Source: Podarcis erhardii
Lineage: Eukaryota
Direction: 5' to 3' (one strand)
Assembly (NCBI GenBank): GCA_964252035.1
Contig: OZ176201.1
Length of the DNA stretch: 64,000 nt
This document shows, piece by piece, positions 1 to 64,000 of the stretch (the first letter of the stretch is position 1; each line of letters begins with the position of its first letter). Both the position numbers and the translations under genes were made by a program. The notes below the pieces were generated by a model that was not told where the DNA came from, made no database searches, and saw only the letters and a list, made by a program, of their open reading frames with translations.

Positions 1-361
1 GTGAGTTTTGAAGCAGGTACTTCCTGGTTCACCATCATAGTTTCTTTATCAGCTTTACAGCTAAAATGAGAGATTTCAAACATAAGATCTGACAATTCCA
101 AGCCCCACACACTTGGTTTTCTCCCATACTTACATCAATGGTCTGTGAGTGTGGAAGCACAACATCAATCACCAGAACACCAGGACGGCCTTGCTCAGTC
201 CTCATGTCTCCCACTTGCAGTGAGACTGGGCTCTTTAAAATGCAGGGAACAGGCTCATGAGCCATGGTCCCCATGCTGGAAGAGAGCAGTGGACTCCATT
301 AAGCAGCACATAAATATTACAACCTCCACCTCCCTACACTGAAACCCGGGAACCTGCCCCG

Positions 362-404
362 TTTATTATTATTATTATTATTAGTAGTAGTAGTAGTAGT
401 AGTA
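362..404. repeat. Compound (TTA)n(GTA)n microsatellite
   Basis: Directly visible. Confidence 0.95.
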
Positions 405-1559
405 AATTGAATAGTAAAGCGCAGGGCAGCACACACACCAGCAACAAAGCATCCATTCAGAATTCCAATACAAATGCAGACTACTAATGACTATAACATG
501 TATATTTGAGGGATCATATTCCACCAACAAAGCAAGTTCTGCAGATCACCCTGTAGCATGATAGCTTTGTTTCACGTATCTGATACTGCCTGCTATGAAA
601 GGCCATGGTCCAATAAAACCAAGAAGGTACAATCCTATGTATGCTTACTTGGAAGTAAGCCACATCACATTCGGGGGTGAGGGGCACACTTCCAATTAAA
701 GACATATGGGATCAAGCTCCTCCAAGCTTATACATACTATTTTTTTTTTTAAATAAACCAAACATTTTAGCAATAAAAACGTAGCAATAATATAATGATG
801 GCCACACAGGCTTCCTTACTGTCAATTAAGCAGCTCGGTTTTTTACTTAGCAAAGCTGGAGCGTCCCTTAAGAAGAGAAACACGGACGCACTCACCCCAC
901 TCCCGGTTAAGCCCAAGACAAGCAACGCTAAGCCCCCTCCCCGAGAGTAACGGACCCGTCGTCACCCGCGGAGGGCGGCGGGGACGCGCCCAGGTCCAGG
1001 CCCTTCCTTTGCCCACCCAGCGCATCTCTGGGACTCGCCTGCAGCCGCTCCCTGCTCGCTCTCGCGCCTCCTCCCTCTTCCTCCTGTCAACCTCCTGCTT
1101 TAAAGCGGGTAGAGGAGCCGACAGAGAAGAGCGAAGCAGTCCCCCCCCCCCACGGCTTCCCCTCACCCGCTTAGCAAGCGCAAAGCCACTACAAACATGG
1201 CAGCGCCGCACGTCACGAACGTTGCCACTACTACGGAGAACGAGGAGGCGGAAGCCTTTGTTGCTAGGGCTCGCTTGGCGTCGCGCACGCGTGACGACAC
1301 CGCGCCCCGCCCGCCTAAAGGCGGTGCTAACGGGAAAGAGGGGCGGGGCTTTAACTTGAAGCCGCCTTCCTAGAGACGTGTCTGCTGCGGCGCCTTGGCA
1401 ATGACGCAAAGCGGTCGCATTTCTAACCTGTCCGCGTTGCTGCGGCAACGCGATAGCTAGCGTTCTGATTGGCCGACAAGCACCGCCGCTCTCGGCCGCC
1501 ATTGGATGCTTAGGATGCTTGGACACGTCCGGCGCACTGATTGGTCGACCGGTTCGGAA

Positions 1560-1634
1560 GGGAGTTTTTACGGAGATGTCGTGGTGGCTGGTTCTGTCGG
1601 CTGTAGGCGGAGTGGCACCTCCGGGCCGGGTCAG
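1560..1634 (+). other. GMPPB: Putative non-coding first exon of GMPPB (5' end approximate)
   Basis: Consensus donor CAG|GTGAGT at 1634/1635. Matching pyrimidine-rich acceptor ctttcag at 1894-1900, six nt before the ATG. Confidence 0.65.
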
Positions 1635-1906
1635 GTGAGTTACGCGGTGCTGAGTGCGGAGGGGTGACGTTGGCTACGACTACGGGCTTCTGGGTCCGGT
1701 CCTGAAGAGCACCGAGGGCTCCAGGGGCGGCGGCGGCGGCGGCCGGGCTCTGAGCTCGAGGGGCTGCCGGCAAGTCCTGCTTGGTGGACGCGGGGAGGTT
1801 GGGACACCATCGAGGGGGACCTGGCAGGCAGCGGGGCCGGTAGAGGCCTTGGGGGCGGCGTGGGGTCTGACGCTTCGCCCTTTCCTCCGCCCTCTTTCAG
1901 GCAAGG

Positions 1907-2035
1907 ATGAAGGCGCTGATCTTGGTGGGGGGCTATGGCACGCGGCTGCGGCCCCTGACCCTCAGCATCCCGAAGCCCCTGGTGGAATTTTGCAACAAGC
2001 CTATCCTGCTGCATCAGGTGGAGGCTCTGGTGAAG
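1907..2035 (+). CDS. GMPPB: GMPPB coding exon 1 (mannose-1-phosphate guanylyltransferase beta): [20 protein letters not shown]...VEALVK
   Basis: ATG at 1907. Nucleotidyltransferase GGYGTRLRP motif. 129 nt; donor AAG|gtagg. Confidence 0.97.
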
Positions 2036-2678
2036 GTAGGATTGAGCACCAACCTTCTGTGTTTGGGTGGGTGAAGGTGAGGCTGCCGTCCGCTTAGAAG
2101 AGCGGGCAGTGGGGCGGGGGAGAAGACAGATTCAGGGGCCTCTTTTTCCTGAAAAGGGCGCTGTGCCTTTTAAGAGCTGCATGGCAGACTGGAATTCAAT
2201 AGGTGAAGCTTTTGCTGCTGAGCTATTCCATGGGAAAGTCTCATGTCTGCCCGACTTAAAGGTGTTAAGGAGATACTTTATAAGTCCTCCTGCACACATC
2301 TGGGATGGCTTCTTGTGCTGTGTCCTCTGCCACGTTTCCTGTGCATTTCTAGGCATCTCCCCATCTCTGTGCTAACTGAAGATAAATAAATAGGAATGGA
2401 TGTACATTTAGGATAACTTGTGCTATAGCCGGGGAAAGTGGCTCATACAAATGGATCACAGACTAATGCCTAAGTGATGGGTGGTCTTCTTCCAGATTTA
2501 GAAGTGGAATGTGTGAATTCTAACTGCTGCCCTTTTGCTGATTTAGCTTCCTTTTGCTCAGTGAGTTGATGGGGAAAGGATCAGAAATGTTTCTCTCTGT
2601 TCAGGTCTTGCATAACCATCCCTTACATCTCCTAAAAAATTATGGTCTCTGGTCCAGTTGGGTGGATATTGCCTTCCT

Positions 2679-3809
2679 GGGATGGCCAAAATACTTTGAA
2701 ATCCTAGAGCAGGAAAGTGGTAAATTTAAACTACAGAGTTTTGAGAAAATAAAGTCCAAGGTACGAGATTGGATCCATTAGTATCAAATAATGGAGACCT
2801 TTAAACAAGACAGGAAAATTGGTTTCCAGGTGGAGAAATCGAAATTAGAAACAGAATTGTTAGAACCCAATACTAAGAATTTATCAAGAATGTATAATTT
2901 GTTGCTGAAGTGGAATACAATAGATGAGACAGTTAAATCAGCCATGATTAAATGGGCACAGGACATTGGTCATGACATTATGTTTGCTGACTGGGAACAG
3001 TTATGGACCACCGGCATTAAATTTACGGCATGTAATGCCTTAAGAGAAAATACTATGAAAATGATTTACAGGTGGTACATGACCCCAGTCAAGCTTGCGA
3101 AGATTTATCATTTGCCCAATAATAAATGTTGGAAATGTAATGAGACTGAAGGCACTTTCTTTCACCTTTGGTGGACCTGCCCAAAGATTAAAGCCTTTTG
3201 GGAAATGATTTATAATGAAATTAAGAAGGTACTTAAATGTACTTTTCATAAGAAACCAGAGGCATTTCTTTTGGGCATGGTCGGCCAACTGGTGCCAAGA
3301 AAGGACAAGACTTTTTTTATGTACGCTACCACAGCAGCAAGGATTCTTCTAGCAAAGTATTGGAAGACACAAGAATTACCTACACTGGAAGAATGGCAGA
3401 CGAAAGTGATTGACTTTATGGGATTGGCAGAAATGACTGGCAGAATCCGTGACCAAGAGAAAGAGACGGTGGAGGAAGACTGGAAGAAATTTAAAGCTTA
3501 TCTTAAGAACTGTTTTAAAATTGATGAGTGCTAAAATGTCAAGGGAAAGGAAGATGCAGAATTACAGCTGAAACTGTTTGATGAATTAAGATGAGATTGA
3601 GAATGAAAATAAGTTACAATTTAATTGGAGTAAAGGGTTGCTGAAAAGCTGTTAAATAAGGATGCAGAAAGGGTGAGGTATGGGGAAGTCCGAGAAAGAA
3701 GGCGTATGAAAATGAGGATATGAAATTATACTTGTTTGTATGTTTTTGTTTGTTGATGTATGTTTGTTATTTTGTTTTAAATTTGGAAAATCAATAAAAA
3801 AATTATTAA
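2679..3809 (+). mobile_element. 5'-truncated L1-clade LINE (ORF2 C-terminal CCHC zinc-knuckle region plus 3' UTR)
   Basis: ORF 2791-3534 has CWKC...FHLWWTC, typical of the ORF2 C-terminus. The frame continues upstream through one TAG (2779-2781). AATAAA at 3793-3798 with A-rich tail. 14 bp TSD GATATTGCCTTCCT at 2665-2678 and 3810-3823. Confidence 0.9.
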
Positions 3810-3899
3810 GATATTGCCTTCCTTGGTCTGGGCACCTGATCACCTCAGTTGTGTGCATAGTTCCAGTGTCTTGGAGTTACTATTCCTCTTATCTGACAG

Positions 3900-3980
3900 G
3901 CAGGTGTGAACCATGTGATCCTTGCTGTCAGTTATATGTCAGAACTGCTGGAAAAGGAGATGAAAGAACAAGAGCAAAGG
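3900..3980 (+). CDS. GMPPB: GMPPB coding exon 2: [27 protein letters not shown]
   Basis: 81 nt, AG/GT flanks, matches GMPPB as recalled. Confidence 0.97.
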
Positions 3981-5132
3981 GTAAGTTTTGAATTGATAGT
4001 TCTTAGGCTGCTTTCCTGAACCTGATGGTTAGGGGTCCTGTAGATGTGCAGGAGTTGATTGGAACTCTTCATTTGCTATAGCATTTTGTCTTAATGTGGC
4101 TCAATGAAAGCTAGTGGCTCAATAGCCTTACCTAGACTCATGCTGCTTTCACAGAGCATAGCCTTGTGAATCACTAACTCTAGTGATTATCTTTCAGTGT
4201 TCATGAGGTGGGTATTTGATAGTTCACTTTATTCTCGAGGAGTTTTGCAACTGCAAGGAAAGGGGTTTGCTTTGGACTTTGCTGAGTTAGATAGCCTGTA
4301 TGGGATAGGGCCTCTTTGTGAAACTCAAGTTAATTATAGTGCAGTGCATGAGCTTTAATTAGATTACAACTATACAATATATTCTAATTTTAACTGATTC
4401 CAACCAAGCCAAAATAAGCGCATGTTGTGCAAGTATATCTACAAATGCTGCTCACTTCCTACACTGTAAAAAGCAGGGTGTGACTTTTTCTTGGCACCGT
4501 GCCATACCACTTTTCGTAGCTTCCTGTAACTGAAGGTTTATGGATTCAGTTTCATTGGCAATACCAGCTACACAAGTGTTGGTTAGAAGCAAGAAAACTG
4601 CCCTTCAGTAAAGATCTAGCTAGTGGTACACTCTTAACAACAGCACTCTCTTTTTGTGATTTGATATGATTCACTGGCAGATTACTTTGGCCAGAAACCT
4701 ATTATTTTCAAATACATGGAACCTATTGTCTATAACTATTTGAAGACAAAATACCAGTAGATGCACTAGCTCAAGGATTGGTACTAATGTATTGGAAACC
4801 CCCCCCCCCCGCCCACCATACACTGTGCTGTCCTCAAATCTATTCCAGAGGGTTTCAGACCAGATTACATTGTTACATTGGGACCAGATTCAACTGATTT
4901 GCTAGTGGAAGTGCAACGGGGCTTCCCCCCTTTGCCCTGTGTGCCCCCATGCCTTCCCCAAATACGCTCTCGCAGGTGGGGAGAACCCACTGAAGAGCAC
5001 GGGGGGAGGAGATGGGAGATTTGCAAAGCGTATATGCTTGTGCTGACAAAATGATCAGGTTAGTGTAACACTGAATTCTACCCGCTGACTGCATTCTTTT
5101 TATTTTGGGGCTTCAAGGGTGCCATGTGCCTA

Positions 5133-5351
5133 TTGGCTTGAATCCTAAGACAAGACAGCTTCAGAAAGTTCATGGAATGAAGATTTCCCATTTCCTATCT
5201 ACATCCACAGCCACCTGTGCTTCTCCAATAGCTTCTCTGAAGGAATGGGGTCCCCAATTGTGGGACAAAGTGCAGGCGACTTTGGGAGGAGTAGTAATTA
5301 GGAAACCTTCCTTCTATGAACTTTCTGAAGTTACCTTAGGATTCAAGCCAA
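5133..5351. mobile_element. Palindromic MITE-like element
   Basis: Arms TTGGCTTGAATCCTAAG...CTTCAGAAAGTTCAT and ATGAACTTTCTGAAG...CTTAGGATTCAAGCCAA are inverted copies. No clear TSD. Confidence 0.6.
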
Positions 5352-5921
5352 ATTTAGGGCAGTTATCAGCCATCCTCCATGCCCCATCCCACATTTTACA
5401 AGCATGCCCCCCCCCCATTGCTCTAGGGAGGTTTTCAGGGGGAGGAGGGAACAGGAAACTTTCATTCTGTGAACTTCCTCAAGTTAACGTATCTGAAGAT
5501 CTACGCCACTGATTCTAACCTCCTCTTTGTAATTGTGAATGCAGCAACCCCTCTGGCCCTTAGTGTACCTAACTTAGCTGAAATTCTGTTGAACTTGATG
5601 GACTTGCTATCAAATGTGGCTGGTGTGTTACATGACTTTCTAAGGGGGAAAGTAAAGTTTAGTTATTTCATCTTAATTTATGCTGTTCATCTGTCACTTC
5701 ATTAGAACAAGTACCCCCACAAAGCCAGGGAGCCTGCAATCTGTAGGTCACCATAAATTCATCATTGAATAATATTGATATTGTTGTCTAGTTCTATTTG
5801 AGAGGATTTATGAAAATCTGATGACTAAGGGAAGGGTATATAACCAGGTCACTGGCACACATATTCCATTGGTGGTGCGCATCTTCTAATTCTGTTTTCC
5901 AAATTCTACTTTGTTTCCTAG

Positions 5922-5970
5922 CTGGGCATTCACATTTCCTTGTCGCATGAGAAGGAACCACTGGGCACAG
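5922..5970 (+). CDS. GMPPB: GMPPB coding exon 3: LGIHISLSHEKEPLGT
   Basis: 49 nt, EPLGT motif, AG/GT flanks, phase consistent. Confidence 0.96.
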
Positions 5971-6205
5971 GTAACTGAAGCAGCCACTTTCTTGTGGAGA
6001 AGTGAGGTTATAGGGGCAGTAAATGTGGGATCAGAATCAAAACTTGTGGCAACCTGGAGTGTCCTGGCTATATGAAGGTGAAGGATTGGGTACTACTTAT
6101 TCTGATCAGGAGCTATATAGGATGGGGTTGAGCGGTGCATGCTGGCTGTTGTTTCTGAAGGGCACATGAATAGGTGAATATTGAGGGTTCTGGTTTCCTC
6201 CACAG

Positions 6206-6348
6206 CTGGACCCCTGGCACTAGCGCGGGAGCTGTTGACTGAGAATGCAGAGCCTTTTTTTGTGCTCAACAGTGATGTGATCTGCGATTTCCCCTTCAAA
6301 GACATGGTGCACTTCCACAGGCATCATGGAAAAGAGGGCACCATTGTG
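6206..6348 (+). CDS. GMPPB: GMPPB coding exon 4: [11 protein letters not shown]...[14 protein letters not shown]...GTIV
   Basis: 143 nt, LNSDV motif, donor GTG|gtaagt. Confidence 0.97.
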
Positions 6349-6676
6349 GTAAGTATCTGAGGGGCACCCACTCCATTGCTCCATTGCCGGAGTGGCCCTC
6401 CAGAGGTTGCTGGATTCCAGCTCCCATCAGCATGAGCCAATAGTCAGGGATAATGATAACTGTAGTCTGCCAACATCTTTGGAAAGCCAAAGGGTGTACC
6501 CCTTTCTCTTTTGCTTGGAATTGCTCATGGATCCTTGGACAACTTAGTTTCTGTTGGTTGCAGAGCTGCCAGAAAGTTAAGTTTAGCAAGCCAGCTGGAG
6601 ACATAGGCGGAAAGAGCTCCATCACTTCCACAGACCCTTAATACTTGGCAAAAACTGTAGTTGCAGGAACAAAGGA

Positions 6677-6737
6677 GAATCATAGGATTGTAGAGTTGGA
6701 AAGGATTCCAAGGGACATCTAATCCAACCCTCTGCAA
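6677..6737 (-). mobile_element. CR1-type 3' tail fragment
   Basis: Reverse complement ends ...CCAACTCTACAATCCTATGATTC, the same tail as the CR1 at 43.2-43.6 kb. Confidence 0.65.
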
Positions 6738-7033
6738 CCCACTTAAAAAAAAAAAAAATCAAGCCCCTCCTGTGGGTGTTATAAATGCCTCCCCTTGTTT
6801 ACATGCACAGGAGCATGCTTATTAGTTCATAAAGAATTAGGGTGTGTGTTCTTATTTTAGAGATGAAGAAGTGGTCGGAGTAAAGGTCTTCTGTGTCCTA
6901 TCCTTTCTTTTGCTCATGGGGTTCTTTTAAAAATAAGAGATTGGGATAGTAAACTAGGCATGGCAGTTCAATAGAGCTCTTTCTGTGCCCTCCGAGTACC
7001 AGGGCTGGGTGTGATGCCAACTTTGCCTTGCAG

Positions 7034-7192
7034 GTGACCAAAGTGGAGGAGCCCTCCAAATACGGCGTCGTGGTGTGCGAGTCAGATACAGGGCGCATAC
7101 ACCGCTTTGTGGAGAAACCCCAAGTTTTTGTTTCCAACAAGATCAACGCTGGAATGTACATCTTAAACCCAAGTGTGCTACAGCGGATTGAG
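7034..7192 (+). CDS. GMPPB: GMPPB coding exon 5: [13 protein letters not shown]...FVEKP...INAGMY...QRIE
   Basis: 159 nt, FVEKP and INAG motifs, AG/GT flanks. Confidence 0.97.
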
Positions 7193-7385
7193 GTATGAGG
7201 CCGGAAGGGTGGAACGGGGGTCTTGCACAGGGCAGACTGGCTGGGGTGTTTGGGGTTGTGGTTTTAGTTGGGCATCTCATCCTTTCATGCCGGTGAGATT
7301 AAGGATGATGATGTCCGTGGGAACAGTACATCTCTAGTCTTTACAACATAAATGGCCAACTGGTAGTTCTCTTGCCTTCCCTTAG

Positions 7386-7464
7386 CTGCGGCCTACCTCG
7401 ATTGAGAAGGAGATATTCCCAGTGATGGCAGAACAAGGACAACTCTATGCCATGGAACTGCAGG
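7386..7464 (+). CDS. GMPPB: GMPPB coding exon 6: [26 protein letters not shown]
   Basis: 79 nt, AG/GT flanks, phase consistent. Confidence 0.97.
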
Positions 7465-7675
7465 GTAAGGGCACATGGAAGGATTTGGAATGGTACTTTG
7501 ATCCTAAGGGGCTCTCACAGATGTAGGCAGTGATTTGAGGAGAGGGCATATTAGACAATTAGATGTTAAGTCAGTGAGGACCTGGAACTGGAGTTGAGAA
7601 GTAAAAATAAGATCAAGATGTGGAAGATACCACATAACATGGAAGGGCCCTCTAGGGCAATGTTTGAATGAAATA

Positions 7676-7884
7676 CAGTGGTACCTCAGGTTACATACGC
7701 TTCAGGTTACAGACTCCACTAACCCAGAAATAGTGCTTCAGGTTAAGAACTTTGCTTCAGGATGAGAACAGAAATTGTGCTCCGGCGGCGCGGCAGCAGC
7801 AGGAGGCCCCATTAGCTAAAGTGGTGCTTCAGGTTAAGAACGGACCTCCGGAATGAATTAAGTACTTAACCCGAGATACCACTG
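7676..7884. mobile_element. Tc1/mariner-type MITE
   Basis: TIRs CAGTGGTACCTCAGGTTA and (revcomp) CAGTGGTATCTCGGGTTA. TA duplicated at 7674-7675 and 7885-7886. A second, inverted copy lies at 46.7 kb. Confidence 0.85.
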
Positions 7885-7999
7885 TAATGTAATGCGGTTT
7901 CACTGCACATTTTGCTATATGCTGCCTTCGGGGAGGAAGGCTGGTATAAGGTTCATCAATGGAGACAGGTGTCTTATTAACGCAGGTTTGTCACCACAG

Positions 8000-8127
8000 G
8001 GTTCTGGATGGACATTGGGCAGCCCAAAGACTTTCTGACTGGCATGTGCATGTATCTGCAATATCTACGGCTGAAACATCCCGAGAGGCTGCACTCAGGA
8101 CCAGGTTTCATGGGGAATGTATTAGTG
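8000..8127 (+). CDS. GMPPB: GMPPB coding exon 7: [15 protein letters not shown]...GNVLV
   Basis: 128 nt, [10 protein letters not shown] motif. Confidence 0.97.
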
Positions 8128-8384
8128 GTAATTCTATTCTTGTATTTCTTTAGAGCGAGGGTGGGCAGCACTTCATTAAAGGCTGATCTAAAACTGGTAG
8201 TATATTGAGCAAGGCAACAGCAGCTCTTGATATTACATCTACCATCTTGTGGACTAGAGCTGTGAGAGAATGTTGTTCTCTCCCATCTAGTTTCCTCTGA
8301 GGAGGAGGAAGCTACTTCTCAGACCAGAGCTGTGGAAGCTGCTCAAGAAAAACCATTTTACTTTCATCCCCCCTCCAACTTCAG

Positions 8385-8567
8385 GACCCAACTGCCAAGA
8401 TTGGATTGAACTGCAGTATTGGTCCCAATGTCACCATTGGGGCAGGAGTGGTGATAGAGGACGGGGTTCGGATCAAACGTTGCACTGTGCTGAAGGGGTC
8501 GCGGATCCGGTCTCATTCGTGGCTGGAGTCCTGCATTGTTGGCTGGAGCTCCTCTGTAGGCCAGTGG
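8385..8567 (+). CDS. GMPPB: GMPPB coding exon 8: [19 protein letters not shown]...VGQW (left-handed beta-helix)
   Basis: 183 nt, hexapeptide repeats, donor TGG|gtgagt. Confidence 0.97.
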
Positions 8568-9515
8568 GTGAGTTATGTGACAGAGCAATCCTCATCAGTC
8601 AGATATACACTGGGGAAAGTGAAGCTGCAGCCCAGCTGCTGTAGGTTGAGGGAATGTAAACATTTTCTGCTCTTCTGTGGGGGAAATGTTACCTCTTTGG
8701 GCAGGACCAGTAAATGGAGAGCTGGAATGCAGGATAATTTTGTTTATTCCTTTTGGTGGCCCCAATGTGCCTGTTTGCTGGCCTTAACATGCCCCCTTTT
8801 TGCCTTGCACACTGGGATAGCTTGTGCCAGGAGAGCTTTACTTCAGTCAGGTGAAGTCGCCAGCTTAAGGCCACCTGAGCCACAAGGGTGGGGAGATCAG
8901 GTCATATCTTAACTCTCCCAGCCAGTGTGTCTGGGACTTAAGAATTGCACTGTTGGTCAGAGCTGCATCTCAGCAAGACTAACTAGTTCTTTTACTGATG
9001 AGTGACCTGGAGTGCACAGTCCACACAAATGCTACTGTGTAGTTTCTTCACATGCCTGCATGTTTGTTCTCTCACTCATGATGGACTTGTAGCTTTGCAG
9101 TGGTTGTGTGTTCATACTCAATACCCTTATTATTATGACAGCTTCACTCATAACAGGGAAACTGGCCCTATAAAGTCCCAATTTAATATCTTTCAGTGCT
9201 GCTTTGTGCCGGGTATCAAGCTGTCCTTTCCCTATGAGTTGAATTGGTACTAGATTTAGTGGCAATTTGAGTAAGGTTTAGGGAAACTCTACAGGTATAA
9301 TTATCATGGCACCTCATTCTGGCTGCTCCTGCTTTTAATTAGCAGCCCAGAGCCAGAAAAGGAAGGGCAGAATCTGTTAGAAACTGACTCCTGAGTAGCC
9401 ATAGGATTGTACCATGCAGGCAAGTAACTGCCTTAGCCTAAGTCTATCTTGTAACATACTACTTCCCCTCAGCTCAGCATAGAGTTGTCTAACTGTATGT
9501 CACGCCCTTCCTCAG

Positions 9516-9647
9516 GTACGGATGGAGAATGTGTCAGTGCTGGGAGAGGATGTCATTGTGAACGATGAACTCTACCTCAATGGTGCCAACGTGCTGCCTC
9601 ACAAATCCATTGCGGAGTCTGTACCAGAGCCACGCATCATCATGTAG
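9516..9647 (+). CDS. GMPPB: GMPPB coding exon 9: [13 protein letters not shown]...PEPRIIM*
   Basis: 132 nt ending TAG. The nine exons sum to 1083 nt = 360 aa plus stop. Confidence 0.97.
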
Positions 9648-10050
9648 CAGTCCTGGGCCTTGAGTATTGGACCTGCTGAGAGGGCCCTCCCTGTCTTACC
9701 CTCTTACAAGGGGAATCCCCACCCTGTGCCTTGGGAGCGGGGGCTCCTTGTTGACTTTTATGCTGAGAAAATACTAACCGTCTGCTGGAATCCTAGGAGT
9801 GTAGTGGGATAAGGAGGTTTGTAAGCTGGCTGGAGTGCTCCTCAGAATCACTGCTTAGCATAAGGCACAATGACCTGGGCCAGCTCCAGGGGTTGTCCAG
9901 TGCCACAGGCCATTGAGCTACTACTGGAAAGCAACCCTAATGTGCAAAGAGGAAAATGCTTGCTTGTGTGGTTCTGCAGTAGGAGTTCAGCTGCTGCAAG
10001 AGAACAGTCCCAGGCAGGCCCGGTGAGGAGAAAGAACAGCATGCTGTGCT

Positions 10051-10056
10051 TTTATT
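10051..10056 (-). terminator. Candidate RNF123 poly(A) signal (AATAAA on -)
   Basis: First canonical hexamer I found on - after the RNF123 stop; followed by a U-rich tract. An ATTAAA variant also lies at 10460-10465. Confidence 0.45.
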
Positions 10057-10623
10057 TCAGGATAACATGTGCAGCTCATGTTGCACAAAGGGAAGACAGA
10101 ATACAATCCTCTTCTTTGGAACTCTACTGCCTTACAGAGACTGATCCCTCTCTCTTCCCTCAATATGGCCAATAATCACTAACTATTACTATTCAAGAAC
10201 TCTGGACAGGGCTTTGTCAATTAATGGGGACAGGGAATGAAATTATATTGTCATGAAGAATGGGAGCTGTGGTGTGTCATATGTTTTCTTTAACTCCTCT
10301 TGGGGAACAACAATGGCAGTTTTGTATGGCAGCTGACTTTTACCGCTGGCTTCCTTGCAGCCAATCCCATCTTGCACTGCTGCTGTGCCAATCTTTAGGA
10401 CAGTGCTCCATAAAACGGAGAGAAGAATACACATAGCTCACCGCCTTAAGGAATAATAATTTAATAATATTCCATTGTATGGAAGTTAACACCCCTTCCA
10501 CTTTGGAGGGTGGTGGGAGAGAGAGACAATCATAGATGCACATAAGTTAAAATTCCTTGCTTCAAGCACAATGCTTGCTGCCCTCCCCGACACTTCTGGT
10601 TACAAGTCACACACAGTTAGTAA

Positions 10624-10629
10624 ATTAAA
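10624..10629 (+). terminator. Candidate GMPPB poly(A) signal (ATTAAA, overlapping AGTAAA)
   Basis: First strong hexamer on + after the GMPPB stop. No AATAAA seen on + between 9648 and about 12400. Confidence 0.4.
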
Positions 10630-11747
10630 AAACAGCAACCATCCTTGTCTGCTCCTGGATAGTACAGGCAGCCTGGTCACACAGTGAAGGGCTGGTGCCG
10701 TGGGCACCTTCTGCTGGTGGAAGAGAGCAGTGCAATCAGGTTCACCCCTGCAGCAACCCATAAAGATCAACCTAGCTCGTACTTCTCCCAACCAGAATAC
10801 AATGCATGGGACGAACTCTGGCCCCTACTGTATCTGTTTTTCTTTTCTTGGAGAAGCTTGGGAGTCTATTCAGACTCATTCCTCTGGTTGTTGTGGGCTT
10901 CATCTCTGCACTTCTGTTAGTCATGGCATAGTGTGCCTGCTGTTGCATTCACTAAGCTCCCCAGACCAAAAACTGGGCCTTGTGTCTTTGCTATGCGTAT
11001 CTAGCAGTCCCTACCTGCAAAGGAAAGGAGCTATATGCACAAAGAGCAGAGTCTAATGTTTAAGTGGACAGATGGTACAATCTTTCACTTACCAGCGCAT
11101 CTGATTGCAGGTGGGAGAATGGCTTGTCAGTTTCTCCCTCCGTCACCAAAGCATATCAGGTGGCACAGCTGGGTAGGCTGCTGCACGATATGCCCATGTA
11201 AATATCTCAACCAACTCTGAGCAACACACACACTTGTCAAAACAGCTGCTAAGCGCTGCAGCAAAAAACACACTTGGCTTGTGGCCAGCTGGGCCCACAG
11301 GAGCGATGTTGCCTGTGAGATCAGCTTTTACCCCATCGAGAAAAGCACCACACCAAAGGGGATGTGTCCCAGTTACAGTACGAGACAGGCTTCCTGGGGC
11401 AAATGCAGAAAAGGAGCTACAGATTCAGGCTGAGGTAGAAAACCTGAGCATGTTCAGCCCCCTTGTACATGCCCCATGGGAAAAGCCCAGTGCCTGCTGG
11501 CTTGGAGTCAATGACAGCAACAGGAAGTGTACCTAAATTCAGGGGGGTTGAAGGATATGATGTGGCCGAGGGGATGCATATGGCAGTGCCTGGCCTGCAA
11601 GAAGTGTTATAAATTAAAAAAACACACAACTGAGCTCAGCTGTGCTGAACAGCAGCCGCCTTTGACAGAGGTGCTCTCGAAGCAAGGAGAGTCCATCTTG
11701 TGGAGAAGCTGCCTGGGCATGCGGCCCTGCCCTGCAGGGTCCAGGCA

Positions 11748-11847
11748 CTAGGAGGTGGCTGGCTTCATGTAATCATCCACACCCGTGATGGTGGCTTTGC
11801 AGAAGAAGCAGTCCTTGTTGTTCATCAGGTGCTGGTTGATGCAGGCT
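11748..11847 (-). CDS. RNF123: RNF123 last coding exon: [32 protein letters not shown]
   Basis: Second half of the RING, acceptor tttctag, TAG at 11748-11750. Confidence 0.96.
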
Positions 11848-12517
11848 CTAGAAAGACAAGAGCAGGAGGCCTTGGACATTTGTTCACAGCTACAGGCCGA
11901 GCTTTGGCCCAACAATACGTATCTAGTACCTAAAAGCCCCTTGCTGGGTCTAAATGAGTGCAAGTGTCCTGTGCATGCAAGATAATGCCCACTTTCCTCT
12001 TAAAATCAAATTCTACAGCTTCTCTATAAAACAAATTATACAAATTTGTTTTGGGGGCATGTGCTAAGCCATGGTAATGACTTAAGAGGAATGGGAGACA
12101 CTGAAGTCTTCCCCTGCCCCCAACCAGTTTGAATCCTGATCAGCCTTCCCCATGGTTTCTAAGATTTAAATACAAATGGCACACTTTATCAACCAAACTT
12201 TGCAGCCCAAAAGGTTAAAATGCTAGCTTTAAAAAACAAACAAATCAGTTGAATCTAATCTGCATGCGCAGTGCAGTCACAGCCTTGCATATGGGAGAGC
12301 TGGCCTAAGTAGCTATTCAGAAGCATCGTGCTGCTGTGTCTTTCCATTAGGGCAACAAGTGAAAAGGAGATTTCAGTTAGGAAGCTTCAGAGAGTTCAAA
12401 TGGCAAAATTCGTTAATTAAATCTCCAGTTATGGTCTGGGGCACCTTCTAGGACCCCTTCCATCCAACCAGAAAGCAAAAGTAGAGAAAAGCCCACATCC
12501 CCCAAGGGATTACTCAC

Positions 12518-12603
12518 TTGCAGGACTTGTGGGAGCATGGCTTGAATACGGCAGATATGGGATGCGCGTAGCAGATGGGGCACAGGTCCTCCTCACTGGT
12601 GGG
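12518..12603 (-). CDS. RNF123: RNF123 exon: [28 protein letters not shown]
   Basis: First half of the C3HC4 RING, 86 nt, AG/GT flanks. Confidence 0.96.
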
Positions 12604-14997
12604 CTGCAAAGAAGCAACACACCACTCAGCTTATTGGCAGCTGCCAACACCCAGCCCACATCATGGGGTAATGCAAGGCGTCTCACGGCAGAAGAACAGC
12701 AGCTCATTAGCAGTTAATAACATGAAGGTTCTGCACTAGCTGCTTGAAACTGAAATGGCTGGTTGGCTTCGTACACTTCATGCCAGGGCTTACTTAAGAT
12801 ACATGCTGCAAATCTTGGATCAGAACCACTTGTGTTGCTTTGATCCATGCGGCAACTCTCTAAGAGTGTTGCCAGTGAGGTAGGAGGGGAAATGGCTCCA
12901 GGAAGATTCCACTATCAGCTATGAGGGCTCTACTCTCTCAGGAGGGCTAAATGAACTGGAGGGCTACCTCTACCTCCATGGCCAAGGAAAGAGGAGAAAA
13001 CAGGAATTCTAGCCTCCTGTGTCCTGTTCTTCACAGGGCAATGTCCTAACTTTGATTGCTCCTCCTCATGGCCTGATTAGGCCCCGGGTGTCTAAAGGGG
13101 AAGTGTGATAGGTTTGTCTCGCTCTTGGTGCAAAATGTTATAGGAACATTAGCGGATGAACCTCTCTCCCACTGCCACTGCGCTGTGAAGCCCTGGCCTG
13201 TGAAGCCCACGTTTCCTTGCCAACTATGCTCTGTAATCAGGGGAAGGGTGTTTTTAAAAAGTTAGCTATTAATTTTATTTCCTCTTCTTTTAAATGTAAC
13301 GTCTTTCACTGGGGAGTTCTATAAAAATGCTGATGACCATAGGGACTGCACTCCTTTGGGTATTATGAGGACTCCTCCCGGATGATGTCATAATGGAAGG
13401 GAGGGCCTTGTCTGTCCAAGAGGAGAGGGAATCCCAGTGAGCAGACTGCTGCCACTAGGGGGAGAAAGTGAGATTTTTAAAAAGTTTCGAAAAGATAACA
13501 ATATAAATGTATCTCTTATGAATCTCCCCCTTGGAGCACGGACCATGAGCTCTGCCTCTAAAGAAGACTGTTAATTGCACCTATACATATCCTGCTATCT
13601 TTCAATATAATTTTGGGAGAGCTAATAATCTCAGCAGCGGAAGCAGTAGTAAAGAATATACGGGACTAGTCAACTTCTCTGCACTTGTCTCCCTGTGCAA
13701 AGAATGTACAGAGTTCAGCTTAGCTTGAGGTGCTTAATGAAGGTTTGTTTCCTGCCCCGGGGTTGGCCTAGGCTAAGAGCATGAGTTCCTACTGAACCCA
13801 GGGACAGTGTGTTCCCATCCCATCAGCTCTCTCTCCCACCCCATCCCCACCCTGTCCTCCTGCAGCAGCCTTTATGCAGCTCCAAACTGCAGCTGGAAGA
13901 TGAGCAGCCACATTAATAATTCAGATCCTACCCCTGGCAGAGATCAGGTTGCTTCCTGGATCACAGCTTCTCTCTGGAGGTCACCCAGACAGAGCAACAT
14001 GCGGGGGCTGTTTCAGCAGCCAGAGTCCATCTGGGTAGCTTCTGTGGTGCTTAAGCTCCTCCTCCCTCCATGCCCATCCAGTCCAATTTTTTTCCAACAA
14101 AGAAACCCAGTTCTGTGCCTTCAATTTCGCAAATTCATCTTGAACAGTTTATTCTGCTTCCAAGGTTCAGAATTTCAAAAGAAATTGGAATTGTTTGGGC
14201 AAATATTTGGGTTGGGTGGGGGGGGGGTAGGGGAGGGAGAATGGAGCTCTAAGGCCTCACTTCCCTGAAGACAGTGGAACTCCTTCCCACTGGGATATCT
14301 GCTTGGCTGCTGGGTGTTTGCAGATTACAGATGGTGAAGAACACACAGAACAAGCATATTTCAGTGGTCATAAGTAAGTGCTGTACTCGGTGACCTTGTA
14401 AAGTGAGCACAAAGCAAAGGAATTTTGACTCTCATATTCATTCTATGTTGTACTACTGCTGGGCTGGCTAAACCCTGGTTTAGGGGCCTGTTCTGACCCC
14501 TCAGTCAGTTTTTGTCTGACTCCCCACCACCAATTTTGGCAGTGCCAGAAAAAGGGGGGAAATAGTGAAATACACTCGGTATGAGGTAGGTGGGCTTCAG
14601 AGCCTTCGATGTTCCCCCTTCCTAGTCATCAGGCTGATCATTTGATGGGGGATGATAATAACCCAATTTCCTCAGTTGATCAGCATGGATCAGCTGGTGG
14701 GGGGGCTGTGTGCCTCTTGAGTGTGTTATGTGTGTGTGCATGAAAGTGCTAAGGGTGGGCACCCCCACAACTGGCATGTAAACCTCAGAGCAGGGGCCAA
14801 GGATGAATGGACCCTCCGCCCAAAAAAAGAAGAGCCACCCCTGCTTAATCCTGCTTGTTGAGGATATTATTAGCTTAGTAAGTGTGCTTTAGCACCTGTG
14901 CATATGTATGCTACGCATCTACCTGTGCCCATTCTCAGATCCTGCTTCCACAGGAAAACACACTGTCCTTACAGATGGCTCAGAACTAGCCCTAAAG

Positions 14998-15107
14998 CAG
15001 GGGTGGTTATGAGGGTGATGCCAATATATTGCTGGACTCCCAATGGTCAGCAGTGATGGGAGCTGGAGTCCAGCAGCAGCTGGAGGGCACCACATTGGCT
15101 ATTGCTG
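14998..15107. mobile_element. hAT-type MITE
   Basis: CAG...CTG ends, the internal motif shared by this MITE family, near-identical 8 bp flanks CCCTAAAG / CCCTACAG. Confidence 0.7.
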
Positions 15108-15416
15108 CCCTACAGCATTAGAGGTCAGCATCAACCTTTGCCATGGAACGTGGACATTTACCCCATATGGTTTTAACATGTCCAAGCCAAACCAGGTCCC
15201 CAAGAAACAGAGCCACCCAGTGTTGCCAAGCAAGGTCAGTAACGGCCCTAGTATCTGCAGGACCCTGTGAATGCTGCACCTTCACTTCCCTCAGGCAATG
15301 CAGCAAGGGCTGGTGCTTGATCTTTTGCCTCGGTTGAGGTCCTGCGAGGGGTGGTGCTATGGAGGGTGCCTTGGGCAAGTGGCCACACACATTCAGTTCA
15401 TTAGGTGGAAGCTTAC

Positions 15417-15511
15417 CAAGGTGGAGGCTGCAGCCTGCTTGGACTCTTCGCTGAGGTGGCCCAGCATTTGCTCCACCTTGGCCAGCTCTTCCTGGCTGAT
15501 GTAATCAGTGT
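15417..15511 (-). CDS. RNF123: RNF123 exon: TDYISQEELAKVEQMLGHLSEESKQAAASTL
   Basis: 95 nt, phase consistent, similar to human ADYISADELAQVEQMLAHL as recalled. Confidence 0.94.
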
Positions 15512-16338
15512 CTGCAGAAAAACAGAGAGATTAATGATAAAGGAAGGACAAGTGGCAGCAGAGTGGGGGGGGCACAGGTTCTACTATTACTATGCAGAGC
15601 AGGGGGTGTGGGGGGCCTTGCCCCGGATTTCTTTTTTCAGCCCCATCCCACCAATGACTAGTTGGGAGGGATTAAAATGAAGCTGCGGTGGAGGTGTTTG
15701 GCCACATGATGGCAGAGCCCAGCATGAGCTGATCTGTTAACCAAGTGAGGCACCTTGTTCTCAGTGTTATCACAGGACAGAGGAAAACGGCTTTGCGCAG
15801 TAGTGATCTATGGGACAGGGACAAGGGTAGAGTTCTCAAAAGCCACCAGATGACAGCATGCATGGAAAGCATTATGCAGGTATAGCTTCCCTGGGCATAT
15901 TGTGGCCACAACTCTTGCTACAATTAGACAACACAAAGATTTAGAGTGCTGATGAGAAATACTGGTCTATGTTTTAAAATATGCAAGCTTTGAGAGCCCC
16001 ATAGACCATGTGATCAAAGATGACCAAGTCCTCAAGACGATGCCAAGGAAATGGAGGTTAAGTATTGCATCCGGAGTGGCAAGGCATCCATGAAAGGGGT
16101 GAAAACTCTTCAGTTGTCACAAGGCAATCAAAGCTTCCTATCTGAGCAACCCATGAGGGGGAACATAGGAGGGATCCTACAAAGGTTAAGCAACATTATT
16201 GTCAGTGCCATTAAGGGCTCCAGCTGCAATATGTGAGAAAGATCTTCTGAAGGATGCATACTCCTGCATAACCCTCCCCCGCTTCTCTCTCCACCCCTGA
16301 CATTTCTGATGAGCACGTGTTTGTTCTGGGGGAGCCTT

Positions 16339-16520
16339 CATAAGAATGTAAGAAGAGCTCTGCTGGATCAGGCCAATGGCCCATGTACTCCAGCATCCTG
16401 TTCTCACAGTGAACAACCAGATGTGAGAAATCCACAAACAGAATCTGAGCACAAGAGCAGCTCCCCCTCCTGCGGTTTCCAGCAACTGGTATTCAGAAGC
16501 ATTACTGCCTCTGACCTCTG
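16339..16520 (-). mobile_element. CR1-like LINE 3' end
   Basis: Begins CATAAGAATGTAAGAAGAGC...GCTGGATCAGGCC. Related copies at 19471 and 38639; the latter sits next to CR1 RT sequence in the same orientation. Confidence 0.65.
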
Positions 16521-18964
16521 CCTCTTTGGATTGCTTAGGCCTCTGGGATTTGACACAGCAAAGCGCCTGCGAGAACTAGCATAGTTTTCCTTACTGGGTA
16601 GAGCAGGAAAAAATGGTTGGCAGAGAAGGCACAGGGCAACTCTGGCCATGCCCATACACCCGAGTCTATGAAGCAACCTTCAGAAGCGGATCTAATATTT
16701 GCAAAGACTGCCTATGGCAGAGAATATCAGCCGCTGGGCCAGCTCAGTATCAGCATAGGTGCTGCTGCTGGCAGATACACAAGGACATGCATTTTTGGAA
16801 TCAGGCTTTTAGACAGACACTCTCTGGTGGGTGGGGCGGGAACATTCCCTCCACAGCCCAGAAATAGGATGGGAACACAAGCCCTTTGCTGCAGGGTAAG
16901 GGAATTCAGAGCGAGGCGAGAGGGTGCAACAGTAGGGAATGCTAGGCTGGCGGGGGAGGGGCAGGGGACTCCGCATGCTCCATTCTGGGAAACAATTAAC
17001 AGTGCCTCTTTAAGATATAATGCACAGTGCATTGCGGAAAACAAAAGAGAATCTGCCTGTGGTGTCCTCTGCAGGCTACTGCCTTCCCTCTAGCACACGT
17101 TTTCACACTATCAGCAGGAAAAGGGAACCTGCAGTTGGCAGGCAGGGAAGTCCCACTTAATGATGACACTAGCGGGAAGGAAAGGACAGTGGTTATAATC
17201 CCTGTAGACTCGAATACAGCAGCAACCACCCCAAGGCAAAGCCTTGTTCCATGTGAGGCATCCCCCCAGCTTTAGGGTTCCCAGTTAACAGTAAACCTAG
17301 AGCACTTTCTAATATTACTTTCCTTTTTTTCCCCAGCAGAGGATCATCATCAACCTGCCGTAGTACTGCTTCAATTTTTTTTCCAAGCACTCAACAGTGA
17401 GCATATTTGGACATGGTAGAGTAATTGTCATTACCCCCTTCCATTTCTCTTGGATGTAGCTTTCCTGGGCTCAGCAGAGATTCACAAGGGAAAATACCAG
17501 AGATCATACTTGAGCTAAGATGTGGTTTATCATATTGGCTAAATGGCCTAAGATGCCTCAGTTCTGTAAAAACCTGGAAGTGTATTGCTTTTTATCAAGG
17601 CTGGACTAAAGACGTTTTGTTGCCTGAGATCTGAAGAACAAGATGACACCCTCCTTCCCATGCCATGTATAAAATCCAACCAGACTGGCAACTGAATCTT
17701 AGTTCAACAGTAACAATGGGGTCCTCCACTGCACCCAAGGACAGCAGCCTAGCACAGTGGGCGTAGGGCAGATTGCACGGCAATCACACAGGGCCAGTCC
17801 TACTATTAGGCAGAGCGCAACAGCCGCCTTAGGCAGCAGATGCTGGAGAAGCAACATCCCCTGGCCAGTCCTCCAGTGTCCTTTTGGCAGCTCCCCACCT
17901 TGGGAGGACAGAGCTGTGTGTGCCATGTGGCCTGTCTTGCACCTTCCTAAGTTAGCTTGCTGCCTTCAGGTGCTGAAATATGCTATCCCATCACAAGTGC
18001 TGATGCAGCTTTCAGTCCAGTCAACTTCTGTGCATGGAATGGTGAGGGAGGGGAGAGGCTATCATCTAGTCCTTTGACTCAGGCAGCAAATTATCTTGAG
18101 CGGGCCCTGCACACAATGGCTCTCCCCTTTAGCACTTTGCTGTTGCTCCCTATCCCACAGTATCTGCCTCACTCTGCCTAATGGTAGGGCTGGCCCTGGT
18201 CTGCATGCATTCGCAGATGGAGAACAAAAACTGGAAATGCCTCCCCCCCCCCCAAGCCTGAGGCAAGGAGGCCTTCAGCCAGCCTTTCATAGAGAGAGTG
18301 AGATAAATCACAATGGCCACAATTCAGCAGAGGTTAAAAGAAAAAGATTTGCTGCCTGCTGCAGTAATCTTCCACAGTTCTCAATCACTTCAGCAGCTCT
18401 GCACCACTACCCCAGTCACATAATGCCTTATTTCGTCATCAGCTCAAGATCTCCATGGAACTAACAGTTTCTAGAGGTTGTGTAAATAAAGCCTGCACTA
18501 TTCCTTAGGGATCACGGTTTCCTCCATCTCAGCGCTCCAATTGCTTTCCTCTATCTCAGCAAACTTCAAGGGCATGGGCAGAGCCAAGGACAGGAGCTTG
18601 GTTCTCTCTCTCTCTCTCGCTGGACACACATTTCTTTTAAGAGATGGCATGTGGCAGTTTGGTATGCAAATGCATACATAACAGTACGTATTTTTTCGCT
18701 ATAGAAATTTTTTTTGCTGCCATCCTACCCAGCGAATAGGAATGGATCCTTAAAATGGGCTGTGGGGCAAAGTTAAGTGAAAATAAAATAAGAAAAGATG
18801 CAAACTTCTTCTTCTCTGAAAACACACACAGTGGGGCGGATGCACAGTGTGGGTACTCTACACAGCCACGACGGGTCCCTCCGGGGAACCATAAGCAGTG
18901 CCATGTGCTGCTCTGCTGTGCCACAGGACAGTAGGCCTGAGCAGCTGAAGAATAAGCTGCCTCT

Positions 18965-19185
18965 GTTGCTGGCATTGCTGATGCAGGAATCTGCCTTCTA
19001 TTGAGGCAGGCCCTTGAGTCAATCCAGCCTCGTATAGTTTACTGTTCTAACTGGCAGCAGCTCTAGGGGGTCTTGGGCAAAACTATTTCACATCCCTTTT
19101 TACCAGATCCTTTTACCTGGAAATGTAAGAAGGCTGAACCCGGAACCTCCTTGCATGCAAATCCTGTGCCCTACCACTGGGCATC
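18965..19185 (-). mobile_element. tRNA-derived SINE (MIR/Ther1-like)
   Basis: Reverse complement has an A/B-box-like head (CCCAGTGGTAGGGCAC...GGTTCCGGGTTCAGCC); similar to the copies at 37.4 and 51.9 kb. Confidence 0.55.
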
Positions 19186-19470
19186 CCACAAGTCCACATT
19201 GCTCTGCTAAACCCCCTCAAGGATACCCTGCACCTGCTCTATGCATCGAGCTACAGTCAGCTCACACCACCCAATTTGTGACTTATCTTGTTTTATTGTG
19301 TTGTTATTTTACAGCAGATGCATTTTAAGGTGTGGCTTTATTTTTCCATATGGCTTTATGGAAAAGCAGCTTTGAATATTTCTTAGAAGAGAGGCTAATT
19401 AGCTTACATATTATATACACCCCCCCTTTTAAACCTATTCTTTTGTCTGAATTCTTAGCTGATCCTTCTT

Positions 19471-19575
19471 AGGAAACGTAAGAAGGGCCCTGCTGGATCA
19501 GGCCCATGGGCTCATGTAGTTCATCATCCTATTCTCAGAGTAGTCAACCATATGCCTGTGGAAACAGGATGGAAA
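19471..19575 (-). mobile_element. CR1-like LINE 3' end
   Basis: Same terminal motif as the 16339 copy. Confidence 0.6.
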
Positions 19576-19892
19576 AGTTGTTGCTGTTGCTGTTGGAGAG
19601 CAGAGGCACAGCAAGAGAAAAACAGGGAGTTATTCCCATGTTGTTGCCACTGGGCAAATATATTTGGTGGCCTCAAATACACAAAGCATCTGTGAAGAGC
19701 AGGGACAGGCAAGGAGGGAGGAGACACAAGACAGCTGTTTACAAGCTCTGTAGCGGAGATCTCAGTGATACCCTTTCTACAAAAGGCACCTAGGAGTTAC
19801 CCAAATGGCAAAGTGGCAAGCAACAAGGAGCCATGCAGGAACAAGCAACTCATGGCTTATGTTAAGCACAGCAAATCAGAGGAGATACTTAC

Positions 19893-20035
19893 AGCTCTGC
19901 AGGGAGAAATGTTTCTTGTCAGCAGAAGCTGATGTCATCCCCAGGACTAGAGGCTCCGTGTTCCCCAACAAGTACTGAATAGAACGGAGCTGGAAACAGG
20001 GATCTGCCAGCAGCACAGCTGTTGCCCGCTCAGCA
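19893..20035 (-). CDS. RNF123: RNF123 exon: [24 protein letters not shown]...FSLQS
   Basis: 143 nt, [12 protein letters not shown] motif, donor gtaagt. Confidence 0.95.
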
Positions 20036-21454
20036 CTGGAAAGGCAGACAGAAAGACATGCTTTATGAAGGCCTTGTCTTGGAATTACAGGTAGGTAGCC
20101 GTGTTGGTCTGCCATAGTCAAAACAAAATAAAAAAATTCCTTCCAGTAGCACCTTAAAGACCAACTAAGTTAGTTCTTGGTATGAGCTTTCGTGTCTTGG
20201 AATGACAGCACACCTCGTTGCTCTCAGCAATCCCTGTGTGACATGTTTGTGTTCATGAGAACTGGCATCTTTAGGAGTAAAGGACACACTCTCTAGTCTT
20301 TAGAGCAATATTGCTTCATTAATATTGTTGTCAGACCTCCTGCCCTGAGGCCATCAAAAGCTGCTCCCATTGCTCACTGGTGGCCTAGCACAGCAATGGA
20401 TGTTACAGATCCAATGGCAATGGGAGAGGAAAAGGCAGGAAGTCAGAGAATGGGCCCGTATGGTGCCTCCTAAGAAACAGGGTCTTAGGGTCAGGCTGGC
20501 TGCTTTATAAAGACATCTGGAACTCCCTCTTGGCCACAGTTGGTGGTCTCAAAGTGTAGTACATCTTGACAGGTCCACCTGACTTAACATCGTATGAGTT
20601 ATTTTCTAGGTTGATGAGGCTTCATTAAATGGGGACTGCTTAATTCCAGAGGCTGGTCCCTCAGAAGCCAACGGCTTTTGTACAGACACACAGCACAGCT
20701 TAATGAGCACCAAATTTTCCAGCCACCTTGGTGTACAAGTTGCACACAATCAGAGGGCAAATGTCTCCAAAAAGCAACAGCATCCTGGCAAATTAAATAG
20801 GTCTTGAACAGCAGAAATTGCATTCTTCATTTGATTGATATTCAACTCAAGAGCAAGAGGCAGCTGTTTAGCAACTAGATTGACTGACATACTGCATTTG
20901 CTATATGCTGCAGCCTGGAAGAACAAGAATGGGTGCAGGCGGGGGGAGGAAATGTCACCATGAATTGTCTTGACTAGGAAGCAGAACCTCCATACATTTT
21001 AAGCACCTCTTTCAGCCATTTGTTGGGTCAGGTTCAACAAACAGGTCCTACTAGTGGAAGCCTGAGCAAAGGCTGGTTCTCTTCCCAGCATGCACCCCCA
21101 AATTGGCTTGGGGAGGGGTCAGAAGAACCTCCATAACAGGGGGTGGAGGGGAGATTGTTCTACCAGAAAAGCAGAAATGCTTGCACTGATGGAATGATCT
21201 CCTTATCACCATGTTGAATTTGTCCCACTATCTCTGTTATGAGGGAGATGATTAGGACAACCAGTAAATCCAAATTATGCATATTTATTTTCATGCTGAC
21301 GCCAGGTTGTCTGTTTATAAACAAGCACATGTGAGAGGAGAGAAAGCGGCTGTCCTGAAGAAGCAAAATAATTAAAAACGAATTCTCAGGCATTTAAAGT
21401 TATACTTATGAATTCCACCATTTAAAAAAAACCAACCCTCAGTGTGAAAAAGGA

Positions 21455-21575
21455 TTTTTATTTATTTATTTAATTCATACACCACCCTTCATCATAGGAT
21501 CACAGGATGCTTTACAGCATAAACACACACATTTTTTTAAAAAACAAACAAACGAAAGAATAACCCCCCTCATCA
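21455..21575 (-). mobile_element. L2-like LINE 3' end
   Basis: (TTTA)n followed by ...ATACACCACCCTTCATC...TTTACAGCATAAA; resembles the copy at 42545. Confidence 0.5.
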
Positions 21576-24500
21576 CATTTGTTATCATCTTGTTCCCATA
21601 AACACCTGATCATGTTGAGAGTCCAGCTGCTGTAATGATTCAAGAGAGCTCTTATCTGCACTGACTACTAATTATGAATTTAAAGTAATGACTATGACAC
21701 CTTACTTACACTGGATCAGCTGTGATGTATTATTTCTCACTAATTAGTTGGGGTTTCTGCTACATTCTTGCAGCCATTTTGACTTACCAAATACATGTAG
21801 AATTGCAGCTTAATAATATAATCTTTTATCAAAATGACCATTCACAACTTTTAATTACTTCCTCCTACTCTTTCCATTCAAAGAAGATTAAATATGGTAA
21901 GAACTGCCTTAACAGGTGAACACAATAGTTGGATTAAGAAGTCTTACAGACTACTTAAACCCTCAGATTTCATGATGGTACACGAAATGATATGTTCATG
22001 ATGGAACATATCATTTGCAATAGGAGTTATGTTTCTGCCAGTTTTTTACATAAACACACACACACTCACAAAGGTTAATTTCTTGTTATTAGCTTTTTTG
22101 TTCTTTGTTTGTCTTCTTGTTATTATAGATTTGTATTATTACAATAAGAATTTAATAAAAATTACTTGTTAAAAAGCTCAATTTTTCATGTTCCCTAACT
22201 GAAAGCCAACCTTTGTTCATCACAAAGCATTAGAAGATATGTCTCATTACTTGTAGCTCCCACAATCAGCAAATGAAGCAGTCACAACAAGACAAGCAGG
22301 CTAATAGTACAAAGAACTGGAGAGATGAAATTTATGGGAAGTATTATGCAGCCCTACACAGAACTATTACAACAGCTACCAACGTCATAAGAGTGAAATG
22401 TGAGAACATAAAGTGGAATCTCAAAAGATTAAAATCAGAAGGCACAATTGCCCTCCTCACATAAAGGGAGATGGTGCTGTGTTCCCCTAGCCCTGCCCCT
22501 GATGTTGCTATACCTCTGACACTTGCACACTGAGTGGGATTCTGCAAAGGAACAGCTATGCATGTACATGGAAAGGCACTTTATGTGAGGACACCTCGAC
22601 CATGCAGGGGTCCTTGTCATCTCAATTGTCTATTTGCATACAATTGTACAATACCCTTTTCTGGTGTCCCACTCAATGCCCAGATTTCAGATATGCAGCA
22701 AAAGTCCTGGCCCTGCCTTTCTCCTGCCCTCCATTTTTAGTGAATGTGTACGGTTCAATGCTAAGCCCATGGCAGCCAGAAGCAGAATGGGCAGCATTTC
22801 CTGGTAATCCAGTATAAACTCTTGGAGCTATTGTGATAATCTGAAAGCATGAACTGTGCTAGCACTGTACAGAGAAACACACCGGGCCCTTCCTACCCTC
22901 AACATACCAAATAGCAGAATTAAAGTCACATCATTTCCTGAAGACCACTGATTTGAAATTGAGGTTTACGGGACACTGCGCTGAGGTACTTTAGGAGTGG
23001 TTCACACTCTTGTCTCTCTAACTGCTACTCCCTTGTCTCGCTTTCTCTTTATCCACATCTCCCTCTTCCCCCATTTTCCTCCTTCCTTGTCCTATGTGGA
23101 CCTGGGGCTGCTGGTTGCCCCGTCTGCTCTGTGGGTCACTGTTGGACCACCTCAGAATACAGGGATTGGTTACAGATTCAAAGCAGCACTTTCCGTCCTT
23201 GTAAGAAGAAGTGAGCCTGCTTCCTGGGATGCAGCCAGTGCATTTCCAAGGAACATGCATTTGTTTCTACTGTACACTTAACTTTATGGCTGTGCAAAGC
23301 TGCCAGTGGGGACTACTGCTGTCTGGCACTCCTTTCCTCCAAGGAAGACTAAGTCAACATTCAGAAAGGGCCTTTGTGAGTGGTTTGTCAAGGGCCGGAT
23401 GATCCAGACTGCTCAGCAATGCAGCACTTGGGTGTAGAGAAGCAGGGGACCGAATTGCTTTAGAGCACTATTAGCTTTCCTACTCATAAAGTGAGGAAGG
23501 ACGTCCCCTTGCCGAGAAAGGAATTAACACACAGTCAGGGTGCTGCCAAAACACCACTCATTTGAAGACATATGTAAGTCTCTTACCAATACCAGGGAGA
23601 GCAGCCAGAGCACTTTGAACTGAACTGTTTCAAGAGACAGGCCTCCTGCTTCATTCAACCTGTGGGGCCCACAATGGTGCCATAACTGTCCTGAGGACTC
23701 TGCCGTGAGATGGAGAGGTTGCTCACCTGGAAAGGAGGCTGCACATGCTGTGGAGAAAGGGGCTTCAGGTGACCTTCTCTAGGAGAGTGTTCAGGATTTG
23801 TGTTTGTTATAGGGAAATCAGCAAAAACAAAGTGGTCCTGTAAAAGACTGTATGTGGCATGTCTACTGCCACATACATGTATGATACAATACCAAAGTGC
23901 AAATCCAGACATAGGCAATTGCAAAGACCTCAAAGAAATGGATGGTTGAGCTAACCCAATGTTTTGTGTTGAATTTTGACTATTTCTACTGAGGAATCTT
24001 ATATCGTTCCAGAAAACATCTGATGCTTTAATGGTCGTGTTGTATTTTGCTAATGGGTTTTGTGTTGTCTTCTCCAGCTGCTGAGACTGAAAAGCTTTGC
24101 ATAGCTTGAAAAAAATTGTGAGAGTCAAGTCCCATTTAAGCATGTTAGGCCTAATGGAATTACAACCCACAGATCACTTCCTGATGGCTAAAACTAATTT
24201 GATATTAATTGAATTACTCTTCCTGCTCAGCCTGCCACATAGCAGTGACCTAGCTCTCACTGAAGTGGTAAACATGTGTCTCACTTGTACCAGTTCACAG
24301 TGCATTTGGAGGCTCACATGGTGGGATGCTCCCCTACACATAGAAAATGAGCATGCCAGAGAGAAGAGAAGACCAGAGGCCTTCTTCCTGACATGCTAGT
24401 TTTCTAGGTGAAGGGATATTTTTTTTCATGAACAAAGGAAAATTCAATCACATGAATCCCCACTTGCTCTCAGAGAGAACTGGATATTTTTGTTCAATTT

Positions 24501-27076
24501 CTTTAATAAAATAAATGCTTAAATCTGCATCATCTCAGATGACGATTTTAGCTCAATGAGCTCAACATTCAAGCCTACGTCATCAACTATATGGAGAATG
24601 TAAAGTTCATGGGCCTAACCAGGTCTGACTTCACATACTGTTGGATATATAGATAAAGGATTAGGAGCAGCTCAGTTCTTGTAAAAGTTTTGCTGCTTTG
24701 CATCATCCATTTTGTGGAGAAGAATGTTTGACACTGGGTCTCAACAACACTTTCACTTCCCTTCCCTGGAAAATACACCACTTCAAGATCAGAGAGGAGA
24801 AATCAATTCATTTACAGCTCACTTCAGGGCATATGCACACACTCTGGAATCACAATTCAGGAAAGACATGGACATAGGAAAAACAGAACACTTAATATTT
24901 GCTTAGAGGAAAAAGATTGCAAGTGGGGGCAGAGATTAATTTTACATATATTTACAAGGTTTTCAGGAAGAAAAACACAGTATCACCAGAGGACTATTTA
25001 AATTACAGAAAGGCTGTGTTGTTGTTGTTTTTAAATTAAATATTAGGAAATTTGAGCTAACCCTGTCTATGGAAGTTACGTTAGGATTGCCATATTTAAA
25101 AAAGTAAAAACCAGGACACACTGAAAGTTGATGAGTTGTTTTTTGTTTCAATTGACATGCCTAAGATCCAGGACAAAGCACCTCCTTTCAGACATCAATT
25201 CCACCTTTGAAATCCCAGTAATGTCTGGGAAAATCCAGATGTATGGCAGCCTTAAGTTACCATATCACTCTCTTTCATGCAACATTTTCATGAAAAGTGC
25301 CGTCTGTCCAGTGTAGCCTTCCTTTTTTCAGATCCAGGAGAGGCCTTTCATTTCAACCTGAAGAATGGGGAACTCCCTTTTAAAATCCATTTGCAGCCTG
25401 TCTCTTAGTTACCATTGGCGTGATCCACCTTCTATCAGACCCAATTGTGGCCCATGAGTTGAAGACCAATGGCATAGCACAGAGGCAGGGAATCTCAGGT
25501 CTAAGGGTCAAGCACAACCCTAGTCTAGACTGCTCTCTCTGTCCCCAATAATTCTTCCCAGGCTACCCCCTCACTCAGAGTGTTTTTGCCTGGCTGGAAT
25601 GTGTCCTTGTACTCTGATAATGCCTCTTAACTTGTCTGGATGGAGGACACAGAGGGTTTTGTGTGTCTGTAGAAAGTAGCCTACTGTAAAAAGGGCACAA
25701 ACACATTCATTGCTCTGTCCATTTTTGCCCCGATCCTACCCATCACTGGCATGTGGCCTTCAGAAGGTTTTCCAGAAAGGAATGTAGCCCTCAGGCTGAA
25801 AAAGATTCATCACTTCTGGAATAAGAGTACACTGCCTTAATATACTGCTTGAGTCATATGATCAGTGGGATTAGGCACAACTCTGAAGTTAAGAGGGAAA
25901 AGGGAGTCTTGTAGAAGTGACAGAGTGCCTGCCTAATTTCTATTTAATGGGATTGCAGAAATGACGAAGAAGCCTGCACCATTAACGCCTAAGAAGACAT
26001 CTGTCTTGGCTGCAAAGTTCACTTCCTTTCCCTTTTCAGACCTTGACCTTCAAGAAAACTTGTCACCTTTAAGAGATGTGTCAGTACAGTCCTATTGTTC
26101 CAACGGCAAAGATGAGCAAGACAGCTCAAGGTCATTACATTTTGGGTTGCAAAACAAAAGCTAAAGTAACGTAGTTCTTACAGATTTCAAATGCAGACTA
26201 CATCAGGCCTAAATCAGAGCCCTGAGAAACACTGTCGTTCAGTAATTTGTCAGGAGCACAGCTCAAGGCATGTCTAACAGCCAATAGTAATGTCACCATG
26301 GAAAGTTACCGAGAAAATATCTCCTTTTTTAACAATGAAAAGGCAATTATCTCACACTCCCTGAACTTATAAAAATGCAGCAGTTGCTACTGAATCTTGC
26401 TGAGAGTGGAAAAACACTGGCCATTAAATGGCAACCCCATATACAAGCTAGAGTAGTGCACTCAAAGGTCTTTGATTAACCCAACATCTTTGCATTCAAC
26501 TCATTTGGCAATTCGGAATAAGTTTAGGGCACTTGCTTGGATGTAGTCAATTTACCATGCACTTGCCACACCAGCTTATGCAGATCACTTAAAATTGATG
26601 CATATCACTTAAAAGCAGAGTGTGTTGGTTCCCAACCACATGCATTTAGAACTATTTAGACCTTTAAAATATGATCCCTTTAGCATATGTAGTGGTTGTG
26701 AATGAATGCACTGTTTCCTCAGGGTTCTTACTTCACATGAATTAGATGCTACACCTTTCATTTTTTGGCTCACACACATAAATCTTTGTTAGTTTTCTGT
26801 TGGGGGGAGGAAGGTATGTTATTTTTCCATTAGTTTAAATGTAGGATACATCTTAATTGTACTATTGTTACAGAGAAAATGAATACGTCAAAGTGCATCC
26901 CTATATTTGAAAATGAATTTAAAGTATTTTTTTTTAAAAAAATGCTCCCAGCTTCACCAAAAGAAAGCCAATCTTGCATTACAAGTAAGAGGCAGGTTTC
27001 AAAAGATTAATGTTTCAAAGAAAGACTTACATAAAAATCACATGTACTAATTTATATGTATAGCTGCAACATATAC

Positions 27077-27077
<1 letters not shown>

Positions 27078-27108
<31 letters not shown>
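27078..27108. repeat. (TTA)n microsatellite
   Basis: Directly visible. Confidence 0.95.
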
Positions 27109-27110
<2 letters not shown>

Positions 27111-28916
27111 ATCAGAAATAGTTACTAAAATTTAAACAGACATACAGAGCTTCCTATTTATGCAGGGGTTATATCCCAGGCCCCTGCACCGGTAAGTGAA
27201 ATTGTGTAAAGAGGGAAGCACCCTCTAAAAATCCTTTAAATGCTTTCTCTTTAATTCATACCCAAAATACTGCATGTATTCCAAAGAACTGAAGCTCTGG
27301 GGCTGGCAGGAGGCTAGAGGATGCATGGGAAAGCTGCTGCTGCTGCTGCTGCACTACCCCCCACACCAGCTGTTAAGTGGGGAAGCTGAGCCCTGCTGTG
27401 CCTCTGGTCTCTTTGGGGCTTCCTCACGAGCCGAGAGGACTCTCCAGCTCTCTCCTGCCACTTCTGGGTATGAATTGAATGACTTAATTACTTTCTTGTG
27501 CTGCACATATACACAGTCACACACAAGTAGAACACACGTAAGTTGGGGGATGCCAGTATAATACACCTAATCTCACCATAATGGAGAGGAGAAGGACTTG
27601 CGTGCCTGCTCAGTCTGCTGTCCACATGCTAACTGCTGGTGGGCAACATCAAGGCCTCTCCTGCTCTCCTCTTTCATGGTTCTTTATCTTTAAATTGGAC
27701 TTTGAATTGAGAGCCCTTTAAATGGAGGATGACTTCAAATAGAGGCTGGCCCTCTGTAAACAGAACACATGGCCACTCTGATTCAGGAGTATTTCACCTC
27801 TGGAAGAGACAGAGGAATAAGCTAGGAGCAATAAGGGGTCACTTAAGATATGCAGTAGGGATCTCTGATTGCACATTTAAAAGCAGCTGCACAAAAACAT
27901 GCAAGCAACTTTACATAGGGAAGCATCTAGCAAATATTTTCCCCAAAACATCTCCCTTGCAGCTTGTAAAATAGAGGGTTAAGCACCCACTATGTCCTGC
28001 AGCTGCTGCAGCCAAATTAGTCATTTGCTGTACTAATGGAAACCAATTATTCTGCTTTGATTTTCACTTTCCTCAAATAAAGCAGCCTGGGTCTCCCAGG
28101 AAATTGCCCTCCAGCTGCTGCTCTCTCTGCCCCAGCAATTACTCTACAGACATGCCTGGTCAACTTTGAGCATCTGTTCAGGGGCAAAGGGTAAGTCAAT
28201 GGCATGCAGTCTCTCTCTTGCACTCTGTCCATTGAGGAGAGCAAACTGTGTTTCTACAGAGTTGGAATTACTGGACAAATCTCAGTCACCTCTGCCTCTG
28301 CTTTGATCAGAGATCACTTATTGCAGTTGGACCTCTCTCCAGCCCAACAGTCTCACCTGATGGCTGATGGCACCAATGCAGCCTCCAGTTCAAAGGATGC
28401 AAGTTGAGGTCACACTATTGGTTCAGCCACAGGTGACCATGAAGTGATGAAAATCCAAGATGGTCAAGTAAATCAATACCAAAAGTATAAAAGCCTCAAC
28501 AAATGTCAAATATGTAAATGGGGATGAAGGGAGGTAAATCAATAAATTGTGCCTCACCAATTATGTAGATACAGACATGCAGCACAGACTAAAAAAAGAC
28601 AATGGTTGTAGGGAGTTTGATCTGGCTTCTGAAATCTATGCATCTGCCCTTGAGAATTCTCTCATTCTCCCTCTCCCTCCCTCCCTCTCTCTCACACACA
28701 TTTGCTTCCTCCACAGGAACAACACTACAGCTAACACCTTAGCAAGATCACCCACACAATAAGCAGCCAATAATAATTGCATCAGCACACACAGAAAATG
28801 AAATTGGAGAGAAGGGGCAAAATCTGAATGGAGAGCCAACTTTTTTTTAATGCTGGCATTTTGAATGTTGCTCAACTTTTGTGCCCAGATTTTTGCTTTT
28901 TGAAATAAGGTAACCC

Positions 28917-29047
28917 TAGGTGTGAGGAATCTTTGGCCCTCCAGATATTGCTGAACTACAATTCCCATCATCCTCAGCAAGCATGGCCAGGGATGATGCG
29001 AGTTGTAGTACAGCAACATCTGGAGGGCCAAAGGTTCTGCACATCTG
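28917..29047. mobile_element. hAT-type palindromic MITE
   Basis: Inverted arms GGCCCTCCAGATATTGCTGAACTACAA / TTGTAGTACAGCAACATCTGGAGGGCC. Confidence 0.75.
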
Positions 29048-29065
29048 CTCAAGGACAATGATTTG

Positions 29066-29221
29066 CTGTATAGCTAAGTTGTTTAGAGCACAGTGTTGAT
29101 AACACCAGGGTTGTAGGTTTGATTCCCCTACAGTACAGTTGCATAGTCCTGCATTGCGGGGGGGGGGGTGGACTAGATCATCCTTCCTCAGGGGTCCCTT
29201 CCAACTCTATGATTCTATGAT
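29066..29221 (+). mobile_element. SINE with tRNA-like head and CR1-type tail
   Basis: A box TAGCTAAGTTGTT, B box GGTTTGATTCC (29116-29126), tail CCCTTCCAACTCTATGATTCTATGA matching the CR1 tail at 43.56 kb. Confidence 0.75.
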
Positions 29222-31533
29222 CACTTTCCTTATGCAGAAAAACTGAAAAATGCGATAAACTGAAAAGCTGGATAACCAAAAGGACTTGTGAGGGCATGGA
29301 ACAGATCTGTTTGATCTAGTACAGCCAAGCAAATTATAATGCATGACTTCACCCCAAAGTGTAAAGATAGCACTGATCGAATTCAAAGCCGAACACTCTA
29401 CTGCTATCAGGGATTTGGCAGTGACAGAAAGTGTGGTTGTATACCACTACAGAAGCATACTGCAAGGATAATGAGGCTGTACACTGCTTGTACGAATTCA
29501 CTAAAGCCAAGGTAACAACAAAGGATGAAGGTTGGAGAAACAGCGAGGTGATAATCTGGCATAGCAACAGAAAGGATGTCACTGCCTCCAGCCATAAGCC
29601 TTCCCTGAGGACACCATATCCTGGGGAGGACCACAGTGAGGAAAATTTCAGAACTGTGCCAGGGGAGTCACTTGTTAACTTCAAAAGGCTGAAAGACTCA
29701 AACACACCAGTCGCAATGAAAACAGAAGCCTCAAGCTCAATTTGCTTTCACAGAATCAAGGAGTTGGAAGCTGAAGTGGCTGGCAGGGTGGACACAACCT
29801 CCTAACGGAGGCAGCACTGCTGCTGACTGGGACAGAGAGTCCCAAGCTTGCCACTGCCCTGCCCTGTTGTGGGAAGCAGCAGCAATGCTGCTGCTAGGAA
29901 GCTGCTTTCACAGCCCCGGCAGCTGTTGCTGGTTGGAAGGGCACCCCACTGGTCAATACAATATCTGCATCTTTGGCAGATAACTATCCAGTCTCTGCTT
30001 AGTTACCTCCACCTTCGTTAGTCTGCTATTACCATTCAGAAGGTTCTCCTGAGTTTCAGCCAAAATCTACATTCTAGTATGAATGTGTATTTATACATTA
30101 TGCTGTGCTTTGGGTATTAAAATACAAGCTTTCAGGTGTGCATACACTGAAAGTCTGTGATGCTGGCCTAAGGTTTTTTAAAAACTATATTTTTAGTTAA
30201 GAGGCCTAATCACAGAAGTTGTCATGAAGGTCACAAAGAAACTATGATCACATGTATCACAAATGTAATGTGTGAAGTTCTAGGCAGACAAAAATGACTA
30301 ACTCTTGGGGGGCAAACTATCCAGAACAATAGGGTCACAATCTTGGTTGTGGTCCTTTGGTGCTACGGTGTGATCTATTCTTCCACGCCTACTCCTAAAA
30401 AAAAAAAAATTCAATGAAGATCCAAAGATTACAAAATTGCAAAGACTTACATAGATGCCCTGAGAAACTGTAAACAGCAGAGGAGCTTGGGCTGCTTCGC
30501 AAGACTCACCCCCTCCTTTTACTAAGCCTGCTTCTTTATCTCCCCTTGCAATAGTGCTGCTGGCGCAAATTGCTGCAGCTCTCATGTGCCACTCTGATGC
30601 CCAGTCCAAGGATAGCTGTGCAGGATTTTTCTGCCCCCACATGGCACAACAAAGAAACTACATGCCATTCAGAAAAAAAAACCCTTCACTACTGTCCTCC
30701 CCTTCCTCTCTCTTCTTATCACCACTCCCTCTTACACAAGCCAATAGGATTTCTTCTTGGTCCACAAAGCTTACCCTTCAGTGTTCACAGGCAGCTTGTA
30801 AATAGGAGCAGAAGAGGGTGAAAGTGTTCACATACAGTGCTGTCGGCTGAAAGATGAAACAACCGGCAGGAAAGAGTGATGCTGCTCAATATAACCCAGA
30901 AAGGAAGATATCCGGGTAAGAGCTGCTTTCTTTGGCGTTTCTATATGAGATTACAGAGGTGAAGAAATGGGCTCGTATTGGCCCTTTTATGATGAATCTG
31001 TACTGGAGTTGCTTGGCCTCAAGATAAGGATGCACTAATGGAAACTTTGGGATCTAAGGACATTTGACTTGGCAAAGCAAAAAAAAAAAATATGGATCCA
31101 GCTTCTCCCTGGACCAATGTTACTGAAGGAGCAGCCTCAAATAGATGCAAGGTTGGGTTATTTGGAGAGGGACACTTTAGAGGCAAATCCTGTAAACATG
31201 CTCAAGGCTTTTGAATCAGATCTCAAGATCTATATAGACATACCTTGTTTTTGAAATTATTTCAGGCAATACATGCACACAGACTCCTGCCAGTTTCTAC
31301 AACTACCAAGAGAGGCATGCAGAACAGCAGATACATGCTGGCCTTTGATTACAGCATATTTCTTAAATGCCTGTTTATTCTGAGTGAGACAACCCAATAT
31401 TTTAAGGAGCATAATTCAGAGTCTTTAGGCACCATCTGATTTTACCGATTCATTCTACTGTTGCCCTTTCACACATCAGTGTCTTGCAAGAGGATTATAC
31501 TCAGTGTGAATTTGACTTTGAGAACTTATTTCC

Positions 31534-33117
31534 ATGCTAGTGACAAACCAGGGTGAGCTCCACTGTTACATGATGAATGTACTGACCTTGGCTTTATTTA
31601 TTTGGAAACTGCTTGGAAAGCTGTTAGTTTTCTTTGTCCTGTGCATTCAAGTCAGCACCTTAAACAACTGCACTCTCAGAAGATGTCCTGAAGTTTGCAT
31701 TTGTACTGCTGATCTCATGAGTTGTGCCAAGAAGGATCTTGAACAGGTCCCCAGCACCCTGCTTCCCACAGCCACTACCTTGGACCTCAGCTACAACAAC
31801 ATTACTCAGCTTAATGACTACTGGCTGGCTGCCTTACCACGTCTCCAGACCCTCAGGATCAGCCACAACAAGATCCACAATATCACCCGGCAAGTGTTCC
31901 ACAATGCCACTTACATTGTACACCTGGACATGTCTTCCAACTACCTGAGCACTGTGGAGAAGTATTACTTTGATGGCCTTGTGAAGTTGGAGGAGCTCTT
32001 GCTATACAACAACAAGATTGTACAAGTCGATCAAAATGCTTTTGTCAAGTTAATCAGATTGCAAAAAGTCTACCTGAGTTGGAACAGGCTAACAAAATTT
32101 CCATTTGAGTCCATTCAAAGACTTGAACACCCATATCTGAGAACCCTAGATCTGTCTGCTAACAACCTAAGCAGCATTCCAGTTCAAGTAATAGCAACTT
32201 TGCCTGGGTACATAAAAAATGGCTTGTACCTTCACAACAACCCTGTGATATGTGACTGCTCTCTTCATCTGATGCTCCAGGAATGGAAGCACCGCGGTTT
32301 CAGTTCTGCGGAGGATTTTGTAGAGGAGCACACCTGCAAAGCTTTCCCCAATGTGCCACGTTCCTTAGTCAACACCTTCAATTACAACAAGTATATTGGA
32401 GATTGCTCCTGGAACCAATTTGACATTCCCCAAATCCTCTGCCAAGTGGGAGAATCCTTGGTAATAGACTGCAACACGAGCCTCCATAATGACAATGCCA
32501 CAAACTACAGATGGATCTCTCCTAGACATGAATTATTCATGTACCCTGAGCACAGTAATCAGGAGCATCAACCTTTCAGAAATGGAAGCCTATTGATCAG
32601 AAAGGGTAACCGTTCCCATTCCGGCGTTTATGTGTGCATAGCCATCAACGAGCTCCAACAGATCAACCAGACGTTTGAAGTCAACATCACATTTCAATAC
32701 CCCAAACCACCCGAGTCTTTCAATACTGGCCTCACAACCCTCTTAGGGTGTGTTGTAACTCTGGTACTTGTCCTCATGTACTTGTACCTCACACCATGTC
32801 GCTGCTCCAAGTGCTTCAAGAAGCCCGCAAGCCCCCCTCCAGACTGCAGCGCCCAATCGTCCATCCTTAGTACCACCCCGCCAGCCACAGATGGGCCAAA
32901 TCGCAAGATCAGCGCAAACAAGCATGTTGTTTTCCTAGAGCCCATCAAGGAAGCCCAGAATGGCAAGGTCAGGTTGGCCGTCAGCGAGGACTTTCCAGAA
33001 GCTAAAAGCCCCAGACTCTTACAGCTGAAGCTGGACAGTGAATCAATCAGCTCAGTCTTTTCAGATCCTCTCATCATGTCCTATGAGGAACGAGAACAGA
33101 CACCGGCAGATGGATAG
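31534..33117 (+). CDS. AMIGO3: AMIGO3, single-exon LRR-Ig transmembrane adhesion protein (start may be 31534, 31570 or 31573)
   Basis: 527-codon ORF: hydrophobic leader, LRRNT (CPEVCIC), LRRs, LRRCT (NPVICDC), Ig domain (GSLLI...YVCIA), TM (TLLGCVVTLVLVLMYLYL), tail KHVVFLEP...QNGKVRLAV. Nested in an RNF123 intron as in mammals. Confidence 0.93.
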   Translation: MLVTNQGELHCYMMNVLTLALFIWKLLGKLLVFFVLCIQVSTLNNCTLRRCPEVCICTADLMSCAKKDLEQVPSTLLPTATTLDLSYNNITQLNDYWLAALPRLQTLRISHNKIHNITRQVFHNATYIVHLDMSSNYLSTVEKYYFDGLVKLEELLLYNNKIVQVDQNAFVKLIRLQKVYLSWNRLTKFPFESIQRLEHPYLRTLDLSANNLSSIPVQVIATLPGYIKNGLYLHNNPVICDCSLHLMLQEWKHRGFSSAEDFVEEHTCKAFPNVPRSLVNTFNYNKYIGDCSWNQFDIPQILCQVGESLVIDCNTSLHNDNATNYRWISPRHELFMYPEHSNQEHQPFRNGSLLIRKGNRSHSGVYVCIAINELQQINQTFEVNITFQYPKPPESFNTGLTTLLGCVVTLVLVLMYLYLTPCRCSKCFKKPASPPPDCSAQSSILSTTPPATDGPNRKISANKHVVFLEPIKEAQNGKVRLAVSEDFPEAKSPRLLQLKLDSESISSVFSDPLIMSYEEREQTPADG

Positions 33118-33530
33118 GAAGCAATCCACAGGAAGGATGCAGCCAAGGTGGAGAGTGGGGAAGGAGTGGGGTCAAACCCCATATCCATTGTGGGAGGGAG
33201 AGGGAAGACATCTCACTGAAAAGCACAGAGGAATTCTCTTCATCTCCCTTGCATGGACTACTGTGGTTTATTCTTAATTTCCTTCATCTCCCCTAGAAAT
33301 TATGGAGGCCTTTTCTTCTAACAATTCTAGTCTGACCGTCCCAGAATCCATTTATTATGCACAACAGAAGCAACCATCTTTTGACAAAAAAGAATTGAGT
33401 GCTCTTTACACATCCCAGATGACTACAGCCTGCTCAGTAGTAGAGACAGTAACTTGTAGCAGAGAGTACCATCCCCTTTTAGAAAACTGCTGTGGAATAC
33501 AAGATTGTGTAATGGCTTTGACTTTCAGAG

Positions 33531-33536
33531 AATAAA
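33531..33536 (+). terminator. Candidate AMIGO3 poly(A) signal (alternatives at 33979 and 34578)
   Basis: AATAAA 414 nt after the stop. Confidence 0.45.
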
Positions 33537-36500
33537 CATTTGCTATATAAGCAAGCCTGTTTTTATTTCTGGAGAAGAAAGAGTGTCCTTGCTGGACCAA
33601 AGAGAGGGCCATTTCTTACTTTTTAACTGCTTTAGTCAGCTACTGCTTCTAATATTAATTTGGAAAGTAGGTTCCCGAGCCCATACTTTTCAACTTACTT
33701 CTAGGCTTCTTGGAACAAGTCATAGCATGGCTAAAAACTGAAGCAATGCTCCCTTTACAGAGGTCACAAGCCCTGCTCCAGATGACCACTTCGCCCTTTT
33801 GGATATGTGCAGTCAGCCACGTAAGTCTCAGAAACTGTAAGAGTCAGTCTTCTGCTTGAATCAGCTTAACAAAACTGCTTGGTATTACTAGACACACTGC
33901 CTGCCCCTTAAAAGCACCTTGTTCTGGGTTTGCTTTTAATGAGGAACCTTTTCCCCAGGTTGAATTCTTCGTATCTACAATAAAATTCTAATAGCTCGGG
34001 CATCCTGTGCTTTTGGATCACTGTGACAGAAAGCAAAAATTGGTGCCAGAAAATTATCCTTGGGTTAGACTTGAGAAGGGCAAATTATTTATTTTGCTGT
34101 CATCACAGCAGAGGGGAGTTTGATCTCAGACAGGGTTAAAAAGGATGCTATTCTAGACACAGTGCTGATGTTGTGTTATGTTTTTTAAATGCACAATTAA
34201 CCTATGGCTGGCCAATTCAGATAACTGGATTAGATAGACAAGAACACTGCTGTGGTTAGTGTACCTTTTTATATAACTTAATATTGCCATTAAAAGTTAA
34301 CTTTGTTTCTCCCCACTCACCCCTGCCCCAAAAGCTGCTGTAAATAATCAAATTCAGGAATGCATTAGATTATTCATGCACCTAGTGTAATTACAACAAG
34401 CCAGCTCCGCTCTGCTCCGCTCTGCGCTTAAATGAACCATCTCCCTGCCTTTTTTCTCCTTGAGAATGGCAGATGTGCTTGGGAGAACGAAGCATCTAGC
34501 TATTTTGGTAGTACTTTAATCCATGTAATGATAATAATTGTAACCTGGGGGTAGATTTCCTCTCGGGTTACATTTAAATAAAAACGCCCTTTTATTTTAA
34601 AAGGTTGTTGTCTGCATCTGAAATTGTCTTTGCCCTGCAACGGTGTGAGACAGTGCAGGCTTCTTCTCCCTTGTCTGTGGCCAGGTAAAGCTCCATATAC
34701 AAAGTTCTAGTTCTTTTAACACAAAAGGAGCTCAAATACCAGTCTAAACCCAGGCACTCTAAATATTACAGATGTCTCTGATATTAAAACCAAATTACAA
34801 CACAGTTTAATTTTGGCACAGTAAATGAGGCTGGAAGGTGCAAAGAAAGAAATGCAACACACAGTTCGAAGTCTGTGGGCAAGAACTTGACACATTATAG
34901 CCAAACAAATATTTACATGTATGTGTATGTGGGGGGGGGTGTCCAAGACTGAGGAAGGAAGAAAACATATGAAATTCCATTAAAACTAATTTCTGCAAGG
35001 CTTGGTGCAAAAAACCCACAAGGATCCCCCCCCCTCCCACACAAATGGGCCATCTCTTTGGAGCAAAAGAAGATAGAACAGAGTGGTTTCTCCCTTCTAA
35101 TACTTTGGCTTGCTTACTTTGCACACATTCAGACACTGTTTTACCTTGCAAAGATACTCTTCCAGGAGCCATAATATCAAACTACATTTGGCCTTAATCC
35201 CTTCTCCCGATGGCTAGTAGTTACTATACTACATTATTTCATTACAGGCCAGCTATACTGCAGCCCAAAGTACAGCTTGAAGACTGAACAGAAAACTGGG
35301 CTAGATAAGTTGGCACACACCAACATGAACATTACAGAGCAAACTATGCACTGCCAGAGGTTCTCACAAACTTGTATTCTGGACAGCCACAAATGTTGTT
35401 GACGTGAGGCTAGAAAAATCCAGGGAAGATATTAATATCTTCCAAGATCATCTGGGTCGGGGTGTTTCTAAACCAGAAGCTAAGAAAAATAACCAAGATT
35501 GTTTATTCTATTAACATTTCTTGCTTGCATCTTGCGAAGCATACATAGCCACTGACAATCCTGAATCAGGATTCCTGATATTCAAAACATAGAGAGATGT
35601 GGATCTTTAGTTTGGCCATATTTTTATGCTGTGGTTCTGCACGCCAGGGTCAAAGCAGAATATGGGGAAAGCAGCAGGAGATGTCAAGCCATGATTTCCA
35701 GAACTTGAGATGTTCTATGCTGTTGAGATGCTCCTACTATGCTGTCTGTGGACAGAGTCAACCTGAGCCTGGGAAGAGTAGCACACCAAGCAACTGTCGG
35801 AGACAGCAGCATTCTGTATCACAGCCCTACTCCCCCCAGTTCTTTGCCAAGAAAAAGCTAGTAAGTCACTTGACACAAATCAAAACTGAATTAAGCAACA
35901 TTTGCTTCTTTTCATATGTGCACATGCCAAACAATATTTAGCTCCTTAAAAAATCCATATTTAAAAGCCAACTTGTAAATGGAGAGGCATTGAGGTAGTT
36001 AAGATACAAAAACAAGTAACAAGAGATCAAAGCAGCAGCATTTTTAAAAATCCTATTTATCTAATTTTGGAGGCTAAGAAATGTGTGGTTGGGAGTTTTT
36101 ATTTGTTCTAATCTGTTCATAAATCATAAAATTACTGCTACATAACCCAAACCTTGGGATGAAATGGGGTAGACTACCAAAAAACAACAACAATTTTTTA
36201 CAATTTATCTTTTATCCAGCAGGAAAGGATGTAGGAATGCATTTGCTGCTGCTGACTAACAAATCACAATAGACATACTGAGCTTCAGGGCAGAAATCTT
36301 AAAGTGCAACCTAGTTCAGTACTACTCACTCCCAGGTAAGTCTACATAGGATTGCAGCCTTAGCTACTGAGAAGCTAATCCCACAAGAAAAAAGGCAGAG
36401 GATGAGTGGTGCTCATATTACTTACTCCCATGGCTGCTCTCATAGATATTCTCAAATTGAGAATAAAAAAGGCTACAGTTTTTGTCCACTGAAGTGCTCC

Positions 36501-37387
36501 TTAGTAAAGAAAGAAAGAGGGGGGAAGTCATCATGATACATGCAATAAAATGGAAATTAGTTATTCTGTCTGTCTGTCTATATCTAGCTAGCTAGCTATC
36601 ATTACTTCTAGTCAAAGGAAATAAACTGTGCAGATACTACAATAAAGTGCATAAAATTCTTCAATAACTTTCATGTTATTCTACAGTATTCCTCACTGCT
36701 CTACAGTAGACCAGGGGATCAGTTAAATTTCAGAACCTCTTAATGAGTACAGTCATGAATTTCCAATTACCAGCACTTTACAAAAAAATCAGTCTGCTCT
36801 CTGGGACTGCCCCTTCTCCTAACTACAGACAGAATTCTCCTTCAATCACAACATCATCCTGCATTAAAATCTGCCTGTGAATTATGGCCAATGTTCTCAG
36901 GCCCTGCTCACATTCCGTCAGCAAGAGAGATGATTGGTAGAGGCACAAGACTGTGTCTTTTCAGTAATGGAACCCCCACTGTTGAACTCATTCCTAAGGA
37001 AGTTAGACTTCTTTGATGTCTTTTGCACGAACCGTTAAGATTGTATTCTGTCAGAATTTTAGTGCATTTTAATTCATAGCAGCTGTAGATCTAGCTTCTA
37101 GCTTTTGAACGTCCACTGGTTGTGATGGGATTTGAATGGTTCAAAGCTGCCTTGGATTGGATTGGAAGGCACTATATAAAAATGTTTCAATATGCAGTAT
37201 AAGTACACCTTTCTCCCAAGCCCAGATTGTGCCTGACCCCAAAGACCTTCACCACAATGCAATATAATAACTGAAGACACAACTAAGCATAGAGAAGATG
37301 AGTAAAAGGACGTGGTAGAGATATAGACATCCCATGGTGTTCCTGTATTATCCAACCACCTAATTTAGACAGAGAGCAACAAGTGAA

Positions 37388-37963
37388 GGGCCTCCCTCAG
37401 CTCAGAGGTGGAACACATGTTGTGCATGCCAAAGGGCTCAAGTTCAACCCCTGGCATTTCCAGTGAGGGCCGGGAAAGACTCCTGCATGCCTTGATGGAG
37501 AGATGCATATCAGTCTGTGTAGACCAGGGGTCATGACCTTTTCTGAGCCCAAGGACCACATTCCGTCATGGACAACCTTATGGGTGCCTAATGCCATTGG
37601 TGGGTGTGCCAAAGGCAAAAGTGGGGTGAGCAACAGGCGTGAGCCCTACCTTTGTATAGTAGGCTGCAGACGGTTAGAAGTTTCTTTACACACTCCCATG
37701 AACATGTCTCTCCATCCAGGCATCCAAAAGGCACTACGTCAGTTCAGGAACAAGCAAAAGCACATGGGGAGGTGTGGAGCAGGGCTGATGTGATGTGTGA
37801 CCTGTGAAAGGGGTTTGTGCTGGGTAGAGTCTCAAAGCCTCATTAGAGAGGTCTGGAGGGTGAATATTTGGCCTCTGAATCGGAAGTTCCATAGCCCTGG
37901 TGCAAATAATACTGAGCTACATGGAATATTCTGAAGCGGCATATGGCAGCTTCTTGCATTCCT
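37388..37963 (+). mobile_element. tRNA-derived SINE interrupted by a hAT MITE (37525-37899)
   Basis: SINE head 37388-37524 resumes at 37900. The insert has CAGGG...CCCTG ends and partly matching 8 bp flanks GTGTAGAC / GTGCAAAT. Confidence 0.7.
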
Positions 37964-38638
37964 ACAGAATGAAGAAGGTAGGACAGACTATCTTATGTCC
38001 ACTAGGAAGAACCGGACATCTGCAAACAAGTCAAAACCCCTGTTTCTCCACAAAGTGGCCTTCGAGCCACATACTTACTGGGAAGTAGAAGAGCAGTTCC
38101 ATTCTAAGTGACTGTGCCCACTCTACACCCATTAAAAAAGGATGAGAAAGCATGAAATACTATCCACATGCTCGCTTCTACACATTTCTTCAATGGGAAA
38201 ACAATCTCATAGCTAAGGAGATGGCCAATTACTCAGAAGCAAAGTTCAGAGATCATGCTAGAACCCAATTTGGCACCATGTGAATGAGCCTTAGTAAGGG
38301 CATGTAACCCCCTGCCCCAGCAAAGAGTGGTTTGGAGGCAAAAGTTTCTGTTTTTGTTAATGACTGGTTATTTATTGCTTTCCAGAGCAGTTTCCCTCAT
38401 CATTAAAAGCAACCCAATGTTTCTGAAAGCACATGCTTCATTCCCATCTGAATTAATCTTTAATTTAAGACACCCAGCAATGAGGTTTGTTTTCAATCTA
38501 AAAAGGCAAATGAAAGCATAAGTGCATCTATGAGTGCATTCCGCCACCTGTGCATTGCCTAAAGACATCCAATCTCAATGCCTTTGATGCCTTCTGACCA
38601 GAAAAGGGTGTTGCTAAACCTTCCCAGCTTTGACCTGC

Positions 38639-39140
38639 TAAGAACATAAACATAAGGACATCCCTGCTGGATCAGGCTAGGCCTATCTAGCCCAACATCC
38701 TCTCCTTACTCTTGATAGCAATCCCTAGCTAGCAGGACCAGTGGTCAGGGATGATGGGAAATGTAGTCCAAAAACAACTGGAGACCCAAGTTTGGGAAAC
38801 CCTGCTCTAGATCATCCATGAACAAGTTAAACTAGCACATCCCAAAACCATTTCTTGGGGGACTCTACTTTCTACTACCTTCCATTGGTAGAACTTTACA
38901 CTTATTCCTACTCTCTGCTTCCTTTTTCTTAACCTCATCCACAAAAGAACCTCTCCTCTTATTCCATGATTTCTAAGATTACTCAGACGTCTTTAGTGAG
39001 ATACTTTGTCAAAAGCTTTTTGAAAGCCCAAATACATAATGTCAAATGGATCACTTCTATCTAAGTGCTTGTTGATACTCTCAAAAAACTCTAATAGGCA
39101 AATGAGAGAAAACTTACACTTGCAAAACCACACCGGTTCT
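38639..39140 (-). mobile_element. Degenerate CR1 LINE (3' end plus RT fragment) with half a hAT MITE at about 38722-38804
   Basis: ORF 38993-39190 reads LLEFFESINKHLDRSDPFDIMYLGFQKAFDKVSH, matching the CR1 RT motif VYLDFQKAFDKVPH. Confidence 0.85.
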
Positions 39141-39309
39141 GCTTCAGCAAGACTTACTTCTGGTATATGCTTGATTACTCTGTCTAACAATGCTTTCCTT
39201 TTTTTCTGGAACAGATGTTAAGCCAACCTCACATTTTAAGAGGAGAGCCCCAATGCTGCCTCATTTGCTCCATGGAGAGCAGTAGCAGACATTTACAACA
39301 TGAGTACCT

Positions 39310-39466
39310 AGGTGGCACTCGTCATGATGTCCCGTAGTGCCAGAAGCAGTTTACTCATGTTGGCCGCATGACCTGGAAAGCCATCTCGACCTGAAGCGAG
39401 ATGAGTGCCGCACCCCATAGTTGCCTTTCACTGGACTTAACCGTCCAGGGGTCCTTTACCTTTTAC
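39310..39466 (+). mobile_element. Sauria-type SINE, 3' part
   Basis: GCCAGAAGCAGTTTACTCATGTTGGCCGCATGACC...AAGCGAGATGAGTGCCGCACCCC...GGGGTCCTTTACCTTTTACC matches the Sauria SINE 3' half as recalled. Confidence 0.75.
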
Positions 39467-40474
39467 CATCCCTAATAGTCCAAAATTAACTTACATATTC
39501 ATTACACACCATTCTTCTTAAGGTGTGTATAAAAGCGCCCCCATGTGGTAAAATCACATTTTTTTAGTCCCTGAAACCCCTGGTTTATACACTTCTTTCA
39601 CCACAGGAGGGCACTTTTGTCTTATCATTAACCACAGTGCCAAATGTGTGAACTCGCCCTGTGACAATACAAAATTAAGCATATACCATCACCTGCTCTG
39701 AGCCCTTCGGATAAAACAGCACAGTACACAAATGTCTGCCACCAAGCTCTCCACAGTTTAGTTTAAATTTTCCCTTTAAGCTGCTGTTCTTACAGTGGCC
39801 AAAATTATGCCAGGGGGAAGCCTGCAAGGAGCAGAAGAAAGCAATATAAGGGCATCCAAAGAAAACCACATAACATGGAGTGAAATAGCCAAGCTTGGCA
39901 GATTGAAAGAAACCTTTTGCATCAATAAAATCAGCTGTTTTGCTACAACCACCTAGGTAGCCTCGTTAACAGCAGCTGCACTTAAGAGACAATTTTTCAG
40001 AGTTCAAGAGGCTTAAATAGACAGAAATCCATCATTAAAAATGGGGGTTGCCTTAGTAAAAATCCAGCTTCTCTGACAAAAAGGACTTTGAAAGCTTAAT
40101 GAATGTCCCTTGGGAATGGACTCCGCTGTCTCTTAGCAAACACAACAGCAATCGAGAACTCACACTGCTGCCAAGTTTGGTGTTTCTAAACTGCCTATAC
40201 ATCAAGCTAATGGGTCAGCATAAAACATTTACGTTTTACCAAAAGAAAGCAAGAAGTTGTTGAGTCATTCTGCCCCGGCTCCCACCCCTACTCAGCACAA
40301 AAGTGGTTGTTTTGTAGAGAGATTATTCCTAAAGAATGAGAGCTGATGGTTCCATTTTCTACTAATGCTCCATATTTAGTAAGCCACAACAGAAGAGGAA
40401 ATAACTCTACTTCAGCCAAGGACATGAATCAGACTATGGAAATTGGACAGTGACCCAATGGCCCAGAAACAACT

Positions 40475-40560
40475 AAATAATAGCAGTAATAATAATAATA
40501 ATAATTATAATAGTGATAATAATAATAATAATAATAATGATGATGATGATGATGATGATG
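40475..40560. repeat. Compound (TAA)n(TGA)n microsatellite
   Basis: Directly visible. Confidence 0.95.
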
Positions 40561-42099
40561 TTACAACAATTAAAACACAATAATAAACAACTAGCTGCTC
40601 TAGCAGGTGCTAGCACAATGAGTCCCGCTAGAGCAATGGGGACTGCCCCCACTCTCCTCCACCCATGCCCCCCCATAAATTGGCTTGGTAGGGCAGTCGG
40701 GAGACCCCCAGAACAGGGCACAGAAGGAGAAGAGGGGGAGATCCGTTACACCAGGGAAGCTGAAATGCTTGCACTAATGGAGCAATCGCTTCAGCACTAC
40801 TTTGAATACCACCCTATGCCTTTGGCCAAGAGTCACTCTTGCAATTCCTGCATTTCTGTCAGACTTATGGGGGAAAGACAAAACCTGCCTGCTGAATGAC
40901 AGCATGGCAGCACAATCTGCACTCCAGTCAGATAGCCTGTCTCTCTCATGCCCAGGATGTACAGTTAGAAAAGGCAGGTTCTGAACCAGCTCTTCTGTTA
41001 ATACCTTATAAGCAAAAGGAGTCTGTCTGCACCAAACCCCATTTATAATCAGTGGCTGGTATGTTAATTTAGTAGTACAGGGCAATTTACACTGCGGCTC
41101 CTCATACAGACCCAGTAGAGGACAGTGGGGTAGCAGCACTTACCTGACCTCCATTTGGTTGTGTCACGGCTGCTTACTGGGAGATGGAGGGGTGAGGTGA
41201 CAGTGAGGTAGGCACGGTGCAAATGCACCAGGCAGGAGACCAGATAACTCTGAGTTTGAACCATGCCAACCTTGCCACTGCCTTCTCCTTCCCCTCTACC
41301 TCTTACTAAGGAACAGTGACACAAACAAGGTTAGGTGAGCACCACCATGTCATTCGCTACTGTATAGACCCCTGTCAGTGATACTCTATTGATTAGCCAT
41401 CACATGTAGCACCAGAGTTAAGTGATGGCTGACCCACATTAACAGCACTTAGTCGCCAAGAGAGACAAATCCATATAACGGATCAGTCCCACTCTACCAA
41501 GTTGCTCTTTGACTGAATTGTGCATCTGACATGTCTACAAAGGGAGTTATTAATTTCACCAGGTGTGAGGCAAAGGAGAACTACCAAATGCCAGATTAAT
41601 GCAATGAGATTGTAATTAATTAGTGTTCTGAACACTTTGAATCTTCAAAGGTTTTAGCAAACATTTGTTAATCCCCAGCACCAGGAGAGAAACAAAGCTT
41701 CTGTGATCACAGGATCACCCCAGGACAAAAAGGGCACCCTCATCCTTATCAGGAGGAACAGCCCATGCACAGAGACTATATGCCACAATGCTGGAAGCAG
41801 ACTAGCTTTAAAAGCCTAATTATAAGAGTAGAAAGAGACTGAAGACCTACCAACATTTACATTGATGTATTCTGCTTTTCCTGATTTCCCCTGAAACTAG
41901 AATTTCCCATTTCTCAAAGTTCTATAAGCTCCACCCCCCAACCCAGCATGTTGAGCAAGTTAAAACAAGCTCTTCATTTGACATTTATGTACCAAATGAA
42001 ACCCTGCCCCATCCTGCTCCCTGAGTAGACCTCCGTATCCAGTAACTCTAGAGCACCTCAGTCCCTTTTAGAACCAATTAACCCTGAGCACTCAGTTAA

Positions 42100-42500
42100 A
42101 GATCTACTCTCAAGGCTGCAGAGATGCAGAACTGGTGTCTGCACCTAGCAATGGCTTGGATGGGGGCCAATAAACTGAAGCTGAATCTTGACCAGATGAC
42201 AGAACTATGGATTGACAGTCCCTGGGTCCAGGAAATTATTACCTGCTCCAGGTGAGGTTACACTCCCTCTAAAGGAACAAGTATATAGCTTAGGGGTTTT
42301 CCTTGATCCAACATTGCCAATAAGGGCAAATGTGGCCCAGAACACCTTTTAGCAGTTTAATTTGGTTCATCGGTTGTGGCATTTTCCAGGTTACAGACAG
42401 TCAGGCCACATTGATACCTGTGCTGGTCACCTCCAAACTGGATTAATGTCATTGTGATATGTGGGGCTGCCTTTGGCACTGAGGAGTCAATGCTTCTCAC
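42100..42500 (+). mobile_element. Decayed L2 LINE RT C-terminal fragment
   Basis: TGGATGGGGGCCAATAAACTGAAGCTGAAT (WMxANKLKLN) and ...CTCCCTCTAAAGGAACAAGT...TTAGGGG (LPLKEQV...LG) are typical of L2 RT; many stops. Confidence 0.7.
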
Positions 42501-42544
42501 AAACTGTAATCTTTGTATGTATCTATTACCACACAATAATCGTA

Positions 42545-42725
42545 ACACCATACTATTATTATTATTAAAATTTCTACACCTTCCTCTGAATATCACAGGG
42601 AGGTTTACAATATAAAAACACAAAAATACATACCAAAATATCATAACAAACAAAAACAATAACCCCACACAGTTTAAAAGGCCATAAATTGCTTAATTAG
42701 CCAAAGGCTCAGGAAAACGTACTCT
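42545..42725 (-). mobile_element. L2-like LINE 3' end
   Basis: (TTA)n tail then GGTTTACAATATAAAAACACAAAAATACATA...TTTAAAAGGCCAT. Confidence 0.55.
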
Positions 42726-43216
42726 TTGTCAAAAAATGTCAATATATACTGAAGATATGCAGTGGATAGGATTTCTGGACTCCTCAAGCCAGTGACAGAG
42801 CAGAGAACATCTAAGCACTGATTCAGAACACCACATTGATATTTTTTATGAATAGCAGAAAGCAAATATTTTTGTAAATAATATAGTCAGATATTATAAG
42901 GGCTAAATGGTCTCCTATGCACAAACTTAGGAAGAAAAAAACAAACAGATCACCAGTTTAGAACTAATCACACTGTGCACAAATGTGAACTTTGCAGTTG
43001 AGCCATTTTCCTCCATATTTTTAGCCACAGGCTAAAGTGTCTGATGTTCTCTGAAAGGTACAGCTTATGAATACATATTTATTCAGAGAACATTTCAGAT
43101 GTTTTCAGAGTAATAACTATGAATGGCACACAAAGTCAAAACATGAAGATTATTTTCCTCTGTTCTTCAAAATATGAGAGCTCTTCATAGGTGCTTCATT
43201 TGGCAGAATTACGTTT

Positions 43217-43593
43217 AGCTGGGAATGTTTAGTCTGGGGAAAAAGGACACCGAGAGGAGATATGATAACCATCTTCAAATATCTGAGGGGCTGTCACAGG
43301 GAAGATGGAGCAAGCTTATTTTCTCCTGCTCTGAAAGGTAGGACTCAAACCAATGGCTTCAAGTTACATGAAAGGAGATTCTGACTAAACATCAGGAAGA
43401 ACTTTCTGACAGTAAGAGCTGTTCAACATTGGAACAGTCTCCCTCGAAGGTTGTGGACTCTCCTTCCTTGGAGGCTTTTAAGCAGAGATTGGATGGCCAT
43501 CTGTCATGGATGCTTTATCTGAGATTCCTGCATTGCAGGGGGTTGGATTAGACGACCCTTCAGCTCCCTTCCAACTCTACAATTCTATGATTC
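43217..43593 (+). mobile_element. CR1 LINE 3' end
   Basis: ORF2 end (MITIFKYLRGCHREDG...) and terminal CCAACTCTACAATTCTATGATTC. Confidence 0.9.
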
Positions 43594-44208
43594 CTTGCCC
43601 TTCTAACTGCAGAAAGCAGCTCACACCCTACCTCCTTTCCATAACAAAGCTCTTCTCCTCATATAATTTACAATTCCCACCCACTGCTGAACATTCCTAA
43701 TTAAATTGGGAAAGCCTAATGATTATTGCCATCTGTCCAACAGCAACACTTTCTCCCAACTTTAGATATATGAACTGAAATGGGAGCCATGTGATGCCCA
43801 TCTCAAGATGCATTACATTGCTGCTGCAGCTTTGTAATCGCACTGGGGTATGTGCTGACAACAGCACGGGCCAGTTAAGACAAGAACTCAATGGCTGGTG
43901 ACTGATCACAGCCATGGCAACCAGCAAATCGCTAGGATGCACACTCACATCCCTGCCTGAGACTATCATGTTGACATATTAGCTGTGTGTGTTTTTTCCA
44001 AGAGGACAATCTGCCAGTGGGACAGAACATCTGTCAAGTGCAACTCAAGATGCAGAGAATGAGGCATGTGGAGGGTGCCAGTTTCCATAGCCCTTATCCA
44101 AGGCTCAAATGAGAACACATGGGACTCTCTTCAATGTTAGCACAAGCAGATCAAAAGAAACTGATTCTCCAAGCAAAGGCTATGCTTTGTATTGTGGTCT
44201 ATTGCCTA

Positions 44209-44263
44209 GTGGAGGTGGAGGTTAGGGTTAGGGTTAGGGTGGAGGTTAGGGAGGTTAGGGTGG
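44209..44263 (+). repeat. Interstitial telomere-like repeat (TTAGGG mixed with TGGAGG)
   Basis: Three tandem TTAGGG at 44222-44239, plus two more at 44246 and 44255. Confidence 0.85.
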
Positions 44264-45197
44264 AATCAAAACTCCTATTAGGCATGCATGGCTCAGGCCT
44301 TAGGGCATGCCTAAAGCAGCTCTTTGAATCCCAGGTCATTATGTATTTCTAACCAGGGTTCTATAAGTCCACTCATGAGAGGACATGCCCCCTCGCCCTA
44401 TACTACATGCCCAGAACAAAGATCCTATTCCTGCTGGGTTTTTGCAGGAGGTAGCAGTAGTGAGGTGCTACTGGTGCTTCCTGCAAAAGCCCAGCATGAC
44501 AGAAGCAGTACCCTTCCTTCTTCCAAGGACAACTCAAGGGATGAAAGTTGGAGCAGCTTCTCTTCCTTCTTGCTAGGCTTCTGAAGGAGGGTGGCAAGTG
44601 AGGAGAACCACCCTGAAGGGAATGATCAGTGGCAACCACAAGTTATGGTTGTGTAATAAGCCACACCAAGACTCGGGGATCCCCTTTGCAAACCCCTACA
44701 TGGGAGATCCCCACTTCTCAATTCTGTATGCCTGCTTTAGATGTTATTAAGGCCTTTCAGTATAGTTGTCATGGTCTGGAAACCATAGGAATTTATAGTA
44801 ATACAACTGAGCTCATTGAAAAGGATGGCATGTAATTGTCACCAGCCCAGTTTTCCAGCCAGCCCCAGTTAAACAAGCATTCTGACAAGTTTAAATGCCT
44901 CCCAAGCCACTAAGAGTTTGGTGAGTTACTGATTGCTCACACCCCTGGCCCAAGGTCTCTCCCAGTGTGCCTTCTTGTTCTCCATCTACCAGTCTAGATG
45001 TCTAGAAGTGGTTAACACATTTGTATAGAAACAAGAACATCCTTACTGGAATACCACATCTCATTCTGGCACACATACCTCCAGAATAGATTCCAAAATA
45101 ATTATCAAATAAACAGCAATTATCAGACTTCACTGGAAGGAAATCAGTACCATGACAGTTAAATTGGCTTAAAGCAGTTTCACTTTGTAGTGTAGAT

Positions 45198-45333
45198 CAG
45201 GGTTTCCCAAACTTGGGTCTCCAGTTGTTTTTGGACTACAATTCCTATCATCCCCGACCACTGGTTCTGCTAGCTAGGGATGATGTGAGTTGTAGTCCAA
45301 AAACAGCTGGAGACCCAAGTTTGGGAAACCCTG
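45198..45333. mobile_element. hAT-type palindromic MITE
   Basis: Long TIRs CAGGGTTTCCCAAACTTGGGTCTCCAG / CTGGAGACCCAAGTTTGGGAAACCCTG; 8 bp flanks GTGTAGAT / ATGTAGAA. Confidence 0.9.
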
Positions 45334-46690
45334 ATGTAGAAGAACCTTTAAAATTTTTTAGTGTAAGTTTGTTAAAGAGCAAATGTATGCTGCAGTTCAG
45401 CCTAATACTCTGGGGCTGCTTAAATGATATCCATTTAGCGACTAAATGTTCACAGTGCCCCCTTCTGGTCTGACAGTAAGTCAGCAACTGGAGTTCTTAA
45501 AGGCACCCAGACCGTTTCCATCTAAACCAAAGCAGCTCAGCCTTCCATAGGAAAGTAACTAGTTGGCACTATGCCTGGCATTGCAGAAGAATGGCTGCCA
45601 TTTTATAGGTAAGCATCAATGGGACTTCTAACCAAATGTACCATTAGTGCACGGCAGGTACAGGTCTGCTATGAGGATTTCTCCCGGGGGTATCTACAGC
45701 AAGTAAACTGAAGAAAAAGTAATGTAAGTAATCAATTGGTGTGATGCAAGTCTCCCCTCTTCAGATGATCTTTGCAAATCAGCTGAGGGAGGGATAATTT
45801 GCATCAACAGGAGGCTGCTAAACTGGAAGAAGAGGTTTAAAGCCCAGCATCATGCTTTTTTCTTTCTTTTTCCTGTCACTGCTAAAATTGTTGGGGGCTT
45901 GGGGATCAGAAAAATTTGCAGCTGGAGATCAGCCATCCCTGTTATAGACTCTGTTAATTGCCCTAGGCCCTTGAAAACTCTTGATTCATCCATGCATTTC
46001 TGCAAAAGCATCTCCATTACGATTTCATAGCAATTACAGCTATGAAAATACTATTGCTCAAGTCACAGAGTTAAGAGATAAAGACCCTAGATTCACGCTC
46101 CCTCCATAGTCTTCCAACAGAACAAAACCCCATCCCTCTTCAATGAAAGCCAGCAGCATCAAGAAGCTACAGATCACAGAGACGGTAATTAGCCCCATTC
46201 CCATCCACTGTTCATGCCTCAGAAACAATTTAGAAGTTATATGATACAACAATAGTCCAAGGGAGGCCTCTATGATGAGCTGCAATCACTGCTGAGAAAA
46301 GGACCATATTTCACTACAATTAACAAACAAAATCTGTTGGAGGTTATTAAGCAATGTGCTGTTTTCACTTGGAAAATGCAGCCTACTCTGTCCTCAGGCT
46401 GTTGATTTACTCCTGTTAAATTGAAATTTGTCCAGGAATTTGCTGTAGATCTCATATGCCATTTTAAAAATGCTTAATAGTAATATATCATCATTAGTCT
46501 GTTCCTATCAATGAAAGCGCAATACGACCTTTCCTCAAAAAGCAATGTGTTATTGAGGGTGCTATAGATGAGGACAACATGGGCAAAAGAAAAGAAACAG
46601 CTAGTCTGCCCCACAGAACAGGAAGCAAATGGGGCTGCAGAAACAGGGAAGATTATGATTGCATCTGGCTGTCAGCATATCAGCTAGGCT

Positions 46691-46933
46691 CAGGTGGTAC
46701 CTCAGGTTAAGAACTTAATTCATTCTGGAGGTCTGTTCTTAACCTGAAACTGTTCTTAACCTGAAGCACCGCTTTAGCTAATGGGTCCTCCTGCTGCTGC
46801 TGCACCGCCGCTGCACAATTTCTGTTCTCATCCTGAAGCAAAGTTCTTAACCTGAGGTAATATTTCTGGGTTAGCGGAGTCTGTAACCTGAAGCATATGT
46901 AACCTGAAGCATATATAACCCGAGGCAACACTG
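46691..46933. mobile_element. Tc1/mariner-type MITE (inverted relative of 7676-7884)
   Basis: Interior is the reverse complement of the 7.7 kb copy; ends ...CCGAGGCAACACTG followed by TA. Confidence 0.8.
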
Positions 46934-49378
46934 TAGTGTAGAAGCTAGATAGTGTACAGGATCAATGATGAAAGGAGTTCAATCTGGCAAGAAGGCAAAC
47001 TAGATGCTGTGGTAGATCCAGAATCCCTGCTGAGGCCACTGTGGCTGATATAAAGGTAAGGGACGGAGGGAGCTTGTTACCCCAATTTGGGTGGGATGGG
47101 ATTGGCCTCTATGGGGTTTCCCACAACCAGATTCAAAAAAATAAAAATTCACTTTAATATGGTGTGCTTGGCACATTTATATTTAGGGCTATGTGGCTTT
47201 GACCACAGGAGGGAGGATATAATTAGGTTGATTTGTGTCTATCTGGAAGGCCTTGGTGGGGGGTGGAGAGGATCAGAAATAGCCTGTTTATAGAACTAAA
47301 ATGCCTAGCCACATGGAGCTCAGTTGTCTGCAAAACAAGAACAACATTGTGGGGAAAAAAAGACATGCCAAATGAGAAATTGAAACGTGACACAACAGTT
47401 TCATATGGACTGCATTTCGGTGAGAAGGATTAAACTAGATCAGGCAAGATAAAATCAATCTGAATAGAGTTGCCACACTGGATGGCTGGTTACCTATTTA
47501 ATTTTTTGAATCTAAAAGATTGTCAAATATTCCAAGTAGCCGTGATACTGGTGCTGCTTGAAGAACTAACCTGCTAATCTAGCATGTGCCTTTAAAACTG
47601 CCATTTGTTATTAAATAGTTGTTACTTTGCTTTATTTTTGCTTTAATTTCCTTTATAACAAAAAAATGCAACTGCAGACTGGCCCTGCTGTTCCAGGATA
47701 GAAGCCAATGAGGAGAACTGCTCAGTAAATCATTCACTTTTATAGAAACCTTATGTAACAATTTTAAAAGCTGTAATTCAAAGCAATGCTTTTAAAAAGG
47801 TAATTTCATTCTTTCACAGTTAACAGTTATCTAACTTGTTTTTGCAGTTAACGTAAGTATCAACCCACTTGAGAATATATTTTTTCCTTATACAATCTTG
47901 ACTGATCAAATGGGCCAAATCTTTTTGACCTGTCAAATGCCTATCCCTAGACCTGAATGCAATTAAGGCTCATTTTAGAAGGAGGCTATGCACATATTTC
48001 TCCATGATCATCATGGGTATTTGCATGTGTTTCACAGGGGAGTGAATGCACCCTTCTTTTTAAAACACCCCTCTGGACCTTTTTCAGGAGCTTGATGTTC
48101 CCATTTTCCTCCCCAAGTTGGAAAGGTCAGGAAGTAAAATATGTCCTTTCCCAAGTGAGGCAGAGGGGTGAGAGGAAGTGCTGATAGCTGTTTTTAATAC
48201 TACTTTAAGATCCACAGTAGACATCAAAAAGAGTGGAATTAAATGCAAAAAGTATTTATTGACTGCCTGCATTTGAGAAGTTGTTTACCTCATTCAGATG
48301 ATTGTATCAAAACTTAATCAGCCGAGATATGAACAAACCTTATGCCAGCCAAACCACTTCTTCCTGTCTTAGCATGTTGCAATTAACCCCAGAGGTCTTC
48401 AATTCCCCATAATTTCTTGCTATGTCTGAACCATGAAACTATGACAATCAGGATCAGAACAACCAGGTTCTTAAACCACCTTCCAACTATGGTTTAATAT
48501 CCTGGCCTGGTTTCCCCCCGTCCTGGTAACTACAGGGCAGGATTCAACTAACGTACCCTGCCTGTTAGGAGACATGATTTTTTCTAGGTTGGAAATCAGA
48601 AGAGTAGCTACTACCGGTACCTAATTTATAATGGAAAGGCTAGTTTCGTTTTTTCAAAAAACACAACAGGATGGGAGAAGAGATTATCAGATGACAAGCG
48701 AGTGTCAACCCACTGTCTCTAAAAGTACTGAGAGCTCTGGAAGGGACTTGTCCATCACGTCTGTCTGAGTACCATAACAAGGGCAATGAAGGCAAAGCAA
48801 GAATGCCATCAGCCACACTGCAGTAGATCTGGAGGGGCATGTCAGCAGCCACCTTCCCTTGGGACTTGGCTTATTTTCCACTGTCATATGCTACTGCAGC
48901 TAGACATATTCACTGTTTAACACAACCAAACACAGCATGCCTTTACAGTTTTATCTGTCTAAATGATCTGCTGCCAGCATTGCTCAGTTTAGAAAGGTAA
49001 CTGCATATGTAGAAAGAGTATTCTATTGCTACAGCATGATGTGAGTGGTGCCTATGCATAAAGGTAAAAAGAAATGGCCTGCTTTCCTTTGGGCAGGACC
49101 ATTCCCAGATCTAAATCCCAAAGCTTGTTCTTTCTAGAAAAAGAAGAACAAGAAGATGAAGAGAAACAGACAGAGATAGGACTGATCTCCCTTTAAAGTA
49201 AGAATAGAGTAGAACTAAAGATCATCTTGTCCAACTGTCCACCCCCTAAGCAGAATCTGCCACGAACCCACACCACACAACAACCAAGGAACATAATATA
49301 GTATAGGTTGCATGAGCTACACAGCCATGTAAGCAGAGAACAGAAGCAAGCAGAGAACAAAAGCAAACAGAGTTACAC

Positions 49379-49503
49379 CAGGGAGTGGCTAATACTCTAG
49401 ATGTTGTTGGACTCCAACTCCCATCAGCCTCAGCCAACAAGGGCCAGGGATGATGCAAGTTGTAGTCCAACAACATCTGGAGGGCACCGTGTTGGCTACC
49501 TCT
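49379..49503. mobile_element. hAT-type palindromic MITE
   Basis: Arms CTAGATGTTGTTGGACTCCAACT / AGTTGTAGTCCAACAACATCTGG. Confidence 0.7.
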
Positions 49504-49803
49504 TTAAATGATTCAATGGAAGGTTTAAATTGACAGGATGTCTCCCCTTTTTTTCTTTTAAATAGCTCTCAAGTACACTATAGTCGCAGCACAAAGCACC
49601 CAGAGACCAACGTACAGGACAGAAATTATTTGGGGATTTACTATCCTGCAACCAGACTGAGCATATGAAAACAGGGGGCAAAGACAAAGACTGCATCATT
49701 ACCCTAATACACAATGCTGCCAGGCTGCTCATTTCAGAATAGCAAACTAGAACACAAGCAATGAAATCTTCATCGCCATGGCGTGGAATTAAGCAGCACT
49801 TAC

Positions 49804-49888
49804 CCTTGGAAGTCAGTATCAACAAGCAGCCGGACCAGAATTCCTGTCACAGCCACAAGGATTGGATAGTGATCTACGCTCTCCAGTC
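49804..49888 (-). CDS. RNF123: RNF123 exon: [27 protein letters not shown]
   Basis: 85 nt, AG/GT flanks, phase consistent. Confidence 0.95.
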
Positions 49889-51844
49889 CTAGGGAAGAAA
49901 ACAGGTATTTCAAATTACAATCAGTACTATGAAAAGTTAGTTTGTTGACTTCCCCTGAGCACCCCTTTTTATCTTCTTAACTATAGCAGAGGACAAATTA
50001 GCATAGCACTGCACTGAGAAACACCACCAGCCTAAGTTTTCAGGAGACCAGGAGGAGATAAATGTTTGTATTAATTCACTTAAAGATTTGTACTACTACA
50101 TCCATCAGCTTCATCAGGTCTTTGCTAGAGCACCATAAGCTCAAATGAGTCCTCCTCCACCACCACTCCCAATATGGACAACCCTGGACAAAACAGAATG
50201 AACCTCCTTGGCAAACAGGAAATCTTAGAGGTAAGTGACAAACACTAGAGAAAGCACTTGCTCATCTCTGCTAATGCCACTGTCTGGTTTTCTATTAGAA
50301 GGGCACTTAAAAGAATTGTGCAAAAAAATTGGAATGGTGCAAAGCCCTTCAGTAGTGGCCCAGCATTCCTCCACCTTCCAGTCAGTATACAATCCTCCGA
50401 GTCACCCAAACACAGAGTGTTTCTCAAGCACATAACCTTGAAAACGGCACTTGAACACAGGTCTGAAGAAGTACTGAGTGATGATTCCAATTTTCTCCTG
50501 CTTCTAGGTGAGCATGAAAGTAGCCAATGCTTTGAAATGTGGAAGACTTGGTGGTGGTCACACATGCCAATATGCCCCATGTTTCCAACAGGGCAGAGGT
50601 GCTCGAGCTGGGATAATGGGGGTATGACTAAAGCAATGCTCAAAATTTTAAGGGAAGCGGAGGGAGGTAAAACAAGCTTGTCCAAATTTAAAATTAGGCA
50701 CACTTCAGAGACAACTTTCTTCAGGATGACAGCTATTCATATGGTCCTTTACTCCACATGCTTATGACCATACCTATTCCAGAATGCTCTTTCTATCACA
50801 CTACTTACGTCACACAGATGCCAAATAAATAAATCCATCAAAGAATAGGAAAGTGTAAAAATGTGTGGAAGTGTGTGGATCTTTTTAAGCTGTCTTCATT
50901 CACAATCTCAATTTTCAATGAGGGTTGAGCCCTTGTTCCCCAAGAAGGAACACAAAGGCACATTGACTCAGCAATATTGTTTACTTCCTAATACTGATCA
51001 GTATGACATAGGTCTGCAGCAGTGTGTGCCACAGCAGTTATTTAATAATGCTGTGTGAAGGAAAAGGGTCCATGCTCTGCGGGAGGGTGGGGGGACAGGC
51101 AGAGAGTGCACACACTGCTATCACATGCTGTCCTTTTCTCCTCATAAGACACCAGAATAACCAGCCAAAATGAAGAGCTAAAGATAATGGAGCTATAGCG
51201 TAAGTGGAATCTAGTCAGCAATTTTGCAGTTAAATGCAGCTCCTGCTCATTCACTGGTATCACTCTCTGACAGCTTTTAGTGCGGAAGGAGGACATCTTG
51301 CCTCCCTAAAGATTACTTTGCAATTTAACAAGCTCTGTACAAGAATGGATTCCTTCACCCTGAGTAGGTGGGCACACAGCCATCACTTAATGACTGCTTA
51401 CTGTTTAGAGCCAAAAGATCCCATTTCCCATCATTGCAGGTTTTATGCATTTCTGTAAGCAGCGAAGGCCAAGACCACATGGGGCTTCCTTTTGGGATTG
51501 GATGCCATCTTTCATTCTCACGTGTGCTCTGCTGGGCTCCTACCTATCTGAAGAGCGGATGGGAGGGAGCAGTGGCATCAATGGAAGTTGCACTGACACC
51601 ATAATCAGAGATAAAAGGTCAGCACAGAATTCTCCCCACAGATATTTCCTCCCCCCCCCCTTTTTAATATTTTAAATTTTATTAATTTTATTGAGTACAA
51701 ATTATCTTGTTGTTCAAAGGACTGGAAGTGGGTGAAGCCCCTGTGCAGACACAATGAATGTCCACAACCATTGGAAACATTCATGTGAGTTTGTAGAAGG
51801 AGAGAGCACTATTTCCTAGGAATGACGGGAGAATTTAGATCACG

Positions 51845-52035
51845 TAAGAATGTAGGAAGCTGCCTCACACCAGGTCAGAGTTTTTGTCTTTCTTACCTAG
51901 CTTTGCCTGGCTCTGCAAGGTCTCAGACAGCTTTGCCATCACCTTTGAGCTCCTTTGAATTAGAGCTGCCAGGGACTGAACCTGGAACCTTCTGCATGCA
52001 AAGCACATCCTCTACCACTGAGCTATGGTCCCTCT
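51845..52035 (-). mobile_element. tRNA-derived SINE (MIR/Ther1-like)
   Basis: Reverse complement head ATAGCTCAGTGGTAGAGGATGTGCTTTGCATGCAGAAGGTTCCAGGTTCAGTCCC with A and B boxes. Confidence 0.75.
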
Positions 52036-52079
52036 CCCAAAGCAGGACTGACTGCAAGGTGGCTGGGAAGGAAGCTCAC

Positions 52080-52155
52080 CTGGCAGACGAAGATTGACCA
52101 CTCTGTCAAACAAGTTCCGCTCAGCTGTCACACGATTCAGCACCTGATTTAGCAG
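52080..52155 (-). CDS. RNF123: RNF123 exon: [25 protein letters not shown]
   Basis: 76 nt, donor CAG|gtgagc. Confidence 0.96.
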
Positions 52156-53499
52156 CTGTGGGGAAGGAAGAAGAGATGGCAGAATGATTAAAGCAGAAGA
52201 TGCAAGTTCTCTCTCTGCACACTTGCAGAGATGCACATATGTTACTCCTGATACTTTCCAGTCTGATCATCAGGGTTTAGACAACTCAATTCCCTCGGAT
52301 TCAGAAATCTCTCTACAACAGCAGGCACAATATTGGGCACTGCATGGTAATAAGGTGTGCTGGGATACAGAAAGGGCCTTGAGGGTTGTTCCTTCCTTTA
52401 TGCCCTGGAACTATCTGCCTTTCAGACCCACAATAGCAGAGGACGGTCTTCCAAGAACATATATTTTACAGCAAATGGTGAGATACTAGATGGATGCATG
52501 ATAACGCTCTGTGTGGCCTTAGATTTCATGGCATGGAGGATACCCATCAGCAGGGCTGCTCAGAAAAGAAATATGACAGGCCTCTCTGTGAACCATGAGA
52601 ATGACAACAGACCTGAGCCTTCAGCAATAACAGACTGAAAATGTGGCTCGGGTTGCATCAGCTCACATCTCAGGCTGTGGACACTTTCAATGAAAAAACT
52701 CTTAGAAGGCAAAACAGCTCTTAATTCCATGGATGGATGGGGTCTCTTTCTAATAAGCCAAATTTCCACATGCATACAGTGGAACCTTAGCACAAAGGTA
52801 CATGCAAGGCCGTGCAGAGAGGTATTTGATTTAAAGAAGTTGGGCAAAATGAGGAAATAGCCAGCAGTGAGTCATCATTCCAGAGAGCAAGCTGATGCTT
52901 CAACTAGAATGTGGCAGAATTCTGAAAATGGCACCCAAAGAACATTTGGCACACTGTTTTCCCCTCCAGGGATAAGTACTGCACTGTTTTAAGAAACAAT
53001 TCATAAAAGCCTTTCAAAGAGTTCATTTCAAAATTAAAACCTGACATTTTTGGTCAACCTATTTTCAAACACTGCACTGTAGTTCATTGTGTGAACAGAT
53101 GTGCTCAGAACAAATATGAGTGGTTTGGTCACTTCATCTGCATGTAACTGCTTATAGGTGGTTCTGTTGTGCCACAAGCCTCTTTGCATGGCCAGTCATC
53201 GCATGACAACTCAAACTAGGTTTCCAGATGGATCTGCTACAGTGACCCATGCAAGCAAGTCCCAAGTGATGTCACACACACCTTGCCCTCCCCATCTTTA
53301 AGCATCAGTGTCTACATCTATAGGTTTCATGTTCTCTATTGTTACCCAATGGCTAATGGCTGTACGATTTAGCAGCTTCACTCAAGTGGCCATGTAATCT
53401 TGCCAGGACATCTGCACATCAACTGTCTGGTCATATGGTGGCCAGGTTGACCAGGGACAATGGAAATGGAACATGCAAGGCTACCTGTCTGGGCCTTTG

Positions 53500-53690
53500 G
53501 AACCTGATATTGTTGATGCTGGTTGGTGTTTCGGCTTTGTGTTGCTATTTTTCCTTAATGAACTTATGATTTTATTCTGTTTTATTTTATATTTATATTA
53601 CATTGTAAGCTGTGCTGACAGCCACCTTGTGCTCCAACCTGGAGCAAACAGGTGGAGGGATATGAAAACATTGAAATAAATGAATGAATG
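53500..53690 (+). mobile_element. L2-like LINE 3' end
   Basis: T-rich body, ATTGTAAGCTG..., terminal AATAAATGAATGAATGAAT. Confidence 0.5.
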
Positions 53691-54269
53691 AATTATTCTG
53701 TCTGTACTGTATGGGTCTGATGCATGGATAATGTAAACATGTCAGTATGAATTGATGCTTGACAGAAAAGGTGATTTACTGATACATCATGCTTTAAAAG
53801 CTTTAAGTAAACCATAGGGGGCATTAAGGCATTTGAAAAAGGAAGCAAGGGCTGAAGCTCAGAGAAGGAGATTCTTAGGAATATCATCGGGAAGGGGTAC
53901 AGATTGGCTTATCCTTCCACTTCTTGAAATGTATGGCCGTCTTTACTCTGGAGTTCTTTTCCAGGAAGAAATTAAGGCTTACCAAAGAAGAAAAAGGGCA
54001 GTGAACTGGAGAACTTTATCTTGCTGCACACATACAATCTCTGAATAATCACTAATAGAGTAAGACAGTAGTGGGGGAGGGGAGGGGAGGGGAGAGCCAA
54101 CCTGCAGTTTGTTAGCCCCTAAACTTGCTGGTGACACATTCTTTTAGAATAATATAGTTCACACTGGTAACTGTGACTGTGCCAAATGACAGCACCCACA
54201 TCCTCAGCTAAAAAACTTTGCCCCTTGCCATGTACCCAACCTAATGTTTTCCTGCGGAGAAGTGAGTAC

Positions 54270-54458
54270 CTGTGCAAGTCTCCTGAGTAATAGCTCTGAT
54301 GAGGGGCGACTCCAGTCCAGGAAGATCTCAGGAGCCAGTGTGACCGTCATTTCCAAGACCCTGAGCAGGCTCACTGACAGGTCAAAGCACGTTGCACACA
54401 CCTTCAACTGGCGACTGTCTACAAAGTTTCTTTCCAGGCGCTCTGCAGCTTGCTGGAT
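54270..54458 (-). CDS. RNF123: RNF123 exon: [29 protein letters not shown]...LRRLAQ
   Basis: 189 nt, phase 0-0. Confidence 0.96.
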
Positions 54459-54710
54459 CTGCCCAGGCAAAACAGATGCAGCTTAATGTAAGAACTGGAA
54501 GGGGGGCAGCTGTTCTCTTCACACCTGCCCCTAACCCTCCCCCCTTTCCCAGTTCATGCACAAGTCAGCTCAATCCCAGCATCCCACAAGAACTGTGCTG
54601 CAAACTGCTACTGGCACCTAGTAAGGAAAGGACTTTTGTTTTTATCCTCCAGGATGACAGGCAGAGGCTTACTCCTTCAATCAGATTTATTCCGGATCCA
54701 AAACTCTCAC

Positions 54711-54850
54711 CTCCTGAATCATGCCAATGAACTCTGAGAAGGCCCAGTTCAGCTGGTTAAGCACACTGTTGAGGAAACTGGGTGCCATTTCACGGTCACT
54801 CCGCAGCAGGTCCGCCATGTGTCGCTGCAGCAGGGTGGAGGGACAAGGCT
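54711..54850 (-). CDS. RNF123: RNF123 exon: [15 protein letters not shown]...[13 protein letters not shown]
   Basis: 140 nt, AG/GT flanks. Confidence 0.96.
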
Positions 54851-55524
54851 CTGGAATGAAACAACAGCGGCTTCTTAAGAGGCCACACTACCGGAAGGTG
54901 CTGGGCAGCTGCTGCCCAAGCCCAGCCTGTTTCACTGCCATCGTGTGGAAATGGGGAACAGTTTATAAGTTTACAAGTATGTGCCCCTTTCACTGCATTC
55001 AGCTTCATTTTGTCTCTCAAAAATCACAAGGAATTCTTGGAGCCTCCTCCCAGCCGAGGCCCTCTTTACAATAAGTAGAGGCGGCAGCTGCCCTCCAAGG
55101 CCAGCTCTCACACATGGACTATTCTGAGCCTGTCCCGTCTCCAAGGCCCGGAGCTCTTTGCCATAATGCCGGTCTGAATTAGCTGGGATGTGGTCATGCA
55201 CATTTGCTGTCTCTCTGCAAGTAAGAAGCTGTGCCCTGCAGCTGAGCTCAAGCCAAGCATCCCTCCTGCTCATCCCCACAATGCCCTAGGTCAGCTCAGC
55301 ACTAATCTCTCCTGAAAGCAGCATCACAGTAGCTCCCTAGCAGGGAATCAGCACCCAAGACAGACAGTCCCACTCCTCTCTGCCAGCATGGCACATGTTC
55401 ACACTTGTTTGCCCATTTCCGATCAGGGCGAGAAATCTAAAGGGGAGGGGGAATTAAACCCAACTCTTTTCCAGCCTGCCCATGGAACCCAAAAGCAAGC
55501 CTGAAACAGGGGTGCATTTTAAAT

Positions 55525-55526
<2 letters not shown>

Positions 55527-55572
<46 letters not shown>

Positions 55573-55582
55573 CGTGTGTGTG
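55527..55582. repeat. Compound (TC)n(TG)n microsatellite
   Basis: Directly visible. Confidence 0.95.
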
Positions 55583-58346
55583 TTAGCTACAGGAACTTTG
55601 CTAGCTCTTATTAATAAGTCCTCCTCATCAGAGTCTTAAAGCAGGGCCATTTGTTTCCTCACTTCCCTTAGACACAGGGAATAAGGTAAAACTTTTCACA
55701 ATGGAACTATAACCCAGCAGCAGATACTACTGACATCACTAGGACTGCAGCAGTGGAAAAAGAAATCTGAGATACACTGATGGCACCCCACCCCAGGAGC
55801 ACACCTTACATCACTTTTCCCTCCTTTGGAACATGCTAGAGATCAGATGTAAACCAGGAGGAAGTTGTCAGGCAGAGCCGGATTATTGAAGCTTTAGTTT
55901 TGCACTGAAATGAAATCCCTGCCAAATGAGAGTCCCAAAGTGACACACATGTGAGAGCACTGCTTGCTTTCAAGAGAATGCAGCTGAAAGGCTCACAACT
56001 GTGAGAATAAGCTTTAAGAGCTCTTCTAGCCAACCTCTTAACAGCAGGACCTATAACTCAAGGCTCGAAAAACTAGCCAGTAGAGGACTAAGCTAGAAGG
56101 ATGTATGTGCATGTTCTCCTCTCTTAGGAGCCAGCCAGTCCCATCATCGCTTTAGTTACTAAAGGGGGCCCTAGACAGGAAATGAGCATGAGTTGTCCCT
56201 TAATAAACTGAGGCTGCAGAGCAGATGACGACTAATCATTGGTGTGCCCCTAAATTGCCCATCAACATTGGGCAAGCATAGCAGTAACTCGGGCACAAAA
56301 GGCGAGGGATTGTAACAGGACAGGCAGAGAGGTGAGCTGACTTTCACATTCAGATATTCCATCCCAAGTAATGGCCAGAGCACACCTGATATGTCTTCCA
56401 TTGTCTGTGCTCCAATCTCTCCCTGCAGCATCACAAAGACCTGCGAGAGGGGGGTGGACTCAGCCCCTCTAGGGCAGTGTCCCAAGGACAGCTGGTAAAT
56501 AGGCTCCTTTCAATTAACTTGGTATTAATTATTCATTCAAGTACACCTCAAAATAGCAGAAAGCAGGATCACTAGCCAAAGGATCCTGTGCCCTGTCTTA
56601 GACCTTTCGGAGCCACATGGAGGAAATCACTGGCAGACAGTGATGACCTTGCCGACACCTAGAAAAGTGAACCCAATTGCATAGGTGTCCCAAGGTCATT
56701 CAATGACCGCACCCCCAGGGATGGAGTTTCATGACAGCCTCAGCAAAAACAGCCAGCTTATTAGCCTGCAGAACTGGGCCAGAACTGGAGCTAGCAGTTT
56801 CAGGGAAGCTGTATCTGCTCAACCTTTCTGTTCCCTGTTGTGTCCATCTTTTCAGAAGGAGAGGTGTAAAAAAAAAAAAGGTGGAATGGAGAAGAATAAA
56901 GAGGAAAAGGACAGTTGACACCACAGCCACAAGGGAAAACTGCTATGGAGAGCACATTAACAGCACCTACACATATTTGCTGCGGACTCGTAATATTCCC
57001 TCCACACTAAAGGGAGAGGCATACTTAACCACCCACCCTGAGGCACATTTGACAGGTCACCATGACAAACATTTGGATGGCTCTTAGGACCATCACTTGG
57101 TGCAGCCAGACTCATCCCGCTTTATCTTTCTACCCCATCGTTTCCAAAGGACCGGCTTGTGCACCAAGGGTGGGAGGGGAAAAGGCTCTACTATAGGGCT
57201 ATAAAACTATGTCACCACCATACAAAGGGAAGACAACAGGAAACTTACTCTGGAAACTAGCAACAGAGAGATCTCCTGGGCCCCCAAAAAAGCAGAAAAG
57301 AAAAAAGCAAAACAAAACAAAGAGAGAAACATTATAGATGCAAGTTTTCTTAGAAGGGTCAAGCAGGTGTTACTACTGCCACCTTCTGCTGGGCTGTGAG
57401 GTTAGTCATTCTGTCCTGGCATTATATGCTCTCTCAGAGAAAGAGTGCAGGACCAACTCATAACTTGCCATCCACTCAGCAACACAGATGCCATCATTCT
57501 CTTCACTAGATCAATAACTACAGAGGAGAAGCCAAAGCTCCCCCTACAGCTTGTAACTGGAGTCTCTCAGAGATCCTTGCCATGCTGGATACAAAGCCAT
57601 TCTGAGTACTGTGGTAACACTGGAAGACCAGCCTGATTACTAAACCATGGCTGCCATAAGTGAGTGGCAAATACCTCAGAACAAAGTAGGACTAACATTC
57701 ACAGAAGAGGACCAGCCCAGAGCTGCAAGAGAAGCAGTGCCTGCTGGATCCAATGTACCACCAATGCCGATCAACTTGAAAAATCAATTTTACTCCTTAA
57801 AACTATAACCTGGTGTGCCTTTGGGGATGCTTTCACACTTTGTCAACTCATGTCTGCTCTGGCCATATGCTGCTAAAATGTTTTGTCTCCTATAAATATA
57901 CACCAGAGCTTCTTTGGTCATCACCTAGTGAACCAGTGAAAACAACCAGGGTGATCACAATTATATGGAGGTGGTTTTTTTTTAAGGTTTTGCACTCAAA
58001 AATAAAAGAGTGCTGGGTCAGGAAGTTAATAAGAAACTTTTCACCCTGAGTTTGCCACACACATTTAAGTTAGGGACAGAGACAACTTATTTATATTACA
58101 TGGCATCAGAGGCCCTCTAGCTCCCAGACATGCTGGGTCCCAGCAGTTACACAGACAGGATCCACTGGTGCCGATTATTGTGCCAACAGACAGCAGCAGT
58201 GTGGGGGCACCACACAACAGGATCCTGCCCTTCTGGTGCCAGAGTCAACAGCTAACCAGATTAGGATAATCTCAGTTACAGGACTGCATTTACCCACAAG
58301 CTGTAATGGCAAAGCAACACATCTCCACTCCCTATCCCCCACTCAC

Positions 58347-58431
58347 TCTGCAAGCTGGGGAGATTGGCATCTTCTGGCTTGGTTTTCAGGAGATGAGGAA
58401 GCCGTGTGTACCTGTATCCAAATCCACAGCC
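58347..58431 (-). CDS. RNF123: RNF123 exon: [28 protein letters not shown]
   Basis: 85 nt, donor gtgagt. Confidence 0.96.
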
Positions 58432-58642
58432 CTACAGGAGAGGGGGGGAAGGGAGAAATGTCTGCTTAGAAGACCTCGCATTATCTCCCAACAAGGAACA
58501 TGGAGACCCTCTCGCCAGAAGCAGGTAACAAAGTTCAAACAAGAAGTTAAGGGAAAGTTCAAACAGAGGGGAAACCACTGGTTTTAAAACTACAAGCTGG
58601 AAATTCTGAACAAATGTGGAAGCAGAGGATATCTGTTCTTAC

Positions 58643-58730
58643 TCGCCACAGTCGTACAAGGATCCAGTTGGTCTGGGCCCAGGGTCTTTGCTCGTAGGGG
58701 GCCAGCAGGTTCTTCATCATGGATATTCGC
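58643..58730 (-). CDS. RNF123: RNF123 exon: [29 protein letters not shown]
   Basis: 88 nt, [10 protein letters not shown] motif. Confidence 0.96.
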
Positions 58731-59001
58731 CTGCCAGAGTAAAACAAACAAGTCAGCCAACCACCATGAAAACAGCACCAAGGTTAAAAAGTGGGGGTTT
58801 GGGAAGGATTCAAGGCAAGATGTTTAGTTTACTTGAGAGGGAAGAATCAGAAGTGCAATGTGAGGAAATAAGGGGAGCAGCAGCTTCCACACAAAAGGGA
58901 TTATAAGTATAGGAATCATGCCTGGTTCAGGGAAGAAGAGAGAAATAATCCTCTTCCAGGACATATAACATTTTTCAGGAATGGTGAAACCAAGAACTTA
59001 C

Positions 59002-59089
59002 TGTAGTTCTGGAATCCTCTCTACAGCACGGAGTGAGTGTGGGTAGCAAACATAGCTGGCCAATGCCTGCATTAGGGAGTCTCTGATGT
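59002..59089 (-). CDS. RNF123: RNF123 exon: [28 protein letters not shown]
   Basis: 88 nt, donor gtaagt. Confidence 0.96.
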
Positions 59090-59187
59090 CTGAATGTGGA
59101 AACAAGACAGAATGTAAGTGGAGTAGGGATAATAGGGACATAGATTGCCAGAAAAATACTTCAGATATTGTGGTGCAATTGCATACT

Positions 59188-59302
59188 TAGGGTTGCCATA
59201 CGTCTGGGATTTCCTGGACATATTCAAAATACTGCAGTGGGCAGTAGTGTCTGGGCAGAAATCGGAAAAATGGACAGTAAAATTTGGACGTATGGCAACC
59301 CA
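59188..59302. mobile_element. hAT (Blackjack-like) MITE
   Basis: TIRs TAGGGTTGCCATACGTC / GACGTATGGCAACCCA; no clear TSD. Confidence 0.7.
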
Positions 59303-59673
59303 TGTCAGTAGTGCCATTGTTGCTGATTTTTCATAAGTACAGCTCAAAAACAGAAACTTCTGTCCAGATTTTCACTGTGTGAAATATTGCAAGCATAGTT
59401 TACTACAATTACAGGACTAGTAAGCAGGACAGGATATAAAGACAAATGTCAAACCCAAAAATAATAATTGAATTTTGCAATGATTTGAGGTGTTAAAAAC
59501 ATTAGAAACAGACACCCTTACTATTCAAGAAGTATCAAGTAGAAATAAAATTTAAAAAACAGCAAGCATGAGCTTAATTTTCTTTCCCCCAATCACATAT
59601 GCATGTGTGCACGCATGCACACACATAACACCTACAGCCCAACATGACCTTTGGAAAACAGGAGCGGCCTTAC

Positions 59674-59748
59674 CAGTTCCCACAATCCTTGAGTCAGCAA
59701 AGTGCTTGGCTAAAATGGCAGCGAGGTGAGTCAAAGTCTCTTCGTAGC
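59674..59748 (-). CDS. RNF123: RNF123 exon: [24 protein letters not shown]
   Basis: 75 nt, AG/GT flanks. Confidence 0.96.
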
Positions 59749-59822
59749 CTGAAAAGAAAAAGTTCAGAATATCAGGATGCAGGGGAAAAACCCCCACAGC
59801 TATAGGATATAGCAGCTGCAGC

Positions 59823-61195
59823 CAGCGGCGTAGCGTGGGTTGTCAGCACCCGGGGCAAGGCAAGTAATTTGCGCCCCACGCCGTGGTGCCCCCCCACCAA
59901 GCCTCTATATTCTGCGCTTGTGAGGCTTGGCTGCTGGCCCTCCGTGGCCTGGCAACAGACTCAAGAGACCGGCCGTGGTGGCGCTGGAGGGCTGGTCTGG
60001 GGCCCGAGAGAAGCCTCGGAGAGTTCTCGCTAGGTTGACCTCGCAGCCTGGGCTACCCTGCGGGGCTGTTGTGAAAGGCGAAGGCGAGCAGCAGCGTGGC
60101 TCGCAGCGGAGCAAAGGGCACAACCACAGCGCCGGGACGTGCCCTTTGCTTGTGCCCCTTTGCTGGGGAGGCTGAGAAGGGCGCCCCTTTGCTGCGCTCC
60201 CCCAGGAGGTCCCCCAGGAGCAGAGCCCGCTGCCTGCGCTGGCAAGGAGGATGAGCCCAGCTGGCAGGCCGGCCAGAGAGGAGCCTCGTGGGCAGTGAGT
60301 GGCTGGCTCCTTGCGGGCGCCGGTGGTGGCGGCGGCGGCAGCGCAACTCCCTCCGGCCGCGAGAGGCGGGCAGCAGCCGGGCCTCGGACCTGCGGCCAGG
60401 AGCGCTGCCTCTTCCTGCGCCCCGAGGGCTCCCCACGCCCAGCAACCCGGGGAAAGCGCCGCACCACCTGTGGGTCCGCCGCCTCGCATCCGCTCGCCTT
60501 AGTTGCCGGGCGAGGCAAGCGCTCCTGCCTCGCATCCGCGGGGGGTTCGCGGCCAGGCCGGCCGGCCTGCGACTAGCCAGGCCCTGGGGCGGGGGGCGCT
60601 CCCTGCTTCCACCACTGGCCCCTGAACCCCAAGGCTGAGGCTCATGGCGCGCACCCCGGCTTGCAGCTCCTCCACCGCCCTTCCAATGGGGCAGCGACGT
60701 GCAGGCGCGCTCTCTGTCCCCAGCCGAAGCCGAGGGCGGCTTCTGGTAGCCCCGGGGCAGGCGGCGGAGGGGGGTCGCTGGCTGCAGCCGCCTCGCCTCG
60801 CCTCCGTTCTCCTCTCGAATCAGACACAGACAGCTGCTGACAGCGAGAAGAAGGGGCGGGGGCGGAGAAGTGCGACGTGGGCAGCGGGAGGCGGCTGGGG
60901 GGGGCTCGCAAGAGAAGCGCGCCCCGCGGGACTGAACCAGGTGCCTCTCCTCGGCTCCCGCAAGGTGACGTGCCCGTCTTGTGCTCTCCGCAAAAGGCGC
61001 CAGATCAAAGCGGCGAACGGTACAGATCCACGCCACGCCCCCCGTGGAACAGTTGTGCCCCCCACATCACAGGCAGCTCAGAGTTAAACTCTGCGCCCGA
61101 GGCTCTTCGGCGACTCCGGAGGCGGCGAGTGCGCCCCCCCAGATGTTGCGCCCGGTGCGGCCGGCCCCCCCTGCACCCCCCACGCTACGCCACTG
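59823..61195. mobile_element. Non-autonomous hAT-type element, 1373 bp, with CpG-island-like cargo
   Basis: TIRs CAGCGGCGTAGCGTGGG (59823-59839) and revcomp CAGTGGCGTAGCGTGGG (61179-61195), 16/17 identical. Perfect 8 bp TSD GCTGCAGC at 59815-59822 and 61196-61203. GC and CpG content drop abruptly outside the TIRs. Confidence 0.92.
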
Positions 61196-62772
61196 GCTGC
61201 AGCAGAATGAATTTCTAGAATGAGCTTTCAGATTCACAGAGAGAAAACACGGTCCAAGTATGGAGGAAGGGCTACCACTTGTCTGAGTCTCTAGCAGGCA
61301 AGTCAGGAATCAAGCTTAAAGTTTAAGAGAATGAAGGCAGGAAGTCTGCACAGCAGCATTTGGTGTTGCCAACTTTACCTTACCACTTAACCAGAAGCAT
61401 CAGAAGTAAGTGGGAATGTCCATAGAAGTTCTTTTACACACCTGGTTAGAAAGCAGCCATGCAGGCTGTGGACTGGGTTCATCTCTTTGACTAGTATAGG
61501 CTTTCTGAGACATGCATATAATCAATACAGGAATAGCAGTTGTTGAATTTGATAAAATTAGCCTGGACACTTCCCTACAGTTAAGCAAATTCTTAGCAAT
61601 AATATACAGTAGTCCCTTTGTATAGGACTAATACCCGCATAACACAGCTAAAATAGGAATACTGAACTGTGTTATGGAGCAGCTTTGGGTAGACAGAAGA
61701 ATAAAGACTGGGGAAATTGTAGATGGGATGGGGGTTAAAAACCTATTCCCCAGTGCTGTAGCTCTGATCTAAAATCCACCACAAGCTTTTGACATTTGAG
61801 GTGGGCGGGGGGGAGAGTGGACAATCCAATCACAGATCTCCTGGTGTCATATCTGGTTTCATCCCCAAAATGAAAGAGATTGTGGCTCTCATAGAGTACC
61901 ACCTACAGAGAAAAACAATATGCTGAAATACAGTGCCTCACTTCCAAAAAGCTTGCAGCCAAAAAGAAGAGCTCTTGGCAGAGGAATTTCAGATGGAGGA
62001 GTTTGGAATAACTACGAAATAAGAAAATAGATCTTCCAAACCAGTTTTCATAATTACATCTCCAGGGCCAGACTGCACAACACCTGCTCTGACACAATGA
62101 CAGTATTTTCTCACCCTTCACAGTACTTCAAAAAGGAGGAAATGTATTTTGCATATATTTCCAAAACAACGTAACTGCAGGCTGAGGGAAGAAAACACAA
62201 CACAATCCAAAACCAGGGACAGCAAACAAGCATAACCACTGGAATTTGAGGAGGCAAAAAAATGATGTAAGCAGGAAGGCTTGATTTGTATGCTTTGCTT
62301 GAACAGTCCTTAATAGTCAATATGATGCAGTTGTCTAACATAATTATGCCATGCAGTTGCATAGTAAGAATGGCGATTTTCTACATGTTTTGCTCCTCTT
62401 GCCTTGCAAAATTGCTAAATGACTTTTAATGAAATTCTAAAAACTGTACACAAAGGTCCTTTATGACCGCAACTCTTCAAAAAGGGGATCAGTATAATTA
62501 CCAGGAGCTGCAGTGTTTCAGGGTAACATCACTCAGATAATGTATAAATACTAAAAAGTTATTAGGCATAAGGGTAGGCAGTCAGGCTTAATAGCATTTA
62601 ATCAACTTCAGGATGCAGGGGCAAACAATGCTTGTTATAGCTTGCACTAGGCATTATCAAGATGAGAAACCCGGGGACCCAGACTGAAGTTTTGTGTGTG
62701 TGGAGGGCAGGACAATTGTGTGAGCAAGTTAAACAGCACCTAATGTGATTAGAAAGTTGAGTACCACTCAAG

Positions 62773-62886
62773 AGTATCACCAACTTTTACTCAACAGTAG
62801 ACCTACTGAATTAATGAACATGACTAAGTTAGGTCTATAATTTCAATAAGTCTACTCTGAGTAAAGCTTGGTTGAATACTACCCCA
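62773..62886. mobile_element. Palindromic MITE-like element
   Basis: Arms TTACTCAACAGTAGACCTACTGAA / TTCAATAAGTCTACTCTGAGTAA. Confidence 0.55.
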
Positions 62887-63092
62887 CAACACAGCCAACA
62901 TATTTTCAAAACACATCTTTACAACCACTAGGGCACGTTAAGCTAAGGTTCTTTGCAACCCAAATTCTGTGCAGCATGCAATATTCTGTGTGGAGTTCTT
63001 ATCCCTTTTCTCTTGCGCATTGACTTCTATACACAAAATTACAGATGGTCCTGCTCAGAGGCCCTCTCCGGTTCCCTCCTTCTCCTCCTCAC

Positions 63093-63270
63093 CTGGAAGC
63101 TCTTCCATGCTGTTGACAGGACTGAAGTAGTTCTTGAGAGCACTGTAGCTATTCATAGCCACACTCAGATAAAATTCTGGCATAAAAGCAAAGAGCGAAC
63201 CAATCCTGTCTCCATGCTCAATAGTGCGGATGCATACCCGTAGCAGCCAGTATATATCTTGCATCTTCTC
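63093..63270 (-). CDS. RNF123: RNF123 exon: [20 protein letters not shown]...SMEELP
   Basis: 178 nt, AG/GT flanks. Confidence 0.96.
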
Positions 63271-63333
63271 CTGAAAAGGAGCAATTCCTAGTCAGTTTGT
63301 ATCTCAACTGGCATGAAATAATATACCTAAGTG

Positions 63334-63471
63334 CAGGGGCAGGGAACCTGTGGTCCAGCAGATGTTGTTGGACTCCAATAACCATCAGCCTCAGGCAGCA
63401 TGGCTAACCATCAGGGATGAGGCAAGTTGTAGTTCAGCAACATTTGGGGGGCCACAGGTTCCCCGCACCCA
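63334..63471. mobile_element. hAT-type palindromic MITE
   Basis: CAGGGGCAGGGAACCTGTGG ... CCACAGGTTCCCCGCACCC arms plus the family core. Confidence 0.7.
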
Positions 63472-63746
63472 GATCAGAGTAAATACTACTGAGGAAATGA
63501 AAGAAAAGGAGGTCAACAATTTTGTGCAAAAGCAGGAAAAATGCAGATGAATTTACTGCTAAAACCCAAGATTTTTCTGTAATAAAAATGAACTTTACCA
63601 GGATATATTAACAGAAGCACAACATATAAGACTTGGGAAGAAATGGTGCAGTTCCATTCAGCATTGGCCAGGCCAGAACTGGAATTTATGGCCCAAGCTT
63701 AAGTGAGGCACCTCACTGATATTATGTGTACTACTTTCCTTCTCAC

Positions 63747-63854
63747 CTTTGAATAAATGGTAACGTTGATCCAAGCAAGTCGGCGACTCAGGTGATTAAG
63801 TTTCTCTGAGAAAACCTTCTGACTTTTCACCAGTTCATCGTGGATGTCTCTTCT
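63747..63854 (-). CDS. RNF123: RNF123 exon: [36 protein letters not shown] (gene continues beyond the window)
   Basis: 108 nt. The 14 exons sum to 1536 nt = 511 aa plus stop with all phases consistent. Confidence 0.94.
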
Positions 63855-64000
63855 CTGAATTGGACACGGGGGGGGGGGATGAAGAGCAATGGTGCATATG
63901 TTTTCCTGCTTTCAGAAGCATGTACACAGCAAGTCCAGTACTTCACAAAAGCCTTACCACAATCACAGGATGTTCTTCTAATGTGGAGGAAAAGCATGAG

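What the first reader, a model, noticed from the sequence alone, without database searches (positions are those of the whole stretch)
59815..61203. A whole CpG island packaged inside a hAT transposon: candidate Pack-type element mobilising promoter-like DNA in a reptile
Seen: the only intragenic CpG island in the window starts and stops exactly at 17 bp TIRs (16/17 identical) and is flanked by a perfect 8 bp TSD (GCTGCAGC). No transposase similarity is visible in any listed ORF. About 1.2 kb of the interior looks like host promoter/first-exon DNA. Known: an 8 bp TSD with CAG...CTG ends indicates the hAT superfamily (CAGTGGCG ends resemble Tip100-type elements). Gene-fragment capture by TIR elements, biased to GC-rich 5' ends, is well known for plant Pack-MULEs and much less characterised in vertebrates. 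Inference: this is a young transduplicating element (intact TSD, undecayed CpGs) from a family that may scatter ready-made CpG islands through the genome. A gene or CGI annotator would miscall it as an RNF123 internal promoter.
Basis: partly seen in the sequence, partly recalled or inferred. Interest (0 to 1): 0.88.

Follow-up and report, generated by a model that had tools for sequence, protein, structure and literature searches.

The report
GC-rich hAT transposon posing as CpG island
The only CpG island inside this stretch of the RNF123 gene is a 1.37-kb non-autonomous hAT transposon that inserted in this lineage, but whether its GC-rich interior is captured host promoter DNA could not be tested.

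Summary
A 17-nt inverted repeat (16/17) lies at 59823-59839 and 61179-61195. It is flanked by a perfect 8-bp duplication, GCTGCAGC, and encloses 1,373 bp at 71% GC with CpG o/e 0.74. The rest of the window has 44% GC and CpG o/e 0.20.

It is a true insertion. In two other species the DNA on either side of the element is contiguous in the same RNF123 intron, with one target-like octamer. Neither these two nor a third, more distant species has a CpG island there.

A scan of public metagenome contigs found about 30 eukaryote-like contigs with the same TIR plus 40-60 nt of subterminal sequence. Many are complete 145-260-bp MITEs with 8-bp TSDs, made only of a left-type and a right-type end. The window element therefore looks like such a frame with about 1.2 kb of extra GC-rich DNA between the ends. 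That DNA has no transposase or other protein similarity.

The specific claim was not testable, because no vertebrate genome could be searched by DNA. That claim is that the filler is a captured host CpG island or first exon and that the family scatters such islands. Other first-stage notes report similar elements in this genome, but none has been checked.

Verdict: a real, fairly young hAT element. The Pack-type reading is plausible but unproven. Pack-TIRs in animals are already published.

The parts
59815..59822 (.). Target-site duplication, left copy (GCTGCAGC)
   Evidence: A single related octamer sits at the empty site in L005 and L007.
59823..59839 (+). Left terminal inverted repeat, CAGCGGCGTAGCGTGGG
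   Evidence: The same 17-mer ends about 30 eukaryote-like metagenome elements.
59840..59887 (+). Left subterminal region shared with the family (TTGTCAGC..CCCGGGGC..GCAAGTA..TTGCGCCCC)
   Evidence: A profile built only from metagenome copies matches 59823-59882 at 42 bits (E 4e-12), against 9.6 bits for the TIR alone. Alignment A2.
59888..61130 (.). Interior of about 1.2 kb, GC 0.65-0.79 and CpG-rich, origin unknown (candidate cargo)
   Evidence: No match to any family relative, to the rest of the window or to the fetched orthologous loci. No protein, Pfam or PDB similarity. No tandem array, tRNA or Rfam family.
60776..60788 (-). Internal 13-mer identical to the left junction (TSD plus the first 5 nt of the TIR), in inverted orientation
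   Evidence: pair I6; P about 0.002-0.007 by resampling. Unexplained.
61131..61178 (-). Right subterminal region, G-rich on the inward-reading strand, family 'right-type' end
   Evidence: A profile built from metagenome copies only matches 61195-61146 at 21.7 bits (E 9e-6), with high compositional bias. Alignment A3.
61179..61195 (-). Right terminal inverted repeat (reverse complement CAGTGGCGTAGCGTGGG)
61196..61203 (.). Target-site duplication, right copy (GCTGCAGC)
59674..59748 (-). RNF123 exon ([25 protein letters not shown]); its 3' splice site lies 74 nt from the element
63093..63270 (-). Preceding RNF123 exon. The host intron is 59749-63092 (3,344 nt, of which 1,381 are the insertion plus the second TSD copy).
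   Evidence: (a hit named RNF123). Pfam TPR_RNF123 on the neighbouring ORF of L002.

Best explanation
A non-autonomous hAT-superfamily transposon of 1,373 bp inserted into an RNF123 intron in this lineage and duplicated the target GCTGCAGC.

Its outer 50-65 nt on each side (TIR included) belong to a widespread hAT lineage. The smallest members of that lineage are about 150-bp MITEs made of just these two unlike ends. Between the ends this copy carries about 1.2 kb of GC- and CpG-rich non-coding DNA that is not part of the family frame.

The 'CpG island' is simply this GC-rich, still little-decayed transposon. It is not an ancestral RNF123 promoter.

Shown here: the insertion, the hAT hallmarks, the family ends, the absence of a transposase, and the absence of the island in other species.

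Inferred: a transposase supplied in trans moved it by cut-and-paste, and the filler was added to a MITE-like frame by repair synthesis at some earlier step.
For: - TIR and TSD are exact and far beyond chance.
- Empty site: the two flanks are contiguous in L005 and L007, with one octamer (GAAGCAGC, ATTGCACT) at the site.
- The orthologous introns of L002/L003, L005 and L007 have CpG o/e 0.08-0.27 and no island.
- The ends fit the hAT rule YARNG, with an 8-bp TSD.
- 13 complete relatives in metagenome contigs (10 distinct insertions; some are the same site in two assemblies) also have 8-bp TSDs. Seven are perfect, five are 7/8 and one is 5/8.
- Subterminal homology reaches beyond the searched 20-mer: 42 bits on the left and 21.7 bits on the right.
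- MITE relatives of 145-260 bp consist of one left-type and one right-type end.
- The 1,657-bp relative L047 has GC-rich ends but an AT-rich interior, so GC-rich filler is not a trait of the family.
- The interior has no transposase or other domain.
- The TIR motif CGTGG is repeated, pointing inward, 6 times in the outer 280 nt against 0.8 expected. The motif was chosen post hoc.
Against: - No second copy from this genome could be examined, so the size of the family-specific part within this species is inferred from distant relatives only.
- The right-end homology is weak and compositionally biased.
- No autonomous partner was found in any fetched locus.
- The species with empty sites are distant (about 85% identity in exons), so the date of insertion is only loosely bounded.
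Confidence: 0.85

Rival explanations
1. Pack-type hAT. The 1.2-kb filler is a host CpG island or gene 5' end that was copied into a MITE-like frame. It then transposed with the frame, and the family spreads such islands around the genome.
For: - The architecture is frame plus unrelated filler.
- No transposase remnant.
- The filler has promoter-like content: GC boxes at 60586, 60734, 60853 and 60860, a CCAAT at 60683, and an ATG at 60251 followed by a consensus splice donor at 60295.
- Pack-TIRs, mostly hAT, are documented in animals (PMC8277862).
- Anolis non-autonomous elements incorporate extraneous DNA (PMC3014272).
- About 15 unchecked first-stage notes describe similar 'loaded' hAT elements in this genome, two of them naming SPR and ATP1B3 5' ends.
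Against: - No parental locus was found.
- No reading frame of the filler resembles any protein.
- GC and CpG richness also covers the family ends, so it is not a mark of cargo.
- The TpG/CpA excess shows CpG decay, unlike the genuine island at 801-1950.
- The scan notes come from the same kind of reader and are unverified.
Confidence: 0.35
2. Ordinary non-autonomous family with a fixed interior. All copies of this subfamily in the lizard share the same 1.2-kb GC-rich interior. Its origin is old or unknown, and nothing is being captured now.
For: - Most non-autonomous hAT families behave like this, including the 'orphan' Anolis families that share only TIRs with any autonomous element (PMC3014272).
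- The inward-pointing CGTGG repeats reach about 275 nt from the left end, beyond the part shared with distant relatives. This suggests more of the element is transposon-specific.
- There is no sign of a host gene in the interior.
Against: - The smallest family members elsewhere need only about 150 bp, and interiors differ among all relatives seen.
- First-stage notes claim the same ends with different interiors in this genome, but this is unverified.
Confidence: 0.4
3. Filled in place. A short MITE of this family inserted here first, and the GC-rich DNA was later copied into it by double-strand-break repair at this site. This is the transposition-independent origin proposed for most animal Pack-TIRs. 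On this reading the island was never mobile.
For: - PMC8277862 reports that most single-copy animal Pack-TIRs arise this way.
- The TSD and TIRs would stay intact.
- The internal 13-mer copies this site's own TSD plus 5 nt of the TIR (60776-60788, P about 0.002-0.007). That would be easiest to explain by a rearrangement after insertion.
Against: - There is no direct evidence.
- The 13-mer may be chance in GC-rich, CAG/CTG-like sequence.
- The scan notes suggest many loaded copies, which fits transposition better.
Confidence: 0.1
4. A genuine, ancestral internal promoter or CpG island of RNF123 that happens to be bounded by a chance inverted repeat.
For: It meets the formal CpG-island criteria.
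Against: - It is absent from the same intron in three other species (four Logan contigs, one a near-duplicate), whose flanks join across the site in two of them.
- The TIR-plus-TSD structure is not reached in resamplings.
- The ends are homologous to transposon ends from other organisms.
Confidence: 0.01

Closest known systems
Pack-TIR / Pack-hAT elements of animals (Tan et al. 2021, Nat Commun, PMC8277862)
   Same: A hAT TIR frame with an 8-bp TSD, no transposase, and an interior that is not transposon sequence. Of the 370 animal Pack-TIRs reported, 208 are hAT-associated. One multicopy frog case carries a 5' UTR fragment.
   Different: Those were defined by a demonstrable parental gene copy, and none could be found here. 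Most are single-copy and were ascribed to gap filling in place. No lizard appears in the text searched.
Pack-MULEs of plants (for example rice; PMC5861414)
   Same: Non-autonomous TIR elements that carry GC-rich gene 5' fragments and change local base composition.
   Different: A different superfamily (Mutator, 9-10-bp TSD, long TIRs) in plants, with cargo shown to be genic. Here the cargo's origin is unknown.
Non-autonomous 'orphan' hAT families of Anolis carolinensis, hAT-N4 and hAT-N6 to N8_AC (Novick et al. 2011, PMC3014272)
   Same: Young lizard hAT elements that share only TIRs with any autonomous element and contain extraneous DNA. The TSD pattern NNTNNANN given for hAT-N7 and N8 fits GCTGCAGC.
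   Different: None of the TIRs in that paper's Table 1 matches CAGYGGCGTAGCGTGGG. GC-rich or CpG-island-like interiors are not described there.
MITEs with the same ends in JGI metagenome contigs
   Same: An identical 17-nt TIR, homologous subterminal parts with the same left/right polarity, 8-bp TSDs, and GC- and CpG-rich ends.
   Different: They are 145-260 bp with no filler. The host organisms are unidentified but eukaryote-like (one contig carries a metazoan-type IQSEC PH-domain exon), and only the ends are similar.
CpG islands made by young GC-rich repeats (for example Alu, SVA and LTRs in mammals; general knowledge)
   Same: A transposon meets the algorithmic CpG-island criteria because its CpGs have not yet decayed. 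This is why island callers mask repeats first.
   Different: Those are retroelements. A 1.4-kb DNA transposon at 71% GC is less usual.

Membership tests
hAT superfamily (non-autonomous member) | 8-bp target-site duplication | tested here: met
   GCTGCAGC on both sides. A single octamer sits at the empty site in L005 and L007. Relatives with the same ends also have 8-bp TSDs.
hAT superfamily (non-autonomous member) | Short TIRs (about 10-25 nt) beginning with YARNG | tested here: met
   17-nt TIRs, 16/17, beginning CAGCG and CAGTG. The YARNG rule itself is from general knowledge.
hAT superfamily (non-autonomous member) | TSD consensus nTnnnnAn | tested here: not met
   GCTGCAGC has C at position 2 and G at position 7. 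It does fit NNTNNANN, reported for Anolis hAT-N7 and N8 (PMC3014272). This is a preference, not a strict rule.
hAT superfamily (non-autonomous member) | Mobilised by a hAT transposase (BED finger, RNase-H-like core, hAT dimerisation domain) with matching TIRs | not testable with these tools
   No transposase was found in the element or in any fetched relative. No vertebrate genome could be searched.
hAT-Tip100 subgroup | Transposase groups with Tip100/Zaphod in a phylogeny | not testable with these tools
No autonomous copy is available.
Pack-type (transduplicating) TIR element | TIRs and TSD, with no transposase | tested here: met
Pack-type (transduplicating) TIR element | Interior homologous to a host gene or other non-transposon parental locus | tested here: inconclusive
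   No protein relatives of the longest frame. No Pfam or credible PDB match. No match in the window or fetched loci. A DNA search of the host genome was not possible.
Pack-type (transduplicating) TIR element | Family frame exists without the cargo, or with other cargo | tested here: inconclusive
   Frames without cargo exist, but in other organisms. The interiors of all relatives differ. Copies from this genome were not obtainable, and the first-stage notes are unverified.
CpG island (sequence criteria) | Over 500 bp, GC at least 0.55, CpG o/e at least 0.65 | tested here: met
   1,373 bp, GC 0.709, o/e 0.74.
Functional promoter or unmethylated island | Germline hypomethylation, transcription start sites, conservation | tested here: not met
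   Only conservation could be tested, and it fails. The TpG/CpA excess suggests some methylation-driven decay. Methylation and CAGE data are not available.

The most novel reading that the evidence does not exclude
This lizard may harbour active hAT lineages, this TIR family among them. Their 150-bp MITE-like frames would repeatedly pick up CpG islands or gene 5' ends and re-insert them in introns. That would seed the genome with ready-made, promoter-like islands on a scale not described for any vertebrate.
Probability: 0.25. Interest if true: 0.75.

Novelty: new member of a known kind. Interest (0 to 1): 0.42.

Why it matters
For annotation, an intragenic 'CpG island' here is a transposon, so island and promoter callers need repeat-aware handling in this genome.

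For biology, it adds a well-bounded example with both ends, a TSD, empty sites and family ends recognisable across organisms. It shows a MITE-like hAT frame carrying a kilobase of GC-rich foreign DNA in a vertebrate.

If a genome-wide search confirms many such copies with different host-derived fillers, it would be a vertebrate counterpart of plant Pack-MULEs. It would also be a route for spreading promoter-like DNA.

On the evidence available for this one locus, it is a solid but fairly ordinary non-autonomous transposon.

Tried and rejected
- **Protein search of the 327-aa interior frame:** no hit.
- **Pfam on the ten longest frames:** nothing at E <= 0.01; one listing at E 0.49 is noise.
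- **PDB sequence search of four frames:** one 19.9-bit match to a mycobacterial short-chain dehydrogenase. On inspection it is a composition artefact.
- **Rfam, tRNA and tandem-repeat scans of the element:** nothing relevant.
- **Other copies in the window:** BLASTN, a TIR search with 3 mismatches and nhmmer profiles of both ends found none. The fetched orthologous loci had none either.
- **Exact look-up of three window ORFs in the protein collection:** absent, so this species' own reads or assembly could not be reached through ORFs.
- **Literature:** no paper holds the 12-nt TIR strings in a transposon context, and the hits to the 10-mer are primers and the like. No Anolis family has this TIR. 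Nothing was found on hAT-borne CpG islands in lizards.
- **Viral contigs:** six hits to the 17-mer, all chance matches in phage genes.
- **Metagenome hits:** about ten of the 43 are chance matches in GC-rich prokaryote contigs.
- **Autonomous partner:** no transposase in any metagenome locus.
- **Other TIR-plus-TSD candidates in the window** (21523-22063 and others, 5 mismatches): low-complexity chance matches.
- **The search of earlier findings by sequence:** blank.
Full report
**1.

Reading 59600-61450 and the repeat finder give the following.
- An 8-bp direct repeat, GCTGCAGC, at 59815-59822 and 61196-61203.
- Directly inside it, a 17-nt inverted repeat: left CAGCGGCGTAGCGTGGG, and right, reverse-complemented, CAGTGGCGTAGCGTGGG. 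They agree at 16 of 17 positions.
- The one mismatch is a CpG/TpG difference.

The TIR pattern with up to 3 mismatches occurs nowhere else in the 64 kb; 0.11 matches were expected. I also scanned the whole window for any 8-bp direct repeat enclosing a 17-nt inverted repeat. That scan finds this structure alone at 1 mismatch or fewer. In 20 composition-preserving resamplings none had 2 mismatches or fewer.

The 1,373 bp between the TSD copies have GC 0.709 and CpG o/e 0.74. The rest of the window has 0.444 and 0.20. The only other island is at 801-1950.

**2. Setting**

The window carries the 3' two-thirds of RNF123 on the minus strand. Exon-like frames run from 63702-63911 down to about 11751-11999. 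Three results confirm the gene's identity:
- 105 hits to the exon at 63093-63270;
- a hit named RNF123 by NCBI;
- a TPR_RNF123 Pfam mark on a neighbouring ORF of an orthologous contig.

The element lies in the 3,344-nt intron 59749-63092. It starts 74 nt upstream, in gene sense, of the 3' splice site of the exon at 59674-59748. The island at 801-1950 lies beyond the last exon, so the element is indeed the only intragenic island in the window.

**3. It is an insertion, and the octamer is target DNA**

No vertebrate genome can be searched by DNA with these tools. The protein collections do, however, hold ORFs called on Logan assemblies of vertebrate sequencing runs. I used the two exons that flank the intron as queries. 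This fetched orthologous contigs from three other species:
- L005/L006 (runs SRR12196012 and SRR12196015);
- L007 (SRR22184594);
- the more distant L002/L003.

When the element and one TSD copy are removed, the window aligns colinearly across the site with L005 and L007. A single octamer sits where the TSD is: GAAGCAGC in L005 and ATTGCACT in L007. This also settles an ambiguity. GCTGCAGC is a palindrome and could have been read as part of a 25-nt TIR.

The orthologous introns are 980-1,380 nt long, with CpG o/e 0.08-0.27 and no island. These species are distant, with about 85% identity in exons and introns alignable only near the splice site. The insertion is therefore dated only as later than those splits.

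**4. The ends belong to a widespread hAT lineage**

I scanned the JGI metagenome contigs for the 17-mer plus three degenerate bases. This gave 43 loci. About ten are chance matches in GC-rich prokaryote contigs. The other roughly 30 are eukaryote-like, with GC 0.39-0.51. One carries a metazoan-type IQSEC PH-domain exon and another a LINE reverse transcriptase. They share far more than the searched 20-mer.

*How far the homology reaches.* Profiles built only from the metagenome copies hit the window's left end over 59823-59882 at 42 bits. The TIR alone scores 9.6 bits. The right end is hit over 61195-61146 at 21.7 bits, with high G-rich bias (alignments A2 and A3).

*The two ends are unlike.* One is a left type (GGGTTGTC, then a GC-rich hairpin-like stretch, then TTGCGCCCC). 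The other is a G-rich right type. The window element has one of each.

*Bare frames exist.* Thirteen complete relatives, representing 10 distinct insertions because some contigs are re-assemblies of the same site, are 145-260-bp MITEs. They are made of just one end of each type. Their 8-bp TSDs are perfect in seven, 7/8 in five and 5/8 in one. They are GC-rich (0.54-0.67) and CpG-rich in AT-richer contigs, so GC-rich ends are a trait of the family.

*GC-rich filler is not a family trait.* One 1,657-bp relative (L047:4-1660) has GC-rich ends and an AT-rich interior. Among all relatives, similarity starting from the terminus runs no more than about 180 nt.

*No autonomous partner.* No locus contains a transposase.

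**5. The interior**

Positions 59888-61130 match nothing:
- not the family relatives;
- not the rest of the window, including the other island;
- not the fetched orthologous loci;
- no protein of the large collection, for the 327-aa frame;
- no Pfam family at E <= 0.01 for the ten longest frames;
- no credible PDB sequence (the single 19.9-bit hit is compositional);
- no Rfam family, tRNA or tandem array.

None of the six-frame translations looks like a real N-terminus.

Promoter-like items are present: GC boxes at 60586, 60734, 60853 and 60860, a CCAAT at 60683, and an ATG at 60251 followed 45 nt later by GTGAGT. Such items are expected in any 75%-GC sequence, so they carry little weight.

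Two points temper the 'pristine island' idea. First, GC and CpG richness extends through the TIRs and subterminal parts. Second, TpG (1.27) and CpA (1.13) are in excess compared with the genuine island at 801-1950 (0.90, 0.92). Together with the CpG/TpG mismatch in the TIR, this points to some methylation-type decay.

The TIR-derived pentamer CGTGG recurs, pointing inward, six times in the outer 280 nt against 0.8 expected. I picked this motif after seeing the data. If real, more of the left arm is transposon-specific than the 60 nt shared with distant relatives.

**6. An oddity**

At 60776-60788 the interior holds a 13-mer that is the exact reverse complement of the left junction: the TSD plus the first 5 nt of the TIR. 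The probability is about 0.002-0.007 by resampling. A TSD is specific to the insertion site. If this is not chance, it implies a rearrangement after insertion at this site. I could not take it further.

**7. What it most likely is**

The safe statement has confidence of about 0.85. A trans-mobilised, non-autonomous hAT element inserted here. It consists of a MITE-like frame of this family plus about 1.2 kb of GC-rich filler. The island is the transposon.

Three narrower accounts of the filler remain open:
- a fixed subfamily interior of old or unknown origin (about 0.40);
- filling in place of a resident MITE by break repair, the origin that Tan et al. propose for most animal Pack-TIRs (about 0.10; PMC8277862).

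The frame-plus-filler architecture and the lack of any transposase remnant favour 'acquired DNA'. Nothing here shows that it came from a host promoter.

**8. Earlier notes of this scan**

First-stage readers have flagged many similar 'hAT with CpG-island cargo' elements elsewhere in this genome. Their notes include claims of the same ends with different interiors, of paired empty and loaded copies, and of cargo recognised as the 5' ends of SPR and ATP1B3. None has been followed up, and I could not read their sequences. I treat them as raising the prior for the Pack reading, not as evidence.

**9. Comparison with what is known**

- Pack-TIRs in animals are published: 370 in 100 genomes, 208 of them hAT-associated, mostly single-copy (PMC8277862).
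- Lizard non-autonomous hAT families that share only TIRs with any autonomous element, and that take up extraneous DNA, are described for Anolis (PMC3014272). None of the TIRs listed there matches this one.
- Young GC-rich repeats that score as CpG islands are a familiar annotation problem.

This locus is therefore a new member of a known kind. The genome-wide version of the claim would be more notable, but it needs the genome search described under next steps.

Noticed in passing
window 60776-60788: A 13-mer inside the element is the exact reverse complement of the left junction (TSD plus the first 5 nt of the TIR). P is about 0.002-0.007 by resampling. It may be a trace of a rearrangement after insertion, or chance.
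   Followed up: partly
L008-L050 (JGI metagenome contigs): About 30 eukaryote-like contigs from a few metagenome projects carry elements with the identical 17-nt TIR and homologous subterminal parts. Many are 145-260-bp MITEs with 8-bp TSDs. The hosts are unidentified. Such close ends in a lizard and in probably unrelated eukaryotes (hosts unidentified) raise the question of horizontal transfer versus strong constraint on transposase-binding ends.
   Followed up: partly
window 801-1950: A second CpG island (GC 0.64, CpG o/e 0.92, no TpG/CpA excess) lies beyond the 3' end of RNF123. It looks like a genuine promoter island of a neighbouring gene and served here as the internal control for CpG decay.
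   Followed up: no
window 59823-59826 versus 61192-61195: The only TIR mismatch is CpG on the left and TpG on the right. It is consistent with deamination of a methylated CpG after insertion, which would make CAGCGG the ancestral end.
   Followed up: no
L051, L052, L054, L056 (IMG/VR contigs): The 17-mer also occurs in a conserved phage gene in several viral contigs, always with the same flank. These are chance matches unrelated to the transposon.
   Followed up: yes
window 59595-59623: A weak mir-297 Rfam match (23 bits against a gathering score of 90) falls on a (CA)n-like low-complexity stretch. It is not a real microRNA.
   Followed up: yes
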